64,000 nt of DNA from positions 1-64,000 of the IMG/VR virus record IMGVR_UViG_3300046697_000351; one strand, given 5' to 3'. This document shows, piece by piece, positions 1-64,000 of the stretch (position 1 is the first letter of the stretch; each line of letters starts with the position of its first letter). The DNA comes from an uncultured virus (IMG/VR IMGVR_UViG_3300046697_000351). Taxonomy: Duplodnaviria; Heunggongvirae; Uroviricota; Caudoviricetes. The notes beneath the pieces were generated by a model that worked only from the letters and a program-made list of their open reading frames with translations, was not told where the DNA came from and did not search any database. A program made the position numbers and the translations under genes.

Positions 1-1098
1 TGCGGGTGCGGGTGCGGGTGCGGGCGCTGCTGCCGGGGCCGCCGGGGCCGGAGCACCCATGCCCGGGAATCCCGGAACCCCCGCCGTGGTCGGCTGCGCG
101 GGAGGCATCGCCGTGGTCGGGAATCCCGCGACTCCCGCCGTCGTCGGCTGCGCGATAGGGATCGCCGCCGTGATCCCCGGAACCGGAGCCAGCCCCGTCG
201 CCATCGCCGGAGGGAAGGCCGTGGGGGCCACCGCCGGTGCCAACGTCGGAGCCGGGAGCGCGGCGGGGGCCATTCCCGACATCAGCGGCAGGCCCGGCGC
301 CGGGTACGAGGCCGCCGGAGCCGGTGCCGGAGCCGCAGCCTGTGACGGCGCTGCGGTCTGGTCCGTGACATTGACGACCTTCGTGACCTTCGCCAGAACG
401 TTCTGGGCCAGGTCCACGAACTCGAAGTCCGCGTAGCTGTACATCTTCTTGAAGGCCTTGTTCTCGCGCTCGGCGTGCTTGATCTTGATCACGCACGTGG
501 TGATGTCCACCCCCATCTGCTGGAGCTTGGGCATCAGGCCCTTGGCCCCGAACATGGCGTAGACCGAGGACTCCGGGGTGTTGACCATCACCGGGTTCTC
601 GTGCTCGTACATGACGAGACCGCCCTGGACCGGCACGAACTCCCGGTGCCACTTGATGGTGTAGCGCAGGGAGCAGGCGATGTTGCGGCCACCGTCACCG
701 AGATACTGCGGGCGCGCCGTCTCCGGGTGCTGCTCGTAGTACTTGTTGAAGGCGTCGACGCTGCTGATCCTCGGGCAAGAGGGGCAGGCGATGCCGCTGT
801 AGGCGGACTTGGCGTCGTCCGACCAACACGCCCGCTCGTTGTCCTTGAAGAACACGCGGTTGGCGCGCGCGGCGCAGACCTGGATGTAGAGTTCGGCCCG
901 GGCCTCATTCGTCTTCTTGTTCACGAAGCACTTGCGGTCCGTGTCGATCGCCCAGATTTCTCCGAACGAACCACCACCCAGAACATCCGGTGGAGGAGCC
1001 TCGACTGCGCCAGAGGCGTTGGCCTTGTCGAACGGGTTAGCCGTCCTCCCGCCCGTGACCATCGCTCCCGGCGTCCCTGCTGGTACCATGTCGTTCAT
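1..1098 (-). CDS. Putative ssDNA-binding/annealing protein with long Pro/Ala-rich tail (runs off window edge; absent from ORF track)
   Basis: Read manually: AGGAGG RBS, ATG at 1098 (MNDMVPAGTPG...), open to position 1, CPSC motif, PA-rich C-terminus. The product is inferred from its place in the replication module. Confidence 0.55.
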   Translation of the reverse strand, partial: MNDMVPAGTPGAMVTGGRTANPFDKANASGAVEAPPPDVLGGGSFGEIWAIDTDRKCFVNKKTNEARAELYIQVCAARANRVFFKDNERACWSDDAKSAYSGIACPSCPRISSVDAFNKYYEQHPETARPQYLGDGGRNIACSLRYTIKWHREFVPVQGGLVMYEHENPVMVNTPESSVYAMFGAKGLMPKLQQMGVDITTCVIKIKHAERENKAFKKMYSYADFEFVDLAQNVLAKVTKVVNVTDQTAAPSQAAAPAPAPAASYPAPGLPLMSGMAPAALPAPTLAPAVAPTAFPPAMATGLAPVPGITAAIPIAQPTTAGVAGFPTTAMPPAQPTTAGVPGFPGMGAPAPAAPAAAPAPAPAPA

Positions 1099-1122
1099 TT
1101 ACGATTCCTCCTTGGTTTGATC

Positions 1123-1701
1123 CTATCCACCGATACTGGGCGGAAAGGCACTCACGCTTCCCTCGCCATCGTCCGGGGCGTTGATCCCCGGGGTCAGGTC
1201 CTTGTCCGCGCCTGCGCCGTAGTACCGAGCGCGCCAGGCCTCCGCTCCCTTTTGCAGGGTCCGAAACGTATCCTTGCAGAACTCGTGCACCGTCTTCAGG
1301 TCCTCGATCGACCACTTCAGGGCGATCAGGTCGGGGTCGATCGTAAGGGCCCGCTCCAGCGCCGCGTCCGACTTCGGGCGCTTCGCCACTTCCTCGTTCC
1401 CGTTCAAGGCCGCCGCCTTCTGGGCCCTGACCCTGTCCATGGCCATGCCGTACTCGTTGAGCTTGAACGCGACGCGGGCGGCCATGACGTTGGTGTAGCT
1501 CATCACGACCTGAATCTTGACCATGAAGTGGGCGACGGCCCCGGGCAGGCAGTCGGTGTCGATGACGTTGGCCTGCTCCTCAGCCAGGTCCGTGAAGATG
1601 GAAAGGTTCAGGTTCGGCTCCCTGTCCAGTACCGCGAGGTTCGGGTTAAGTTCCGACCAGCTCTGAGGAAAATTGCACTTGTCGCTGAACAGCTTTATCA
1701 T
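1123..1701 (-). CDS. Helical protein, UvsY-like recombination mediator candidate
   Basis: Start MIKLFSDK overlaps the upstream stop; helical segment KSDAALERALTIDPDLIALK resembles phage UvsY-like proteins. Confidence 0.45.
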   Translation of the reverse strand: MIKLFSDKCNFPQSWSELNPNLAVLDREPNLNLSIFTDLAEEQANVIDTDCLPGAVAHFMVKIQVVMSYTNVMAARVAFKLNEYGMAMDRVRAQKAAALNGNEEVAKRPKSDAALERALTIDPDLIALKWSIEDLKTVHEFCKDTFRTLQKGAEAWRARYYGAGADKDLTPGINAPDDGEGSVSAFPPSIGG

Positions 1702-2066
1702 TTTTGCCTCCCCGTCATGGGATCGCGGGTCACCGCGTTCCTGATCTGGCCCAGAGTCAGGGCCTCGTTCACGCGCTGGATCACCTCTGACCTGACCCGG
1801 ACCATCATCTGCGCCCGCTCCATCGTCAGGCGCATGTTCCAGTTCAGGAAGAGGTTGTGCTTCTCGCTCTCGTACTTGGGGTCGAGCAACCGCTCCCACT
1901 GGGCCTGCGCCGTGAGCTGCGCGTAGGCCAGGGGCATAGGTAGGTAGACGTACTGCCCCTCCTTGACCGGACCGAAGGCCATGGACCCGTACTGGGTCGA
2001 CGTCGGCCACGTCTCCCCGTAGGTCTCCTCGACGTAACGAACATTCGGCGACTGGCTATGATCCAC
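1698..2066 (-). CDS. Hypothetical protein
   Basis: Overlaps both neighbours in the operon. Confidence 0.6.
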   Translation of the reverse strand: MDHSQSPNVRYVEETYGETWPTSTQYGSMAFGPVKEGQYVYLPMPLAYAQLTAQAQWERLLDPKYESEKHNLFLNWNMRLTMERAQMMVRVRSEVIQRVNEALTLGQIRNAVTRDPMTGRQK

Positions 2067-4203
2067 TGGCTCTCTCCTTACCGTCAGGTCCTTCCAGGCC
2101 CGGCGCCGGTGGAAGGGTGATGGGCTGGGCCACGGCCCGGGCCGCGATCTCCGCCCGTTTCCTGGGGTCTGCGGGGAATAGCTTCAGGTACCTGGGCACG
2201 AACTCAAAGTCTACGATGCAGTGCGCGGGACCGTAGCGGTTCTTCAGAATCTTCGACCGCCAGACGCCCTCCAGCTCCTTCTTCTTCGCGTCTACCAGAC
2301 CCTCTTCCAGCTCCGGTCGCCAGGCCCCGATCAGGACGTCGGCGGAGTCCCGGACCGCGCTGCTGTCGCGGGCGTGGGAGTCGTCGATGGCGACGCCTGG
2401 CTTACCGGCCTTGGTCGTCTGGTGCAAGCTGACGATCCGGCAGTTGAGGCGCTTGGCCACTTCCTTCTGCTCGCGCGCCAGGTACGACACCTGCTCGTAG
2501 ATGGAGTTGCCGTCGCCGTGGAGGTAGCCGAGATAATCGATGAAGATCACGGACACGGGCCTGCCGAAGTAGGCGAAGCCCGCGCCCCGGGTGTTCTCCT
2601 CGATCATCTTCAGGTTCAGGCCGCCCTGGTCGCAGACCAGGAGGTTCTTGAGCTTGGCGCTCAGGCTCTGGGCCGCCGAGAAAATCTTGCTGTTCTGGGC
2701 GTCGTTACCCGCGACCATCCACCTCTCGACCTCACCTCCATCCATCTCCCCGGCCATCTGCATGAAGCGCTCGAAGACCATCAGCGACTTTTGCTCAAGG
2801 CTGTAGAAGATCATGGGGACATCCGGCTGCGTCTCCCCGATCGACATCATCAACTGCTCCGCGAACGTGGTCTTCCCGGTCCCGGCGGCGGCGATCAGCT
2901 GCCAGACGTCTCCGGGCTTCATGCCCCGCGTGAGCTTGTCGTACGGAGCCCAGCCCGTGTTCACGCGCTGGCTGTCGATCGTGCGCGTGTACTCCTCGTA
3001 CTTTGTGATCAGGCTACCGATGTTGTCGAAGGAGATGCTGGAGACGGCCTCTCCGCCCTTGCCAGTCATGTAGTGGTCAACGATCGCCTCGTCCTTCGAC
3101 CACTTCTTGGCGAGGTAGGAAATCAGGTCCTTCTGGCTCAGCGGGTTCTCGGCGATGGCCACCATCGCCTTCGCCCGACGATACTGGAGTTCAACCACGG
3201 GCTCACTGGCCAGGACCTGATCGAGCAGGTACCGGTCCATGGGGATCGACTCCCGCACGATCTTCACCAAGGCATCCTTGCCGTGGTTGATCAGAACATC
3301 ATTCAAATCCTTCGAGCCATCCGGGATCACGACCGCGCGGATGTGGGCCTCAGGCACCGCTGAGTGGATCACGGTGCGGTTCACCAGGAGCTTGTCCTGG
3401 GCCGTCCTATCGTTGCAGGCCGCGAACAGGACCACCATCCCAAGACCGCCCAAAGCCCTTATCTCTTCCGCCTGCTCTTTGGTGACCTTCGACGAGCAAT
3501 ACGCCACTCCGGTCTTGATCCCTGCTTCCCAGAGCGCAGCACAACACATGTAGCTCTCGCAGAGGATAAGATGCTGGTCCTGGGACAGGAACCTCCGGGC
3601 CCGGTCAAAGTTATAGAGGATGCTCTTCTTGTCGTAGATTTCATCGGCGGCGTCATTCTTCCACTTCGGTCCGCCCTTGACAGCGTAGTCGAGATCGCGC
3701 CTGGCAAAAGCAACGATGCGCCCAAACTTGTCATTGATAGGTACGACGATCGAGTTCTCGCGAGTGGCGAAGGTGATGCCGAGGTCCTGGATAGTCTGGT
3801 CCGAGAGCTTACGCTCCTCGCGCAGGTATCGGACCAGCTCGGGTCGCGCGCTGCCGATTGTGGGAAGCGCCGACAGCATATCGGACTTCTCCTTCCTCCT
3901 CTTCTCAGACTTCTCATACCGATCACTCTCTTCCTGGCTGACCACGATGTTGTATTCTATGCACAGGGAACGGGCGGAATCGACGATGCTGAGATTCTGC
4001 CTCCGCGCCTCAAAATCAATTACTGACCCTCCAGAATTGCATTTTCCATAACACCAAAAATGATCTTTATATACGTAAAAACTTGGCGTGCGCTCCTCGT
4101 GGAATGGGCAGCAAGCCTTCATCGGCATCGTAGTACCGTGAAGTTCGACGTGCTTACCTATATGACGAATTATATCGACGGAATCGCGAACGCGATTAAA
4201 CAT
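2056..4203 (-). CDS. Fused DNA primase-helicase (CHC2 Zn finger + TOPRIM + DnaB-like helicase)
   Basis: CCPFHEERTPSF...CYGKC zinc finger, KDLND primase motif, Walker A AAAGTGKTT, IFIDYL Walker B, KNRYGP. Confidence 0.92.
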   Translation of the reverse strand: MFNRVRDSVDIIRHIGKHVELHGTTMPMKACCPFHEERTPSFYVYKDHFWCYGKCNSGGSVIDFEARRQNLSIVDSARSLCIEYNIVVSQEESDRYEKSEKRRKEKSDMLSALPTIGSARPELVRYLREERKLSDQTIQDLGITFATRENSIVVPINDKFGRIVAFARRDLDYAVKGGPKWKNDAADEIYDKKSILYNFDRARRFLSQDQHLILCESYMCCAALWEAGIKTGVAYCSSKVTKEQAEEIRALGGLGMVVLFAACNDRTAQDKLLVNRTVIHSAVPEAHIRAVVIPDGSKDLNDVLINHGKDALVKIVRESIPMDRYLLDQVLASEPVVELQYRRAKAMVAIAENPLSQKDLISYLAKKWSKDEAIVDHYMTGKGGEAVSSISFDNIGSLITKYEEYTRTIDSQRVNTGWAPYDKLTRGMKPGDVWQLIAAAGTGKTTFAEQLMMSIGETQPDVPMIFYSLEQKSLMVFERFMQMAGEMDGGEVERWMVAGNDAQNSKIFSAAQSLSAKLKNLLVCDQGGLNLKMIEENTRGAGFAYFGRPVSVIFIDYLGYLHGDGNSIYEQVSYLAREQKEVAKRLNCRIVSLHQTTKAGKPGVAIDDSHARDSSAVRDSADVLIGAWRPELEEGLVDAKKKELEGVWRSKILKNRYGPAHCIVDFEFVPRYLKLFPADPRKRAEIAARAVAQPITLPPAPGLEGPDGKERASGS

Positions 4204-5032
4204 AGAACTCCAGAGCACGTTCTATGGACCAACGCTTGGAATTGATCCTGTAGGATATTGTGTGGAGAGGAATCTTCTGTCTCCTAGACCACTCAGACAT
4301 GGTCAGAGTGATACCACCGCACTCTATGAGCCGATTGCGCCTAGTGTTGTTGGCGGACTCCGTGGGTGTGGACCACTTGCAATTTGATGGGGAATAACCA
4401 AGATCGTTGTTTTTCCTGTCTAAGTACATCCCCTTCGGCCTGGCGCCCATGTCATGGAGGAAATTGGAGAACGATCTCTTCCACCTATCGCAAACCGTTA
4501 TACCCCGACCACCATAATCTCTGAACTGCTTGTGGGTCTTCACAGTACAACGATAGACCATCTGCTGCCAGGTTTTATACTCCGACGTCACCGCGCCATT
4601 GAATGCGCACCCGTGAGTGACATTGGACGCCAACAAGCGCTCCCGGCGCAGGCATCCGCACGACGAAGTCCTACCAGAATCCAGGGCATATGCACTCGTG
4701 AATGTTTTTCCTCCGCAGCTGCAAGCGCATTCCCATAGGATGTGAATTGCACCGTTTGTCCGACGAACCCGAGTCATTCCGACCACCAATAGCCGCCCGA
4801 ATTTCTTGTTGATTAAATTTCTAAACCCATCATCCCGAACCGTGCGGAAACGACAGCCGCATGAACTAACGTGCCCCGAGGTCAACCGCCATGCCTCGAC
4901 CTTAATTGATTTACCGCACTCGCACGAGCACTTCAGCGTGGCGTGGGGTTTCATGGAAAAACCAACTACCAGCAAGCGCCCAAATTTCTTGCCGGAGTAA
5001 GAACGATACCTCTCCTCCAAATCTCTAATCAT
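4196..5032 (-). CDS. Free-standing HNH-type homing endonuclease
   Basis: Two KFGRLLVV...C-C-CG...SCGC repeats, DYGGRGITVCDRW, LDRKNNDLGYSPSNCKW; lower GC than flanks. Confidence 0.85.
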   Translation of the reverse strand: MIRDLEERYRSYSGKKFGRLLVVGFSMKPHATLKCSCECGKSIKVEAWRLTSGHVSSCGCRFRTVRDDGFRNLINKKFGRLLVVGMTRVRRTNGAIHILWECACSCGGKTFTSAYALDSGRTSSCGCLRRERLLASNVTHGCAFNGAVTSEYKTWQQMVYRCTVKTHKQFRDYGGRGITVCDRWKRSFSNFLHDMGARPKGMYLDRKNNDLGYSPSNCKWSTPTESANNTRRNRLIECGGITLTMSEWSRRQKIPLHTISYRINSKRWSIERALEFYV

Positions 5033-5466
5033 CAGAATTCCCCAGCGATCCCCTTCTCCTCATGAGCAGAGAACTCTGCGATCTTGGCAGCCTTGGGCAC
5101 CTTACCCTTCCCATTGCAGTGCGGGCACCTGACCATCTCCGTCACGTTCCGCGTCGGGGGCCTGCCCGTGAAGCTCCAGACCAGGCAGACCTTCCCGCTC
5201 ACCGAGCACTTGCGCTTGGACACGGCCTCGACCACGTCCAGGTTCTTCAGCTCGGTGAGCCTCGGCCTGACGCAGTCCCGCTGCGTCACGTTCAGCCTAG
5301 CCGTGACCTCGTTAGCGGTCATGGGCCCGTAGCTGTCGATGGCGACGACCACCAGCTTCTGGAGGTCTGAGACCAGGCCGTTGCCAACGATCTGCTGGTA
5401 TACCTCCCGCGAGATCGCGGCGCCGCTGACCGGGACCTGCGGCAGGTCCATCTGCGCGCTATCCAT
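5032..5466 (-). CDS. Winged-helix DNA-binding protein with C-terminal CPHCNGKG Zn knuckle
   Basis: GPMTANEV...VRPRLTELKNLDVVE wHTH pattern; GAGGAGG RBS. Confidence 0.6.
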   Translation of the reverse strand: MDSAQMDLPQVPVSGAAISREVYQQIVGNGLVSDLQKLVVVAIDSYGPMTANEVTARLNVTQRDCVRPRLTELKNLDVVEAVSKRKCSVSGKVCLVWSFTGRPPTRNVTEMVRCPHCNGKGKVPKAAKIAEFSAHEEKGIAGEF

Positions 5467-5938
5467 TGATCGCCTCCTCACCCACGGTCGGTGGCAGATG
5501 GGTGGTGGACGCTGACGCGGGTCCCGAGGTCTGGGGCTGCGGGGCGCCGGTCGCGGTCTGGCCCAGGACCGCCCGCGAGCCCACGGCGAGGTTGGGCCTG
5601 ATCAGGTCAGAGATCGAGATCACTCCCCCCGAGGCCTTGGCCACGGCATCGAAGAACAGTCCGAAGGCGACGCGCCCGCAGTTGTCCTTGAGCCACGGGA
5701 GCTTGGACCGGCGTGAGACGCACGTGCCCCAGGCCCCGTACTCGTCGACCAAGCTCTTTATTGACTGGATGCTGACCTTGCTGCGGCTGCCACGGAACCG
5801 AAGCTCGATCACGCGCTTGAACTCCTCCCACGCGCAATCGGCGAAGGCGGCGGCCTGGACTTCGGCGGCCTTGTTTGGGGTCATAACCTTCCCCTTGGTG
5901 GATGCCAGTATTTTTTCCACGGCTTCTTTCGCTTTCAT
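5459..5938 (-). CDS. Hypothetical protein
   Basis: RBS then ATG (MKAKEAV); operonic overlap. Confidence 0.55.
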   Translation of the reverse strand: MKAKEAVEKILASTKGKVMTPNKAAEVQAAAFADCAWEEFKRVIELRFRGSRSKVSIQSIKSLVDEYGAWGTCVSRRSKLPWLKDNCGRVAFGLFFDAVAKASGGVISISDLIRPNLAVGSRAVLGQTATGAPQPQTSGPASASTTHLPPTVGEEAING

Positions 5939-6192
5939 TTCCTCTCCCATGCGTCGAGTGCGGCTACGTGCGCCAGGCCCCAGTGCATCAGCGCGATCTC
6001 GAAGGTCACGATCGGGCCCCTGCCTTCGAGTACGGCCTTCCACGTCGAGTCTAGGTCAGCCTTCGTCACTGCCATGGCCACGGCCAGGTCCGGGCGCTGC
6101 TGGTCGAGCCAGGGACCCGTACCCTCCCTCCAGCGGTGGGCGAACGTGCCCTTCACCGACGAGAACTTTTGGGACAGGTCCTGGGCCGTCAC
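5935..6192 (-). CDS. Hypothetical protein
   Basis: GGAGG RBS then GTG; overlapping stop/start. Confidence 0.5.
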   Translation of the reverse strand: MTAQDLSQKFSSVKGTFAHRWREGTGPWLDQQRPDLAVAMAVTKADLDSTWKAVLEGRGPIVTFEIALMHWGLAHVAALDAWERK

Positions 6193-6374
6193 GGCTTCCT
6201 CCTGGGCTTCTGGTGCCGGGAGCAAAGGAACTTCCCCCCGACCTTCCTCAAGCCGTGGGTGATCATGCAGCCGTGGGCTCTGGCGTACGTCGTGTCCTTG
6301 ACCCAGGCCTCGCAGTACTCTCCGCGACGGGCGCGTCGGATTCCAGGAGTCACGGGGTAAGTGATCGGGGTCAC
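6189..6374 (-). CDS. Small Cys/His-containing protein
   Basis: GTGA overlaps at both ends. Confidence 0.45.
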   Translation of the reverse strand: MTPITYPVTPGIRRARRGEYCEAWVKDTTYARAHGCMITHGLRKVGGKFLCSRHQKPRRKP

Positions 6375-7225
6375 TGGGACCTCCTCTTGCCCCGGTTCTC
6401 CCGGGGGTTGTCGATAGTTACGATGTCTCCGTTGCCTTCGAGCCGGGACATGATCGGGTGGCCGTAGTTGTCGCCCAGGGCCTTGGCCACGCGCTCGACC
6501 GTGGGCTCGTTGTCGGTGACGATTACGGGCTTGCGGTTGTTCGTCCTATTATTGACCACCTCAAAGATGTGGCTCAACTTCTTATCGTCCCCACCCCGGA
6601 ACCGCGTGAGGTCGTCGATGACGAGGAGGTCGGTGGTCTCAAGCCTCTTCTCGTAGTCGGCGAGGGACCTGCGGCTGGCCTTGCAGCCCGGGTCGGTGTT
6701 CTGCTCGTCTTGGGCCTGCCCGCGAGGGAGGACCGGGTACCTCAGGTAGTGCTCAGAAATCTTTCCGAACCACTCCACGGGCTGGACGAAGCAGCAGACG
6801 TCCTGGTGGCACACGGATTCGGTCCAGTAGTCCTCGATAAGCTGCTGCATGATCGCGCACGCGAGGTGGGTCTTGCCCGCGCCGCTGTCGACGCCGAGCA
6901 GGATCAGGCACCGGCCACCGTTGCGGGCCCTGGTCCAGCCCCCGGCGTCCGGGGCCCCCTGCCAGTTGGTAGCGTACTTGTACGCGAAGTCCACGACGTT
7001 CTGGTAGTTGGGGTAGCGCTCGCGGACCGTGACGCTGCCGTTGTCGAAGCGCTTGCCCTGGTACTTGGGGGGGATGCGAGCTTCCGAGGACACGGCCAGG
7101 GCCTTGATCATGTCGGGCCAGCACGCGCAGTGGATAACGCCCTTGCCATCGGGACCCATGACCCAGGCCGATCCTTCGCACATGCCGTGGGGGCAGTGCC
7201 ACTTCCCGGCTAGGTCAAAGCTCAC
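6371..7225 (-). CDS. DnaC/IstB-like AAA+ helicase loader
   Basis: N-terminal CPHGMC...CAC Zn site, Walker A GVDSGAGKTHLA, Walker B LLVIDDL, IMSRL. Confidence 0.88.
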   Translation of the reverse strand: MSFDLAGKWHCPHGMCEGSAWVMGPDGKGVIHCACWPDMIKALAVSSEARIPPKYQGKRFDNGSVTVRERYPNYQNVVDFAYKYATNWQGAPDAGGWTRARNGGRCLILLGVDSGAGKTHLACAIMQQLIEDYWTESVCHQDVCCFVQPVEWFGKISEHYLRYPVLPRGQAQDEQNTDPGCKASRRSLADYEKRLETTDLLVIDDLTRFRGGDDKKLSHIFEVVNNRTNNRKPVIVTDNEPTVERVAKALGDNYGHPIMSRLEGNGDIVTIDNPRENRGKRRSQ

Positions 7226-9108
7226 TTGCGGTCCTCCCTGACCGGCGGCACGAAAACCTTGCCCGCCATAGCCTCTGGCGCCGGGTCAGGAGATGGGGCG
7301 GGCGCGGGCTTTACTGGCGACACGAAGACCTTGCCCGCCGTAGCCTCTGGCGCCGGGGCCGCAGAGGGGGCGGGAGCGGGCTTCTCCGGAGCGGAAGAAT
7401 CCTGGGACGGAACGGCACGGCCTGGAGCTGGGTCTGCCCTCTTATAGTCCCTAGCCTTCTCCTTGACGTCGCTGATCCCGGACCCGACCTTTACCCGATC
7501 CCTAGACTTCTTGGCTTTCAGGTGTAGGAACTTGTTCTTCTCGATCGCACGCAGTACGTGTGCAAACCCGTTCTTGACCACGTAGTAGCCGGGAGGCTCC
7601 GGCCACTTGGAGGAGTAGCTGATGCCCCTGAGCACCAGATCGTGGCTGGTGAGGGTCAAGGCATTCTCCAAGAACTTCACGTCATCACGGCAGAAGGGGA
7701 CACCAGTGAGCCTCTCGTACGTCTCGATGCAGGATACCTCCTTTGTCGTCCGCTCCTCCCGCTGCTCATCGGTCAACCTCGGCCCCCGCTGCCGGTAGAG
7801 ACCGGACAGCTGCTCCTGGTTCAGTTGCCGTTTCGACTTTGCGCGAATGTAATCACTGCTGGCGCTTGGCATAGCGCCGGGAGCGGGCGCCGTTCGGCCC
7901 GCGACCGGCGCGCCAGCGCCACCGGCCAGAGCCCACGTTGAGGGCTCTGCCTGCAAACTACATTTAATAGTTAAACCGGTTAATTGGTTGACATCACAAT
8001 CAGATTTGATAGATATATCATTTAATTGGTTGACATCACAATCAGATTTGATAGATATATCATTTAATTGATTGGTATCATTGTCTGTTGGCACCCAGAG
8101 CCCACGCTGAGGGCTCTGTGAAAAGTCGGCACCGGCTTCCTGTCCCTCACTTGGGACCTGCCCACGGCTTGGGCTCTGTGGAAAGTTTATGTCGTCAGAG
8201 GCCAGCTCCCAGGACGGAACTACCCCCAAGTCCCCTGGCGCCGGTATCGGGAAATCCTTGGCCACGACTACGCTTATCCCGTTCTCTGACCACTCCGAAC
8301 GCCAGTTCACGGAGTCCTCAATCCTGGCCTTCGCCACCGACTCTGGGGTCACTGGCTCCGAACTGTGGTAACCGACCGCTGGGTCGACGCCGCAGTTCAT
8401 GTTGGCAAAGTCTTCAAGCCCAGGAACTCCGCAAATTGTTCTTATGATATCAGCATTTCCTGGCAGTATGCTTAAAACTTTACACAGAGCCCACGAGTTG
8501 GGCTCTGTGGAATCTTCGGTTACGTAGATTGGGGCCTCGGATACCAGGTTGCAGGGACTGTTCTGGGCCACTGGAGCGGTAAGGCGCCGGATTAACTGCG
8601 TGTTTATGCTCTTGGCCTGGGGCTCGATCTCCAGCTCCACGGTCTTCGGCGTGATATTGGTCACGAACGACCGTAGCCACGAGGCCTCTGGCTCGATCAG
8701 GTGGATTCCGGTGGTCCTCTGGTAGGGGTAGATGCGGATCAGCGGCGGCCTGGTCCAGGAGTGTCCTGGACGGTACAGGATTAGGTCGGCGCGGCTCATG
8801 GCCTTGAGGTAGGTGTCGATGGAGTTGCGTCCCAGGCCCCCGGAGATCGCGGACAGCGCCCGCCAGTCCACCGCGACCTCCCCATACCAGACTCCTTTAT
8901 AGGCGTGGTAGTCGGCGACGGAGATCAGGTCCCGTAGGAAGCCTACGAACCTTTGCAGCTTAGGTTCGAGCAGGAGCGTGGTCGTGGGAGCAATCCAGGG
9001 CCTCTGGACCAACACCGTCTTCTCTCCCCTGTAGAGGGCCAGGACCGTGCGGTCCTTGCCGTCTACGCACCTGGCTGAGCAAGCCCAGATCGCGGTCTTC
9101 GGTACCAT
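7222..9108 (-). CDS. Phage replication initiator (wHTH N-terminus, DnaD-like C-terminus); exact start uncertain
   Basis: Directly upstream of the loader; wHTH-like LSAISGGLGRNSIDTYLKAM; DnaD-like IETYERLTG...LVLRGISYS; internal DNA repeats. Confidence 0.7.
   Translation of the reverse strand: MVPKTAIWACSARCVDGKDRTVLALYRGEKTVLVQRPWIAPTTTLLLEPKLQRFVGFLRDLISVADYHAYKGVWYGEVAVDWRALSAISGGLGRNSIDTYLKAMSRADLILYRPGHSWTRPPLIRIYPYQRTTGIHLIEPEASWLRSFVTNITPKTVELEIEPQAKSINTQLIRRLTAPVAQNSPCNLVSEAPIYVTEDSTEPNSWALCKVLSILPGNADIIRTICGVPGLEDFANMNCGVDPAVGYHSSEPVTPESVAKARIEDSVNWRSEWSENGISVVVAKDFPIPAPGDLGVVPSWELASDDINFPQSPSRGQVPSEGQEAGADFSQSPQRGLWVPTDNDTNQLNDISIKSDCDVNQLNDISIKSDCDVNQLTGLTIKCSLQAEPSTWALAGGAGAPVAGRTAPAPGAMPSASSDYIRAKSKRQLNQEQLSGLYRQRGPRLTDEQREERTTKEVSCIETYERLTGVPFCRDDVKFLENALTLTSHDLVLRGISYSSKWPEPPGYYVVKNGFAHVLRAIEKNKFLHLKAKKSRDRVKVGSGISDVKEKARDYKRADPAPGRAVPSQDSSAPEKPAPAPSAAPAPEATAGKVFVSPVKPAPAPSPDPAPEAMAGKVFVPPVREDRK
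7927..8509. other. Putative replication origin inside the initiator gene
   Basis: Four CAGAGCCC-ACGNNNN-GGGCTCTG dyads (7927, 8096, 8156 with degenerate left arm, 8485) around an AT-rich 42-bp tandem repeat. Confidence 0.75.
7980..8080. repeat. AT-rich 42-bp tandem repeat (2 exact copies + partial)
   Basis: TTAATTGGTTGACATCACAATCAGATTTGATAGATATATCAT at 7980 and 8022, partial at 8064. Confidence 0.95.
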
Positions 9109-9124
9109 TCTCCACAGCGGCAGG

Positions 9125-9155
9125 AAACAAAAAGACCGCCCGTGCCAGGCGGTCT
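9125..9155 (-). terminator. Intrinsic terminator in the 5' leader of the replication operon (attenuator-like)
   Basis: AGACCGCC/GGCGGTCT 8-bp stem, 7-nt loop, then U-tract on the minus strand. Confidence 0.7.
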
Positions 9156-9249
9156 CGTGATCAGTTCAGACGCTTCGTCGAAGCTCCAGTCTGCACGCTC
9201 ATCACGTTTCCCTGCTGCTCTCCCTGTTTGAAAATTGTGCTGCCCGAAG

Positions 9250-9278
9250 ATTCTAGCACCGGGGCCGGGGATTGTCAA
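9250..9278 (-). promoter_or_regulatory. Sigma70-type promoter for the replication operon
   Basis: TTGACA-17 bp-TAGAAT with extended -10 TG. Confidence 0.75.
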
Positions 9279-9421
9279 GCGCCGTCTGAGAATTCGAGCA
9301 TCGCGATTCTGGTGCGCTCTGTACTACTACGGACTCCTCGTCGGTAATCGTACTCTGATCCTGGCAGGAAGTGCTCCCCGCGATTTGGACATCCCAGGGT
9401 GGAACTATTTAGACCTATACT

Positions 9422-9451
9422 GGCATAGGCCCAAAGTCCTATGCCTGTTTT
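9422..9451 (+). terminator. Terminator-like hairpin just upstream of the rightward promoter
   Basis: GGCATAGG-8 nt-CCTATGCC-TGTTTT. Confidence 0.5.
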
Positions 9452-9452
9452 C

Positions 9453-9495
9453 GGGTCTTGACAGGATGTGTTCAACGTGGTACAATAGTATTATG
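9453..9495 (+). promoter_or_regulatory. Repeated leaderless promoter cassette, copy 1
   Basis: GGGTC-TTGACA-17-TACAAT-6 nt-ATG. Confidence 0.85.
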
Positions 9496-9864
9496 AACGA
9501 AAATCTTAAAGGGAAGAGGAAAATGATAGTCGCTCATGATCCGTGGATGGCTGAGAAGCTCGGGAGTGACCAGCATCTGCTGAGCAAATCTGGCTGCGTC
9601 ATAGCCCACGCCAGCAAGTTATTGGCCTACACCGAGAAGGTCAAGGCCGCAAACTTCAAACTTATGGCCGCGAGCCCCAAGCTCCTGCGCGCCTGCCAGA
9701 AGGCCCTCGATGAATTCCGCGATCCCAACCGGGGGGGGCCAGCGGATCGGAGGCCACTCAGCAGGTACTCCGCGAGGCCATACATGACGCCGGGTTCCGG
9801 CCAGAGGACCCACTCTAATGGCTACCAACAATTCGGCCAAGGCCCAGGAGGTCAAGTGACATGA
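9493..9864 (+). CDS. Hypothetical early protein (possible frameshift at G8 tract 9731-9738)
   Basis: Leaderless ATG; ANFKLMAASPKLLRAC motif common in small phage proteins. Confidence 0.6.
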   Translation: MNENLKGKRKMIVAHDPWMAEKLGSDQHLLSKSGCVIAHASKLLAYTEKVKAANFKLMAASPKLLRACQKALDEFRDPNRGGPADRRPLSRYSARPYMTPGSGQRTHSNGYQQFGQGPGGQVT

Positions 9865-10043
9865 GATGCTCCCGCTCGCAACGCGACCACATCCTCATCC
9901 CACTTGGCTTAGCCGCTATGTCCAAGGGTACCACACTCAAACAAGTGCAGGCAGCATTCTTCGCTTTGCGCCATGTTCGTATTTCCGAGCTTAGCATCCG
10001 GTGGCTATCCGCCATCGCCAAGGCCAAGGCCAATGGGAAATAA
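9861..10043 (+). CDS. Hypothetical protein
   Basis: GGAGG RBS. Confidence 0.5.
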   Translation: MRCSRSQRDHILIPLGLAAMSKGTTLKQVQAAFFALRHVRISELSIRWLSAIAKAKANGK

Positions 10044-10044
10044 A

Positions 10045-10299
10045 ATGAAAAACACAGAAACCGAAATTGACATCTGCCACAAGGCCGCCTTGGTCAGTGC
10101 CGCCTACGACCGCGCCTTAGCTGACTACGACCGCGCCTTAGCTGACTACGACCGCGCCTGGGCCGCCTATAACCGCGCCGGGTCCGCCTATAAACGCGCC
10201 GGGTCCGCCTACGACCGCGCCTTAGCTGACTACGACCGCGCCTTGTCCGCCTGCCCTGACCGAGCCGCCATCTCCAAGGCCACCGCCCAGGAGCCCTGA
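10045..10299 (+). CDS. Heptad-repeat small protein (YDRALAD)n
   Basis: 21-bp tandem repeats ~10104-10250 encoding about seven Y-x-R-A heptads. Confidence 0.65.
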   Translation: MKNTETEIDICHKAALVSAAYDRALADYDRALADYDRAWAAYNRAGSAYKRAGSAYDRALADYDRALSACPDRAAISKATAQEP

Positions 10300-10301
10300 T
10301 C

Positions 10302-10799
10302 ATGGCCAAATACAGGATCGCCTACGGACTCTGGGTCGTGCTCACTGATAGCCGCTGCGGCTTCCTACAGCGCCAGACCCAGCGCCCGGGCCTGGACACC
10401 CGCAACCCCCATTGGCTCGACCTCGTCAAGACCAGGGCCGAGGTCGGGACCACGCTGAAGCCGAAGCTGAGGGGCCTGAAGGGAATCTACGTGGCCCGTC
10501 CCCGGCAGCTCCGCGTCCCCCTCGACTTCTCGACCTGGTCCACTAAATATGATGATGGAGTCAGTCTCCCGATCGTTACTCAGTTCATGCCCGCCCCGAT
10601 CAAGGGCAAGAAGGTCAGCACCTGCCCGCGCTGCCGGGAGGAGTACCAGTACGGCGCCACCGAGTGCGTGCTCTGCGGCCAGAGCCTATCCCGCGTCCTC
10701 TACGTGGGCAAGGTCTGCAACGGTTGCGGGGACGAGAACCGGTATCCACCCCGGACCCGGCGCTGCGAAATCTGCGGTGGTCGCCTGGAGGCCAAGTGA
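10302..10799 (+). CDS. Double Zn-ribbon protein
   Basis: Four CxxC motifs in the C-terminal half; GGAG RBS. Confidence 0.65.
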   Translation: MAKYRIAYGLWVVLTDSRCGFLQRQTQRPGLDTRNPHWLDLVKTRAEVGTTLKPKLRGLKGIYVARPRQLRVPLDFSTWSTKYDDGVSLPIVTQFMPAPIKGKKVSTCPRCREEYQYGATECVLCGQSLSRVLYVGKVCNGCGDENRYPPRTRRCEICGGRLEAK

Positions 10800-10999
10800 A
10801 GATTCCGATAAAGAGCATCCCCAGAACCTGGCCGGTGCAGCCGCTGAAGCTCGGGCAGCAGGCCGATGACCCCGTCACCTGCGGCCACTGCGGATTGACT
10901 TGGGATGACGGAAAGATAACGAGCATGACCCCGGCCCCGGCTGCCCGCTGCCCGTTCGAGTCCTTCCATAAGTACTCGAAGAGGGAGATGGGGTCATGA
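10796..10999 (+). CDS. Small Zn-finger protein
   Basis: GGAGG then GTG; TCGHCGLTWDD...RCPFE. Confidence 0.55.
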   Translation: MKIPIKSIPRTWPVQPLKLGQQADDPVTCGHCGLTWDDGKITSMTPAPAARCPFESFHKYSKREMGS

Positions 11000-11295
11000 T
11001 CTTCAAGGAACTCGGGGCCCAGTCCTTCACCTACAGGGGCGTGGAGATCACGATCGGCCACGAGGGTCCGGACTCGGCCAAGACCGCCGAGTTCATCCAG
11101 TGCGAGCTGATGCCGCTGGTCCTGGCGGCCCCGGAGATGGCGGGGCTGCTCCAGAGGATCATCGCCGGTGACTTCGTCAATTTCCCGACGATGTTCGACG
11201 ACGTCTCCGAGGAGACGCGCCCGTTCGCGGCGGCGCTGAGGTTGATCCGGGACGAGGCTAGGAGGTTGGCGCCGGTGAAGAAGGTCCGACGCTGA
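10996..11295 (+). CDS. Hypothetical protein
   Basis: ATGA overlap; LAAPEM motif. Confidence 0.6.
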   Translation: MIFKELGAQSFTYRGVEITIGHEGPDSAKTAEFIQCELMPLVLAAPEMAGLLQRIIAGDFVNFPTMFDDVSEETRPFAAALRLIRDEARRLAPVKKVRR

Positions 11296-11308
11296 TCGTA
11301 TGATGGTG

Positions 11309-11337
11309 TTGACAAATCCGGAATCTCATGGTAGAGT
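11309..11337 (+). promoter_or_regulatory. Sigma70-type promoter of the operon leading into the RAMP/pentamer-array locus
   Basis: TTGACA-17-TAGAGT with TG extension. Confidence 0.6.
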
Positions 11338-11359
11338 ATCCGGGTCGCAGGGAGACAAC

Positions 11360-11677
11360 GTGGATAGAACGGGACTGACCGACGCGCAGGTGCTCACCGC
11401 GCTCTACAATGCCAGCCGGGTCCAGGGCCTGGGCGTGCTCCAGGCGAGACCGGAGCCGATGACGGTCGAGGCCGCCGAGAAGCTGATCAAGGGGACCAGG
11501 CACGAGATCGGGCAGCCAGCAACCGGCGCCTACTTCGACTACCTCTACGGTCGGGTGATAAAGACCGACGTCTCCGAGAACCCGCTGGACCTCTGGGGCT
11601 ACGACCGGGACATGGGCCCGGGTGCCGGGGCCCGCGCGATCGAGGCGATGATGGACGGACTCAAGAGGCCCCGGTGA
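11360..11677 (+). CDS. Conserved-looking viral hypothetical protein
   Basis: GGGAG RBS then GTG; LTALYNAS...YFDYLYGR...YDRD-G-GA pattern. Confidence 0.65.
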   Translation: MDRTGLTDAQVLTALYNASRVQGLGVLQARPEPMTVEAAEKLIKGTRHEIGQPATGAYFDYLYGRVIKTDVSENPLDLWGYDRDMGPGAGARAIEAMMDGLKRPR

Positions 11678-12066
11678 TCAAGCTCTGGGTCGACGACATC
11701 CGCCCCGCCCCCGAAGGATGGCACTGGGCCAAGACCGTGACCGAGGCGATCCGCGTGCTCGCCACCCAGAAGGTATCCGAGGTCTCGTTCGACCACGACA
11801 TCAGCCACGACGTCCAGATCAACGGGGTCCACCGACCGTACCCGTGTGGGGAGACATTCGAGCCCGTGGCCTTCTACTTATTGTGCATGGCCATGGTCTG
11901 GGACCGCGACGGCGGGTCGACCTTGGACGCCGATTATCTCCCGAGCAGGGTCAACATACATTCGGCCAACGTCGGTCAGGCCGAGAACATGAGGGAGATG
12001 CTGTGCGGGTTCTACCCCGTTACGGTAACGTTGGGGAAACCGTGCAACCGATTTGAGGGTAAATAG
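11674..12066 (+). CDS. Cyclic-phosphate-processing receiver (cREC)-like domain protein
   Basis: KLWVDDIRPAPEGW...VSFDHDI...IHSAN signature. Confidence 0.75.
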   Translation: MIKLWVDDIRPAPEGWHWAKTVTEAIRVLATQKVSEVSFDHDISHDVQINGVHRPYPCGETFEPVAFYLLCMAMVWDRDGGSTLDADYLPSRVNIHSANVGQAENMREMLCGFYPVTVTLGKPCNRFEGK

Positions 12067-12088
12067 TTAATCGACGTGAGGAGGTACA

Positions 12089-12823
12089 GTGAGTATGGAC
12101 AAGAAGAAGATCGAGACGTTCAATGAGCCAGGAGATGGGCCGGGCGATGGGACTCCGATGGTCCCCTCCGGGGACAAGACGATCCTTACCGTGAAGGCCC
12201 CGAACTTCCGGGTCGCCGAGTTCAAGATCGTGAACGAACCTGGGGTCCCGTTGGTTATCCATAAGTTCTCTGAGAAGGCTAAGAAACAGATGATGGCCAA
12301 CCAGAAAGAGGGCGCAGCGGCCAAGGGCAAGAAGAACCGGGAGCCCCGGGATTTTGATCGGGACTTCAACGGCGCTCGGCACATCTCAACCCAGGGCTGG
12401 GACGGCATTTCCGCAGGAGCCTTCAGGGCGGGGATGATCTCGGCCTGCAAGACCTGCGGCGTGGTCATGACCAAAGCTAAGTTGGCGATCAGCATCCTCG
12501 CCGATGGCAGGGACAAAGAGGACGGGACTCCGCTGGTCCGTATCTATGGCAAGCCCGTCAAAGATGTACGACCGGCGCGCAATGATAATGGGTCCTGTGA
12601 CCTGCGCGCGAGGCCCATGTACAATGATTGGCACGCGGTCCTCCGCGTTCGCTACGACGCGGACATGATGTCCCTGGAGACCGTGACCAACCTTCTATAC
12701 CGAACCGGGTTGCAAGTAGGGACCGGGGAGGGGCGCCCCGATTCAAAGAAGAGCGCCGGGTGCGGCTGGGGGACCTGGACCCCCGAGGGCAAGCCCAAGG
12801 AGCGGAAGGCTCTGATCGCATAA
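12089..12823 (+). CDS. Cas7/RAMP-like RNA-binding protein (candidate effector of the pentamer-repeat array)
   Basis: GAGGAGG RBS; first strand + PLVIH, GISAGAFRAGM helix (like RAMP IPGSSxKG), C-terminal Gly-rich loop GLQVGTGEGRPDSKKSAGCGWG. Confidence 0.75.
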   Translation: MSMDKKKIETFNEPGDGPGDGTPMVPSGDKTILTVKAPNFRVAEFKIVNEPGVPLVIHKFSEKAKKQMMANQKEGAAAKGKKNREPRDFDRDFNGARHISTQGWDGISAGAFRAGMISACKTCGVVMTKAKLAISILADGRDKEDGTPLVRIYGKPVKDVRPARNDNGSCDLRARPMYNDWHAVLRVRYDADMMSLETVTNLLYRTGLQVGTGEGRPDSKKSAGCGWGTWTPEGKPKERKALIA

Positions 12824-12832
12824 GGAATCATC

Positions 12833-13345
12833 ATGCACAATAAGAAGATCACACACAGGTTGTCGTCTAAGAAGCGCAGCCTTGATCAGAAAAGGGAGAA
12901 ACTGGTCAAGCACGAACTCGATCGGGTACAAAGAGATCATGGGGGAATTCTCTACCCAAAGGACGTTGTTGAAGCGGCGAGGCCAAAAAAATCACCGTTG
13001 CATGATGAGTTCGAGTGGGACAACACGGTTGCTGCCGAGCGATGGAGAATGGAGCAAGCGCGCCACCTGATCCGCGTCTTCGTCAACGTCATCGAGGAGG
13101 GGCACTCCGAGACCCGGGTCTACGTCGCCCTGAGTTCGGATCGTTCCGGTGGCGGTGGATATCGGGCGACCGTAAACGTCCTATCGAACAAGGGGCTTCG
13201 CGAAGTCATGCTCAGCGACGCCCTGGAGGATATGCGTAGCTTCAAGGCTAAGTACCTGGCCATCAAGGAATTGGCTGCCGTCTTCGCGGAGATGGATAAG
13301 GCCGAGGCCTTGATCGAAAAGAGTGTGGCTGGATCAGGGAAGTAA
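12833..13345 (+). CDS. Partner protein between the RAMP gene and the array
   Basis: AAGGA RBS 9 nt after the RAMP stop; VVEAARPKKSPLHDEFEWD...AAERWRMEQARHLIR. Confidence 0.75.
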   Translation: MHNKKITHRLSSKKRSLDQKREKLVKHELDRVQRDHGGILYPKDVVEAARPKKSPLHDEFEWDNTVAAERWRMEQARHLIRVFVNVIEEGHSETRVYVALSSDRSGGGGYRATVNVLSNKGLREVMLSDALEDMRSFKAKYLAIKELAAVFAEMDKAEALIEKSVAGSGK

Positions 13346-13363
13346 CCCAGTACCGTATATCAT

Positions 13364-13812
13364 GGCAGGCGAGGCGGGGCTTGGCCTGGATTGTTATGGT
13401 GCGTCACGGTTCGGTAAGGTAGGTCTAGGCAGGCGTGGCTCGGCGTGGCTCGGCGTGTCCAGGAAAGGCGTAACGTGGTCCGGCGGGGTCCGGCATGGCA
13501 GGCGGGGTGGGGTCTGGATTGGTCTGGCTGGGTTGGGACTGGTCGGGTCCGGTAGGGCGAGGTTGGGCAGGCTAGGTATGTCGAGGTCGGGACTGGCGAG
13601 GCGAGGCCCGGCTTGTTCTGGTTCGGCAGGCACGGCATGTTGTGGTTGGGTCCGGAGAGGTGGGGCGCAGTGTGGCATGGCAGGCTTGGCCCGGCTTGTT
13701 CTGGTTCGGCGGCGCGGGGCGGGATGTGGCCCAGCGGGGCGGGATACGGCAGGCTAGGCGCGTTAAGGAAAGGTGCGGTGAGGCGGGAACAGGGTTAGGT
13801 TAGGCTCGGTAA
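13364..13812 (+). ncRNA. GGY-NN pentamer array: 7 units, each opened by GGCA (candidate guide RNAs)
   Basis: Units start at 13364, 13428, 13497, 13566, 13625, 13679, 13748; 10-13 pentamers each; 61 of 83 pentamers begin GGC/GGT by manual parse. Confidence 0.8.
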
Positions 13813-13813
13813 T

Positions 13814-13849
13814 GGCTGGCGCGGTGCGATTGTTACCACCGCGCCAGCC
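13814..13849 (+). terminator. 13-bp perfect hairpin closing the array
   Basis: GGCTGGCGCGGTG-10 nt-CACCGCGCCAGCC; no U-tract. Confidence 0.7.
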
Positions 13850-13914
13850 TGAGCAAGAAAGTGATCTGATGAATAATATAAAGTCGAGTAACTATCCCAT
13901 CAAGACACGTAGCC

Positions 13915-13943
13915 TTGACAAGAAAGCATCCTCCTGTTATACT
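13915..13943 (+). promoter_or_regulatory. tnpB1 promoter
   Basis: TTGACA-17-TATACT. Confidence 0.8.
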
Positions 13944-13949
13944 AATCAT

Positions 13950-14030
13950 GCTACCGGATGAAGTGAGCATTTTCATTCTTAGGTCCTCGTGCGGAAACGC
14001 TCACGGTGCTTCCGGTAGCCACGAGGGCCT
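13950..14030 (+). ncRNA. Structured (pseudoknot-like) 5' leader of tnpB1
   Basis: 13950-58 pairs 14011-19; 13963-68 pairs 13999-14004; 13981-91 pairs 14020-30; same topology in element 2. Confidence 0.7.
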
Positions 14031-14037
14031 TCTTTTT

Positions 14038-15180
14038 ATGTTGAAGACTTATTCGTTCAGGCTCTACCCGAACCACGCGCAGACTAAGAATCTGGCGCAG
14101 CACTTCGGCGCGGCCCGCTGGATTTACAACCAATCCCTTGAGCGAAAGATCAAAGTCTACCAGGAGACGAAGAAGAGCCTGTCCTGGGTCGACCTCGCCA
14201 AGGAGATCACAGGTCTCAAGAAGGCCGCTGGTACGATGTGGCTCCAGGATGTTGCTCTCGCCCCGCTCCAGTCCTCTGTTCGGCACCTCGACTCCTCCTT
14301 CAAGAGATTTTTCCAGGAGAAGAGAGGCTTCCCGGCGTTCAAGCGGAGGCGCGGCAGGCAGTCGTTCCAGTATCCCACCGGAGTCAAGGTGGATTTCCCG
14401 AAACACCTGCTCTACCTCCCCCGCATCGGATGGATTCGTTTTAGAGACCCAAGAGTGTTCTATGGCAAGATCGGCACCGTTACCGTCGTCAAGTCGTCTA
14501 CCGGGAAGCACTACGCCCAGGTCCTGGTCGAGTTGCCTGGGGAAGTCATTGAGAAGAAGCCGCTGGAGCAGTCCAGGGCCGTTGGCGTCGACGTTGGACT
14601 GACAACTTTCGCGACCTTCTCCGACGGGCGCAAGATAGCGAACCCGCGCTTCTTGAAGACCGCCCTGACGAAACTGCGCCGCGCGAACCGGCGTCTGAGC
14701 CGCAAGCAGAAGGGCTCCAATAACAGGAGCAAGTCGCGGTTGAAACTCGCGCATGTTCACGAGAAGATCGCGAACCGCAGAAAAGACTTCTTGCACAAGT
14801 TGACGAGCCAGATGACGAACGAGAACCAAGTCGACACCTGGGTAGTCGAGACGTTGAACGTGAAGGGCATGGGGAAGATGCGCAGCCTGTCTCGCGCCAT
14901 CCACGATGCGGCCTGGTCGGAGTTTGTGCGCCAGCTCGCATACAAGAGCGAGTGGCGCGGTAAGAACCTGGTGAAGATCGGTCGCTTCATGCCGTCGTCT
15001 AAGATGTGTTCCTGCGGAGCGATCAATGATAGTCTGCGCCTCGCCGACAGGACGTGGACGTGCGCCATGTGCGGCGCCACCCACGATAGAGACGTGCTGG
15101 CCGCGCAGAACATTCTGCGGTTCGGCTTTGATACCGAGGGTAACCCGGGAATTAACGCTTCTGGACAGGCGGTGCCTTAA
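14038..15180 (+). CDS. tnpB: RNA-guided endonuclease TnpB
   Basis: KTYSFRLYPN N-terminus, RuvC-I GVDVGL, RuvC-II VVETLNV, Zn finger CSCG...CAMCG, RuvC-III HDRDVLAAQNI. Confidence 0.95.
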   Translation: MLKTYSFRLYPNHAQTKNLAQHFGAARWIYNQSLERKIKVYQETKKSLSWVDLAKEITGLKKAAGTMWLQDVALAPLQSSVRHLDSSFKRFFQEKRGFPAFKRRRGRQSFQYPTGVKVDFPKHLLYLPRIGWIRFRDPRVFYGKIGTVTVVKSSTGKHYAQVLVELPGEVIEKKPLEQSRAVGVDVGLTTFATFSDGRKIANPRFLKTALTKLRRANRRLSRKQKGSNNRSKSRLKLAHVHEKIANRRKDFLHKLTSQMTNENQVDTWVVETLNVKGMGKMRSLSRAIHDAAWSEFVRQLAYKSEWRGKNLVKIGRFMPSSKMCSCGAINDSLRLADRTWTCAMCGATHDRDVLAAQNILRFGFDTEGNPGINASGQAVP

Positions 15181-15231
15181 TGCCCCTGGTTGAAGGAAGA
15201 AATCCATACGTGTTCTCATGGGATAGTTACC
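15131..15231 (+). ncRNA. Putative omegaRNA scaffold of tnpB1 (boundaries approximate)
   Basis: ATACCGAGGG-AACCCGGGAATTAACGC...GAAATCCATACGTGTTC conserved with element 2, including past the stop codon. Confidence 0.65.
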
Positions 15232-15253
15232 TTTCAGATCGGAGACCATCCTG

Positions 15254-15436
15254 ATGGCCACGTGGCAAGAGCAGCAAAAGGCGTCGTCATTGGCCGCCGA
15301 CCTCAACGAGCTGCTGAAGGTCTTGACCCCCGACCAGCGCCTCGTGGTCTTCAGCGACGTCGGCGAGGGCTACTGCTCGGTCTGCGGCTACGAGAGGCCG
15401 GGAGCGGCGCCCTGCCAGTGCCACAACGACGAATGA
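15254..15436 (+). CDS. Small Cys-rich protein
   Basis: GGAG RBS; YCSVCG...CQC. Confidence 0.55.
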   Translation: MATWQEQQKASSLAADLNELLKVLTPDQRLVVFSDVGEGYCSVCGYERPGAAPCQCHNDE

Positions 15437-15681
15437 GCTACGTCGCCTACCCCGACGGCACCCCGGTCTTCGGCGGATCGTCACCGCTCAACACCAAGGC
15501 CGCCGAGCGCCAGGCCAGCCGATCTCTGGGCGCGGACTGGCGCGAGCGCGGATACAAGGTTTGCTACGGAGAGCCCCCGAGACCGGAGCCGGTCGAGCCC
15601 GATCCATGCCCCAGGATCAGGCTCCGCGTCTTCGGGACACCGATCGCGCTTTTTACAGACTGGCACAAAAGTGGGTCTTGA
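15433..15681 (+). CDS. Hypothetical protein
   Basis: ATGA overlap. Confidence 0.45.
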   Translation: MSYVAYPDGTPVFGGSSPLNTKAAERQASRSLGADWRERGYKVCYGEPPRPEPVEPDPCPRIRLRVFGTPIALFTDWHKSGS

Positions 15682-15714
15682 CAAAAGTGCGTTTGTATGT
15701 TAGTATATAGTATG
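15673..15714 (+). promoter_or_regulatory. Leaderless promoter cassette, divergent copy
   Basis: GGGTC-TTGACA-17-TAGTAT-5 nt-ATG. Confidence 0.65.
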
Positions 15715-15885
15715 GAACAGAAACCGAAGAGCGACAAGGAACTCGCCAAGGGCATGAGGTCTGTTGCCGACGATGCCTGGAGCAGATGGGAGAAGGACCC
15801 CACGATCCAGCGCGCCAGAGCCGCCAGGTTCTTCTCGATCCTGGCCGCGAACACCGAGGCCGTGGCTTCGTCAAGCAAGAGATAG
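15712..15885 (+). CDS. Hypothetical protein (leaderless)
   Basis: ATG at the predicted TSS. Confidence 0.55.
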   Translation: MEQKPKSDKELAKGMRSVADDAWSRWEKDPTIQRARAARFFSILAANTEAVASSSKR

Positions 15886-15898
15886 TAGGAGGAGAAAT

Positions 15899-16276
15899 AT
15901 GGGAGTGCTCAGAGACGCATCGAACGTGTTCCTGATCCTGGCCGAAGTAGCCCAGGAACACGGCCACGTGAAGTCTGAAAAAATTTTTACCAGCCTTTCC
16001 TACAGAGCCGATCGGATGCTGAAATTTGGGGAGCGCGTTCGCTTAGACCAGGGCATCATCGGGAAGATCAGCGATGTCTCGGATGCCAATATGCGCTTGT
16101 ATATAGGCGACCTGGACATGGACCAGCTAGTCAAGGTCATGGAGAGTGCTGACGCCGCCCTCAATTCAGGGAAGAAGATATTTGATTGGGATCGGGACGC
16201 CAACAGGTACCAGGCTCAGCGCGTCATGGGCTTTGTGAACGAAGCCATGGATCGCCTCAGGAAAAAACCGATATGA
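15899..16276 (+). CDS. Hypothetical protein
   Basis: AGGAGGAG RBS. Confidence 0.65.
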   Translation: MGVLRDASNVFLILAEVAQEHGHVKSEKIFTSLSYRADRMLKFGERVRLDQGIIGKISDVSDANMRLYIGDLDMDQLVKVMESADAALNSGKKIFDWDRDANRYQAQRVMGFVNEAMDRLRKKPI

Positions 16277-16533
16277 AAAACAATAAGCCAGGACCACTTG
16301 CCCAGCCCAAGAGCACGTACTTTCACCTCAACATCACGCTACCGAACGAACTCGACGTCGCCATCGCTGACGTCGGGAACCGGGCCAGAGCCAGCGGCGG
16401 GCGCAAGATCAGGAAGACCGAGGTCCTCCGGGCATTGGTCAGGTTCATGATCGAACTCGACGTCGACGTCTCCGGGGTCAAGAGCGAGGACGATTTCTTC
16501 AGCAGGCTCAGGGATGCCTTCCTGAGTAAGTGA
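16273..16533 (+). CDS. Ribbon-helix-helix-like DNA-binding protein
   Basis: FHLNITLP strand, then two helices (IRKTEVLRALV). Confidence 0.55.
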   Translation: MKNNKPGPLAQPKSTYFHLNITLPNELDVAIADVGNRARASGGRKIRKTEVLRALVRFMIELDVDVSGVKSEDDFFSRLRDAFLSK

Positions 16534-16700
16534 CCGTATGACCAAGATCGAGATCAATAAGTCCCAGCAGGGCAAGAACCGTTTCGTCCTCCTAATGGGG
16601 AAGAAGCCCCGTCGTTTCCACATCAGCCGCCAGGAATTATTTCAACTGATGGACACCGGAATCGCGGCCCTGTCCGTTTCAGTTCAAGGAGATCGCCATC

Positions 16701-17177
16701 ATGGCTGAGAGAATCGTAGACAAGTATTGGATCGACCCGAGCGGTGCTCTCCATCACGTCACTGACGAGCACCAACTCTACGCCTGGACCTTCCTAGGGC
16801 CCAAGGTCACGAAGAAGTTCACCAAGGGCAAGTGGCAGGCCGACGATGAATTCCTAAAGCGCGGCTGGATCAGGGTCCAGATTTACTCGGAAGATGGCCT
16901 GGCCCTCCAGGGGCAGCGCGAGTACCTGAACCGCAACGGTCAGTTCATCCTGGAGGCCATTCCCAGCCCCCGCCGTGTCTACATCAACGTCTGGCCCACC
17001 GGCGAGTACAAGTACTACGGGGCCGAGGAACTGGACAAGATCGGCTGGGACGCACTCGCGAAGAAGAGCAAGGGCAAGACCCTATTTGCGGCGCTGCTGC
17101 GCGAGATCGCTACCGACGTAAAGCCCGGGGACAAGCTGACGTTGCAGGAGCAGTGGGCGAAGAGGGCGCGGCCATGA
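16701..17177 (+). CDS. Hypothetical protein
   Basis: AAGGAG RBS; YWIDPSG...H...GWIRV motif. Confidence 0.65.
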   Translation: MAERIVDKYWIDPSGALHHVTDEHQLYAWTFLGPKVTKKFTKGKWQADDEFLKRGWIRVQIYSEDGLALQGQREYLNRNGQFILEAIPSPRRVYINVWPTGEYKYYGAEELDKIGWDALAKKSKGKTLFAALLREIATDVKPGDKLTLQEQWAKRARP

Positions 17178-17557
17178 AAGAGCACGAGTGGGACTACGAG
17201 GCCCTGGAAAGGGAAGCGATCAAGACCTTGGGTGAGTTGCGGGTCGCCTCTTTGCTAAAGCGTGGCTACGGTAACACCGTGGCCGGGGTAATCGCCGAGT
17301 TTGACCGCGTAGCGAACGACGCGGAAAAAGCCCAGAAGTTCGTCAATGATATGGTAGGGCAGTGGGTGGCGGTACGAGGTCCCAACGGTGAATACTTTGC
17401 CGTGGAGATGGACGAGTGGGACCAAGTCGTTGAGCACATCCACTCCGTGTACCCCAACACCAAGTTCCCGAGCTTCCTCAGCACTCAGGCTCACAAATCA
17501 GGCTTGTCCGGCGTGGACCCGAAGGGAGTGAAGTACGACCAGAGGAAACCACGATGA
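17174..17557 (+). CDS. Hypothetical protein
   Basis: ATGA overlap. Confidence 0.6.
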   Translation: MKEHEWDYEALEREAIKTLGELRVASLLKRGYGNTVAGVIAEFDRVANDAEKAQKFVNDMVGQWVAVRGPNGEYFAVEMDEWDQVVEHIHSVYPNTKFPSFLSTQAHKSGLSGVDPKGVKYDQRKPR

Positions 17558-17793
17558 GGTACGGCATAGGTTGGTGGCGAGCACGATTCTTCTGGAAGCT
17601 CCACATCTTTATGGGGCACCTGATGGAGCCCTGCTGGCCGATGCGCGCCGCAGACTGGATTGACACTCACGTCCTTCACCGCTGGTTCCTGCTGAAGTTC
17701 TACGACACCTGGACGTTGCGTTTGCGCATCATTTCATACGGATGGTGGCGGGACGCCGTGTATGGGCCACGGCCCCAAGGAGTGCGGCCATGA
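17554..17793 (+). CDS. Hypothetical Trp-rich protein
   Basis: ATGA overlaps at both ends. Confidence 0.5.
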   Translation: MRYGIGWWRARFFWKLHIFMGHLMEPCWPMRAADWIDTHVLHRWFLLKFYDTWTLRLRIISYGWWRDAVYGPRPQGVRP

Positions 17794-18218
17794 TCTCCAA
17801 GGTCGAGAAGGTGTTGCGGAGCGACAAGTACAATCTGGCCGAAAGGCGCCTGGAGTCCGACCAGAGGAAGAACCGGAAGGTCGTGGCCATGACTCAGGCA
17901 AGGATCGACGGCTGGCACGTCGGTCCTTCCTGGGGGCGCCTCTGGTTCACGGGACCGACGTCGACCGTGTTCGTCCGACTCCAGGACTTCCTCTTCGTCT
18001 CCTACGATCTGAGCCGCCTCCGCTTCGAGCCCTTCGCGATCAGCCCCAAGGGCGTGGTTCGGCACCTGGACCCGATGGCCCCGAGCCGCCCGGGCTACAT
18101 CTGCGTCAGATCGCGGTCGTGCCCAGTCACCGGCTGCGTCGTCTATGCCATGCGCGTCGTCCACGACGACCGGCCCGAGGAGTACTGGCAGTTCGTGCTC
18201 GACCCGCTTGAGGGATGA
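17790..18218 (+). CDS. Hypothetical protein
   Basis: AAGGAG RBS, ATGA overlap. Confidence 0.55.
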   Translation: MISKVEKVLRSDKYNLAERRLESDQRKNRKVVAMTQARIDGWHVGPSWGRLWFTGPTSTVFVRLQDFLFVSYDLSRLRFEPFAISPKGVVRHLDPMAPSRPGYICVRSRSCPVTGCVVYAMRVVHDDRPEEYWQFVLDPLEG

Positions 18219-18219
18219 C

Positions 18220-18744
18220 ATGGACAAGAACAAGAGACTTCTCCGGCTAAGGGATCGTTGCATTGAGCTTCTTCCAGCCGTAAGATTTTCCCAAGACTTC
18301 TTATCCTTGGTTGGCACCGTGCCCTGCGCCACAAAATCGGTTCTGTACAAGAAGGAGAGCGATGGGTTCTATGTGACCAAGCACAGAACTTGTTCCTGGT
18401 ACGGATACAGGATGGACCGAGGTCTAGGAGCGCTGCTCTATGGCTTCTTTGATACGACCAAAGTGGAAGGCAGGGCACATAATGACGTCAGAAACCGACT
18501 GATCTTCATCATACTCCTGTGGGATTGGCTCAGGGGTAATCCCTGGCTAAAAACCTTTTCAGACAACCAGACTTTGGCTATCCAGTGCGAGAACGATCTG
18601 GCTTATTGGGAGCAGTGGAAGAGAGTCGTGGAGATCATGCACGAGGAGTTCCCGGACTTGTGGAAGTCTTACGCGTGCAGGGCCGGGAAGGTGAACTTTT
18701 TTTTCATTAAGAGGAGAGATCATGGACAAACGAGCGCAGCTTGA
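18220..18744 (+). CDS. Hypothetical protein (lower GC)
   Basis: Follows the upstream stop by 1 nt. Confidence 0.55.
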   Translation: MDKNKRLLRLRDRCIELLPAVRFSQDFLSLVGTVPCATKSVLYKKESDGFYVTKHRTCSWYGYRMDRGLGALLYGFFDTTKVEGRAHNDVRNRLIFIILLWDWLRGNPWLKTFSDNQTLAIQCENDLAYWEQWKRVVEIMHEEFPDLWKSYACRAGKVNFFFIKRRDHGQTSAA

Positions 18745-19735
18745 GCTTCACCTGTGGGATGCAGCGGTCAACCCAGACTCTGCGGCGGCAGCAGACTTCT
18801 TTGCCCGGGAGTCGAAGAGCGTAGATAGGATCAAGGAAGTCCGTGACCTGGCTCGGACAATGCGCGATCAGGGCGTCCTGGGAAAGAAGATGACCCAGGC
18901 GCAGTATCTGACATTTATCCGGTACCTGAAGGCCTCGGCGGTAAAGAATGAGGTGGTCGGGACCAGTTGCGATATTGAACAGCTTGCCTCAAACAAGTTG
19001 TTGCACCGTGTCCTGATCTCCGCCGGGCTCAGCCGGGTCTACGAGCATCTATCCGAGGGCCCGTTCGCGATCATGTCCTCGTGGAAGTCGTGGTTCTCGG
19101 ACGAGGAGAACTCGAAACGGGATAACCGCCTGCGCGTGCGCCTCCATAATCTAGGGCTCGGGTTCCTCCCGGCCAAGGGCGTGTGGAAGAACCTGGAGGG
19201 CGAACTCGATAGTGAGGCCAGCCTCTTCATCGTTGGCATCGACCGTCAGACGGCCTTGGGCCTGGCCAAACACTTCCAGCAGGCAGAGTTGATATGGGGT
19301 GACTCTGGCAGGTACGACTTGCTAGATGCCAATACCGGGATATCAAAGAAGGGCGGCCCCGTGTCCGACGATTTCCACCACCTAGACCCCGGAGAGGTAC
19401 CCCCATCGGGAAAGACCGAGGTCAAGAAGAAGCCGTTCACGCTCAGCGGCAGGCCATTTGACGGCGTGATCAACGCCGAGGAGTGTTACGGGGGTTGGGC
19501 CGTGGGGAACCGACAGCGGTGGTGGCCGGGGATGTCCAAGACCGCGAAGTGGGATCGCGGTGGCCGCCCCTACTTCTTTTGGAACAAGCTGGATCATAAG
19601 TCCACGTGGCCCCGCTTTGGATTCGATCTGGAGACCAAGTCAGAAATGACGATCGATGAATCCAAGCACTACCTCGACTTGGGAGTTTTCCTGCCGCTCG
19701 GCCCCCTGTGCATGGGGGAAATCTGGGGCAAGTGA
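18722..19735 (+). CDS. Protein with a central SAM-lyase/DUF3293-like domain
   Basis: FAIMSSWKSWFSDEENSKR...GVWK...SEASLFI...ALGLAKHFQQAELIW resembles the T3 SAMase pattern. Confidence 0.55.
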   Translation: MDKRAQLELHLWDAAVNPDSAAAADFFARESKSVDRIKEVRDLARTMRDQGVLGKKMTQAQYLTFIRYLKASAVKNEVVGTSCDIEQLASNKLLHRVLISAGLSRVYEHLSEGPFAIMSSWKSWFSDEENSKRDNRLRVRLHNLGLGFLPAKGVWKNLEGELDSEASLFIVGIDRQTALGLAKHFQQAELIWGDSGRYDLLDANTGISKKGGPVSDDFHHLDPGEVPPSGKTEVKKKPFTLSGRPFDGVINAEECYGGWAVGNRQRWWPGMSKTAKWDRGGRPYFFWNKLDHKSTWPRFGFDLETKSEMTIDESKHYLDLGVFLPLGPLCMGEIWGK

Positions 19736-19742
19736 GGTTCAT

Positions 19743-20561
19743 ATGAAGATCACGATCGCCTTGGTCGTCTTGCTCAGCGCCTGCGCCTCGATACCCCGGG
19801 CCACTGTTCAGGGGCGCCTCGCCGAGGCCTGGACCCAGATCAGCAGCAGTGAGTTCGTGAGAGTGCGCGGGATCGGGGTTGCGAACACCAAGGTCCGGGG
19901 CCTCACTCGGCGCCGGGGCCTCAGTCGAGACGCGGCCTTGGTTGCCGCCCGCTACAACCTCTTGGCCCTGATCAAGGGCGTGCGCCTCAGCGGCGGGATC
20001 ACCGTCAGCCAGCTGATCGAGCGCGATAGTCTCATCGCCGAGGTCGCGAACGAGGTCGTGTCCGGCGGCGAAGAGGTCCTGACGGAGTGGACTAAGGATG
20101 GCGGCTGCGTCGTGACCCTGGAACTCAAGCGCTCCACGGTAGAGCAACTTATCCAGAAGGAGTCGCAGAGGGAGCGGGACCTGGCGCTCCGCGTCGCCCA
20201 GGACATGGAGGAGATACAGAGTCTGGCGCAGGCCCTGGCCGAGGCCATCAAGAACCCGATAAATAAGATGGACGGCTGCGACATCGAGGCGATCCAGGAG
20301 AAGGCCTTGAGGTTGCAGAACCTCCAGGATGGTCATGTCGACATGCAGTTTTTCTCGTTCCAACAACCCCGGGTGGTCTACGACCTGGCGACGGAGATCG
20401 AACGGGCCAGGGAACTGGACGTGAAGGAGATGGCGGCGGAGATGCGCGTGGGCGGCTGCGACTTCCCGACCCAGAGGTCGTGGGATGATCTTGAGCGGAG
20501 GCTGAGGGCAGACGGCTACTACAGCGCCGAGTCGATCGCGGCGAGGGGAGGGAGACCTTGA
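19743..20561 (+). CDS. LPP20-like lipoprotein, paralog A
   Basis: Signal peptide with lipobox LSAC; VRVRGIG...RRGLSRDAALVAARY. Confidence 0.7.
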   Translation: MKITIALVVLLSACASIPRATVQGRLAEAWTQISSSEFVRVRGIGVANTKVRGLTRRRGLSRDAALVAARYNLLALIKGVRLSGGITVSQLIERDSLIAEVANEVVSGGEEVLTEWTKDGGCVVTLELKRSTVEQLIQKESQRERDLALRVAQDMEEIQSLAQALAEAIKNPINKMDGCDIEAIQEKALRLQNLQDGHVDMQFFSFQQPRVVYDLATEIERARELDVKEMAAEMRVGGCDFPTQRSWDDLERRLRADGYYSAESIAARGGRP

Positions 20562-20664
20562 GCGTGATTAGGACGGGAATCATCGAGCTTACGACTGGGG
20601 CCTATGGCTCCGAGAAGTTCAAGAAGTTTTTTGATACAAAACCGGAGGCCAAGTGAGGTCCGGG

Positions 20665-20961
20665 GTGAAGAGCATCATCGAGGGCATCAACTTCCTGGAG
20701 GCCCTGAGCGCCCAGCTCAACAACGACGTCCCGGAGCGCCAGAAGCTGGAGGTCTACGGCGTCATGTGCCCGCGCTGGGCCGCCGCCCCAGGGACCACGG
20801 ACGCCGACGCCGACGAACTCAGGATCAGCGTGGTCCGGCGCCGGTCCATGCAGTGCGCGCCAGTCCTCTATGCCCTGGCGACGCTGCGCAAGCTCAGAGA
20901 AGAGCACGAGATGTCGGTGTCGATCCCGGCGTCGGAGTTGGGGGAGCAAGGTGGAGATTAG
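20665..20961 (+). CDS. Hypothetical protein
   Basis: GAGG then GTG; GC3-rich codons. Confidence 0.5.
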   Translation: MKSIIEGINFLEALSAQLNNDVPERQKLEVYGVMCPRWAAAPGTTDADADELRISVVRRRSMQCAPVLYALATLRKLREEHEMSVSIPASELGEQGGD

Positions 20962-21244
20962 GATTAGCCTGTCCCAGGTCGAGTTCCGGGCTTTGGTCCT
21001 GGGCGAGGAAGTGGCCATCCCCCCACTGACCCCCGCGAACAAGACCCGCCACTCCCTGAAGATCGTCCTGGATGACATAGGCTTCCAGGCCATGACCGCC
21101 GAGGTCAACGCGGCTCGGCGCTTGGTAGAGGAGCGGGAGCGCCGGGAGGCCCTGTCAAAGGGCCGGTGCCGGTTCTGCGGAAAAGGTGGCCTCGCGGATC
21201 ACGCCGGGGCCGCTCGCTGCACCGCGTGCGGGAGGCTCCAGTGA
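20951..21244 (+). CDS. Zn-ribbon protein
   Basis: GGAG RBS then GTG; CRFC...CTAC. Confidence 0.55.
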   Translation: MEIRISLSQVEFRALVLGEEVAIPPLTPANKTRHSLKIVLDDIGFQAMTAEVNAARRLVEERERREALSKGRCRFCGKGGLADHAGAARCTACGRLQ

Positions 21245-21252
21245 GGGTGAAT

Positions 21253-22479
21253 ATGCTTGGTCGGGACATTGAGATCACGCGGCAGACTATGCTCAGCGAC
21301 GGCTACTGCTTGTCCACGGTCAAGCACACGGAGCGGATCAGCGCAGCCGGTGACTACGTCGTCAGCAACCCCAGCGAGGACACCCCCGGAGTGCTCTGGC
21401 TCAAGGAGCACGTGAGGTACTGCCGCCAGTGCTGGTGCGCAAACGCCTACAAGAACTACCTCGTCGAGTACCTCGAACAGCAACACCCGTCCATGATCAC
21501 GGCTTACCACCAGGGCAGGCTCTCTCCGACCATCCTGGGCAACGCCCTGCGCTCGATCCACAAGGCCAGGCCCAAGTTCGTGGACGAGATGATGAAGATC
21601 GTGACCTATAATGCGATGCCTCCGAACGCGCAGGCGGCCCTGGACTTCCGGGCGTTCTCCCAGGCCCTGGGCTCGTCTGGAGAGGCCATCCTCAAGGGCA
21701 CCCAGATCGTCAGGGTCGAGATCGAGGTCCTGTTCGACGCCTGGAACCTGCTGGGGTCTGCGCCGGAGTACGATAAGGACCGCCTCCTCTCCGACTGGGA
21801 GTCGGGCAGGATCGTGCCGCCGTTCCCATCCACCTACTTCTCCCTGAGCGAGGGCGTCAACGACCACCTGATCAAGCACTTCTTAGACAACGTCCCTGGA
21901 GACCTGTTCGGGTCCTCGAACGCCCACGGCTTCCTCGCCATAAATCATGGAGAAAAACCACTCCTATTTGAGCGGTCTTACTGCCTGGACCCTAACGGGG
22001 AGGTGGCCAACGGATTCGCCAGGCCTAGCCAGGAGCAGATCGAGAGCCGGTCCTTCTTCTGGATCGTCCTGGTTCGGGCTCTCCAGGACGAGGTCTTCGT
22101 CGCGGACAAGGTAATGGTCCCGGCCCGTGGCCTCAGGCCGAACCCGTGGGTCAAGGTGGTGTCGACCCCGGCGGACCTGTCCCAGGTCGTCCCATTCTAC
22201 GCCGTCCGCGCCAACCCCAAGAAGTCGTTCCGCGATTCTACGAGGGGCTACGGGCACCGCCAGATCGACTGGAGCCACCGCTGGTCCGTCACCGGTCACT
22301 GGAGGCACTACAAGGATGGCCGGAAAATCTGGATCGGTTCCCACGTGAAGGGTCCGGAAGACAAGCCCCTGATCCCCTCGGTCCGGGTCTACGCGAAGGA
22401 TGGTCCGGGCGCTGCCGGATCGCCGGGCTGGCTGCGCCGCGTCTGGCGGCGCCTGGTCAGCCTCTGGCCTGGGTCTTGA
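21253..22479 (+). CDS. Hypothetical protein with C-terminal HRWSVTGHWRHY...WIGSHVKG motif
   Basis: Long GC3-biased ORF. Confidence 0.7.
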   Translation: MLGRDIEITRQTMLSDGYCLSTVKHTERISAAGDYVVSNPSEDTPGVLWLKEHVRYCRQCWCANAYKNYLVEYLEQQHPSMITAYHQGRLSPTILGNALRSIHKARPKFVDEMMKIVTYNAMPPNAQAALDFRAFSQALGSSGEAILKGTQIVRVEIEVLFDAWNLLGSAPEYDKDRLLSDWESGRIVPPFPSTYFSLSEGVNDHLIKHFLDNVPGDLFGSSNAHGFLAINHGEKPLLFERSYCLDPNGEVANGFARPSQEQIESRSFFWIVLVRALQDEVFVADKVMVPARGLRPNPWVKVVSTPADLSQVVPFYAVRANPKKSFRDSTRGYGHRQIDWSHRWSVTGHWRHYKDGRKIWIGSHVKGPEDKPLIPSVRVYAKDGPGAAGSPGWLRRVWRRLVSLWPGS

Positions 22480-22513
22480 CAGTTTCAATTCATCATGGTA
22501 TAATACTATTATG
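22471..22513 (+). promoter_or_regulatory. Leaderless promoter cassette, copy 2
   Basis: GGGTC-TTGACA-17-TATAAT-6 nt-ATG. Confidence 0.85.
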
Positions 22514-22543
22514 AACAAATCAATCTGCAAAATTGGAGGAGCT

Positions 22544-23077
22544 ATGAACAGGATAATGGGTTGGGTCGTGATCTTCGCTGTTCTTTGGTCGTCTTCCGCT
22601 TGCTCAAAGGTCAATCGGTCCTTGAGCAAGGGTGAGGTCAAGTCTCTGTGGGAGCAGGTCTCGGATAAGGACACGATCCGCGTGCGCGGCATTGGTGTCC
22701 CCCCCGAAGGTACGAAGAGCCTGACCCAGCGCCGTGGACTTTCCCGCAACGCCGCGCTGGTCAATGCCCGGTACGAAGCCCTGGCGCTGCTGCGCGGGGT
22801 TAAGCTGACCGGCGGCCTCAGCGTCGCCAGCCTCATGGAGAAGGACAGCCGCATCCGCGAGATCGCGAACCAGGTGATCGCGGGGATGGAGGAGGTCCAG
22901 GTCGAGTGGGCCTCCGACGATGGCGCCGTGGTTCTCCTTGAACTCAAGCGCGACAAGCTGGAAAAGATGCTGGTCGCCGCCGGGGTCGCCGACGCCTCGG
23001 ACTCGTACAAGCAGGTGGAGGCCGGGTCGCAGGCCTCGGACTTGAGACCGGAGCTGGCTAAGGCCAAGGCCCAGTAG
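22544..23077 (+). CDS. LPP20-like lipoprotein, paralog B (alternative in-frame leaderless start at 22511)
   Basis: GGAGGAG RBS; hydrophobic signal ending SSAC; core clearly similar to 19743-20561. Confidence 0.7.
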   Translation: MNRIMGWVVIFAVLWSSSACSKVNRSLSKGEVKSLWEQVSDKDTIRVRGIGVPPEGTKSLTQRRGLSRNAALVNARYEALALLRGVKLTGGLSVASLMEKDSRIREIANQVIAGMEEVQVEWASDDGAVVLLELKRDKLEKMLVAAGVADASDSYKQVEAGSQASDLRPELAKAKAQ

Positions 23078-23080
23078 AAC

Positions 23081-26000
23081 GTGGAAGAGATCAAGGTCAC
23101 CCACCCACTGGAACTGGCCCTGGGGGGCCTCGGGCAGGCGGCGTCCCTGCCCGGGGCCCCGGCCCCTGGCCGACCGTGGGCACCGGCCTGGACGCCCCAG
23201 GCCCCCGGTGCCTGCCCCTTAACAGGGCAGGAGAAGGTGCTGACCCTGAGCCTCCTGGAGGGGTCCCTGATCAAGGTCGAGGCCAGTCCCGCGAGCCCGG
23301 ACCTGTTCATCGAGATCAGCCGACTCCCGACCAGGGTCCAGAGGAAGGGGGCCCTCGGGGCCTCGTTCTACGACCTGCCAGGAATCCAGTCCGTGGCCAT
23401 GTCCCAGGGCTACCGGATCGAGTACGCCCCAGAGGTGCAGGCCCTGATCGACAAGTGGAACCTCTGGTGCCTGGACCTGGAGCAGGTAAAAACGTTCTCC
23501 GACGTCTCAGGCTTCAGGGTTCCGGGCCTAGACGTGGAGTTCATGCCGTTTCAGGCTAGGGGCGTCGCCTACGGCTGCAAGATCAAGTCCTTCATGCTCT
23601 TGGACACCATGGGGCTAGGAAAGAGTATACAGGTATTGGGAATTCTGTACACCCATCGCCTGTCATTAGGTGGGCGCCTGGAGACCCTGATCTTGTCCCC
23701 GACATCGGTCGTCGGAGACTGGCAGGCCAAGTTCAGGAAGTTCGCCAAGATCGAGGTGTCGGTAGCGACCGGGAGCAAGGCCAAGCGAACCAAGGTCTAT
23801 CAGGGCAAGCCCGAGTTCCTGCTCATGAGCTACGACGTCTTCATGCGGGACATGGTCGAGGTCGCCAAGAGCTTCCGGCCAAAGGCCCTGATCTGTGATG
23901 AGTGCTTCCCCTATAATCAATTCGTAGCTACTAAAAATGGCTCCATCAGAATTGGGAGATTATATAACTTGTGGCTGGCCGGGAAGGCTCCTTTGATAAA
24001 GAGCCTCAACCTCGACAGCGGATCATTTGAGTACAGGAGTATTCTGAAGGCGTGGAAGAGAGAATTGAAGCCCATGGTGTATGTAGGAGGAAGTGGTTTC
24101 GGTTTCAGGTGCACTCCGGGCCATCTAATTCTCACTTCTATGGGGTGGGTGCCAGCAGGAAATTTGCGTGTTGGAGACTTTGTGACGACTGGGGCTGACA
24201 TCTCTGGCCGAATAAGGTACTTGGCTCCTATGTTGAACAGCGACCAGAAACAGGTCTTGATAGGATCATTCTTGGGAGATGGGAATATCCATCGACTTGG
24301 AGGTTGTCGATATAGGATCAGATTCCTGCATGGCGCCAAGCAGCGGAGGTACTTGGTTGAGAAGTCTAGAATTTTTGGCTGTAATAAAATAGCCAAGATA
24401 AAAAACAACGGATATTCCGGCGGGATAGCTTATAGGGCAGCCAGCCAGGCATTCTTTTGCAAGGATATTCCCAAAGGAAAAAAAGAGTTTATCCCCGACT
24501 GGATGATCGAAGAGATGGATGCGAGGGCGATAGCTATTTGGCTCTTGGACGACGCGTCATTCAATCACAAAAAAAAGCAGGTGGTCATCCATACCAACAG
24601 ATTCCCGGAATACTTAGTCGAGAGGCTTTGCGTTAGACTCAGGGAATTCGGCGTGAACTGTTATTGCTCCATCACGGCAAAGCACGATGGCAGATTCTTC
24701 TACTATATACGAATACCGGCTAGGGGCTACAAAAGAACAATGGAGCTGTGCGGGAAATTTTTCTTTCTTGGCATGGAAAAGAAAATACCCATGGGCAGTG
24801 AGATTTATGAATGGAGTCCAAAATACCCAGAGGTGTCTCTAGGGCTAGTTACAACGATAGAGCAGGATGACAAGCCAAGAATCGAATCAGAGAATTTTTT
24901 ATTCGATATCGAAATCGATGAGAACCATAACTTTGTGATCTGTTCTCCGTCAAATAAATCCCAGTCTGGGGTGGTGGTCCATAATTGCCAGCGCATTTCT
25001 AACAGGAAGAACAAGGCCGCGATCAGGCTCTTCGACTTTGTCGACGCCGCGCGACCCCAGTACCGGATAATGGCCAGCGGCAGCCCCATCGCGAACAAAC
25101 CCATAGACCTCTGGAGCCTGCTGCGCCTGGTCAACGCCGACCTCGCCGGTTCCCCGACCCTGTTCGAGAAGCGGTACGCCAGGGAGAAGCTGATATACCA
25201 CAAGGACAAGGCCACGGGCGAGGTCAAGCCCAAGGGGACCACCTACGGGTCCGGAGACAAGGCCAAGTTCGTGCCCCTGAAGAAGTTCGAGAACCTGAAC
25301 CCGAAAAAACCCGCCGACGCGATCCTACTCCGCGAACTCCGGGCCAAGATCAGCCCGTGGCTGATCCGCAGGCTGAAGAAGGACGTGCTCACCGACCTCC
25401 CCGAGACCACGGAGGAGACGATCAGCATCAAGCTGGGGCCCCGGGAGCGCAAGGTCTACGAGGAGCTGCAAGCCCGCTTCGCCGAGGCCATGGCCGGGGT
25501 CGCGGACGAGGACTCGGAGAACAGGGTCGACAATTTCTTTACCTGGTTCATCCGCGCGCAGCAGGTGTGCTGCTCCCTGGAGATCGGAGGACACGGCAAG
25601 GAGTCGTCCAAGATCGATGAGCTAAGGAAGTTCGTCGAGGACTACTCCGAGGAGCAGAAAATCCTTATCTTCAGCCGGTTCAAGGGCATGACCGACATCG
25701 TCCACCGGGAGATGAAGGAGTACAACCCCGCGTACCTGCACGGGGCCGTAGCGCAGGCAGACAGGCAGCCTCTGGTGGACAGGTTCCAGACCGAGGACGA
25801 CTGCCGACTCTTCATCTCGACCCTGGGCGCCGGTGGCGTGGGCTTGACCCTCACCGCAGGGTCCATCGTCGCCAGGCTCGACCGCTGGGTCAGCCCGATC
25901 CTCAACGATCAGTGCGTGGCCAGGGCTGACCGAATAGGTCAGAAGCGCAACGTCCTGGTCGTGGATTTCGTCGTCCGCGACAGCGTCGAGGAGCGCATCT

Positions 26001-26125
26001 TAGGAATCCTGGAGGGCAAGTCCAGGATGATCAACAGCCTCATCGTCTCGGAGCAGTCCGAGGAGCAGCAGGAGAAGAAGATTCTCCGGGCCCTAGGTAA
26101 GCAGGGGATGCTCAAGCTCATCTGA
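23081..26125 (+). CDS. SNF2-family helicase/ATPase containing an intein
   Basis: PFQARG, DTMGLGKS, ICDE|intein|CQ, SGSPIAN, RRLKKDV, GGVGLTLT, RADRIGQ. Confidence 0.92.
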   Translation: MEEIKVTHPLELALGGLGQAASLPGAPAPGRPWAPAWTPQAPGACPLTGQEKVLTLSLLEGSLIKVEASPASPDLFIEISRLPTRVQRKGALGASFYDLPGIQSVAMSQGYRIEYAPEVQALIDKWNLWCLDLEQVKTFSDVSGFRVPGLDVEFMPFQARGVAYGCKIKSFMLLDTMGLGKSIQVLGILYTHRLSLGGRLETLILSPTSVVGDWQAKFRKFAKIEVSVATGSKAKRTKVYQGKPEFLLMSYDVFMRDMVEVAKSFRPKALICDECFPYNQFVATKNGSIRIGRLYNLWLAGKAPLIKSLNLDSGSFEYRSILKAWKRELKPMVYVGGSGFGFRCTPGHLILTSMGWVPAGNLRVGDFVTTGADISGRIRYLAPMLNSDQKQVLIGSFLGDGNIHRLGGCRYRIRFLHGAKQRRYLVEKSRIFGCNKIAKIKNNGYSGGIAYRAASQAFFCKDIPKGKKEFIPDWMIEEMDARAIAIWLLDDASFNHKKKQVVIHTNRFPEYLVERLCVRLREFGVNCYCSITAKHDGRFFYYIRIPARGYKRTMELCGKFFFLGMEKKIPMGSEIYEWSPKYPEVSLGLVTTIEQDDKPRIESENFLFDIEIDENHNFVICSPSNKSQSGVVVHNCQRISNRKNKAAIRLFDFVDAARPQYRIMASGSPIANKPIDLWSLLRLVNADLAGSPTLFEKRYAREKLIYHKDKATGEVKPKGTTYGSGDKAKFVPLKKFENLNPKKPADAILLRELRAKISPWLIRRLKKDVLTDLPETTEETISIKLGPRERKVYEELQARFAEAMAGVADEDSENRVDNFFTWFIRAQQVCCSLEIGGHGKESSKIDELRKFVEDYSEEQKILIFSRFKGMTDIVHREMKEYNPAYLHGAVAQADRQPLVDRFQTEDDCRLFISTLGAGGVGLTLTAGSIVARLDRWVSPILNDQCVARADRIGQKRNVLVVDFVVRDSVEERILGILEGKSRMINSLIVSEQSEEQQEKKILRALGKQGMLKLI
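23903..24985 (+). mobile_element. Intein (361 aa) with LAGLIDADG homing endonuclease
   Basis: Begins CFPYNQ, block B CTPGHLI, LIGSFLGDG, ends VVHN followed by Cys; AT-rich relative to exteins. Confidence 0.93.
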
Positions 26126-26134
26126 GAGGGAGCC

Positions 26135-26755
26135 ATGGCCAAGAAGAAGACGAGGCTGATTCCGACTTCAGACTACGTCACGGGGTACGCGGATCACGTC
26201 TGGCAGACCCTGGTAGACTGCGCTGAGGAGACCAAGTCCGTCTACCCGATGCTGACCTACGCCGTAGACGGCCAGGAGTTCTCGGTGCCGATGTCCTTTC
26301 TCATGTTCACCGAGATGGGGAAGAGCGTGGTCGCCAAGCCCGCAGCCCTCCCGATCCTGATCGCGAGGATGGGTACTGAGTTCGCGCTGCTGGCCATGCA
26401 GATGTCCTCGTGCGGGAGCGAGGCCGACTTCACCCACGACGTCGAGTGCGTGCTCCGCCGGATCAAACCCCAATGCCTAGTCTTCTCGGCCCCGGTCAGG
26501 ACCGTCCGGTCCAAGAAATCTTCACTGACCAGGGGCGAGATCGTCAGGGCCATGTCCGATGCCGTGGCCAAGGGCCCGGATGCCGTCGTCGTCGTGTCCC
26601 GGAACCCGGTTAGGACCTTCTCCGTAGTCAGGCCCATGTCTAGGAGCCTCTCTGGGGACATCGTCTTCGGGGAGCCCGAGACCATGGACTCTCTCCTGGG
26701 TGAACCCCAGCCCGGGGGATACTTTTCACGCGTGTTCGATCCAGACCAAAACTAG
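26135..26755 (+). CDS. Hypothetical protein
   Basis: GAGGGAG RBS. Confidence 0.65.
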   Translation: MAKKKTRLIPTSDYVTGYADHVWQTLVDCAEETKSVYPMLTYAVDGQEFSVPMSFLMFTEMGKSVVAKPAALPILIARMGTEFALLAMQMSSCGSEADFTHDVECVLRRIKPQCLVFSAPVRTVRSKKSSLTRGEIVRAMSDAVAKGPDAVVVVSRNPVRTFSVVRPMSRSLSGDIVFGEPETMDSLLGEPQPGGYFSRVFDPDQN

Positions 26756-26765
26756 GAGGCAGATA

Positions 26766-27155
26766 ATGCGCTTGATCAACATCACGTTCGCGTCAGAACT
26801 CGGGATAAAGGCGATGATGGCCCTGTCCGAGGCCAAGGACTCGATGACCACCCAGGAGGTGGCGCGCAGGGTCAAGTGCTCCCCCGCGCACATGTCCAAA
26901 ATCCTTCAGCGCCTGACCAAGGGCCGCCTCGTGGTGTCGGCCCGGGGCCCGCGCGGCGGCTACCGGATCAACGGCCCCGCGAACATGACCGCCGCCTGCG
27001 TCATCGAGGTCGTGGACGGTCACCGGCACATCCTTCCCCGAGGACTACGCAGCCCAAAGGCGCGCGGGACCCCCTATAAGCTGATGATGCGCACGATCGA
27101 GCTGGACGCGTTCGAGACCCTGCGGTCGCGCACGATCTGCGACCTCGCGTCATGA
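26766..27155 (+). CDS. Rrf2-family transcriptional regulator
   Basis: EVARRVKCSPAHMSKILQRL...VSARGPRGGY signature; GGAGG RBS. Confidence 0.85.
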   Translation: MRLINITFASELGIKAMMALSEAKDSMTTQEVARRVKCSPAHMSKILQRLTKGRLVVSARGPRGGYRINGPANMTAACVIEVVDGHRHILPRGLRSPKARGTPYKLMMRTIELDAFETLRSRTICDLAS

Positions 27156-27586
27156 GCGAACTCATCAGCGTAGAGGAGGCGGCGGCCCAGGGCGTGACGG
27201 AGTCCCCGATCGCTGCGGTCGCGAGCATCGACGAGAACTACCGGGTCCCTTACTCGGTCCAGGGCTCAAACGTGCTCCGGTTCTGGTCCGAGAAGGCGGA
27301 CCCCAAGACCCTGTTCTGCGAGAACGTGGTCATGCGCCGGGAACTCAAGGTCGGAGATGGTCTGATCCTGGTCCTGTCCATCGCTAAGCTCCTGGGCTTC
27401 TACAATGCCGAGCCCGATGTCATGTGCCCGGCCTACGGAAAGCCAGAGATGTCTGTGGCGTGGCGGGTCGTAGTCAAGAGCGTGATCCGACCCACCCATA
27501 TGAGCGGGGTCGTGGTCCACGATGCCGTGATCGTCGAGGTCGCGGAATCCTACAACCCGGTGCCGGTCGCGGAGGCCGCATTTTGA
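27152..27586 (+). CDS. Hypothetical protein
   Basis: ATGA overlap. Confidence 0.6.
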   Translation: MSELISVEEAAAQGVTESPIAAVASIDENYRVPYSVQGSNVLRFWSEKADPKTLFCENVVMRRELKVGDGLILVLSIAKLLGFYNAEPDVMCPAYGKPEMSVAWRVVVKSVIRPTHMSGVVVHDAVIVEVAESYNPVPVAEAAF

Positions 27587-29718
27587 GGGACATCAAGGAG
27601 TTCTTTGCCCCAGGCGGCCTGCTCGCGTCACAGTTCAGCAAGTACGAGGCCAGGCCCCAGCAGCTGAAGATGGCCGAGGGCGTGGCCTACGCCGCCGACA
27701 ATAACAGGTGCGCCTTGATCGAGGCCGGGACCGGGGTCGGCAAGTCCCTGGGCTACCTGATCCCGTTCCTGACCAGGATCGAGGAGGACCGCAACGTCCA
27801 CGTCGAAGTCGAGGACCCGGAGACCGGGGACGTCAAGGTCGAGGACCGGCCCCGGCGCCTGATCATATCCACGGGAACTATCAACCTCCAGCAGCAGCTC
27901 ATGGACAAGGAGCTGCCGATGCTGCGCAAACTCTTCCCGTGGCTGACCTACGCCATGGCCATAGGTACCGAGAACTACCTCTGCGGATGCCGCCTGGACA
28001 GGGCCTTGGCCGATGTCGCGAATAACCCCATGCTCTTCAGCTCCGTGGATGACCTGAAGATGATTGAGGCCTGGTCCCGGAAGACCAAGACCGGAATGCG
28101 CATGGACCTGCCGAAGACCGTGGATCACAGCGTGTGGTCAGCGGTGAACCGCCAGGCCGATCTCTGCAAGTGCAAGGAATTCACGGAGGAGAACCGCTGC
28201 TTCTACCGCAAGGCTAGGGCCGAGATAAACCAGGCTCACGTCCTGGTCGTCAACCACTGGCTGCTGATGCTGGGGCTGACCGTGGAGAACGTGAAGATAC
28301 TCCCCGGATTCGACTACCTCGTGATCGACGAGGTCCACCAGCTGGAGGCCATCGCCGCCCAGGTCTTCGGGATCGAGGTCTCGAACTTCAAGGTCAAGCA
28401 CCTGGTCGACGACAGCCGCCGGTTCTTCCGATCGATGGAGTCGGGGATGGTGAAGGCCAGTGAGGCCCAGGAAATCCTGGACATGATCGAGGGCGGCTCC
28501 GAGACCCTGTTCGATACGATGCGGACCAGGCTCAGGGCCGAGGACAAGGAGGTCCTGCGCCTGCGCCAGCCCATGCTGGCCATGGACCAGCTCCAGAACG
28601 TGGAGCTGATCACGCAGATGGACAGGATCGCGCAGTGGCTGGCAGACGCGGCCCCGCACATCGGAGATGATCAGAGGCTGATGGAGGTCAGGTCCCTGTC
28701 CAAGCGCGCGGCCAAGATCGCGGGGGAGACCCGGAGGTGGCTGACCCAGGCCGAGCCCGACCACGTTTACCAGGTCGCGAGCGAGTCCAAGGGCAAGCGG
28801 ATAGTGGCCAAGTCCTGCCCCGTGGACGTCTCCTCGTACCTGCGGACCTGCCTCTGGGGCCTGGGCGTACCCGTGATCGGGACTAGTGCGACGATCGCCA
28901 CGGGCCGGTCCATGGACTTCATGAAGAGGAAGCTCGGGGCCGAGGCCGCCGAGGAGATGGTCCTGGACTCCCCCTTCGAGTACGACAAGAACTCCCTGAT
29001 CTACGTTGCCTCAGACATGCCCGAGGTCAAGGGCGCGAAGCAGGACGCTGGATACTACCAGAAGATAACGGGCAGGGTCGTGGACCTCCTGAGCATCACC
29101 AGGGGCCGGGCCCTGATCCTCTGCACCAGCAACTACGCGATGAAGACCATGGGCGCCAGCCTCAAGGTTATGCTGCCGGACCTCAAGATCATGGTCCAGG
29201 GCGAGGACCTGGAGCGCCACGCCATGGTCGACGAGCTGAAGCGAAATCCTGGGGCCGTGATTTGCGCCACGGAGTCGTTCTGGCACGGGGTCGACATCCC
29301 GGGCGCGGCCCTGGTGCTCGTGATCATCATCAAGATTCCCTTCTCTAATCCAGCAGACCCCCTGTTCGAGGCCAAGTCCGAGAAGATCGACCGCGCGGCC
29401 CAGGCCCTGGGCAAGCGCCAGCAGTTCATGGCCGGTTCCTTCATGTCCCTGTCCGTGCCCGAGGCCACGATCAAGCTGAAGCAGGGCTTCGGGCGCCTGA
29501 TCCGGACCTCGACCGACTTCGGAGTCATCGCCATCCTCGACCCCAGGATCGTGACCAAGAAATCCTACGGACAGAGGATGCTCCAGTCCCTGCCCAGGAC
29601 CTATGTCGTCGCGGACCTGGAGGCGGTGAGGAAGTTCTTCGCCGAGCGCCTGCCACCTCCGGGCTCTGAGCCCATGCCGGGGGTTGTGACGGGCGAGATT
29701 GAAGAAATTCCCTTCTGA
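27583..29718 (+). CDS. DinG/YoaA-family Fe-S DNA helicase
   Basis: EARPQQ Q-motif, EAGTGVGKSLGYL, Fe-S cysteines, DEVH, GVDIPG, KQGFGRLIR; TTG start after GGAGG. Confidence 0.92.
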   Translation: MRDIKEFFAPGGLLASQFSKYEARPQQLKMAEGVAYAADNNRCALIEAGTGVGKSLGYLIPFLTRIEEDRNVHVEVEDPETGDVKVEDRPRRLIISTGTINLQQQLMDKELPMLRKLFPWLTYAMAIGTENYLCGCRLDRALADVANNPMLFSSVDDLKMIEAWSRKTKTGMRMDLPKTVDHSVWSAVNRQADLCKCKEFTEENRCFYRKARAEINQAHVLVVNHWLLMLGLTVENVKILPGFDYLVIDEVHQLEAIAAQVFGIEVSNFKVKHLVDDSRRFFRSMESGMVKASEAQEILDMIEGGSETLFDTMRTRLRAEDKEVLRLRQPMLAMDQLQNVELITQMDRIAQWLADAAPHIGDDQRLMEVRSLSKRAAKIAGETRRWLTQAEPDHVYQVASESKGKRIVAKSCPVDVSSYLRTCLWGLGVPVIGTSATIATGRSMDFMKRKLGAEAAEEMVLDSPFEYDKNSLIYVASDMPEVKGAKQDAGYYQKITGRVVDLLSITRGRALILCTSNYAMKTMGASLKVMLPDLKIMVQGEDLERHAMVDELKRNPGAVICATESFWHGVDIPGAALVLVIIIKIPFSNPADPLFEAKSEKIDRAAQALGKRQQFMAGSFMSLSVPEATIKLKQGFGRLIRTSTDFGVIAILDPRIVTKKSYGQRMLQSLPRTYVVADLEAVRKFFAERLPPPGSEPMPGVVTGEIEEIPF

Positions 29719-29722
29719 CAGA

Positions 29723-30031
29723 ATGTGCTCCCGCTGCGATTGGCGCGAGTTGGTGTCCCAGGTCAAGGCCGTGGTCGCCGACAGGCCACCGGCCCTGGGC
29801 GAGCGCCAGCGCGACTGGATCGAGGCCATCGCCGTAACCGTCGACGACGACCACCACGCCACCGACCACCAGAAGGCGGTGGTCCGGCGCATCCTCAGGG
29901 AGCGCGGGATCGAGTCATGGCGCGCGATCCCCAAGGCCTTGGACAAGTCCGAGTGGTCGGAGAAGAAGAAGCGGGCCTGGCGGGAGCGCCGGAATCTCGC
30001 GGCCAGGTGCCGGTCCCACTCCGGGTTCTGA
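29723..30031 (+). CDS. Hypothetical protein
   Basis: ORF directly after DinG. Confidence 0.5.
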   Translation: MCSRCDWRELVSQVKAVVADRPPALGERQRDWIEAIAVTVDDDHHATDHQKAVVRRILRERGIESWRAIPKALDKSEWSEKKKRAWRERRNLAARCRSHSGF

Positions 30032-30257
30032 CGGTGGCATCATGAGCGAGTCCTACGACTGCTTCCGGGACAGGCTCCCGAACGCGGTGTGCATGGGCGA
30101 CAAGCACTCGTGCTGCGCGCGCTGCGTCAACAGCAAGAGCGAAGAAGAGAGGAGGGCCCTGATAATGGGCCGGGAGATTCCCGATGGTAATTATCCCTTG
30201 ACAACACTTAAAACAAATAGGACTTTACAACGGAAAATAATATGCTATACTATAAAT

Positions 30258-30327
30258 GCTCCCGGTGGATTTTCTATTTACGGGTCGTCCGTGCCGACGG
30301 GAAACCATCGGGAGCCACGGACGACCC
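30258..30327 (+). ncRNA. Structured (pseudoknot-like) 5' leader of tnpB2
   Basis: 30258-68 pairs 30305-15; 30282-93 pairs 30316-27 (12/12); begins 7 nt after TG-C-TATACT. Confidence 0.7.
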
Positions 30328-30333
30328 ACTTTT

Positions 30334-31521
30334 ATGATTCTTAAAACTTTCCAGCTAAGGCTCTACCCAAATCGTCGGCAGACGCGCTTGCTATCCAAAC
30401 ATTTCGGCTGTGCCCGCTTCGTCTACAACTGGGGGCTGGCAAAGAAACGGGACGAATATGAGAAAACTGGGAAGTCCTCCACATGGGTCGCTCTCTGCAA
30501 AGAACTAACCATATTGAAGCAGGGCACCTATTGGCTGTGTGAGGTAGCCACTGCTCCATTACAATCTTCTATCCGGCATCTCGACGCGGCTTACCAGAAG
30601 TTTTTCAAGGAGAAGAAAGGATATCCGGCGTTCAAGCGCAAACACGGACGTCAGGCATTTCAGTATCCGGAGAACGTTAAGGTTAACGCCGAAAAGCGTC
30701 AGTTGTATTTCCCATGCATCGGATGGGTACGCTACCTCGATGGGCGCAGTATGGACGGGCAGATTAAAACCGTGACCGTAGTGCGTAGCGCGACGGGTAA
30801 GCACTACGCGCAGGTCCTGGTTTTACTACCTGATAATATCCCTGAGAAGAAGCCTCTCGATAAGTCGCGTGCGGTTGGCATTGATGTCGGCCTGACGACA
30901 TTCGCTACATTCTCTGACGGGCGCAAGGTCGCTAACCCGCGTTTCCTAAAATGGAGTCTTAAAAAGCTGGCGACGGCAAACAGGCATCTGAGTCGGACGC
31001 GGAAAGGTTCAGAGAACCGTGGCAAGGCGCGGTTACATTTGGCATTGGCTCACGAGAAGGTCGCTAACCGCAGAAAAGATTTCCTGCATAAACTGACGAC
31101 ACAGATGGTAAACGAAAACCAAGTTGACACCTGGGTCATCGAGACGTTGAACGTAGCCGGTATGGTCAAACTGCGGAGCCTATCGAGAAGCATTCATGAT
31201 GCCAGCTGGTCGGAGTTTGTACGTCAGCTAGTGTATAAATGTGACTGGCGTGGTAAGAACTTGATAAAGATTGGTAGGTTCATGCCGTCGTCTAAGATGT
31301 GCTCTTGCGGTGCAGTAAATGATGACTTGCGTTTGGCTGACCGGACGTGGACGTGCAGGATGTGCGGGGTTACGCATGACAGGGATATCCTAGCGGCCCA
31401 GAACATTCTGAAGTTTTCTAATCTAAATACCGAGGGCAACCCGGGAATTAACGCCTCTGGAGAGGAAGGTCGTAAACTTCCCCGTGGAAAGAGGAAATCC
31501 ATACGTGTTCGGAAGGGATAG
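30334..31521 (+). CDS. tnpB: RNA-guided endonuclease TnpB
   Basis: GIDVGL / VIETLNV / HDRDILAAQNI RuvC triad intact; close paralog of tnpB1. Confidence 0.95.
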   Translation: MILKTFQLRLYPNRRQTRLLSKHFGCARFVYNWGLAKKRDEYEKTGKSSTWVALCKELTILKQGTYWLCEVATAPLQSSIRHLDAAYQKFFKEKKGYPAFKRKHGRQAFQYPENVKVNAEKRQLYFPCIGWVRYLDGRSMDGQIKTVTVVRSATGKHYAQVLVLLPDNIPEKKPLDKSRAVGIDVGLTTFATFSDGRKVANPRFLKWSLKKLATANRHLSRTRKGSENRGKARLHLALAHEKVANRRKDFLHKLTTQMVNENQVDTWVIETLNVAGMVKLRSLSRSIHDASWSEFVRQLVYKCDWRGKNLIKIGRFMPSSKMCSCGAVNDDLRLADRTWTCRMCGVTHDRDILAAQNILKFSNLNTEGNPGINASGEEGRKLPRGKRKSIRVRKG

Positions 31522-31526
31522 TTGCC
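31427..31526 (+). ncRNA. Putative omegaRNA scaffold of tnpB2 (boundaries approximate)
   Basis: Conserved with 15131-15231; CCTCT/AGAGG vs CTTCT/GGAAG compensatory pairing. Confidence 0.65.
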
Positions 31527-31532
31527 TTCCCG

Positions 31533-32474
31533 ATGGACGAGAACAAGCAGATTCAGGCGGTGGGCAGCAAGGGCCTGGAGCAGATCGCGGAGGAGAAGGC
31601 TCAGGAGCGCGGACTACAGGAGCAGGCGGCGGCTCAGGGTCAGCGGGTAGCTCCCAAGGGGCAGCCCCCGAGGATCAACAACTTCTTCCTGATCAGGACC
31701 CCGATGGAGCCGCAGGCCTTCGTCGACTTTATCGATAAGGACGTCCTGAACAAGAACGAGATCAGGATCGATCCCTGCGGCGCGATGATGGGCATGATCA
31801 CCCTCCGTTTCGCCTCTGGCCTGCCCAGGCCCGGGGCGGCCCTGCCCATCGAGACCCAGGGTCCCGGGGCATCGCCCCTGGTCAAGGTCGAGAACATGAT
31901 CTTGGCCAAGCTCGACGCTGGGCCGTGGCCCTGGTACGACCGGGTCTCGACCGACATCCTGACCCAGATCGTGGAGCGCCTGAACGTCAGGGCCTGGGTC
32001 TGCGGCTGGGCCATGGACAAGGCCTGGTCCTGGGTAGAGGCCTGGCGACCGCACCGCAACACCGGGACCGCGACCATGACCGAGACTTTCGATGGTCCCT
32101 CAAACGGGGAGGTGACGAGGAAGGCGGCGGAGCGCTGGGGGATAAACGTCCGGGACGCGTTCGACGCCCTACACCTGGCGGCCCAGTACGAGGCCCTGCG
32201 GAGGTGGCTGATCCTGCCGGAGCCCAGGCCCGTGCCGTTCACGGCCCACGTCAGCTACCTCGCGGGAAAGCTGCTGGTCGGGGAGGGAGATAGGGAATGG
32301 ATCGTAAAAAAATGGGAAGAAAATTTTCCCTGGCGCAGGCCCGAGGATGGGCCGCTGCACATCCAACGCTACTACCTGCCCCGGAACCAGCAGGAGATGC
32401 TGGAAAAGATCGAGCAGGATAAAAAAGGAAAGGCCCCAACCTTTCGATTGGAGCCCCCCTTCGCTGGCCTCTAG
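31533..32474 (+). CDS. Hypothetical protein
   Basis: 313-aa GC3-rich ORF; start codon overlaps the TSD. Confidence 0.7.
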   Translation: MDENKQIQAVGSKGLEQIAEEKAQERGLQEQAAAQGQRVAPKGQPPRINNFFLIRTPMEPQAFVDFIDKDVLNKNEIRIDPCGAMMGMITLRFASGLPRPGAALPIETQGPGASPLVKVENMILAKLDAGPWPWYDRVSTDILTQIVERLNVRAWVCGWAMDKAWSWVEAWRPHRNTGTATMTETFDGPSNGEVTRKAAERWGINVRDAFDALHLAAQYEALRRWLILPEPRPVPFTAHVSYLAGKLLVGEGDREWIVKKWEENFPWRRPEDGPLHIQRYYLPRNQQEMLEKIEQDKKGKAPTFRLEPPFAGL

Positions 32475-32479
32475 GTCGC

Positions 32480-32536
32480 AGGGAGCTACCCTCGGGACTC
32501 AGGATGGGTGAGTCCCTATTGTAGCATGACTTCCCT
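32480..32536. terminator. Extended hairpin between convergent transcription units
   Basis: GGGACTCA/TGAGTCCC core, extended by GCTAC/GTAGC and AGGGA/TCCCT. Confidence 0.5.
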
Positions 32537-32540
32537 CCGA

Positions 32541-32852
32541 TTACAACCGGCCCAGGCGCCGGTCCTGCTCCCTCTTGAACGCGAGTATCGACCGCAGGCC
32601 CTCCTCGTCCCAGAACCGGGGCCGCATCCGCTTGTGGTCCTTGCCCTTGGCTCCCTGGGGCTTGCCCATGCGCCTGCCCTTGGGGAAGGCTGGGTCAGTC
32701 TTGTCCAGGCGAATGACGTAGCTCTGGCTCCAGCCCACGATCCTGGCGACGTCGCCCGAGGAGTAGAGCTTTGTCTGCGGCTCCGGTTCCTCGGTCTTGG
32801 CGATCGCCTGCGCCAGGACCTGGCGGGAGACCGGCCTCACTTTGTTTTCCAT
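32541..32852 (-). CDS. MerR/excisionase-like HTH protein
   Basis: YSSGDVARIVGWSQSYVIRL...FPKGRR...RFW; GGAGG RBS. Confidence 0.7.
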   Translation of the reverse strand: MENKVRPVSRQVLAQAIAKTEEPEPQTKLYSSGDVARIVGWSQSYVIRLDKTDPAFPKGRRMGKPQGAKGKDHKRMRPRFWDEEGLRSILAFKREQDRRLGRL

Positions 32853-33065
32853 GGTACCTCCAGATCAGGCTTCGATTTCTTCACGGTCCTGGACCATTAA
32901 GAACCCATCACAGCATTCGAGTCCGCAGGGACAGGCGGTCGCCCGCAGCCCAGCTTGTCGCATTTGAACCCTGGACAGCCTGCTCTTTTTAGAGAACTTG
33001 TCCAGGAATTGCTCCTTCGTCATCTTCGGCGACCACATATCACTGTCCCTCCTCGTCACCTATTA

Positions 33066-33842
33066 TCAGGATTTGCTCTCCGGACCCGGAAGCATCAGGA
33101 CCGACTTGTGCTTGGCGATCGTCAGGGCGAGACGATCCGGCGTCTTCGTGAAGTCCTGGATACGGCGGTTCAGCTCGGCCATAGCCATCATCAGGCCGTG
33201 GAAAAAGAGTGCGGCCTCGTCCGAGTATGGCATCTCCTTGGCGTCCTCGGGGAGGCTGAACGACACCCAGGAATTGAGGCGTTCTGCGGGGTTGTCGTGG
33301 CCGTGGTGGTCTCCGCCCTCCCCATAGTAGCTCTCGTAGGTGACCTCGGACTGGTCTCCCCAGGTCGTGGTGACCTTGAGGGAGGCCTCAGCCCCCACGG
33401 TGAGTGAGAAGCCTCCCTTCGATCGGTGGCTGGCGCAGTGTCCCCCGTAGGTCTTGTCTCCTATGCCATCCCTCCACTCGGCGCCGGGGTACCTAGCGTT
33501 GGGGAAGATGCGCCCTTCCTTATCCGTGGCGAAGGAGACGTGGGACTCGATGTTGTAGCGGATCACGGGGTCCTTAGTGACGGTCGGCTCCATGAAGGCC
33601 TCATGGGCCTTCTTCACGGCGTCCTCCAGCTCCTTGAAGGTCTCCATCCCAACCGTCTTAAAGAACCCCTCGCGGCACCGCCGCCGATTGTCGATTTTCC
33701 TCTCAGGGAAGGAGACCTTCAGCTTGTTTGGGACGTGGGCGTAGAAGGCTCCGGTGGCGCTGATCTCCACCGAGACCTTGAACTTGTCGACGGCCCCGGC
33801 GTCGTTCTTCGCGACGAACTCGACGTCCTTGAACTTGGGCAT
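33066..33842 (-). CDS. Hypothetical protein
   Basis: GGAG RBS; 258-aa GC3-rich ORF. Confidence 0.7.
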   Translation of the reverse strand: MPKFKDVEFVAKNDAGAVDKFKVSVEISATGAFYAHVPNKLKVSFPERKIDNRRRCREGFFKTVGMETFKELEDAVKKAHEAFMEPTVTKDPVIRYNIESHVSFATDKEGRIFPNARYPGAEWRDGIGDKTYGGHCASHRSKGGFSLTVGAEASLKVTTTWGDQSEVTYESYYGEGGDHHGHDNPAERLNSWVSFSLPEDAKEMPYSDEAALFFHGLMMAMAELNRRIQDFTKTPDRLALTIAKHKSVLMLPGPESKS

Positions 33843-34002
33843 GGTCTACTCCGTCCTTTTTTCCTTGGCGATTAAAATATCCAATGGGTCCATCTGGTCT
33901 TTAGATAAGATTTTTTCAATTCTGCTCGTAATGAGTCTTGGTGCTCGGTACTCGGACCAGCCATCGATCCAGATGCCAAACTCTGGGTTCTCGAACATGT
34001 TC

Positions 34003-34311
34003 CTACTCTTTCGACCACCCCGCCTGCACCAGCCTGATCCCCAGGTTGAGGACCCACATCGATGTTGGGCAGATCGTCCCGGGTTGCAGGCCATTGAGGT
34101 CGCGGACCATGGCCTCGGCCCAGCGCTCCTTCTGGTCGCGCTCATTGAGCCCCGCCCAGTGGCGCCACCCCTTCTTGTAGAGATCGATGATGAGGTCCTT
34201 CGCCCAGAAGGGCACCGTGCAGCCCTTGAAGCCCATGTCGTGGCCCATCGCTTGGATGGCCTCCTGTAACTCCGCCCTGGTGGGCCCCGCCTTGATCTTG
34301 ATGCGGTCCAT
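34003..34311 (-). CDS. Hypothetical protein
   Basis: GGGAGG RBS. Confidence 0.6.
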   Translation of the reverse strand: MDRIKIKAGPTRAELQEAIQAMGHDMGFKGCTVPFWAKDLIIDLYKKGWRHWAGLNERDQKERWAEAMVRDLNGLQPGTICPTSMWVLNLGIRLVQAGWSKE

Positions 34312-34331
34312 GGTCGCCTCCCTAGCGCCTC

Positions 34332-34907
34332 CTACAACCCGGCCTCGCGCAGCGCCTTGCTGATCTCCTTGTTCTGCTCATCGGTGTAGCCCGTGAAGGT
34401 CTTCTGGTCTCGCTTCCATCCTCTGGACTTGACGAACTCGTCCTTGAAGGCCTGGTACTTGGCCACGCGCTCGATGCGCTCCTGCTCGGCCCGCTGTTCA
34501 GCCGCGATCTCGGCGCAGACCTCGCGCTTGATCATGAGGGGGTCGAGGCCCATGAACTTCATGAGGTGGTGGAGGGTCCCCAGGATCGTCCTGGCGTCGT
34601 CCTTGCCCACGAGGTTGTAGAGGTAGGCCTCGCTGAAGAAGGGCTGGTCCTCATCGCCCTTGCTGTAGCCGTCGGCGCTCTTGAACCCGCGCAGCGGCGG
34701 GGCCTCCAGCTTCAGGCGGAGGAGTTTCCTGAAGTAGGCCTTGGCGTCCTCGACCTCGGGGACGTACTCGGCGTGGGTGACGACGGCCTCCTTCGGGAGC
34801 GACCTCTCTACGCGCCGGGTGTCGTGGTTTAGGGCCGGATAGAACTCGCCGGGCTTCTCCCCCTCCATGGGGGGCAGCGGGACTTCGACGGTCAGTCTCA
34901 TCTTCAT
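34332..34907 (-). CDS. Hypothetical protein
   Basis: ATGA overlap. Confidence 0.65.
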   Translation of the reverse strand: MKMRLTVEVPLPPMEGEKPGEFYPALNHDTRRVERSLPKEAVVTHAEYVPEVEDAKAYFRKLLRLKLEAPPLRGFKSADGYSKGDEDQPFFSEAYLYNLVGKDDARTILGTLHHLMKFMGLDPLMIKREVCAEIAAEQRAEQERIERVAKYQAFKDEFVKSRGWKRDQKTFTGYTDEQNKEISKALREAGL

Positions 34908-35581
34908 GGTTTGGGTTCCTCTTTGTGCTCCAGCAGCCCCTGGGCGTGCTGGCGCAGCTGCTCCAGGCCGGTGCGGCGAACGGCGGCCTCGATGAAGCCG
35001 CTGACCTCAGCCTTGGACTCGGCCACGATCTCGTCGGCGCTGTCGTTGAACTGGTCCATGAGGAAGGTCATGTGACTCTTCATCTTCAGGGCGATCTCCG
35101 CCGTCAGATCGATGATCCTCTTCTTGTCGGCGGCGAGAAGGGACTTCTTCTTCATCAGGGTCTCGACCTCGGCGCCCATGGCGTCAAACTGCTTCTTCCA
35201 CTTGGCCATGTCGGCGGCGAAGGTCTGCCTGATCTTCTCCGCGCGCATCGGGACGTTGGGTAGCGGCTCCACGGGCTTGCCCGCGAGAGCCCGGATCGTG
35301 CAGGGGGTCCCGGGACCGCTGTTCATGGTCGTGATCATGGACGCGAACTGGGACTCGCTCATCATGACCTCGATGATGTGGTCGCGCTCGAAGTAGTGGT
35401 CATCGCCCAGATCGTGGACGACCTCGCACCGGCTGATCTCCAGGCTGATCCCGCTGTGGTTGTCTACAGAGGACCCGAAAAGCCGGTAGGCGCCGCGAAC
35501 CCTGGTTCCGCCAGCCGTCCAGCGGGCGATGCTGATGAGGCCGTAGGCGGGGTGCGTCTCCGGCTTAGCGTTTGGGTCCAT
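34904..35581 (-). CDS. Conserved-looking phage hypothetical protein
   Basis: HPAYGLI...LFGS...IEVMMSESQFASMITTMNSGPGTPCTI pattern. Confidence 0.7.
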   Translation of the reverse strand: MDPNAKPETHPAYGLISIARWTAGGTRVRGAYRLFGSSVDNHSGISLEISRCEVVHDLGDDHYFERDHIIEVMMSESQFASMITTMNSGPGTPCTIRALAGKPVEPLPNVPMRAEKIRQTFAADMAKWKKQFDAMGAEVETLMKKKSLLAADKKRIIDLTAEIALKMKSHMTFLMDQFNDSADEIVAESKAEVSGFIEAAVRRTGLEQLRQHAQGLLEHKEEPKP

Positions 35582-35928
35582 TACAGTGTCCTCCCATGAA
35601 CTTTATCCCAACGTCTGACAACGGCAATCGCCCTCCGGGCCATTTCCTCACACGCGTCGTTGTCTGGACCAAGGTCCCGGCGCAGGGAGTCGACGACTAG
35701 GTCAGTGAGTGATTTTTTGATCCGCATTTTACTATGAGCCTGGGCCCCCTCCGGATACTTCAGCAGTCCAAGACTCCTGAGGCACATCCGGCACGTGACC
35801 TTGCTCAGGTCTGTGGTCAGATACGGCGGGTTCACCACGGATTGAAAACGATACTGCCACAGCCCACATGTGGGGACAAAGAGCTTAGGATTCGGGTGCT
35901 CGTATTTGAAGTGGATAGCATGGGTCAT
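35581..35928 (-). CDS. Hypothetical Zn-binding protein
   Basis: GGAGG RBS; H...CG...VTCRMC. Confidence 0.55.
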   Translation of the reverse strand: MTHAIHFKYEHPNPKLFVPTCGLWQYRFQSVVNPPYLTTDLSKVTCRMCLRSLGLLKYPEGAQAHSKMRIKKSLTDLVVDSLRRDLGPDNDACEEMARRAIAVVRRWDKVHGRTL

Positions 35929-36224
35929 CGCCGCCTCCGTCCGTACTCCAGAATTTCTGGGCTGGCTTCCTTGATCCACTGATCGAGCGCGCGCTTGTTC
36001 GGGAATGTGCAGAAATTGGTGTGCACATAGTCGATGCCGTTGAACCGCGAGGTCGTGGCCGATCCATTTAGGCGCATGATATCACGGATTAGGGAACCAT
36101 CGGGGTCGGGCTGCACGACCTCGACCTGCCACTTCCTCTCGTAGTGGCGGGTCTTGCCCCAGAAGTCGACGCCGTTCTTGTTCGGTACGAGTTTGATCGC
36201 GGCGTGGCGGACGATGATTTTCAT
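35925..36224 (-). CDS. Hypothetical protein
   Basis: ATGA overlaps. Confidence 0.6.
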   Translation of the reverse strand: MKIIVRHAAIKLVPNKNGVDFWGKTRHYERKWQVEVVQPDPDGSLIRDIMRLNGSATTSRFNGIDYVHTNFCTFPNKRALDQWIKEASPEILEYGRRRR

Positions 36225-36376
36225 GATCTCTCTTGGGCGTCCCTGGCGTCACGCTCTGCTCCAACCTCAGAGAAGTAGGGGCCGTGCCACGGCTCGGATT
36301 CGGTCGGAGATATCGGCCTCCAGAACCATCCTCTTTCATCGTTAAGGAATTCAGCCCAGGCCTCGATCTTTAGCAT
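36221..36376 (-). CDS. Small protein MLKIEAWAEF...WHGPYFSE (51 aa; below ORF-track cutoff)
   Basis: Fills the gap with stop/start overlaps at both ends. Confidence 0.55.
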   Translation of the reverse strand: MLKIEAWAEFLNDERGWFWRPISPTESEPWHGPYFSEVGAERDARDAQERS

Positions 36377-36798
36377 CACACCCTCTCCCTAGCGATCGCC
36401 ATGGCCAGCCCGTCTCTGGCCGGTCCCGTGATCCCGCACGCGTCCATGGTCACCAGGGCCTCGACGGCGGCCTGGAGCAGGGTCGGGACCTCTTGGCGAA
36501 CGGTCGCGACGGCCACGGTCATGGGCGCGACGCCGGGCGCCTGGAGTTCTGGCAGGGCCCCGGGGACTGGGCGCCCAAGGTCGATGAAGTCGAAAACCTT
36601 CTCCACGTTCTGGAATTGGCAGCAGCCCTTGGTCCCGCGCTCGTCCAGGTACCAGACATAATTCCCGAATTGCGAGGCAGAGAAATTATATCTGTAGAAT
36701 GAAGTCCCGCGCATGACCGGCGTCAGGCCCTGGGCGATCCGATCCTGGATCAGGCTCAGGGCCTCGTCGGCGCTCTCGATCTCGGGTTCCGTATTCAT
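36376..36798 (-). CDS. Hypothetical protein (leaderless)
   Basis: ATG 6 nt after the -10 box. Confidence 0.65.
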   Translation of the reverse strand: MNTEPEIESADEALSLIQDRIAQGLTPVMRGTSFYRYNFSASQFGNYVWYLDERGTKGCCQFQNVEKVFDFIDLGRPVPGALPELQAPGVAPMTVAVATVRQEVPTLLQAAVEALVTMDACGITGPARDGLAMAIARERV

Positions 36799-36838
36799 AG
36801 TGGTATTGTACCAGGTAATACTGATGCTGTCAAGACCC
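36796..36838 (-). promoter_or_regulatory. Leaderless promoter cassette, copy 3 (leftward)
   Basis: GGGTC-TTGACA-17-TACAAT-6 nt-ATG on the minus strand. Confidence 0.85.
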
Positions 36839-36887
36839 GGGCCAGAATCTGGGCCCCGATCCGGTTGAGGTCCCATGTCCAGTTTTT

Positions 36888-36930
36888 GGGTCTTGACAAG
36901 ATCAGTTCAACCTGGTACAATACTAATATG
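36888..36930 (+). promoter_or_regulatory. Leaderless promoter cassette, copy 4
   Basis: GGGTC-TTGACA-17-TACAAT-6 nt-ATG. Confidence 0.85.
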
Positions 36931-37170
36931 ACTGAAACCAAGATCGACCTGGATCAGGACGAAGCCTACCTGATGAACGACGAGCTGTCCCGCCTCAGCG
37001 AGGACTACCATAGGGACGAGTCCGTCAAAGCAGCGGCCAAGGACTTACTGGCGGCCCTGAAGGGCCTCCTCTCGGACAAGTACTTGGCCGACCCGATCAA
37101 CGCCGACAGAATGACCGCCGCCCGCCTCGCCGTGGACAAGGCCGAGCCGTGGAGGAAACCGAGATCATGA
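36928..37170 (+). CDS. Hypothetical protein (leaderless)
   Basis: AAAKDLLAALK...ARLAVDKA motif. Confidence 0.65.
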   Translation: MTETKIDLDQDEAYLMNDELSRLSEDYHRDESVKAAAKDLLAALKGLLSDKYLADPINADRMTAARLAVDKAEPWRKPRS

Positions 37171-37178
37171 TTCCGTCT

Positions 37179-37221
37179 GGGTCTTGACAAGCTGAGTTCA
37201 ACCTGGTATAATACTATCATG
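37179..37221 (+). promoter_or_regulatory. Leaderless promoter cassette, copy 5
   Basis: GGGTC-TTGACA-17-TATAAT-6 nt-ATG. Confidence 0.85.
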
Positions 37222-37341
37222 ACCATGAAACTGATGACCAAGGAAATCCGAAACCGCATTCGCATGGGCCTGGGAATCGAGCGCGACCTGAGCTTCCGGC
37301 CCACGCCTCTGTCCAAGATCAAGTCCGGGGAGGTCAGATGA
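37219..37341 (+). CDS. 40-aa leaderless peptide
   Basis: MTMKLMTKEIRNR...; stop overlaps the next ATG. Confidence 0.55.
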   Translation: MTMKLMTKEIRNRIRMGLGIERDLSFRPTPLSKIKSGEVR

Positions 37342-38078
37342 ACATGGATGGCCAGCCGGTCCTGCCGGGCATGGAACCACTGCGCTACCAGATCGAGGAC
37401 GCCGAGCACCGCCGGGACTACGTCCCGGTCCGGTGCGCGATCTGCGAGAAGGAGATGACGTACGACGAACACCAGAACGCGTCCTGCGGTGAGGAGGCCA
37501 CCCAGTACGAAGGCGATCCGATCTGTGAGACCTGCTACTGCGAGGATGAGGCCGAGGCCACGTTAAGGGTCTTTGATGCGGATAACCCGGAAGGCGAGGG
37601 AGACTATGGAACCTCGATCTTCGAGATCGGGTCCTGCAAGAACATGACCGCTTGCGACGGCGACATCGGGACCTGGCGGACCAAGTGGGTGAGAACCGAT
37701 GCCTGGCGCGGCTATATCGACCTGATCCCGCCCAAGGACTGGGCTCAGTTTCACTCCGACTGCTCGCTCATGGCCTCCGAGGACTCGGCGATGCTGGAAA
37801 AGTACGACGCCGCAGTACGCAAGGCCTTCATCGCGAAGGGCGTGCGGCTGATCCGGGCTGCGCTCAGGACCTCGAACTGCTGCTCCACTGGGGTCGATTA
37901 CTTCGTCGAGAAGAAGTTCCTGAAGTGGGCGACTGCGGCGTCGCGCAAGCTCGCCGACGTCTTCCGGGACCCGGTCCGGTTCAATATGACGGCGATCACG
38001 GGCAAGGACCCGGCGAGCGCCGGGGTCGACGACTACGTCGTGGCCGCGCTCGGGGCCAAGCTCCTGGGAGGGAAATAG
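37338..38078 (+). CDS. Zn-ribbon hypothetical protein
   Basis: CAIC...ICETC; W-RTDAWRGY. Confidence 0.7.
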   Translation: MNMDGQPVLPGMEPLRYQIEDAEHRRDYVPVRCAICEKEMTYDEHQNASCGEEATQYEGDPICETCYCEDEAEATLRVFDADNPEGEGDYGTSIFEIGSCKNMTACDGDIGTWRTKWVRTDAWRGYIDLIPPKDWAQFHSDCSLMASEDSAMLEKYDAAVRKAFIAKGVRLIRAALRTSNCCSTGVDYFVEKKFLKWATAASRKLADVFRDPVRFNMTAITGKDPASAGVDDYVVAALGAKLLGGK

Positions 38079-38079
38079 C

Positions 38080-38244
38080 GTGTTCAAGATAAAAATCGAT
38101 ACTGATTGCATCGCTGCCGATGACCGGGAGCAGGAAATCCACAGGATTCTCCAGCGCGTGGCCGTCAGGGTCTGCGCCGGAGAAACGTCTGGGAAGTGCA
38201 TGGATATCAATGGAAATTCCATTGGGGACTGGGAACTACAATGA
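38080..38244 (+). CDS. Small phage protein MFKIKIDTD...DINGNSIGDW (54 aa)
   Basis: GGAGG then GTG; ATGA overlap with the next gene. Confidence 0.6.
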   Translation: MFKIKIDTDCIAADDREQEIHRILQRVAVRVCAGETSGKCMDINGNSIGDWELQ

Positions 38245-38768
38245 GCGGAATCGCGAGCAAGCCGATCATTGTAACGTCCAAGGTTTACGCCAAGATCAAG
38301 GAGTGGGCAGACGCCGGTCGCGTCGTCAACCACTTCCTGTGCCAGGACCTCTCGTGCCTGACAACGTACTTCTCCCCGAACCCCGAGTGCTGCTGCCCCA
38401 ACCACGCCTGGGCCTGCCCCGGGAAGATCGAGGCCGCAGACGTCAAGCTCGCGGACCTCAAGGTCGAGGCCGTGGTCGCTCAGCCCGTGGCCTTCAAGGA
38501 CTTGGTGATCTACTGGAGAGAGTCGAACCAGATGTCGATCGTCCTGGAGATTCCCGGACACTGGCGCCCGATCAAGGCCGTGTCCTTCGGCTATATCGGC
38601 GGGATCATGGGCATGGACCGGGCCACCCGCGCCGAGATCAAGCGCGAGCACGGCCAGAAGAAGCCGACGAAGTGGCTCAAGGCCGCGCGTGAGGACGGGT
38701 CCCTGGAGGATATCCTGAACCGGTTCGGCTACACGCTGAACGCCGAGCCCAAGGTCCTGGAGGCCTGA
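38241..38768 (+). CDS. Hypothetical protein
   Basis: Coupled start MSGIASK. Confidence 0.6.
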   Translation: MSGIASKPIIVTSKVYAKIKEWADAGRVVNHFLCQDLSCLTTYFSPNPECCCPNHAWACPGKIEAADVKLADLKVEAVVAQPVAFKDLVIYWRESNQMSIVLEIPGHWRPIKAVSFGYIGGIMGMDRATRAEIKREHGQKKPTKWLKAAREDGSLEDILNRFGYTLNAEPKVLEA

Positions 38769-38770
38769 CC

Positions 38771-39013
38771 ATGGAATTGTTCCGAGTCACGTCCGGGGCC
38801 TTCCTCGGGAGATGGATAATCGAGAAGTGGGGGTATGCCCTGATCCTGGAGTGGTGGCGCAGAGCTGCCCCGGGGATCGGCGCCCACGGCTACGTCCATC
38901 CAATCGCCGACGGAGACTGGGCCGTGGACTTAACCGTAATGATGTGGCGCCGAGACCTGAGGAGCCAATTCGTCAATCACAACCCAGGCTTCAGGTACCG
39001 GCAGGGGGAATGA
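38771..39013 (+). CDS. Hypothetical protein
   Basis: GGAGG RBS. Confidence 0.5.
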   Translation: MELFRVTSGAFLGRWIIEKWGYALILEWWRRAAPGIGAHGYVHPIADGDWAVDLTVMMWRRDLRSQFVNHNPGFRYRQGE

Positions 39014-39348
39014 TCATGCCCAAGAACAAGTGGTACTGCGTCAAGAAGGCCTTCTGGTTCACCTCGAAGAAGGCGGAGAAGAAGTACGACCGCATCGTCG
39101 AGGCCCTGTCCGAGGCCAACGAGGAGGCCGTCGTCTACCACGGCTACGAGATGGCCCTCGTGGGGATAGCCCACCGCTTTGGAATGGAGCCGGTCGCGGC
39201 GTACGACCGCTCGACGTGCATCGCCATCCTCATGGACCGCGATGAGATGACCCACGAGGACGCCGAGGACTACTTCGGCTACAACACCCTAGGGACCGGA
39301 GTTGATAATGCCCCGATCTTCGTGGAGATGGCGGAAGACATACCGTGA
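39010..39348 (+). CDS. Conserved-looking phage hypothetical protein
   Basis: GYEMALVG...AYDR...EDAEDYFGYN...APIFV pattern. Confidence 0.65.
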   Translation: MIMPKNKWYCVKKAFWFTSKKAEKKYDRIVEALSEANEEAVVYHGYEMALVGIAHRFGMEPVAAYDRSTCIAILMDRDEMTHEDAEDYFGYNTLGTGVDNAPIFVEMAEDIP

Positions 39349-39358
39349 GGAGGATATT

Positions 39359-40609
39359 ATGGTTATGAAGATTGTTGATTCCAGCGGCTCCTCTGGCAGG
39401 GGTTCATTCAGGGATGACCTCGTCAAGCTGATGAAGAAGCTGGAGCCGGGAGAAGGCGTCCAGGTCCCCCGGTCTGATCTACCGCGCAACTACGGCCAGC
39501 TTGTCGTCGACCTCATGCGCGATCCCCTTCCGTTCCCGTGGCACCTGAACGAGGAATCAGATGAGTCCGTCACCTTCTATAGGGACGCCGCCAAACCCAA
39601 GTTTGAGCCAGCTGCGAAGCCAGCTCATCAGGCTCCAGACAAGCTTCTGACTCCGCCAGCCCCAGAACCAAAGCCCGATTCTCCCGTTTACGACACCGAC
39701 CGGGGCAGCATCAACAGGATCATCGAGGAGGTCAAGGTCAGGGGTGGGAGTTTCCCAGTCCCGAAGACGCTGTTCCGCGACGCGATCTCCCGATCCTTTT
39801 GTATGGGAGAACTGAGGCATCTAGGGTACAGGGTCGATAAGGGCATCAATTTCGACGTGATCATCGCTCCCGAACCTGTCCCGTGTCCGAAGGTCGAGAA
39901 TGGTAAGAAGAACCAGGCCCCCAAGGATATTACCCATCGTTCGCCCTTGGTCAAGGTCCCGATGCGGGAGCGCATCCTTACCTCTATCAAGAAAAATCCC
40001 GGCATAGCTCACAGCGCACTCAGGAAGAAATTCACACGGAGCACCGAGGAGGGCAAAAAGTTCGATAATGCTATTGGCGACCTGCTCGTGGAGAACTTAG
40101 TTGTCTCCACTTCAGTGAAATGGACAGGACCATATGGTCTGAAGACGACCTATAGGATCGTTGGTGCCAAGGCAGCCGCGACCGAAGTCGCACCGGTCCA
40201 CGGTCAACACCCGGCCAAGACAGTGGTTCTTGGAGTGGAGGCCGCACCCAAGCCTGTTCTTTCCCCGGCGCCGCCCGTGGTAACGCCCGCGCTGCCCAAG
40301 ACGGAGCCCCAGCCGAAGCCCGAGCCGAAGCCCGAGCCGAAGCCCCAGCCGAAGCCCGAGGCCAAGCCCATCACCAGAGAAGAGGTCGCGGCTGTCCAGA
40401 AGATGATCAAGCCCGAGAAGTTCCCGACCGGGAACAGGTGCTTCGCCTGCGTGGACGAGGACCATGTCCGGGTCTGCGGCGAGACCGCGTCCGTGACCTA
40501 CAAGCAGGTCCGGCTCTGCCGCACCCACATGAACAGGCTGTTTTATGCCCGGAAGCTCTACGTCCGGACTTCGTTGAAGCACAATCCGATACTGCTCAAG
40601 AAGACATAG
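39359..40609 (+). CDS. Multi-domain protein with PKPE/PKPQ repeat linker and C-terminal Cys/His finger
   Basis: GAGGAGG RBS; 12-bp repeats ~40303-40368. Confidence 0.65.
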   Translation: MVMKIVDSSGSSGRGSFRDDLVKLMKKLEPGEGVQVPRSDLPRNYGQLVVDLMRDPLPFPWHLNEESDESVTFYRDAAKPKFEPAAKPAHQAPDKLLTPPAPEPKPDSPVYDTDRGSINRIIEEVKVRGGSFPVPKTLFRDAISRSFCMGELRHLGYRVDKGINFDVIIAPEPVPCPKVENGKKNQAPKDITHRSPLVKVPMRERILTSIKKNPGIAHSALRKKFTRSTEEGKKFDNAIGDLLVENLVVSTSVKWTGPYGLKTTYRIVGAKAAATEVAPVHGQHPAKTVVLGVEAAPKPVLSPAPPVVTPALPKTEPQPKPEPKPEPKPQPKPEAKPITREEVAAVQKMIKPEKFPTGNRCFACVDEDHVRVCGETASVTYKQVRLCRTHMNRLFYARKLYVRTSLKHNPILLKKT

Positions 40610-40622
40610 GGAGGAGACCACA

Positions 40623-41213
40623 ATGACCGAGGAGAAGAAGGCCGAGATGTGGCTGAAGCGCCACACGTCTTACGACTGCGCGATCTGCGGCGTGGCCCAC
40701 GAGCCCGCCCAGCGCCCGAAGGTGGAATATGGCAAGCTGACCAAGGCCCAGCGCCTGCTCTGGGACGTGGCCTCCACTTACGAGTACCACTCCCGCTTCG
40801 TGGTCGGGTCCGAGGAGGGTGAGGCCGTGAAGCGGATCAAGGCCTGGCTGAAGCCCGGAGACACCGTCTACACCGTGCTCCGGCGCCGGTCGTCGTCCGG
40901 GACGTGTAGCCACATCTCGACCCTGGGGATAGAGGTCGAGGGCGGTAAGCCCCGGATCGTGGACTACACCTGGAACGTGGCCAAGATCGTGGGCTGGAAG
41001 ATGGACCGCGACACCGGCGGGATCGTGATCAGCGGCGGCGGCATGGACATGGGCTTTCACCTGGTTTATACCCTGAGCCGGATCGTCTTCGCCAAGTTCC
41101 CGTGCATCGGCGGAGCCTGCCCGAGCAACGACCACGTAAACGGCGACCGGAACCACGAGGTCGGCCACCTGCACAGCGATGGGGGCTACGCGCTGAAGCG
41201 CCAGTGGATGTAG
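40623..41213 (+). CDS. Conserved-looking phage hypothetical protein
   Basis: LKPGDTVYTVLR...GGGMDMGFHLVYTLS pattern. Confidence 0.7.
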   Translation: MTEEKKAEMWLKRHTSYDCAICGVAHEPAQRPKVEYGKLTKAQRLLWDVASTYEYHSRFVVGSEEGEAVKRIKAWLKPGDTVYTVLRRRSSSGTCSHISTLGIEVEGGKPRIVDYTWNVAKIVGWKMDRDTGGIVISGGGMDMGFHLVYTLSRIVFAKFPCIGGACPSNDHVNGDRNHEVGHLHSDGGYALKRQWM

Positions 41214-41223
41214 GAGGGGGACA

Positions 41224-41445
41224 ATGAAGCTACGCTATGTCAGGGCATCGGGGGTCAGAAGTTTCTTTAAGGAACGTGGCTTGCGTACATCGGCTGGGTT
41301 CCTAGAATCCCTAGATCGCGAGGTCTGCGAGATGCTGGTCAAGTACCAGGTCATGGCCAAGGCGGACCGGCGCAGGACTGTGCTGGCCTGCGATATTTCC
41401 CTTCCTGGGGTGATCGCTAAACTCAGTCGGGGGATGCGCCGATAA
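41224..41445 (+). CDS. Bacterial-type histone-fold protein
   Basis: YVRASGVRSFFKERGLRTSAGFLESL...AKADRRRTVLACDI; AGGAGG RBS. Confidence 0.75.
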   Translation: MKLRYVRASGVRSFFKERGLRTSAGFLESLDREVCEMLVKYQVMAKADRRRTVLACDISLPGVIAKLSRGMRR

Positions 41446-41506
41446 TCGTCGATACAATATAAAATTGCCCCATTTCTGGACTTATTACCCCATTACCGAC
41501 AGAATC

Positions 41507-42265
41507 TCAGGCTGCGGGGGCCCTGTCGGGCTCCCCGATCTGATCCTGGCAGTAGTTCCTGAAAATTCCAGCGAAAACGCCCCTGGATATCAGCTCCCGA
41601 TACCAGGCCTTCCTCAGCAGGTCCGTGGACGCGGGGTCAAAGGCGCTCCCGCAGTCCAGGATCGCGACCGGGACCTTGAGACCGGCGTAGGCCTGCTCGT
41701 CCTCCATGAGACCGGCCACAGGCTTGGGCTTGCGCCGGGTCCGCTTCGAGACCTCTCGGATCACGCCGTCGGCCAGCTCCGCAGCACCTCCGACGCCGTT
41801 GTGCCTGATCTCCAGGCCGTCGTCCTCGACGTAGTTCGTGATGTTGATCGCGACCACGATATCGGCGCGGATGTGCCTGGCGAAGTTGATCCTGGCGTTC
41901 TGATCCTGCTCCAGGCACGTCTTCCCCTGCCCCCAGACGTCCTGCGACAGGTGCTCCTCCGTGGGGTTGGGCCTGAGGCTGGGCCTCATCCTGGCGTAGC
42001 GCAGGTAGTGGCTCGCGCTCTCGTGGAACAGCGGGTACTGGGACTTCCCGATCTCCGAGTGCGACCGCCTCATGCACCGGGTCGCGAAGATGTCGGCGCC
42101 GATGATCCTGAGGAGGTCGTAGACGGTGGAGGAAATCTCTGACGTGATGATGTCTCCTGGAACCCCGACTACGGGCTTCCTTTGGTAGCGCCATTCGGCC
42201 TTGTCGTCCCGATAGAGCCCACCGAGGGGGTCGAGCAGGATTCTGCGTCCTCTGATGTCGTTCAT
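41507..42265 (-). CDS. Amidase_3-fold protein with degenerate catalytic motifs
   Basis: ILLDPLGG, IFATR, ARINFA...ADIVVAIN, VPVAILDCG. Confidence 0.65.
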   Translation of the reverse strand: MNDIRGRRILLDPLGGLYRDDKAEWRYQRKPVVGVPGDIITSEISSTVYDLLRIIGADIFATRCMRRSHSEIGKSQYPLFHESASHYLRYARMRPSLRPNPTEEHLSQDVWGQGKTCLEQDQNARINFARHIRADIVVAINITNYVEDDGLEIRHNGVGGAAELADGVIREVSKRTRRKPKPVAGLMEDEQAYAGLKVPVAILDCGSAFDPASTDLLRKAWYRELISRGVFAGIFRNYCQDQIGEPDRAPAA

Positions 42266-42270
42266 CTTTG

Positions 42271-43005
42271 TCACCAATTCGTCCTGAGGATGATGCCGCC
42301 GCCCCAACCACCGGTCCATCCGGGGCCACCGCTGACCCCAACCTCGGTGTTGTCCATGTGCATAAACTTCGGGGTGAAGTCGTCGACGTGTCGTGTGAGT
42401 TCCAGACCCGGGTAGAAGAGATTGGCCTGGACCAGCCCAGACCAGCGGTGCCAATAGTAGTATTTCCAGTCCAGGACTGGGCTGATCGGGAGGTCGAGGC
42501 CGCCGCCGCTGCTGACGCGGTAGTGGATCACGTGCCCGGGGCTGGTGACCAGGCCGAAGCCGAAGCGCGAGGTGAAGCCGTGATCCTGGACCGTGATCTG
42601 GGGCAGGGCCTCGGCCATCTGCGCGGTGGCGCTGCTGATCTGGGCCTCGATCTTGGCCGTATCCGACGAGGTCCTGGCGCCGTGGAGTTCGGCGAGGAGG
42701 GCCTGGTACTTGGCCTCCAGCTCAGACTGCTTCTTGACCACGATCTGGAGCCCGCCCTCGCTGGGGACGTACTGGGTCTGGACCACGGTCTTGCCCTGGG
42801 CGTCGCGCACGAGCTGGACCAGTTGGTTCTGCTTCAGCATGTACTTGGCGAGGACGTCCGGGGGTAGGCCCTGCTGCGCGAGCCTCATCGTGTCCTGGAC
42901 CGCCACCTCCTTGTCGTGAAGGTGGATGAAGAAGACGGCGACGCATACGGCTAGGGCCAGGGCTATGTGTTCGATACGCCGGACCCAGAGTTGTATCTCA
43001 TCCAT
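42271..43005 (-). CDS. Membrane-anchored coiled-coil protein (spanin-like candidate)
   Basis: N-terminal TM helix, coiled coil, beta-rich C-terminus; in the lysis cluster. Confidence 0.5.
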   Translation of the reverse strand: MDEIQLWVRRIEHIALALAVCVAVFFIHLHDKEVAVQDTMRLAQQGLPPDVLAKYMLKQNQLVQLVRDAQGKTVVQTQYVPSEGGLQIVVKKQSELEAKYQALLAELHGARTSSDTAKIEAQISSATAQMAEALPQITVQDHGFTSRFGFGLVTSPGHVIHYRVSSGGGLDLPISPVLDWKYYYWHRWSGLVQANLFYPGLELTRHVDDFTPKFMHMDNTEVGVSGGPGWTGGWGGGIILRTNW

Positions 43006-43420
43006 TGTCGTCGCCTCCCGCCGCCGGGGTGTCCGAGTCCGGAGCCGTGTCGTCCTTCGGGGATTCTAAGGCAACCACGGGGTTGTCGGCGTCTCCTACC
43101 GGGGCCTGGGCTTGATCACCCGCCCACCCTGAGGTCCCCGGGATTGGGAACGCGTTCGCCGAATGCTTGTCCATCTGTCCGCTCCACACGTAGTGGACGA
43201 ACACCCACCCCGCGAGGCTGCCAGTGGTCGTGATCGCGGTCGTGATGCAGTCGTGGCCGTAGTGAACTACGCCGTAGACGATGATCCACGTGTAGAGCGC
43301 TAGGAACAAATAGTTCCAGAGCGCCCTGAGCGATCCCAGGTCGTGGATGAACTTCTGCACCAGGTTTATCCTAGTGAATTTCTTCGCCTTCTTGGCGAGG
43401 AAGTTGAATATCTTCTTCAT
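42998..43420 (-). CDS. Holin-like membrane protein
   Basis: Two hydrophobic segments, basic N-terminus, directly downstream of the endolysin. Confidence 0.5.
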   Translation of the reverse strand: MKKIFNFLAKKAKKFTRINLVQKFIHDLGSLRALWNYLFLALYTWIIVYGVVHYGHDCITTAITTTGSLAGWVFVHYVWSGQMDKHSANAFPIPGTSGWAGDQAQAPVGDADNPVVALESPKDDTAPDSDTPAAGGDDNG

Positions 43421-43436
43421 TTTGCCTCCCAGGTCT

Positions 43437-44087
43437 TCAGACCTTTCCGATCATCGTATAGACCCCGTTCTGCATCCTCAGGACCTGACCACACCGCTTC
43501 GGGTCCCGGTAGGGTGCCCCGAGGCTCAGGTGTAGCCAGAAAACGCGGCCATACGATCTCTGCGCAGTCTCGACGATCAACTGCCCGAACAAGAATTTTT
43601 TGAGGCGACCGAACTTCCACAGCTTCTGGAATGCGTCCTCGACTCCTGCGGCTGTGTCTGCCGATCCGTCTTCATGGACGTCGGCGGCCTCGCATAGCAT
43701 GTGCTGGGAATGCGTCGCCGATCCCGGGGTAACGCCATTGAGTTCGGGACAGCGGTAGCCGCTGTTGGCCACCAGCCTCTTACCGATCAGGTCCTCGGCG
43801 CGGCACAGCAGGGTGTCGACCGCCAGGAGCTTGTCGATCTGCTCCGGGGTCAGCATCCGGTTCTTGGCCTGGAGCGCGGCGTTGCTGGTCACGGTCAGCT
43901 GGTACAGCGTGCGCCGCATCAGCTTCCGGTCCGGGGCCACGATCGCTGGCCTCGGCGCGGGCGCCAGCGCCGGGATCGCCGGGGGCCTGGCCCTGGGCAT
44001 CGCGCCCTGGGGGATGTAGCCCTCTCCCGAGGTCCCGGTTAGGACCCGGAAGATTCCAATGAGTAGTTCCACGAGTTTAGCCCACAT
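43437..44087 (-). CDS. Peptidase M15-family endolysin with N-terminal hydrophobic anchor
   Basis: NSGYRCPELN, SQHMLCEAAD, WLHLS; GAGAGGAGG RBS. Confidence 0.85.
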   Translation of the reverse strand: MWAKLVELLIGIFRVLTGTSGEGYIPQGAMPRARPPAIPALAPAPRPAIVAPDRKLMRRTLYQLTVTSNAALQAKNRMLTPEQIDKLLAVDTLLCRAEDLIGKRLVANSGYRCPELNGVTPGSATHSQHMLCEAADVHEDGSADTAAGVEDAFQKLWKFGRLKKFLFGQLIVETAQRSYGRVFWLHLSLGAPYRDPKRCGQVLRMQNGVYTMIGKV

Positions 44088-44122
44088 AGCGCCTCCTCTC
44101 GTCTCGGACGAAGCGGACTCGC

Positions 44123-44308
44123 CTACGCCAGCGTCCCGAAGTAGCCGACGTTTCCGCTGTACGTCTTCCCGGCAGGGACCGACTCGTCGCACAGGGTGGT
44201 GGCCACGGTACCGTCGGAGTTGAGCACCTGTATGACGATGCGCTGCCCCGGAGTCAACCCCGAGACCTCGAACGCTTTTGTGGTTTGGCTCAATGTCATG
44301 TCAGTCAT
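44123..44308 (-). CDS. Small tail-fibre-associated protein, paralog B
   Basis: LTPGQ...VLNSDGTVATTL...PAGKT similar to 45047-45235. Confidence 0.6.
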   Translation of the reverse strand: MTDMTLSQTTKAFEVSGLTPGQRIVIQVLNSDGTVATTLCDESVPAGKTYSGNVGYFGTLA

Positions 44309-44320
44309 TTTTATTCTCCT

Positions 44321-44863
44321 TTAAGTTCTGATGATTGGGGTGTAGGCGCGGCATGGCTGGATGTTATTGTGAGACCCGTCGCCTCCGGTGCTGCTAGAAT
44401 CCTGCGACCCATAATTGGTGTTATAATTCGAGCCCCCACCTTGGTTCGGAGTATACGCGTTCAGCGCGTAGGTGGAGTGGGTGTGCGCTGGCATCTCTGC
44501 GATGGTTAGAGTATGGAGTTCTTCCCCGTATGCTCCATAGAGGGTCTTCGCCGTCAGCCCTCCGGCTATTGACGGTTCAGTTCCTAGCCCCCGGTCGAAA
44601 TCGACGGCCTCGCATTTCGGGTGCTGTGAAGTCGAACTGTGGCCGGGCAAGACCCCGTTGAGGGCGTCGCACCGGTACGCGCTATGGACGCGCATGGGGC
44701 CGACGAGCGGACGAGCTCCGCCTTCGAGCCACCCGGCAAGCATGGTGAGCTTTCCGACTTGGTCGTCGGTAACGTCGCGGTTCGCGTCCTGGAGCTTGGC
44801 GTTGTCCGTGCGCGTCATCTCATAGAGAGAGAAGTGCGTGGACAGGGATTGGTCGTCACGCAT
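44321..44863 (-). CDS. Chimera: truncated M15 peptidase fused to a tail-fibre C-terminal tip
   Basis: HFSLYEM...SAYRC...SQHPKCEAVD, then GEELHTLTIAEMPAHTH...HNNIQP...IIRT. Confidence 0.7.
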   Translation of the reverse strand: MRDDQSLSTHFSLYEMTRTDNAKLQDANRDVTDDQVGKLTMLAGWLEGGARPLVGPMRVHSAYRCDALNGVLPGHSSTSQHPKCEAVDFDRGLGTEPSIAGGLTAKTLYGAYGEELHTLTIAEMPAHTHSTYALNAYTPNQGGGSNYNTNYGSQDSSSTGGDGSHNNIQPCRAYTPIIRT

Positions 44864-45050
44864 TGCGCTTCCTCCTCTTCTTCTTGTAGTGGTCCTTACC
44901 TCGGCCTATCGCCTTGCGGCAATGGTCTCGGACTTCGGTCATGACCTTGACCAAGAGCTCCCGGATGTCGGCCAGGGCGCGGACGACTTCCATTGCGGAG
45001 CCGCCCACCACCACCAGGAGCTTGATGGTTTCTATGAGCAGGTGAATCAA
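44856..45050 (-). CDS. Small protein with hydrophobic N-terminus and basic tail
   Basis: TTG start overlapping the upstream TGA; KKKRRKR C-terminus. Confidence 0.45.
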   Translation of the reverse strand: MIHLLIETIKLLVVVGGSAMEVVRALADIRELLVKVMTEVRDHCRKAIGRGKDHYKKKRRKRNA

Positions 45051-45235
45051 CCGAGTCTCCCACCGTAGTTGAGGCTGGCGGTCAGGGTCTTGCCTCCTGC
45101 CGGGTCGCATTGGTCGTTGATTAGAGTCAAAGCGACGCTCCCGTCGGCGTTCTTGACGACGGCGTAGAGCGACTGGCCCGGGGCCAGGGTGAAATCGACG
45201 TTTTCAGCGACGGATTTTGGGACGATGATGGCCAT
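45047..45235 (-). CDS. Small tail-fibre-associated protein, paralog A
   Basis: GGAGG RBS directly after the fibre gene. Confidence 0.6.
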   Translation of the reverse strand: MAIIVPKSVAENVDFTLAPGQSLYAVVKNADGSVALTLINDQCDPAGGKTLTASLNYGGRLG

Positions 45236-45243
45236 GAGACCTC

Positions 45244-48200
45244 CTATTGATACCTGATGATGAACATGACGTTGGCGTTCTTCGGGCGGGACTCTTGGTT
45301 CCCACCAGTCGGGCTGTCGATGATGTTACCCGTGTTAGCGGCCTGCGGGTACGGCCAGTATGCTCCCGCGCCGCCGCTCAGATTTCCGGAGGCGGGATTC
45401 ATCGGGTGGAGATGACCTCGGTCCACGTCCATCTCGTAGGAGCCCACAGTGTTGCCGCTCCGGCCGCCAGGCAGACGGTTGAAGCGAGATGCGGCATCGG
45501 GGTCGGTGAGAGAGTCGGTAGAGTCGTGGCTCCAACCTCTAGGGAAGCACCCGCGCATGTCCGGGAGGTTGAAGTGGGTCCCGTCCGGGGTGCCCCACCG
45601 GTCTCCGATGACCGCGTAGAGGTCGGGATACGAGACCGTGAGCAGGCTCGTCCCGTCGCACTCCATCCATCCCGCAGGCGCGTTCGGCCCGCAGAACATG
45701 GTCATCGAGCCGACCGGGACCGAGGCGAGGGTCGTCCACGCTGCGGAGGACGGGCTGGTGGCCACCGGTACCTGGCCGACCGTCGGGGTCCCGGTCACGG
45801 GTATCGACAACGACCTAAGGAAGGGCCTGACGTCCTTGATATTCCCCTGGGTCACGATCGGAGATGATCCGTTGTTGTAGACGCAGACGACCTCGGCCAG
45901 GACCAGACCCGGCGTCGGGTATGGCGGAGGCGTCGACGGAGTCAAGAGCGAGTATCCGGCAGAATTCTCGGGTACGGTGTTTAGGTTCCCGGAATCATCC
46001 AGATAAACCAGGCCCACGTAGCTGTTGGCGGCCAGGGCCAGAGGCACGGACGGGAGAGCGATGCTGCCTCCAGAGCACTGGACCTTGTTCGCACCGTCAC
46101 TAGCAACGAAGTAGGGACCAGTTGCGACGTTCAGGTTGATATCCGGTGTCGCCGAGGCGTATGGCCGCAGCTGGTCGAGGCCGACCTCGGAGATGAAACC
46201 GTTGGTGCTCATGGCCGCGTTCATCCCGATCTCGATCTGCTGAAGCGCTCCCTGGACGGTAGTGGACGTTATCTGGAAGTTGTTGGGGTTGCTCCCGGTG
46301 ACCGGTTGGATTCCGACTAGGGACGCGCCTTCATCAGGCCCGACTGCCGCCAGCGTGGTATAGCTCACGAACCCGCTCTCCAGAGCCACTAGGGAGATGT
46401 TCGGGCTGTACATGGCCACCGTGGTCGCAGCCGGTGACGGGGTATTGATCCCGTAGCTCAGCTGAGACCCGACCACGCCGTTTATAAAGTAGGATGGGAG
46501 CAGGGTCTTCGGCGCCTGGAAGAAGCAGCCCGTTACCGTGGGGTTGCTGGCGATCGGGGTCGGCAGCGTTACTCCGTCGAGGATGTTGATCGCCGCAGAT
46601 GCCGAGCCCGGACCCATAATGAATGTGGTGTCGATGATCAGGGGATTGGATATATTCGTTATGTCGATGATATCGACTGCCGCCGGTGTCCCGGAGGTGC
46701 AGTCCGCCGAGCTGAAGGTGCAGTTTGAGATCACTGGGTTCGATCCGTTCGCGACCACGGCGTTGTTCCCGTTGTTGGTGCACGAAGTGATGCTGCAAAG
46801 GGCACCCGACTTCACTACTAGACCCAGGCTCGCGGCGTTATTGCCAACGGGGGTGTCTGCGGCGTCACCGGTTCCGCCTAGGATCAGGCAGGCCGTGAAC
46901 GTGGCGTTCACCGAGAGTCCGGTCATGACCACGGTCGTCACCGTGCAGTCGGAGAAGGCGGAGGTTGATGTCCCGGAGATGAACATGCAAGCCCCGACCA
47001 CGACGTCGGTCCAGGTCAAGGACGTGCCCGAGACCACGATCTGGTTGATCGTCGAGGTGATGTCGCTGCTGGTCAGGGTATTCACCGAACCGCTGAGGCT
47101 AACGCAGTCCGTGGCCGTCCCCGCCACTGGGCTAGACAAGGACGTGATCGGGGCGATGTTAAAGTCCATGTCCACGGCAGTGAACGACTCGCTGCTATAC
47201 AGGGCCCGATCATTGGATGTCACCGAGCACCCGCTGGCGATCATCGTCCCGTTGTTGACCACGGCTCCGATCCCGGGGTTCGGGCCCGTGCTGAAGGCGG
47301 TTACTTCGGTGTCGGTAATGGTCACGGTCGCGGTCGTGTTCACGACGCCCGCCGCCGAGGTCGCCCCGACCCAGTTCCCGCACCAGATATAGGAATCTTG
47401 GATCGTGAGCGTCGACCCGATATTGGCCAGGACCCCGACGGTTCCGAGGGCGCCAACAGGAGCCGTGGCCTGGCTCTCGCCGTATATCTTTTGGCCGATC
47501 AGGCAGTTGCTGATCGTAGCCGACAGGACCGACGCCCCGACGCTGACGATGACGTCGTTCCCGGTTAGGCCGACGCCGATATCCAGGCCTAGATTCGAGA
47601 CCGTGACATTGTTAGCCGAGATCGTGAGCGCGTTGAAGTTCCCGCCAACGATGGGCGCGACCCTGATCGTGGTCGTCGTCGGATCAAGGCCCGTTAGCGT
47701 GACGTAGGGATTGACCATCGTTATCGGGAACTCGCTGACGTAGGTCCCGGGCTCGACCAGGACCACGTACTGGTTCGCGTATCCTACGGCGGTCGGCCCA
47801 GACATCGGTATGCTGTTTAGGGCCTCCTGGACGCTGGTGAACTGGCCCCCGGTCTGAGACACGGTAATGAGGTTGTTTGGGGAGAAGTTCTTGGACAGGG
47901 CCGCGATCGGCCTCACGTCAATCACGTCTGAGGCGTTGATCGCGGTCTGGGCCGTGTATCGGTTCACCATCGCTAAGGGGAAGGTCCAGGACCCGGTCGG
48001 GACCGCAGGGGCCAAGGGGTTGTTGACGTTGACGGATTGCGCTATGTTGATGGAGTACTGTACCTGCTCGCGGTAGGCGCCTGGGCCAAGGGTCGGGTCC
48101 TCGATATTGGGGTACTGGGTCGCGGTGACGTCCGCTATCGAGACCGTGAGGTAGATCAAGTCTGTCCTGGGTGCGGTCGGGACACCGACAGGCATGTTGT

Positions 48201-48504
48201 AGATGAACTGCGGGGGCGCGCCTATGGCCTGGTGCAGGCCATCGGGGAGGATTAGCCGCTGGCCCTGGGTGTAGATCGCGCCCAGGGTGATGTTCACGGC
48301 ATTGTCCAGGCCGCTGGCGACGACGAGGAAGCCCTCGCCCAGGGCTCCGTCAGTGATCAGGTTCTCGATGAACCGCTGCCTCTCGTTGTTCTGGATGTCC
48401 TGGAGTTCGACCATCTCGAAGTCGGCGGGGTGAGTCCCCTCCTGGAAGACCACGGTCTCGAAGCGGTTGGCTTCGTCGAAGGTTCTCTTGCTCAGCTCTG
48501 GCAT
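45244..48504 (-). CDS. Tail fibre/spike with beta-helix region and C-terminal tail-collar domain
   Basis: VVFQEG...ELQDIQ N-terminus, QFTSVQEALN...VEPGTY, PVGSMTMFCG...GWMECDG...FNLPDMRG. Confidence 0.88.
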   Translation of the reverse strand: MPELSKRTFDEANRFETVVFQEGTHPADFEMVELQDIQNNERQRFIENLITDGALGEGFLVVASGLDNAVNITLGAIYTQGQRLILPDGLHQAIGAPPQFIYNMPVGVPTAPRTDLIYLTVSIADVTATQYPNIEDPTLGPGAYREQVQYSINIAQSVNVNNPLAPAVPTGSWTFPLAMVNRYTAQTAINASDVIDVRPIAALSKNFSPNNLITVSQTGGQFTSVQEALNSIPMSGPTAVGYANQYVVLVEPGTYVSEFPITMVNPYVTLTGLDPTTTTIRVAPIVGGNFNALTISANNVTVSNLGLDIGVGLTGNDVIVSVGASVLSATISNCLIGQKIYGESQATAPVGALGTVGVLANIGSTLTIQDSYIWCGNWVGATSAAGVVNTTATVTITDTEVTAFSTGPNPGIGAVVNNGTMIASGCSVTSNDRALYSSESFTAVDMDFNIAPITSLSSPVAGTATDCVSLSGSVNTLTSSDITSTINQIVVSGTSLTWTDVVVGACMFISGTSTSAFSDCTVTTVVMTGLSVNATFTACLILGGTGDAADTPVGNNAASLGLVVKSGALCSITSCTNNGNNAVVANGSNPVISNCTFSSADCTSGTPAAVDIIDITNISNPLIIDTTFIMGPGSASAAINILDGVTLPTPIASNPTVTGCFFQAPKTLLPSYFINGVVGSQLSYGINTPSPAATTVAMYSPNISLVALESGFVSYTTLAAVGPDEGASLVGIQPVTGSNPNNFQITSTTVQGALQQIEIGMNAAMSTNGFISEVGLDQLRPYASATPDINLNVATGPYFVASDGANKVQCSGGSIALPSVPLALAANSYVGLVYLDDSGNLNTVPENSAGYSLLTPSTPPPYPTPGLVLAEVVCVYNNGSSPIVTQGNIKDVRPFLRSLSIPVTGTPTVGQVPVATSPSSAAWTTLASVPVGSMTMFCGPNAPAGWMECDGTSLLTVSYPDLYAVIGDRWGTPDGTHFNLPDMRGCFPRGWSHDSTDSLTDPDAASRFNRLPGGRSGNTVGSYEMDVDRGHLHPMNPASGNLSGGAGAYWPYPQAANTGNIIDSPTGGNQESRPKNANVMFIIRYQ

Positions 48505-48517
48505 GGTAATGGCTCCT

Positions 48518-49663
48518 TTAGAACGCTATTGCCCAGCGAATGAAAACGCCCTGGCCCGTGGTTATGTTCGTGAACGTCGGCACGCCCCAGGCCAGTATTT
48601 TCGTGCCCGCGTTCCCTATGATGGCGATCTCCCTGATGGTGTCGTTTATCCCGAGGTTGAACTGGGCCCGGACCAGAAGGTTCGGGTTCGGCTGATCGGA
48701 GACGTCGAGCAGGTTCGGTTGCAGGAGTTCGAGCGCAACCGGTCCATTGATGGCGCGGTCGCCCAGGAACGATACCTGGGACGGGGAGACCCTGCCAAGC
48801 TCGTGGAACATCCGCGTGGGGTTGTAGAAGGTCCTGGCCCCGATGTCGCACTCCACGTACCCGATGTACACGATCGTCCCGTTCGGAGGCGTCGGCGGCG
48901 TCGTCTTTCCCAGCGATGGCATGTTCTGGACCTCGCCGATGCCGTAGGCTCCGGACATGGTCCCGGTGTCTATGAGGAACAGATGGTTGAAGCAGTCCTG
49001 CTGCAAGCAGTTCGGCCCCGTGGCGCTGTTCCCGAAGCTCAGGGCCAAGTCGTGGGAGGTGTTGGCGACCTCGATGAAGTAGAAGGTGTTAGGGAACCCA
49101 TTCGGACCGAAATTGTACACGGGGAAGTCGTTGTGGAGGATGACCGGGTCTATCCCGGTCATCTCGAAGTTGTTCCCGAGGCGGGGGTTGGTCCCGAACG
49201 AGGAGTAGGCGCCCCCGACGCCGGAGCCGACCGCGACGTGTGATATCCCGGCGAGGGCGCTCTCCGGGGTCTGGCCCATGTCAAACAGGGTCAAAGACGT
49301 GGTGTTCCCAATGAGGCCCAGATCATACGTTGGGTTCCCGGATACGGTGCGGTAGACGTTGTAGCTCAGGGCCCCGGCCACCGCTGACCATGAGATCGAG
49401 TTGTAGTTTGCTGACCCTAGGCCAGCGTTGCCCGTCGCCGTCGTCGCGATAGAGAACGGCAGGCCTTGGCCGTAGGCGGTAACGGACTTTATCACATATG
49501 CCCACGTCGAGGAACCGGCGGCTCCGACGTTGGCCACCGCCGATGACCCCGGAGCCGGGATCGAGAAGTCTGTAAGCTGCTGCTCGGCGGTACCGGCCAT
49601 GAGCTGGGAGATCAGGGTCCTTCCGTCTCTGCTCATCTGTTGCTGCGTGCTGAGTCCGCTCAT
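48518..49663 (-). CDS. Baseplate/tail structural protein
   Basis: Location; FN3-like ISWSAVAGALSYNVYR; IREIAI C-terminus. Confidence 0.6.
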   Translation of the reverse strand: MSGLSTQQQMSRDGRTLISQLMAGTAEQQLTDFSIPAPGSSAVANVGAAGSSTWAYVIKSVTAYGQGLPFSIATTATGNAGLGSANYNSISWSAVAGALSYNVYRTVSGNPTYDLGLIGNTTSLTLFDMGQTPESALAGISHVAVGSGVGGAYSSFGTNPRLGNNFEMTGIDPVILHNDFPVYNFGPNGFPNTFYFIEVANTSHDLALSFGNSATGPNCLQQDCFNHLFLIDTGTMSGAYGIGEVQNMPSLGKTTPPTPPNGTIVYIGYVECDIGARTFYNPTRMFHELGRVSPSQVSFLGDRAINGPVALELLQPNLLDVSDQPNPNLLVRAQFNLGINDTIREIAIIGNAGTKILAWGVPTFTNITTGQGVFIRWAIAF

Positions 49664-49673
49664 GATATTTCCC

Positions 49674-52600
49674 CTATATTCCTGCGTTGAATCGGAAGAG
49701 TTTGGCCGTGTCCAGCGAGCGCCCATAGAAGAAGACCCCGCCGTCGAAGGCCAGGCCCTGCACCCGCTCGTTCACGACGTAGGTCTTGGTCAAGACCAGG
49801 GTCTGACCCAGGGTGATCGGCGGATTCGGGATCGAGAAGACATGGACCGTGGTCGAGGTCCCGTTATACAGGGCCGTGGCCACCAGCGAGCCGCCCCCAA
49901 GTTCGATCGAGATCGAGCCCGTGGCGAGGTTGATGAGGTCTCCTGGGTGCCCCACCGGGTCCTCAGTCACCGTGGGAGGCACGTACACCGACGGCAGGGG
50001 TATGCTCCCGACCACGGCCCCGATCGGCAGGGGGTTGTAGCCCAGGTACCCGGCGCTGGCGCTGGGCGGGACGAGGCTCATGTCCACCAGCCAGATTTTC
50101 CCGGCCAGGTCCACGATCAGGACCTTGGAGACGGCGTCCGAGACGAAGTCCAGGACGTAGTTCTGGATGTTGAATATCTCCACTGCCTGATTCGTGCTGC
50201 GCTGGACCTGGAACAGCGTAGTGTTGTAGGACGTGGTCGAGCCTGAGCTGTCGGTCTGGAGGACCATGCACAGGCCGTTGCCTCCAGCAGCCTCGATGCG
50301 CAGGGGCTGCGCTGAGGCTCCGACCTCTCCCAGGAAGGGGAGGGATATGAAGGGCTCAATCGGGTGCGTGATCGCCAGGGTCCTGTCCCAGTTCTGGAAC
50401 TCGGTCGGGGCCGAGTCCCAGGGTGCGATGCCGCTGACCCCCGCGCCTTCCTGGGTCGCGAAGGTCCAGCCATCGTAGATTCCCAGGCCAAGCGCGCCCC
50501 AGGACTGCGAGTTTCCGGAGAACCCCGCACCTTGACCCGCGATCCCGACGTCGAACAGGCCGCTGTCGTTGCTGGCCCCAGACCAGGCCAGGGTACTGAT
50601 GGGGGCGACCACGCGCGCCAGGGTCACCGCGTCTATGAGGTACATGGAGTCCCCGGCCCCGGCGGCGACCACCCTCGTCAGGTCCCCGCTCTGGATCGAC
50701 GCGGTCCCGGCGTAGTCCGAGGAGGACGCGAGGAGGATCGGCTCGTAGCCCACGGGGTTGTTCGTGACCTTGACGATGCCGTTAGCGCACCCCGCGAACA
50801 CGCCGTTTCCGTTCTCGGTCAGGGCATCCCTAGAGCCGAAGGTCCTGACGACGTTGACCATGCCCAGGGGCATGAAAACGGCGTCGTACAGGGTCTGATG
50901 CACCGTCACCGAGTTCGGGCCCGACTCGATCGCGGAGAACATCGACGCCGAGTAGCTGAGGACGTCGCCGATGTTCCCGGGGGCGACCAGGGCGTTGTCG
51001 ACGTACGTCATGGGGGAGGCCGAGGCCGGTATCGTGGCGATGGCGCTCATGGCCGAGCCATTGACGCTGCGGCTGATCAAGACTTGATCGCCAGCGGCGT
51101 AGGCGTACCCCGCCGGGGGCGTGATCGTGAGCGTGACCTGGGTTCTGTTCGTCTGCGACGTAGTGATAACGGGCGCGCCCATTCGGCAGGTGAAGACGGC
51201 GATGTTTGATTGCGGAGAGGTGTTGTCCGCGTCCACGGCGTAGACCCAGTACTGCACGGTGTCGCCCATGTTCATCGGGTATGTGTCCCGGTAGCTCCTC
51301 AGCGCCGGGTTCGCGTCGTTGCAGACCAGGATCGGGGCCTCGTACGAGGTGGGGGACCCGGTCACGAACTTCTGGCGCCAGACCTCGAAGCCGGTGGCCA
51401 GGGTATTGGCGTCGGACCAGGTCACTAGGTTCTGGGTCGACAGGGGCCTAGTCACCGCGACCCCGGTGGGGGCGGACAAGGCCAGGTCGGTCGAGACCGT
51501 TAGGGAATAGGCCCCGAGGTTCTTGGGCACCGCGACGTCGCTGAGTATGAGGTAGGCCTGCTTGATCTCCCTGACCCTGAACGAGACTAGGGCCCCGGGG
51601 GCGCCGTTGACGGCGACCGTGACCGTCGTCTGCCCAGGGGGCACGCGCGCGACCTCCACGAACGTGCCGTTGTTCGAGAACGCGGTCTCGATCGCGGTGT
51701 AGTCCATGTAGAGGTTGTTCGTGGTCCAGGTCAGGGTCGCCATGTTATCCGGAGTCCCCACGACCTGGAGGTCCTGCGGGGGGTCGAACGGGGTCGTGAC
51801 GATGATCGGGATTGAGGCCGGACCCTGCTCCTGGTTGTCGAAGTTCTGGACGGAGTAGGCGTAGACCGCCCCGGAGATGATCGGGGCGTCGTCGACGAAC
51901 TCCGTGACCGAGGCCGCGACGCTGGCGATAAGGGTCAGCGGGGCTCCGTCCATGGACTTGTAGACCAGGGTCCCGCGCACGAACGGGCTTATGTTCTGCC
52001 AGGACACGTTGATGACCCCGGCCCCGGTGATCGCCACTGAGACGTTGTCTGGCGCAACCAGCTCCTGGACGATGATGATCTGGATAGAGTTCGACCAGGG
52101 GCTGACCGCCGTCGCGTTATCGGCCCGAACCCGGTACGAGACGAAGGTCCCTACAGGGTAGTCGAAGACGTCGGTGAAGGAAGTGGTCCCCCCCGGGACC
52201 GTGATCAGGGGTCCGATCACGGGCAAGAACGCGGGAGCCTCCATGATCGTGCGCTGGATCGAGTACGATGTCTCCAGGTCCTCGTTGATGACCAGGTTCG
52301 TGTCGGTCCAGGTCAGGATCGCGCCGATGTCTGCGGCGGGGACCACGGAGACGAGGACGGGCGCGTTCAGGGGCGCTGTGACGCTGAATGCCGCTGACGT
52401 CGGCCCCGCGAAGTCCTGGTTGAAGGCCTCGACCTTGAAGGTGTATATCTGTCCAGGCACTATGACCACGGAGTAGACGTAGGTCAGCGTCCCCGGGGCA
52501 ACGACGGCGACCTGGTCGAAGACCGTGGTGCTGCCGACGTCCAGGTACACGCGGACCCCCTTCTCGTCGGACACTGCCGGGTAGTTGGGGTCGGTCCAGA

Positions 52601-53600
52601 CCAAGGTGATCTGGGTCCCTCCTCCGATGGTCGCGGAGGTGATGACCGGGGCCGCCATAGTCTGCGGCACGACCACGCTCTGGGCTGCGGAGAATGGTCC
52701 GACGTCGCCCGTGGACGGCGACACCGCCCTGACCCTGTAGGTGTAGGTCCCCGGGACCATGCCCAGGTACCCGAAGGCGTCGTCGTAGGCCCCGGTTGGG
52801 GCTGGCCCAGCGGCCATGGTCATCGAGGACAGGAGCAGGAACGGTCCGGCTCCGACGCTCCTCCAGACTTCGACCTGGTCACCGGCGCCGTAGGTGTTGG
52901 GGTCGGTCCAGGCCAGGGCAATGAGCCCGACCTTGATCGCGGGGATGGCCAGCGGCGGGGAGATCGTGAAGTCCGGGGTGTAGATCGGGACCGCCAGGGT
53001 CTGCGCCGAGAACGAGGATGGGACGGTGATGGAGGACGGGGCGCTGAGCGTCGTGGTCTGGTACTTGTTCGTGACCTGGACTTCGTAGGAGTAGGTGTGT
53101 CCGGGGGGAGGCGCGGAGGCCGCGATGGTCGCCCCCGGCAGTATGGTCACCCCGGGGGTTCCCGCCGTGACCGTGACGGCCCCGGAATCGGTGGCCGCCG
53201 CCGTATCCAGAGACATGATCACGGGAGTGGGTGAGGCGAGGACCCCGGCGGGGATCACTGCGTCGGAAAATGCGTAGGAGATTCCCGAGAAAGTGTACCC
53301 CTCTTCGGTCCCGGCTCCGGCGGACACGGTGTAGAAGTACTGGGTCAGGGACGACTCCACGGCTCCGGTATCGATCCTGTGACCATCGTTGCCGTTATCC
53401 GGGTTTCCATCCACGTAGTATTTCAGGAAGTAGGAGTACCGAGTCAGGTCCGCCCCGGAATTGGGGTCGCTGAGACCCAGGATCAGGGACGTCCCCGAGG
53501 CGGAAATCCCGGTGATCGACACCGGTTGGAGGGGGACGAAGGTATCGACCTCGAACAGCTCGAAGAAGTTGCCGCTGCGTACGGGTCTGATGACGCTCAT
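49674..53600 (-). CDS. Large virion protein with tandem fibronectin-III-like repeats
   Basis: Recurrent LxWTD...Y-YRVRA modules; start MSVIRPV overlaps the upstream stop. Confidence 0.8.
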   Translation of the reverse strand: MSVIRPVRSGNFFELFEVDTFVPLQPVSITGISASGTSLILGLSDPNSGADLTRYSYFLKYYVDGNPDNGNDGHRIDTGAVESSLTQYFYTVSAGAGTEEGYTFSGISYAFSDAVIPAGVLASPTPVIMSLDTAAATDSGAVTVTAGTPGVTILPGATIAASAPPPGHTYSYEVQVTNKYQTTTLSAPSSITVPSSFSAQTLAVPIYTPDFTISPPLAIPAIKVGLIALAWTDPNTYGAGDQVEVWRSVGAGPFLLLSSMTMAAGPAPTGAYDDAFGYLGMVPGTYTYRVRAVSPSTGDVGPFSAAQSVVVPQTMAAPVITSATIGGGTQITLVWTDPNYPAVSDEKGVRVYLDVGSTTVFDQVAVVAPGTLTYVYSVVIVPGQIYTFKVEAFNQDFAGPTSAAFSVTAPLNAPVLVSVVPAADIGAILTWTDTNLVINEDLETSYSIQRTIMEAPAFLPVIGPLITVPGGTTSFTDVFDYPVGTFVSYRVRADNATAVSPWSNSIQIIIVQELVAPDNVSVAITGAGVINVSWQNISPFVRGTLVYKSMDGAPLTLIASVAASVTEFVDDAPIISGAVYAYSVQNFDNQEQGPASIPIIVTTPFDPPQDLQVVGTPDNMATLTWTTNNLYMDYTAIETAFSNNGTFVEVARVPPGQTTVTVAVNGAPGALVSFRVREIKQAYLILSDVAVPKNLGAYSLTVSTDLALSAPTGVAVTRPLSTQNLVTWSDANTLATGFEVWRQKFVTGSPTSYEAPILVCNDANPALRSYRDTYPMNMGDTVQYWVYAVDADNTSPQSNIAVFTCRMGAPVITTSQTNRTQVTLTITPPAGYAYAAGDQVLISRSVNGSAMSAIATIPASASPMTYVDNALVAPGNIGDVLSYSASMFSAIESGPNSVTVHQTLYDAVFMPLGMVNVVRTFGSRDALTENGNGVFAGCANGIVKVTNNPVGYEPILLASSSDYAGTASIQSGDLTRVVAAGAGDSMYLIDAVTLARVVAPISTLAWSGASNDSGLFDVGIAGQGAGFSGNSQSWGALGLGIYDGWTFATQEGAGVSGIAPWDSAPTEFQNWDRTLAITHPIEPFISLPFLGEVGASAQPLRIEAAGGNGLCMVLQTDSSGSTTSYNTTLFQVQRSTNQAVEIFNIQNYVLDFVSDAVSKVLIVDLAGKIWLVDMSLVPPSASAGYLGYNPLPIGAVVGSIPLPSVYVPPTVTEDPVGHPGDLINLATGSISIELGGGSLVATALYNGTSTTVHVFSIPNPPITLGQTLVLTKTYVVNERVQGLAFDGGVFFYGRSLDTAKLFRFNAGI

Positions 53601-54226
53601 GGGCCAGGTATCTCCTGCTGGGATATGAGGGCGATGAACTGGTGCGCGGGCGTGACGAAGGCCAGGGCAGGCGGGACGAAGGTGAGCATCCTTATATCCG
53701 CAGTATTGGCGACGCTCACGACCTGGACCTGGGTCCCGAACGGGTCGAATCCAAGGCTCCTGAGGAGCACGCCCGGCATCCACTCGGCCAAGGGGTTGTT
53801 CCAGGTATTGTTGGGCAGGGGGCTGTTCAGGATAAAGAACTGGGTCGGGTCCGGGGGCACGCCGGGGCCGATGAACCTGGCCGCGTCATTGAAGTAGTCC
53901 CGGATCACGACCGTGGCCGATGGTGCGTAGGCGTGAACCATGTCGATCAGGCACTGCTTGAACGGGGCCTCCAGGCGGGACTTGATAGTGCCTAGGAGGA
54001 TGTTCCGGTACTGCTCCGTGGTGAAGCTGGGATCGAACGCCACCTGTAGGAGCGTGCCCCAGTTCGGTTGCAGGGTGTCGGGCCTGGCCGTGGCGATGTT
54101 CCGGTCGGAATTGACGCTGTTGATCTCGGCGTCCGCCGCGTTCATCTGGTCAGCCTGGAGCCAGATCGTGAGCAGGATGTTCGACGAGGTCAGCGACACC
54201 GGTACGAAGTTTATTGGGGTTGGCAT
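53597..54226 (-). CDS. Baseplate wedge subunit (P2 gpI-like)
   Basis: LQPNWG...EQYRNIL...PAH, downstream of baseplate J. Confidence 0.6.
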   Translation of the reverse strand: MPTPINFVPVSLTSSNILLTIWLQADQMNAADAEINSVNSDRNIATARPDTLQPNWGTLLQVAFDPSFTTEQYRNILLGTIKSRLEAPFKQCLIDMVHAYAPSATVVIRDYFNDAARFIGPGVPPDPTQFFILNSPLPNNTWNNPLAEWMPGVLLRSLGFDPFGTQVQVVSVANTADIRMLTFVPPALAFVTPAHQFIALISQQEIPGP

Positions 54227-54229
54227 GTT

Positions 54230-54586
54230 CTAGGGCACGTAGTACTGGGCCCGGATCAGGCTCGGGCCGGGGTTGAGCACGATCGTGGTGGACCAGCCCC
54301 CGGTCGCATCCGCGACGATGCTCGTGGTCGGAGACTGGTTGATGTTGTTGACGAGGACGATGATCGTGGACCCTGGGGTGGCCGTGCCCCTTACCGCTAC
54401 GGACTCGATCTCCGGGACCGTGAAATCCGTCGAGGAGTTGTAGACGTAGTATGGGATAAGCTGGGCCATGGCCACGAAGAACTTGTTCGAGGCCTCAGGG
54501 AGGACCACGATCATGTCGATGATCGGCGTCGGCCCCACGGGGACCTCGATGCTTACCTGCGACGGCAGAGACTGGACTATCGGCAT
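54230..54586 (-). CDS. Ig-like domain protein
   Basis: VRGTATPGSTI...ADATGGWS...LNPG. Confidence 0.6.
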   Translation of the reverse strand: MPIVQSLPSQVSIEVPVGPTPIIDMIVVLPEASNKFFVAMAQLIPYYVYNSSTDFTVPEIESVAVRGTATPGSTIIVLVNNINQSPTTSIVADATGGWSTTIVLNPGPSLIRAQYYVP

Positions 54587-54593
54587 AGGTTTC

Positions 54594-56219
54594 TCAGCTC
54601 GCGATGTAGATCGTTATATCCCCGGCCAGCGGATACTGATCCCGGCCCAGGACGATGGTCGAGGCCGTGGCCTGGCCCCTGATCGCCAGCAGCGCCAGGG
54701 GCTCGGTATCGTTGACCCCCGCGACGCTGTCGATCAGATCGAAGCTGGTGCTGTACTTGATTGTGGCCCCGAGCGTCAACCCCCCGATGTACTCGGCGAT
54801 GTTCGATTGAATCTGGGCCACGGTCGCGACGGGATCGGCGCCGGGCACGAGCGTGATCGTATCCGTTACGTCGATGAAGACCTCGATCGCGGACCTGGGC
54901 AACAAATTCCTGGCCGGGACCGCGTTCATGTTCTGGTTCATGAAGAAGTCGAGGGCGTTCTGCAACACGCCGTTGTACTGGTAGGTCACGGTCAGGACGT
55001 CGCCACCGCTGACCCCGGAGATCACGACCAGAGAATCGGTGGAACTCGTGCTCTCGGAGACGTCGCTGACGTCCTTGGCCAGCAAATACTGGGTCGGGGG
55101 CAGGGTCACGGATGTCGTGGTGTCGTAGACGCTTGTGATCGAGAGCACGGGCTGTAGGCTGAGGACCATCGGGGTTCCGACTAAGGTCGGGACCGTGATG
55201 GTGTCGACCTGAGTCAGACCTATGTTTGCCTCGGCCTGGATGTAGAGGTCGACGTAGCCTCCCGCGCCCTCGGCCCTGGTCAGCAGAGGGTCACCGGCGC
55301 CGACGACCAGGGCATCAATTACGTTTGGAAGCGTCAGGGCCAGGCGCCGGATGCCACGGAAGGTCACGGCGTCATTGGCCAAGAACGTGGCCTGTATCCT
55401 GGCCGCGAAGTCGGCGGCGGACTCGGAGTCGGTTCCGCCCGTGGTCGCGTTCTGGTTATAGACCGTGGACACGCCCGTGATCGTTGACCCCAGGAGCGTG
55501 ATCGTCCCGGGGCCGACATTGCCCGCCGCGCCCGCGACCTGGGCCTGGATCGGGATCGTGACGCTGGATTGCCCCGGGTAAATGGTCCCGCTCTCGGTCG
55601 TGATGAAACCCAGTGACGTCTGGGCCGTGGTCGAGAGCGTGGACACCACCTCTCCCAGGGGCACGACGATCGGAATCGTCGTGATCTGAGGCGCACTGAA
55701 CGTAGCGAACCCGGTGCTGAACGTTGGCCCGCCAGGGGTCAGATTGAAGTTGGCGCCGTAGTCGGCGAGTTCGGTGCCCTGAAACTCGTCGACGTTGGAG
55801 AGGGAGTAGATGTCGGCCACGCGTTGGATCGAGGAGTAGAGGTTGGCCAGGCTCGTGCTCGGGAGGTCGCAGAACAGGTTCATGGTCACGGACCCGTCCT
55901 GGGTCGAGGCCAGAGGCTGGAGCGCCCCGAGGTTGGTCTGCATCTCGGTCCTGACCGTGACGAAGTCCTTGAACGACGAGTCCCCCTGGAAGGTGTAGGT
56001 CGCGTAGTAGGCAACGCCGGTGGCGGGCTGCTTGCCCGGCAGCGACCAGTCCACGCCTCCGCTTGTCAGCTGATAGTCGACGCCAAGGGTGAAGTCGGCC
56101 TCGGACGCGGAGTACCCGACGTTGACTAGGGATAGGGCGGTGAAGGCCAGGGCGTCGATCCCCCCGGGATCGCCCTTGAACACCCGCTCTGTTATCTGGT
56201 TAATAAGAGGGATTGCCAT
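54594..56219 (-). CDS. Baseplate J-like protein
   Basis: AQVAGAAGNV...GGTDSESAADFAARI...GYVDLYI. Confidence 0.9.
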   Translation of the reverse strand: MAIPLINQITERVFKGDPGGIDALAFTALSLVNVGYSASEADFTLGVDYQLTSGGVDWSLPGKQPATGVAYYATYTFQGDSSFKDFVTVRTEMQTNLGALQPLASTQDGSVTMNLFCDLPSTSLANLYSSIQRVADIYSLSNVDEFQGTELADYGANFNLTPGGPTFSTGFATFSAPQITTIPIVVPLGEVVSTLSTTAQTSLGFITTESGTIYPGQSSVTIPIQAQVAGAAGNVGPGTITLLGSTITGVSTVYNQNATTGGTDSESAADFAARIQATFLANDAVTFRGIRRLALTLPNVIDALVVGAGDPLLTRAEGAGGYVDLYIQAEANIGLTQVDTITVPTLVGTPMVLSLQPVLSITSVYDTTTSVTLPPTQYLLAKDVSDVSESTSSTDSLVVISGVSGGDVLTVTYQYNGVLQNALDFFMNQNMNAVPARNLLPRSAIEVFIDVTDTITLVPGADPVATVAQIQSNIAEYIGGLTLGATIKYSTSFDLIDSVAGVNDTEPLALLAIRGQATASTIVLGRDQYPLAGDITIYIAS

Positions 56220-56231
56220 GGTTTTTCCTTG

Positions 56232-56666
56232 CTATTGGGTTTGCCCTTGACCTGCGAGCTGCTGGGCGAAGACCAGGCGCTCCCCGGCCTGGCTCACGAT
56301 CGCGATCTGGACCTCGATGCCGGTGTTCGAGGTCGGGATCACGGCGATGGCGTCGACGTGGTCGATCAGCTCCGAGTAGGTCATGGTCTGGATCGTGGTC
56401 TGGGTCGCTTGCAGGGATTGGAGCAGGGACAAGGCCTGCGAGCAGGTGTTGGCCACGATCCCCTGCACCGTCGAGAAATCCATGGGTTTGCCCATCAGGC
56501 CTCTCAGCTTCGTCCCGTACTGGACGTTCCCGGGGTCGGAGCCGAGTGGGGTCAGCATGATCTTTGACACGTCCTGGGCCAGCTTCGCCGTGTTCTGGAC
56601 GATCATGGGGTTGCCGTCAGAGCCGAAGGAGATGTCGCCGTTGAGGAGCTGGAGGTCGTAGCTCAT
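56232..56666 (-). CDS. gp25/GpW-like baseplate wedge protein
   Basis: KIMLTPLGSDP...YGT-L. Confidence 0.8.
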   Translation of the reverse strand: MSYDLQLLNGDISFGSDGNPMIVQNTAKLAQDVSKIMLTPLGSDPGNVQYGTKLRGLMGKPMDFSTVQGIVANTCSQALSLLQSLQATQTTIQTMTYSELIDHVDAIAVIPTSNTGIEVQIAIVSQAGERLVFAQQLAGQGQTQ

Positions 56667-58183
56667 GCGAGTACCGTTATGTTTCCTGTGGTTATTTTTG
56701 AAGTCAAGGACGACGGCGCCAGATTCACCGCCGCCGCCGCCGCCGCAATCGATCCGGACAGGGCGCCGGGGGGAAGCACAGACGGGGCTTCAGATATGAA
56801 TAAATTCAGGAACGCGGTTAGGGCCTGGACGAAGGGCCAAAATTTTGGGTCCGATGCCACATCGGACACCACGGTGTCATTGATTCTGGAAATACCTTGT
56901 CCGGTATATCCCATTGACGCAGGTATTGTTGGGGGGCCTGCCCAGCTGTTCAACACGATCTGGTTCCCGGACAGGTTCAGGGTTCCGGTGGCGGCGGCGA
57001 TGCTAATGTGGCCTTTGAGTGCTATTAACTCGTAGTCCCCGGTCGCGAGCGTGGTGCTGATGTCTCCGGTGATCTCCACCGTGGAGTCCCCGTAGACGTT
57101 CCGGAACTCGTTTCCATATAGGATCATCTGATCCGGAACCGATCCAGTCGCGGTCCCGATCTGAGTGACTCTCCCGTTGCCCAGGGGATCGCCACTGATA
57201 AACACCGTCGCCGACGCGGCCTCGTATGAATCGGAATTGTCTATGCTCAGGTACCTGTCGGACATGCTTAGATTCGCGGGCCCGGTCAGCGTCTCATTCA
57301 GGCTATACGAATTTAGATTTATGCTGTTGTCGGCGTTGATCGTTCGGTCCTGGGAGCCCTCGACCAGGGACTGATTCGTGTCGAAGCTCTTGTTCTGAGT
57401 CATCTCCGTCACGGCGTTATCGGCCTTGACCATGTAATTCTGGCACTGGACCGAGAACGTGCCATTTGATTCAAAACTGACGTCCCCGGCGTTGGCGAAT
57501 GTGACCTCTCCGGTCTTCCCATTTATGTAGAGCTGGAACAAGCTGGTCTTATCTCCCGCAGACTGATCCATGAGGTTGTCGGCCATGTAGCTGAGTTCAG
57601 CCTGGTTGGTCATGTACAGAGTCGATCCCAAAAGTTGCTTGTTGATCGAGGCCGGGAGCGGCAACTGCGTGACTGGGTCCATCAGGAAAGCCGGAGCATG
57701 GCAGTTCGGGCATTGCTCGATCAATGTCGTGGCGTTGATATTCGCTTCCCAGGCGGTCAACAAGGACGTTACGCCGCAGGTAAGGCACTTGGCGGAATCC
57801 CCGCGAACTCGAATATATACCTCTCCCTCTTGCAGGTCCTCAGGCATACCATAGACCTGCTTGTACATCTGGTAGTATGAGTCCGGGGCCATGGTGTTAA
57901 GGGGATAGTAGCCGAGGACCAGGGGCATCTGCATCGGTCTGATCCCGACCACGACATGTGTCCCCACCGTGGGAACGGCGAATATCCCTCCGCCGGGGTA
58001 GGCCATGGGCATAGGGATCGGGACCGTGGTCCTCGTGCTGGTCTTATCCAAGATGTTCAGGCTGCACATCATATTCACGGTGTCAACGCTCGTGATCTGG
58101 GCGAGCCTCAGGTACTTCACTTCCTCGACCGCCTGCCGGTTGCCCTGGTTAAAGAATAGGTCAGATAAATTATTTTTGATCAT
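56663..58183 (-). CDS. Baseplate central spike (gpV/gp5-like)
   Basis: OB-fold PTVGTHVVVG...LGY, then beta-helix-like repeats. Confidence 0.65.
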   Translation of the reverse strand: MIKNNLSDLFFNQGNRQAVEEVKYLRLAQITSVDTVNMMCSLNILDKTSTRTTVPIPMPMAYPGGGIFAVPTVGTHVVVGIRPMQMPLVLGYYPLNTMAPDSYYQMYKQVYGMPEDLQEGEVYIRVRGDSAKCLTCGVTSLLTAWEANINATTLIEQCPNCHAPAFLMDPVTQLPLPASINKQLLGSTLYMTNQAELSYMADNLMDQSAGDKTSLFQLYINGKTGEVTFANAGDVSFESNGTFSVQCQNYMVKADNAVTEMTQNKSFDTNQSLVEGSQDRTINADNSINLNSYSLNETLTGPANLSMSDRYLSIDNSDSYEAASATVFISGDPLGNGRVTQIGTATGSVPDQMILYGNEFRNVYGDSTVEITGDISTTLATGDYELIALKGHISIAAATGTLNLSGNQIVLNSWAGPPTIPASMGYTGQGISRINDTVVSDVASDPKFWPFVQALTAFLNLFISEAPSVLPPGALSGSIAAAAAAVNLAPSSLTSKITTGNITVLA

Positions 58184-58184
58184 A

Positions 58185-61100
58185 TCAGCACTTTGGATCG
58201 ATGTATGCGATCGCCAGTCCCATTATGTAATACTGCTGCGTCAGCTGGTTGGACGGGGTCACGGTCAGGCTTAGATTTTTCTGCACGGAGCCTGAGGAGT
58301 TGGTCGCGATGATCGTAAAATTAATGGTGTTGGTCTGCCCGCTCATGACCGTGCTCGTCGTAATTGCTGCACTCGGACCGACTGGGGCGGAGTACGTTGT
58401 TGTGGTGGGTACAGACCTCGCCGCTGGGGCAGAACTTGAGGTCAGGACACCGGATATTTCTCCTGTATATTTATTTATCGATAATCCCTCGGGGAGACCG
58501 AGAGCGTTATATGAGGTGGGGTTGTTCAGAGCCACGATCGCGTACGTGAACGGGACCCCAACTTTTGCAGACGCCGACAGTTGACTGGTTATGACAGGAG
58601 CGGGCAACCGGGAGGAACCTGGAGCGGCAGAAGACGGAGCCGCTCCCAAAAAAGAGCTTAGCATAGAGGTAAAAGATGGTGGCACCGAGGCCGGAGGCGC
58701 GGATGGGGTAGATATGCTGACGTGGTTCCTGTCTATCGCACTGGGCAGGAATGAGTTAGTGTTGATCCAGATCGTGGGGACGCCCTTTATCGTATTCCCC
58801 AGAAATTCTGGGAGGTCGGCAATGATTGCTTGGGCCGCTACGACTTCCAGGGCGTGGCCCAGGCTGTAGGGGGACTGGGCTACATAGATATATGCCGCGA
58901 TCGGGAATTTGAACGATATTATTGGCGTAGTGTCGATCCCGGCCTGCTGCAATGGCGCGAGGAAGGCGGAGGCCCCAGTTTTTTGCAGGATGTCCCCGGT
59001 TGGGAACGTCTCCCTGAGTACGAACTTTATCTTTGAACTCCCTAGATAGGCCTTGAATGCCAGTACCTCGGGGTTCGCGATCAGGGCCGCAAGCTCTTGT
59101 TCGGCGGAATTTATTTCCTTCCCTATGAAATTATTCAACTTAGTTAAGTAAGCCGCGACCAGCTCCGGGCCTTTGTTTTTTACATCTTTGAGGAAATTCC
59201 ATATCTTACCCGGGGCGTTCTCGATGTCGGTCACGGCATTATTATACGCTGTTACCACCGAAGACCAGGCTTGAGATCGGGCCGCTACGATTCTGGGCTT
59301 TGACTGCTTCGGGTTCTTCTTCTTGCTTTGCTTGTTGCAGAGTGCGGATCGGATCACCGAGGTCGAGAGCACTGCTGAAATCTTGGTTATGAACGTTCTC
59401 GTGGCTGAGGCCTTCACCGGTTGACAGGTGAATCCGAACTGACTTGAGGTACCGGGGTTTAACGCTGCGGGATTTCCCGTCGCGATGAAGTTCAACTTGG
59501 CGCTGGCAACGCTCACGAAATTAGTGGCGTTCACCGCCGCGTTCCCCTGGCCGTAAAAGTTACACATGCTGGTGTACGTTTCGTCCGTCTGTGGTCCGGA
59601 CGTCCCATATCCCACGCTACCGCTGGGAAGCGCGTCTGTCCAATGCCGACCATGGGTGAGCCCTAGGGTTGTGGTAAAATCCTTGCCCTGCGTGTAGCTG
59701 TGGTTAATGGTTGATATGTAGTAGACGAGCATCTGCTGCAACGACGTGAGAGTGCTGTTCGGGGTCGTGGTCGAGGGTGCCGTCGACGTAGACGTGGCCG
59801 TCGAGACCGTGGAGTTGGCGGGCAAGGACACTCCTGGAGCCGAGGTCGCAAACGGGTTTAGGCTCACCGATTGCAGGGCGCCCCCCAGGTTTCCGACAAA
59901 GGCTACGGTGTTGCACAGCCTCAGCTCGGGAGTCCCGTTTATGGTCACGGTCGCCGACTTCAGCTCGGCGTTGCGTCGGTTCAGGAGCGCGCGACAGTAA
60001 CTGGCGCGGCCCTGATCGACATTATACTGGTCACCTTGGTTGGCCTGGCTCGGACCAACCTGCCCAGACGGGGGCGGGGTCGTGCCACTGAAAATTGGCG
60101 ATGATTTTTTCTGGTACCTGACCGCGTACCTCTGGAGGACTGGGGTTGAAGTCTGGACAAAGGACCTGCCCTGGATAATAGGATCGATCGTGCTACCGTT
60201 TGCGAAGAAGCTCGGTTGCGTGTCGAGTTCCATCACGGTTACCACCGCCTTCTCGTCCACGGAGTGAGCTTCGGAAATAATGTCGATGTCCTCGATGTAG
60301 TACTGGGGGGCGAACGGGTTCAGATAGTAGAGCGGCGGATGATAGTTGAGGACCCCCATGTTGTCGGCGTACCACTCGAATTCTTGGACCTCGGCGATCT
60401 GGGCGCAGACCTCCCATTTTGTTAGTTCATCCGTCTCCCACATCCTGAACGCGTCCCGGAGCTGAGTCGCGTACGGTGGCCAGTTATTGGCCAGATCATT
60501 GAAGATGTTGACCTTGATGTCCTTAAAATCCCAGGCCAAGTTCACGACCTGGTTCCCGATGCTCACGGTTGATGTAGTTGTGCTCTTAGTCGCCGCCGCA
60601 TTGGTCGCGGTCGATGTCGCGGCGGTGGACGCGGTTGGAGTCGTCCCGGGGATGGCAAGTACTGGCGCTGGAGTAGTCGCTTGATTGGACAAAGCGGTCG
60701 CGGAAGCCGAAGTCGATGTCGCGGTCATGACCGTGGCTGGCATGTATCCGGGGCCGCTTTGAACATTGACCGTCGTAGCCACGAACGTGGCGTTGGACAT
60801 TCCCAGGATGGAGCCCGTCTGACCCTGGATTACGCTCTGCACCATTTCGCCGCCGGTAAGATTATTGGGCTGGTTCTCGGCGGCGATCAGGCTGCTTCCA
60901 AAGACCGTGGTCTGTAGGCCGAGGCTGTTCAGGGTCGTATCCAACTGGGGGTCGATGTTTATCCTGGCGAGGCGCACCATCCTCCCGACATCCTCGCCAT
61001 CGACCTTTACGGCCACGGTGCTGCCTGAGTAGGAAACGCTAGTTTTAGTCACGAATCCGGTGAAAATGGGGTAGTAATCGGTGGGGAAGTTAGCGCTCAC

Positions 61101-62273
61101 AGAGTAGCGCCTCCTGGCCCAAATCTGAATCATGTCGAAGGGCGCGATCGTGGTTTCCCGCATGTTCGCGGTTAAGATGCTCAGGGTCCGAGCCGGGATC
61201 GCCGACCCGCGCGTGGTCGTTGATCCGCTAGACACCTGCTTCTCAAGGTTCGCCATGTTAAAGACGTCATTGACCTGGAGCCCGAAGAAGAGGTCTGGAA
61301 CCTGACCGTTGGCTGCCAGGGGCAAGTGGAAGGTAACGGACCCGGTGCCGGGCTGTCCCTTCCTGTTCATCGAGGTCTGCATCGAGTAGGGGCCGAGCAG
61401 GCAGTCGAGCAGGATCGGATCGTAGAAGGGTTGGAGCGCTGAGGACTTTTTCAGGACCGAGAGGTTGCTCTTGGCGTCGTTCAGCTGAGTGTTCAGGATC
61501 GCAATCTGTTGCTGGAGGTCTATTGCGAGTCCGAGTTTGTCGGTGGAAACCCCGACCAGATTTTGGAGGGCATTCAAGTTGGTGATCAAATTGCTGAGCA
61601 GCGTCCCCGTGGTCTGCTGTCCGGGGATTGCCGAGGTCCCGATGCTATTAATAAAGGCACTGGCGACGTTGTTCTTGATCAGAGTCGTGAGCGCATCCTC
61701 TATGGCTGTACATGTGTTCTGGATGTCGGCCATCGGCAATGGTATGGTGTTTGATATTGAAGTCACGTTGTTTAAGGTCGTCTGGAAATTTGAAGAGGCC
61801 TGGGAAAGAGGGGACGGTGCAGTCGGGCTACTCGGAATCGAGTTGAAATTATTTATGTTCGTAACCAACTTCGGGTAGAATGCGAGGTCGGTCTGGAGCT
61901 GGTTCTGCTGCGCCGTGCTGAGGCTGAACTCGGAGGGGTTTATTGATAGGCCAGCCAACTCATTTTTGAAACTGGTTAACTGGGCGCTCAGGCTCGCCAC
62001 GTTCGCGATTGCCTTTGCGAGGTTGTCCTCGAATTCGGTGGCCACGGACCTAGCCTTGATCGTGACCTGCTTATTAAACTGCGTTGGCTGATACGATGCA
62101 AAGGCCTGTTTTATCTGCTTATCCGAGGGCATCGTCACGTCCTGGGAATAGGCCGAACCCGTGATCTGGCTCGGGGCGAGCGTAACGCCAGGAACATAGG
62201 TCAGCTCTCCGGGGACCAGGAGCCTCCGGAAGAAGACCTTGATGTCCGGTTGCGGCGTGATCACGTTCGGCAT
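58185..62273 (-). CDS. Baseplate hub-like protein with C-terminal putative Ig domain
   Basis: IFTGFVTK...VDGED, FEWYADNMG, TINGTPELR, TTTLGLT; GLPEGLSINKYTGEISG. Confidence 0.7.
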   Translation of the reverse strand: MPNVITPQPDIKVFFRRLLVPGELTYVPGVTLAPSQITGSAYSQDVTMPSDKQIKQAFASYQPTQFNKQVTIKARSVATEFEDNLAKAIANVASLSAQLTSFKNELAGLSINPSEFSLSTAQQNQLQTDLAFYPKLVTNINNFNSIPSSPTAPSPLSQASSNFQTTLNNVTSISNTIPLPMADIQNTCTAIEDALTTLIKNNVASAFINSIGTSAIPGQQTTGTLLSNLITNLNALQNLVGVSTDKLGLAIDLQQQIAILNTQLNDAKSNLSVLKKSSALQPFYDPILLDCLLGPYSMQTSMNRKGQPGTGSVTFHLPLAANGQVPDLFFGLQVNDVFNMANLEKQVSSGSTTTRGSAIPARTLSILTANMRETTIAPFDMIQIWARRRYSVSANFPTDYYPIFTGFVTKTSVSYSGSTVAVKVDGEDVGRMVRLARINIDPQLDTTLNSLGLQTTVFGSSLIAAENQPNNLTGGEMVQSVIQGQTGSILGMSNATFVATTVNVQSGPGYMPATVMTATSTSASATALSNQATTPAPVLAIPGTTPTASTAATSTATNAAATKSTTTSTVSIGNQVVNLAWDFKDIKVNIFNDLANNWPPYATQLRDAFRMWETDELTKWEVCAQIAEVQEFEWYADNMGVLNYHPPLYYLNPFAPQYYIEDIDIISEAHSVDEKAVVTVMELDTQPSFFANGSTIDPIIQGRSFVQTSTPVLQRYAVRYQKKSSPIFSGTTPPPSGQVGPSQANQGDQYNVDQGRASYCRALLNRRNAELKSATVTINGTPELRLCNTVAFVGNLGGALQSVSLNPFATSAPGVSLPANSTVSTATSTSTAPSTTTPNSTLTSLQQMLVYYISTINHSYTQGKDFTTTLGLTHGRHWTDALPSGSVGYGTSGPQTDETYTSMCNFYGQGNAAVNATNFVSVASAKLNFIATGNPAALNPGTSSQFGFTCQPVKASATRTFITKISAVLSTSVIRSALCNKQSKKKNPKQSKPRIVAARSQAWSSVVTAYNNAVTDIENAPGKIWNFLKDVKNKGPELVAAYLTKLNNFIGKEINSAEQELAALIANPEVLAFKAYLGSSKIKFVLRETFPTGDILQKTGASAFLAPLQQAGIDTTPIISFKFPIAAYIYVAQSPYSLGHALEVVAAQAIIADLPEFLGNTIKGVPTIWINTNSFLPSAIDRNHVSISTPSAPPASVPPSFTSMLSSFLGAAPSSAAPGSSRLPAPVITSQLSASAKVGVPFTYAIVALNNPTSYNALGLPEGLSINKYTGEISGVLTSSSAPAARSVPTTTTYSAPVGPSAAITTSTVMSGQTNTINFTIIATNSSGSVQKNLSLTVTPSNQLTQQYYIMGLAIAYIDPKC

Positions 62274-62274
62274 A

Positions 62275-63015
62275 TTAGAAGAGCTGGACCCCCCAGCCGC
62301 TGCCGTACTGAACGGGAGACGCTGCGATCGCGCTTATGTTAGTTTTATTGATGTTGCCGAGCTTGTTCATGTTGATGAGATTCGCTGCCGTCGTCGCGAT
62401 GTTGCTGCTGAGGACAGAAGTCACGTTCTTGGTCACGGTAAACGTGAAGCTATAGGTAAACTGGTACGGGACGTCGGCGCTAAGGCTATAGGAAAAATCG
62501 TTGAAGTACCCGTTCAGGACCTGACTCTCGTATAGCATGGAAAGGATCGGGTTACCGAGGAATGGCTGGGCATCGTTGAATCGGCTCTGGTAGCACTGGC
62601 GCTTGAGCAGCTCGAACGCGGCCAGAGGTTGCTTGCTGACCTGGAAGTAGGCGGTGGCCGCCGTCACGGTTATGATCTCAAGGTCGTGGCCCCAAAACTG
62701 GACGACGAAGCCGCCGCGCGTTGGTTTCTTGTCCAGGAGTACGTTCTTCTTTACCTCTATCGTCTTCGGGTTCAGGTAGAGTTGGACCACGGGGTTCTGG
62801 ACCTGCCCCAGCAAGAAGTCTGCGGAGTTGAAATTTGCGGTCAGGCTGCTGAAGTTCTTCAGCTGGCTGGCGCTGGGGACGGCGGCCTTCAGGAAATTGG
62901 TGGCATTCTGCCCGACCTGGGCCGTCAAGCCGTTGGCTCCTAGGGTCGCGACCACGAGGTCGGTGAACGCCATCTTCGTCACGTGGAGGCTGGATGCTGT
63001 CGGGATTATGGCCAT
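62275..63015 (-). CDS. Tail tube initiator-like protein
   Basis: LYLNP...TRGGFVVQFWG...GYF...YSFTF; follows the tape measure. Confidence 0.6.
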   Translation of the reverse strand: MAIIPTASSLHVTKMAFTDLVVATLGANGLTAQVGQNATNFLKAAVPSASQLKNFSSLTANFNSADFLLGQVQNPVVQLYLNPKTIEVKKNVLLDKKPTRGGFVVQFWGHDLEIITVTAATAYFQVSKQPLAAFELLKRQCYQSRFNDAQPFLGNPILSMLYESQVLNGYFNDFSYSLSADVPYQFTYSFTFTVTKNVTSVLSSNIATTAANLINMNKLGNINKTNISAIAASPVQYGSGWGVQLF

Positions 63016-63017
63016 AT

Positions 63018-64000
63018 CTATACCGAGTAGATGGCTCTGCTGGCTTGTTCTGTTATTTTATCTGCCAGCTCGGAACACGCTAGTTTTATGTCGTCGCCTA
63101 TTTCCCGACGACTCGCACCCACCGTGACATGAGCTTGAACATGTATGGTGGTGGTCGACGATCCGGCTTCTTCCTTGATATACCCAACAGGAGAGCGTGG
63201 CATTGGTTTTCTGGTACCGAATTTCTTATCCGGATTCGGATCACTGGTAAATATCATCGGTTCCCAACTTCCTTCCGGATGTTCTTTCCTTTCTTTTTGT
63301 TCGCGGGCCGCTTCATTCCATCCGTTCTTGAATCCCTCTCCGAAAGAAGTGGTACCGATACCTGTGTTGGGAACCATTTTCTTTGGATTTTCAGCAAAAT
63401 CCCCTGCTTTTTTCATGGCCGATACTAACCCTTCCCTACCAAGTATCCCAAGTTCCCTATCTATTTCCAGTATCCTATCCGATAATTTCCTGGCAGAATC
63501 AGCAGCTTTTTCACCAGCTGTTGAAAGATTTTTTAGTGCGACTGTGGAAGCATCGCGCTGCTTATCCATGGTGTCGGCTACGGATTCTTTTCTGGTTAGA
63601 TCGAGTTTTTCTGGATGCTCAAATTGCTTCTGATATTCTTCCGGGCTTGCCAGAGGGGAGCCCGAGAAAAGGTCATAGAGTTTTTGGAATACCAGCAGTT
63701 GATTTTGCCCGCCCATTTCCTTGGCCATGGTCTGGGCTAATCCGGCAGCCCCCCCAGATGCTTCGTAGGCCGATTTCCCACGATCGCTCATCATTGTGTG
63801 CAGAATCTCGTCCATGGACATGCCTTGACGCAGGCCCATCTTGGCGGCCATGTCCGGAGAATGTTGCATTATCATCGTGGCGCGCTCGATCATTTTGTCA
63901 AAGCCACCGGCTTCCGTCGAGTATCCTGCTGCAAGTTGCTGAGCAGTCACCGTGCCACGCTGAAGTTGCTTAGCGAATGTTGACGTCAATGCCGACGCCT
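63018..64000 (-). CDS. Tape measure protein, C-terminal part (starts beyond the window)
   Basis: Helical Ala/Gly/Lys-rich ORF upstream of the tube initiator and hub; product inferred from synteny. Confidence 0.6.
   Translation of the reverse strand, partial: ASALTSTFAKQLQRGTVTAQQLAAGYSTEAGGFDKMIERATMIMQHSPDMAAKMGLRQGMSMDEILHTMMSDRGKSAYEASGGAAGLAQTMAKEMGGQNQLLVFQKLYDLFSGSPLASPEEYQKQFEHPEKLDLTRKESVADTMDKQRDASTVALKNLSTAGEKAADSARKLSDRILEIDRELGILGREGLVSAMKKAGDFAENPKKMVPNTGIGTTSFGEGFKNGWNEAAREQKERKEHPEGSWEPMIFTSDPNPDKKFGTRKPMPRSPVGYIKEEAGSSTTTIHVQAHVTVGASRREIGDDIKLACSELADKITEQASRAIYSV

Follow-up and report, generated by a model that had tools for sequence, protein, structure and literature searches.

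Two tnpB genes in the genome of a tailed phage are each preceded by a leader of about 80 bases, which spans the gap from a strong promoter to the start codon. This raises the question of whether the leader is a functional RNA and, if so, what it does to the gene behind it. The virus record is 72,327 nt long, and the window, the whole stretch of DNA analysed here, is a 64,000-nt part of it. Tail, baseplate, primase-helicase and helicase genes are present in the window, and the record is therefore that of a tailed phage.

The two tnpB genes and their leaders

The genes lie in two elements, called E1 and E2 here, with the following coding and 3' features.

14038..15180, + strand: E1 tnpB, 380 aa, with RuvC D/E/D motifs and zinc-finger cysteines
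15133..15231, + strand: presumed omegaRNA scaffold of E1, with an approximate 5' boundary and the right inverted repeat (15206-15231) at its 3' end
30334..31521, + strand: E2 tnpB, 395 aa, with catalytic motifs present
31428..31526, + strand: presumed omegaRNA scaffold of E2, with an approximate 5' boundary and the right inverted repeat (31501-31526) at its 3' end

The two proteins are about 70% identical to each other. They score 336 and 331 bits against the NF040570 profile (cut-off 100) and below the cut-off of NF038281, and by the NF040570 match and their RuvC D-E-D residues they are assigned as TnpB RNA-guided nucleases. The E1 3' region is taken by us to be the omegaRNA scaffold from its position and general likeness. 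A related provirus record is colinear around E2 and has no tnpB. Elsewhere in the window, an SNF2 helicase with a LAGLIDADG intein lies at 23081-26125, and a G-rich repetitive stretch upstream of E1 (13350-13830) has a hairpin at its end (about 13813-13849).

The leaders are made up as follows.

13915..13943, + strand: E1 promoter, sigma-70-type TTGACA-17-TG.TATACT, 11/12; predicted +1 at 13950
13950-13958 with 14011-14019, + strand: E1 stem P1, 9 bp
13981-13991 with 14020-14030, + strand: E1 stem P2, 11 bp; crosses P1 with no spacer and covers -18 to -8
13950..14019, + strand: E1 early rod (state A), comprising P1 (13950-58/14011-19), P1b (13963-68/13999-14004) and P1c (13970-74/13993-97)
14031..14037, + strand: E1 U-run between P2 and the start codon, 6/7 U; ATG at 14038
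30224..30251, + strand: E2 promoter, sigma-70-type TTTACA-16-TG.TATACT, 10/12; predicted +1 at 30258
30258..30333, + strand: E2 leader, with P1, P1c and P2 followed by ACUUUU; ATG at 30334
30258-30268 with 30305-30315, + strand: E2 stem P1, 11 bp
30270-75 with 30299-304, + strand: E2 helix P1c
30282-30293 with 30316-30327, + strand: E2 stem P2, 12 bp

An initial annotation of this DNA had reported P1 and P2 before both genes, beginning at the predicted transcription start and followed by an ATG with no Shine-Dalgarno sequence. The stems are exactly as described in both E1 and E2. The promoter calls, themselves predictions, likewise place +1 on the first G of P1, since this base lies six bases past the TATACT box in both copies. 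As to the Shine-Dalgarno sequence, none is conserved, but E1 does carry a GAGG 11 nt ahead of its ATG, within the 3' arm of P2.

When the 72,327-nt genome was searched on both strands for stems that cross (each at least 9 bp, no spacer, at most two G-U pairs), two matches resulted, the leaders of E1 and E2. The same criteria were reached by 0/2000 dinucleotide shuffles of E1 and by 0/2000 of E2.

Conservation, exchange and range of the leader

Between E1 and E2, all 17 of the 17 aligned pairs are kept, five of them by changes on both sides; this count alone is weak, there being two sequences and a structure derived from the same two. Further homologues also keep pairs through double changes, and the claim that pairing persists despite sequence change is thus borne out. 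Four public runs were aligned to E1, and a variant leader was seen in X3 and X4 (one study), with 16 differences from E1 in 13888-14040, of which 11 are listed. The variant has two double changes in P1b (13965 G>A with 14002 C>T; 13966 A>G with 14001 T>C), and its changes 13953 A>G, 13981 A>G and 13985 C>T keep P1 and P2 pairing. Contigs from RNA runs X1 and X2 cover parts of the coding region and the 3' end, the leader lying outside them.

A second source of variants arises because the leader is an open frame, so that gene callers have fused its translation to several database TnpBs. Back-translation of six such proteins, of four leader types, leaves all P1 and P2 pairs possible and requires both sides to have changed at one pair in P1 and at three in P2. 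The leader type of P0001 matches the X3/X4 variant and adds the partner change at 14026. In a random-mutant control, 34 of 4000 mutants did as well as P0129, the most divergent type, for which the control is informative; it is weak for P0001 (632/4000) and P0002 (580/4000). When P1b is counted in, P0002 and P0129 each fail at one of 26 pairs. Six leader types are known in all, four of them through protein back-translation or listed substitutions.

The same open frame raises the possibility that the leader is simply coding, with an in-frame ATG or GTG two bases before the predicted start, no stop and an N-terminal extension of 26-31 aa. The frame is open in both E1 and E2, copies that were not selected for it, and length differences come in multiples of three (12 nt between E1 and E2, 3 nt in P0002). 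The upstream codon, however, is one for M, V or L depending on the leader and lies across the predicted +1, five of the eight listed leader substitutions change the amino acid, and P0001 differs from E1 at 7/30 leader residues with bodies that are 99.5% identical. The database cases were selected for being in frame, and we consider a coding leader very improbable. The N-terminal extension of P0008 is unlike the leader by eye, and P0003 and P0007 have no extension.

The stems covary, whereas AUUUUC, GGAAAC and the P1/P2 junction are conserved in sequence. The first two, which form P1c, do not differ between E1 and E2. P0002 and P0129 have G as the first base, turning an A-C mismatch of P1c into a possible G-C pair; among the leader types no P1c pair has changed on both sides.

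With two crossing stems kept by covariation, the leader has the pairing pattern of an H-type pseudoknot. Rfam 15 gave 0 matches in the window at the gathering threshold and, at E ≤ 10, one weak match per 251-nt region, both outside the leader; the Rfam search suggested at the outset was thus run, and no family matches either leader. No long complementarity was found between the leader and the rest of its element, the longest being 9 and 8 nt. With the further covariation, these two results uphold the earlier view that the leader is a second RNA element separate from the omegaRNA. We conclude that the tnpB leader is a genuine RNA structure, under selection and absent from the RNA catalogue.

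A pseudoknot at the 5' terminus that has a second possible fold and some invariant bases would also suit a ligand-sensing riboswitch or a self-cleaving ribozyme. Such a role is nevertheless highly unlikely: no Rfam family lies within either leader even at E ≤ 10, the topology is neither that of pistol nor that of HDV, with nothing between the P1 3' and P2 3' arms, and there is no metabolic gene context. The pistol ribozyme was considered specifically and rejected, since the leader has two crossing stems, no junction between the 3' arms and no Rfam match; pistol is described as having three stems, a pseudoknot that joins the loop of P1 to the P2/P3 junction, and 10 conserved bases (PMC4604425).

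Leaders are swapped among divergent TnpB cassettes, as judged from three fused proteins. P0005 carries the E1 leader (29/30 aa) on an E2-like body (87%), and P0001 and P0125 carry the variant leader on a body 99.5% like that of E1. This bears on the idea that the leader is an operator bound by TnpB to shut off its own synthesis, or yields a short released RNA that neutralises TnpB. Type III antitoxin pseudoknots are a precedent for the latter. For the former there is the precedent of T4 gp32 (PMC3014915), and both would suit the conservation of AUUUUC, GGAAAC and the junction while the stems covary, as well as the presence of the leader with one TnpB clade only. Leaders swapped between divergent TnpBs argue, however, against a cognate pairing of leader and TnpB, and by eye the leader has no likeness to the omegaRNA; we regard TnpB binding as quite unlikely.

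The clade in question is small, with eight clusters at 70% identity or more to E1, and the genome collection holds no close member, the best reaching 49%. Scans with the clade alignment returned at least 80 metagenome, 80 viral and 40 genome loci. Among the matches listed, 182 tnpB upstream regions were at least 130 nt long; the top six (scores 24 and 29) are copies of E1 or E2, and the leader is absent from the other 176, which are more distant (score at most 20). Of the 31 and 9 loci that two scans for the leader motif picked out in viral contigs, two and one had both stems, all from a near-identical record of the phage, and in viral contigs the leader was not found before genes other than tnpB. 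A relaxed scan for a pseudoknot before an ATG at 391 loci gave 39 rows, two being E1 and E2 and the other 37 having no shared motif by eye. The covariance-model search proposed in the initial annotation was carried out in part, with a two-sequence model of P2 alone against 57 chosen loci and five virus records, and recovered its own copies only. In BLAST searches of phages and plasmids, both leader regions had only short matches, due to chance or at promoter level. A protein atlas yielded nothing further. The leader thus appears confined to one small TnpB clade, for which sampling is thin. In the literature searched, with most subscription journals outside its coverage, no description was found of a tnpB 5' leader or of a transposase 5' UTR pseudoknot like this one.

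Competing folds and a possible gate on TnpB translation

The initial annotation envisaged a single static pseudoknot. P1 and P2 belong to it, but helices P1b and P1c had been missed, and with them an alternative fold. When growing transcripts are folded, both copies give a rod, state A, once synthesis has passed the P1 3' arm (-28.2 and -30.6 kcal/mol); 0/200 shuffles were as stable. State A consists of P1, P1b (in E1) and P1c, in which AUUUUC of the U-rich linker pairs with GGAAAC. In E1 a single base lies between the P2 5' arm and P1c, and P1c and P2 are therefore mutually exclusive. State A leaves open the stretch from the end of P1 to the ATG, which measures 18 nt in E1, E2, the P0001 type, P0005 and P0129 and 21 nt in P0002; the pseudoknot leaves 6-7 nt before the AUG (10 in P0002).

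When the P2 3' arm is present, the pseudoknot-free optimum is the P2 hairpin followed by the U-run (-34.1 kcal/mol in E1, -36.1 in E2). A rough estimate for the pseudoknot, a crude sum of stacks and a fixed loop penalty, is -41.5 kcal/mol for E1 with P1b and -41.2 for E2, against -29.0 and -32.0 for state A; the pseudoknot is thus estimated to be 10-12 kcal/mol more stable, the E1 value requiring that a 7-nt loop span P1 and P1b (without P1b it is -29.4). The zero spacer and these rough energies favour P1 and P2 formed together, the P2-only hairpin being the pseudoknot-free minimum. The pseudoknot-free path from state A to the P2 hairpin meets barriers of 19.5 and 22.9 kcal/mol, and a route from state A to the pseudoknot would need the melting of P1c only, worth about 4 kcal/mol in E1. 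Two mutually exclusive folds, one of them freeing the initiation region, would give a concrete basis to the translational switch put forward earlier.

We suggest, as the reading that we favour while holding it tentatively, that the leader may be a cis-acting gate on TnpB translation in which the order of folding turns synthesis first on and then off. The transcript, predicted to start on the first base of P1, would form the rod of P1, P1b and P1c before the P2 3' arm is transcribed. The P2 5' arm would be held in the far loop, away from its partner, and the 18 nt before the AUG, about one 30S footprint, would be open, allowing ribosomes to load on the new message. When the weak, A-U-rich P1c melts and no ribosome stands over the P2 3' arm, P2 would form and stack on P1; in the resulting pseudoknot, with 6-7 nt left before the AUG and the 5' end paired, loading would be blocked and the 5' end shielded. 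Each message would give a short burst of nuclease and then persist untranslated as a precursor of the omegaRNA at its 3' end, and the very strong promoter would supply guide RNA without an oversupply of the DNA-cutting enzyme. The motive for such a gate would be that one transcript is also the omegaRNA precursor, TnpB having been reported to make omegaRNA from its own mRNA (PMC10278001). Repression of translation by 5'UTR structure is reported for IS200 tnpA (PMC4513863). The gate is built on the helices, the covariation of P1, P1b and P2, the order of synthesis and the positions, from which we infer state A in the cell and the effects on ribosomes.

Accessibility calculations agree with the gate in part. 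In E2 state A, opening -15..+13 costs 1.3-1.7 kcal/mol, below all 16 control phage ORFs (6.3-19.9). In E1 the cost varies with the length of coding sequence included, being 4.2 kcal/mol at 15 nt, 10.9 at 30 nt and 6.4 at 60 nt; the P2 3' arm is able to pair with the early coding region there, and state A is not clearly open, which speaks against the gate. So do the pseudoknot-free opening costs of both leaders (4.4-11.8 kcal/mol), which are no higher than those of the 16 control ORFs, the lack of any double change in P1c and the lack of a conserved Shine-Dalgarno sequence to hide. P1c could itself be a by-product of the U-rich and A-rich loops of the pseudoknot.

The pseudoknot might instead be the sole working form, a static aid to initiation and 5' stabiliser that ties up all G/C-rich bases, offers at a set distance an AUG in U-rich surroundings with no Shine-Dalgarno sequence (S1-type loading) and resists decay through its paired 5' end. 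The pseudoknot is the form estimated to be most stable, its first base is paired, and the spacer of 6-7 nt (10 in P0002) is U-rich in 6/6 leader types, with no conserved Shine-Dalgarno sequence. On the other hand, P2 lies mostly inside the 30S footprint, with 8/11 (E1) and 9/12 (E2) of its pairs within -15..-1 and most of -18 to -7 covered, and a G-C-rich helix of 11-12 bp so near the AUG usually hinders initiation. The conserved P1c, incompatible with P2, would also be left unexplained. We think a purely static role rather unlikely.

The long P2 hairpin with the U-run directly behind it (6/7 U in E1), which is the pseudoknot-free minimum, also recalls an intrinsic terminator. Acting as an attenuator, it would release an RNA of 76-88 nt, with state A as the antiterminator; state A forms just when the polymerase reaches the U-run, and attenuation would be compatible with the translation gate, so that the two could act together. 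A terminator scan called neither copy, however. An intrinsic terminator is a G-C hairpin with a loop of 3-8 nt and at least 5 U behind it; E2 has ACUUUU, with only four U before the ATG, and the start codon would sit at the release point. Attenuation is accordingly an unlikely role for the leader.

Transient co-transcriptional structures set the timing of translation in the type I toxin mRNAs of H. pylori, and folding order does so in the leader of the MS2 maturation gene. The transient structures described for hok/sok (PMC3851714) likewise use folding order, with no ligand, to time the translation of a dangerous protein, as is modelled for the tnpB leader. In the toxin mRNAs early structures keep translation off, whereas the leader would be on first and then off, and no antisense RNA or 3' partner is known for the leader. 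The IS200 tnpA 5'UTR stem-loop, with art200 and Hfq, is also a structured 5'UTR limiting translation of a transposon-encoded enzyme (PMC4513863), but it controls TnpA via a hairpin and antisense RNA, unlike a pseudoknot with a competing 5' rod. A further related system is the leader pseudoknot of T4/T2 gene 32 (PMC3014915), which is also phage-borne and stacks two helices coaxially, with U-rich sequence leading from them to the initiation region. That pseudoknot is reported to lie about 67 nt upstream and to act through cooperative gp32 binding, while in the tnpB leader P2 ends 6-7 nt from the AUG, the stems are of 9-12 bp and an alternative fold is conserved. Since control of a mobile-element enzyme by a structured 5'UTR is already known, what the leader would add is its specific two-state design.

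IS1595-type ends and the TnpB cassettes

The initial annotation rightly recognised two tnpB elements but missed their ends. The sequence RGYAAYTATCCC occurs in exactly four copies in the genome, inverted at the ends of E1 and E2. The inverted repeats are 26 bp long, and the four ends have a mean column identity of 87%.

13887..13912, + strand: IS1595-type left inverted repeat of E1, beginning with A instead of G; this side has no target duplication
13887-15231: E1 element, with its right inverted repeat at 15206-15231
30178..30185, + strand: E2 left target-site duplication, 8 bp
30186..30211, + strand: E2 left inverted repeat, 26/26 identical to the left end of the intact IS1595 element L375
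30186-31526: E2 element, with its right inverted repeat at 31501-31526
31527..31534, + strand: E2 right target-site duplication, running into the ATG of the next phage gene (31533)

An 8-bp target duplication is a trait of the IS1595 family; E2 has one, unlike E1. A pattern drawn from the four ends picked up four other loci in viral contigs. L375 is an intact IS1595 element (1612-3025, - strand) in a 44-kb phage, with a transposase (NF033547/PF12762), two small passenger frames and an 8-bp duplication, its left repeat supplying a TTGACA -35 box. L376 and L379 encode partial relatives of the L375 transposase. L380 is a 560-bp element near 3001-3024 with the same repeats, its own 8-bp duplication and no transposase relative. 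Contigs that leave E1 after 15232-15233, and one that begins at 13887-13888, fit the E1 ends. A looser right-end pattern gave 119 viral loci, none with TnpB, and was discarded as noise.

No IS1595 DDE transposase was found in E1, E2, G000 (46% complete) or G001 (64% complete), which makes the elements non-autonomous. By these features E1 and E2 are tnpB-only cassettes on IS1595 ends. The IS1341 group of the IS200/IS605 family was ruled out as host element by the inverted repeats and target duplication, that group being defined by the lack of both (PMC13565253). Solo tnpB genes between inverted terminal repeats, moved in trans, are reported for the DDE-associated TnpB branches DDE-1 to DDE-6 (PMC10691335). 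E1 and E2 resemble these in having a solo tnpB and inverted repeats, their ends being those of IS1595; in the part of that account available no 5' leader RNA was found described. The DDE partners named in a 2026 review are ISL2, IS630 and IS1031 (PMC13565253). IS1595 ends would thus be a further partner for TnpB cassettes, none having been found in the literature searched, again with most subscription journals outside its coverage (the additional files of PMC10691335 may name IS1595).

The ends also bear on whether the leader is a DNA-level signal, like the single-strand hairpins of IS200/IS605. It does lie 63-72 nt inside the left end, and in E2 the two strands fold equally well. The ends, however, are the inverted repeats of a DDE element, and the fold is absent from the four other IS1595-type loci with the same repeat (L375, L376, L379, L380). 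The start of the leader coincides exactly with the predicted +1, and the transcript strand tolerates G-U pairs; a DNA signal is barely credible. Weak outward promoter-like sites (9/12) lie on the - strand near the left ends, at 13875-13903 and 30249-30276, in non-matching positions; no conserved antisense promoter was seen at E1 and E2.

The right repeat closes the omegaRNA region, so that the target duplication would supply the first bases of the guide. At E2, the left junction (30178-30187) equals the first 10 nt of the predicted guide, and the original upstream flank is intact; the junction is a possible self-target next to the promoter. Cassettes of this kind would keep a target-adjacent motif and an 8-10 nt guide match at their own left end, and so may need tight dosing of the nuclease. 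A further prospect, possible if rather doubtful, is that the leader represents a ligand-free 'timer' class, in which folding order sends the tnpB transcript to translation and then to use as guide RNA, and which travels as a swappable module of TnpB cassettes on IS1595 ends. If true, it would be the first described regulator of TnpB synthesis; the omegaRNA paper suggests control in cis and, in the part available, shows only an inhibitory coding segment (PMC10278001). It would bear on what limits TnpB output and on how a single transcript is divided between the roles of message and guide precursor. The leader is a small candidate open to direct tests, with natural compensatory variants already at hand, and TnpB tools built on a single transcript could use it as a compact part for dosing.

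The right flanks of the clade (E1, E2, L135, X2, X3) all start with T. Of the 8-mers at the other loci, that of L375 also has T first, and those of L376, L379 and L380 have A. One possible reading of the T-start flanks is that the nuclease filters insertion sites.

In X3 and X4 contigs without E1, the DNA before the E1 right flank (15232) is like a tRNA 3' end by eye and ends in CCACCA. There is no tRNA in the window and E1 has no duplication, which suggests an adjacent deletion or a mosaic element. Among other tnpB loci, L158, L243, L244, L280 and L189 have inverted matches of 20-24/24 nt flanking the gene, and L158 and L243 look IS1595-like by eye. E2, finally, sits between the GGGAG ribosome-binding site of a phage gene and its ATG, parting the two (30170-30185, 31527-31535).
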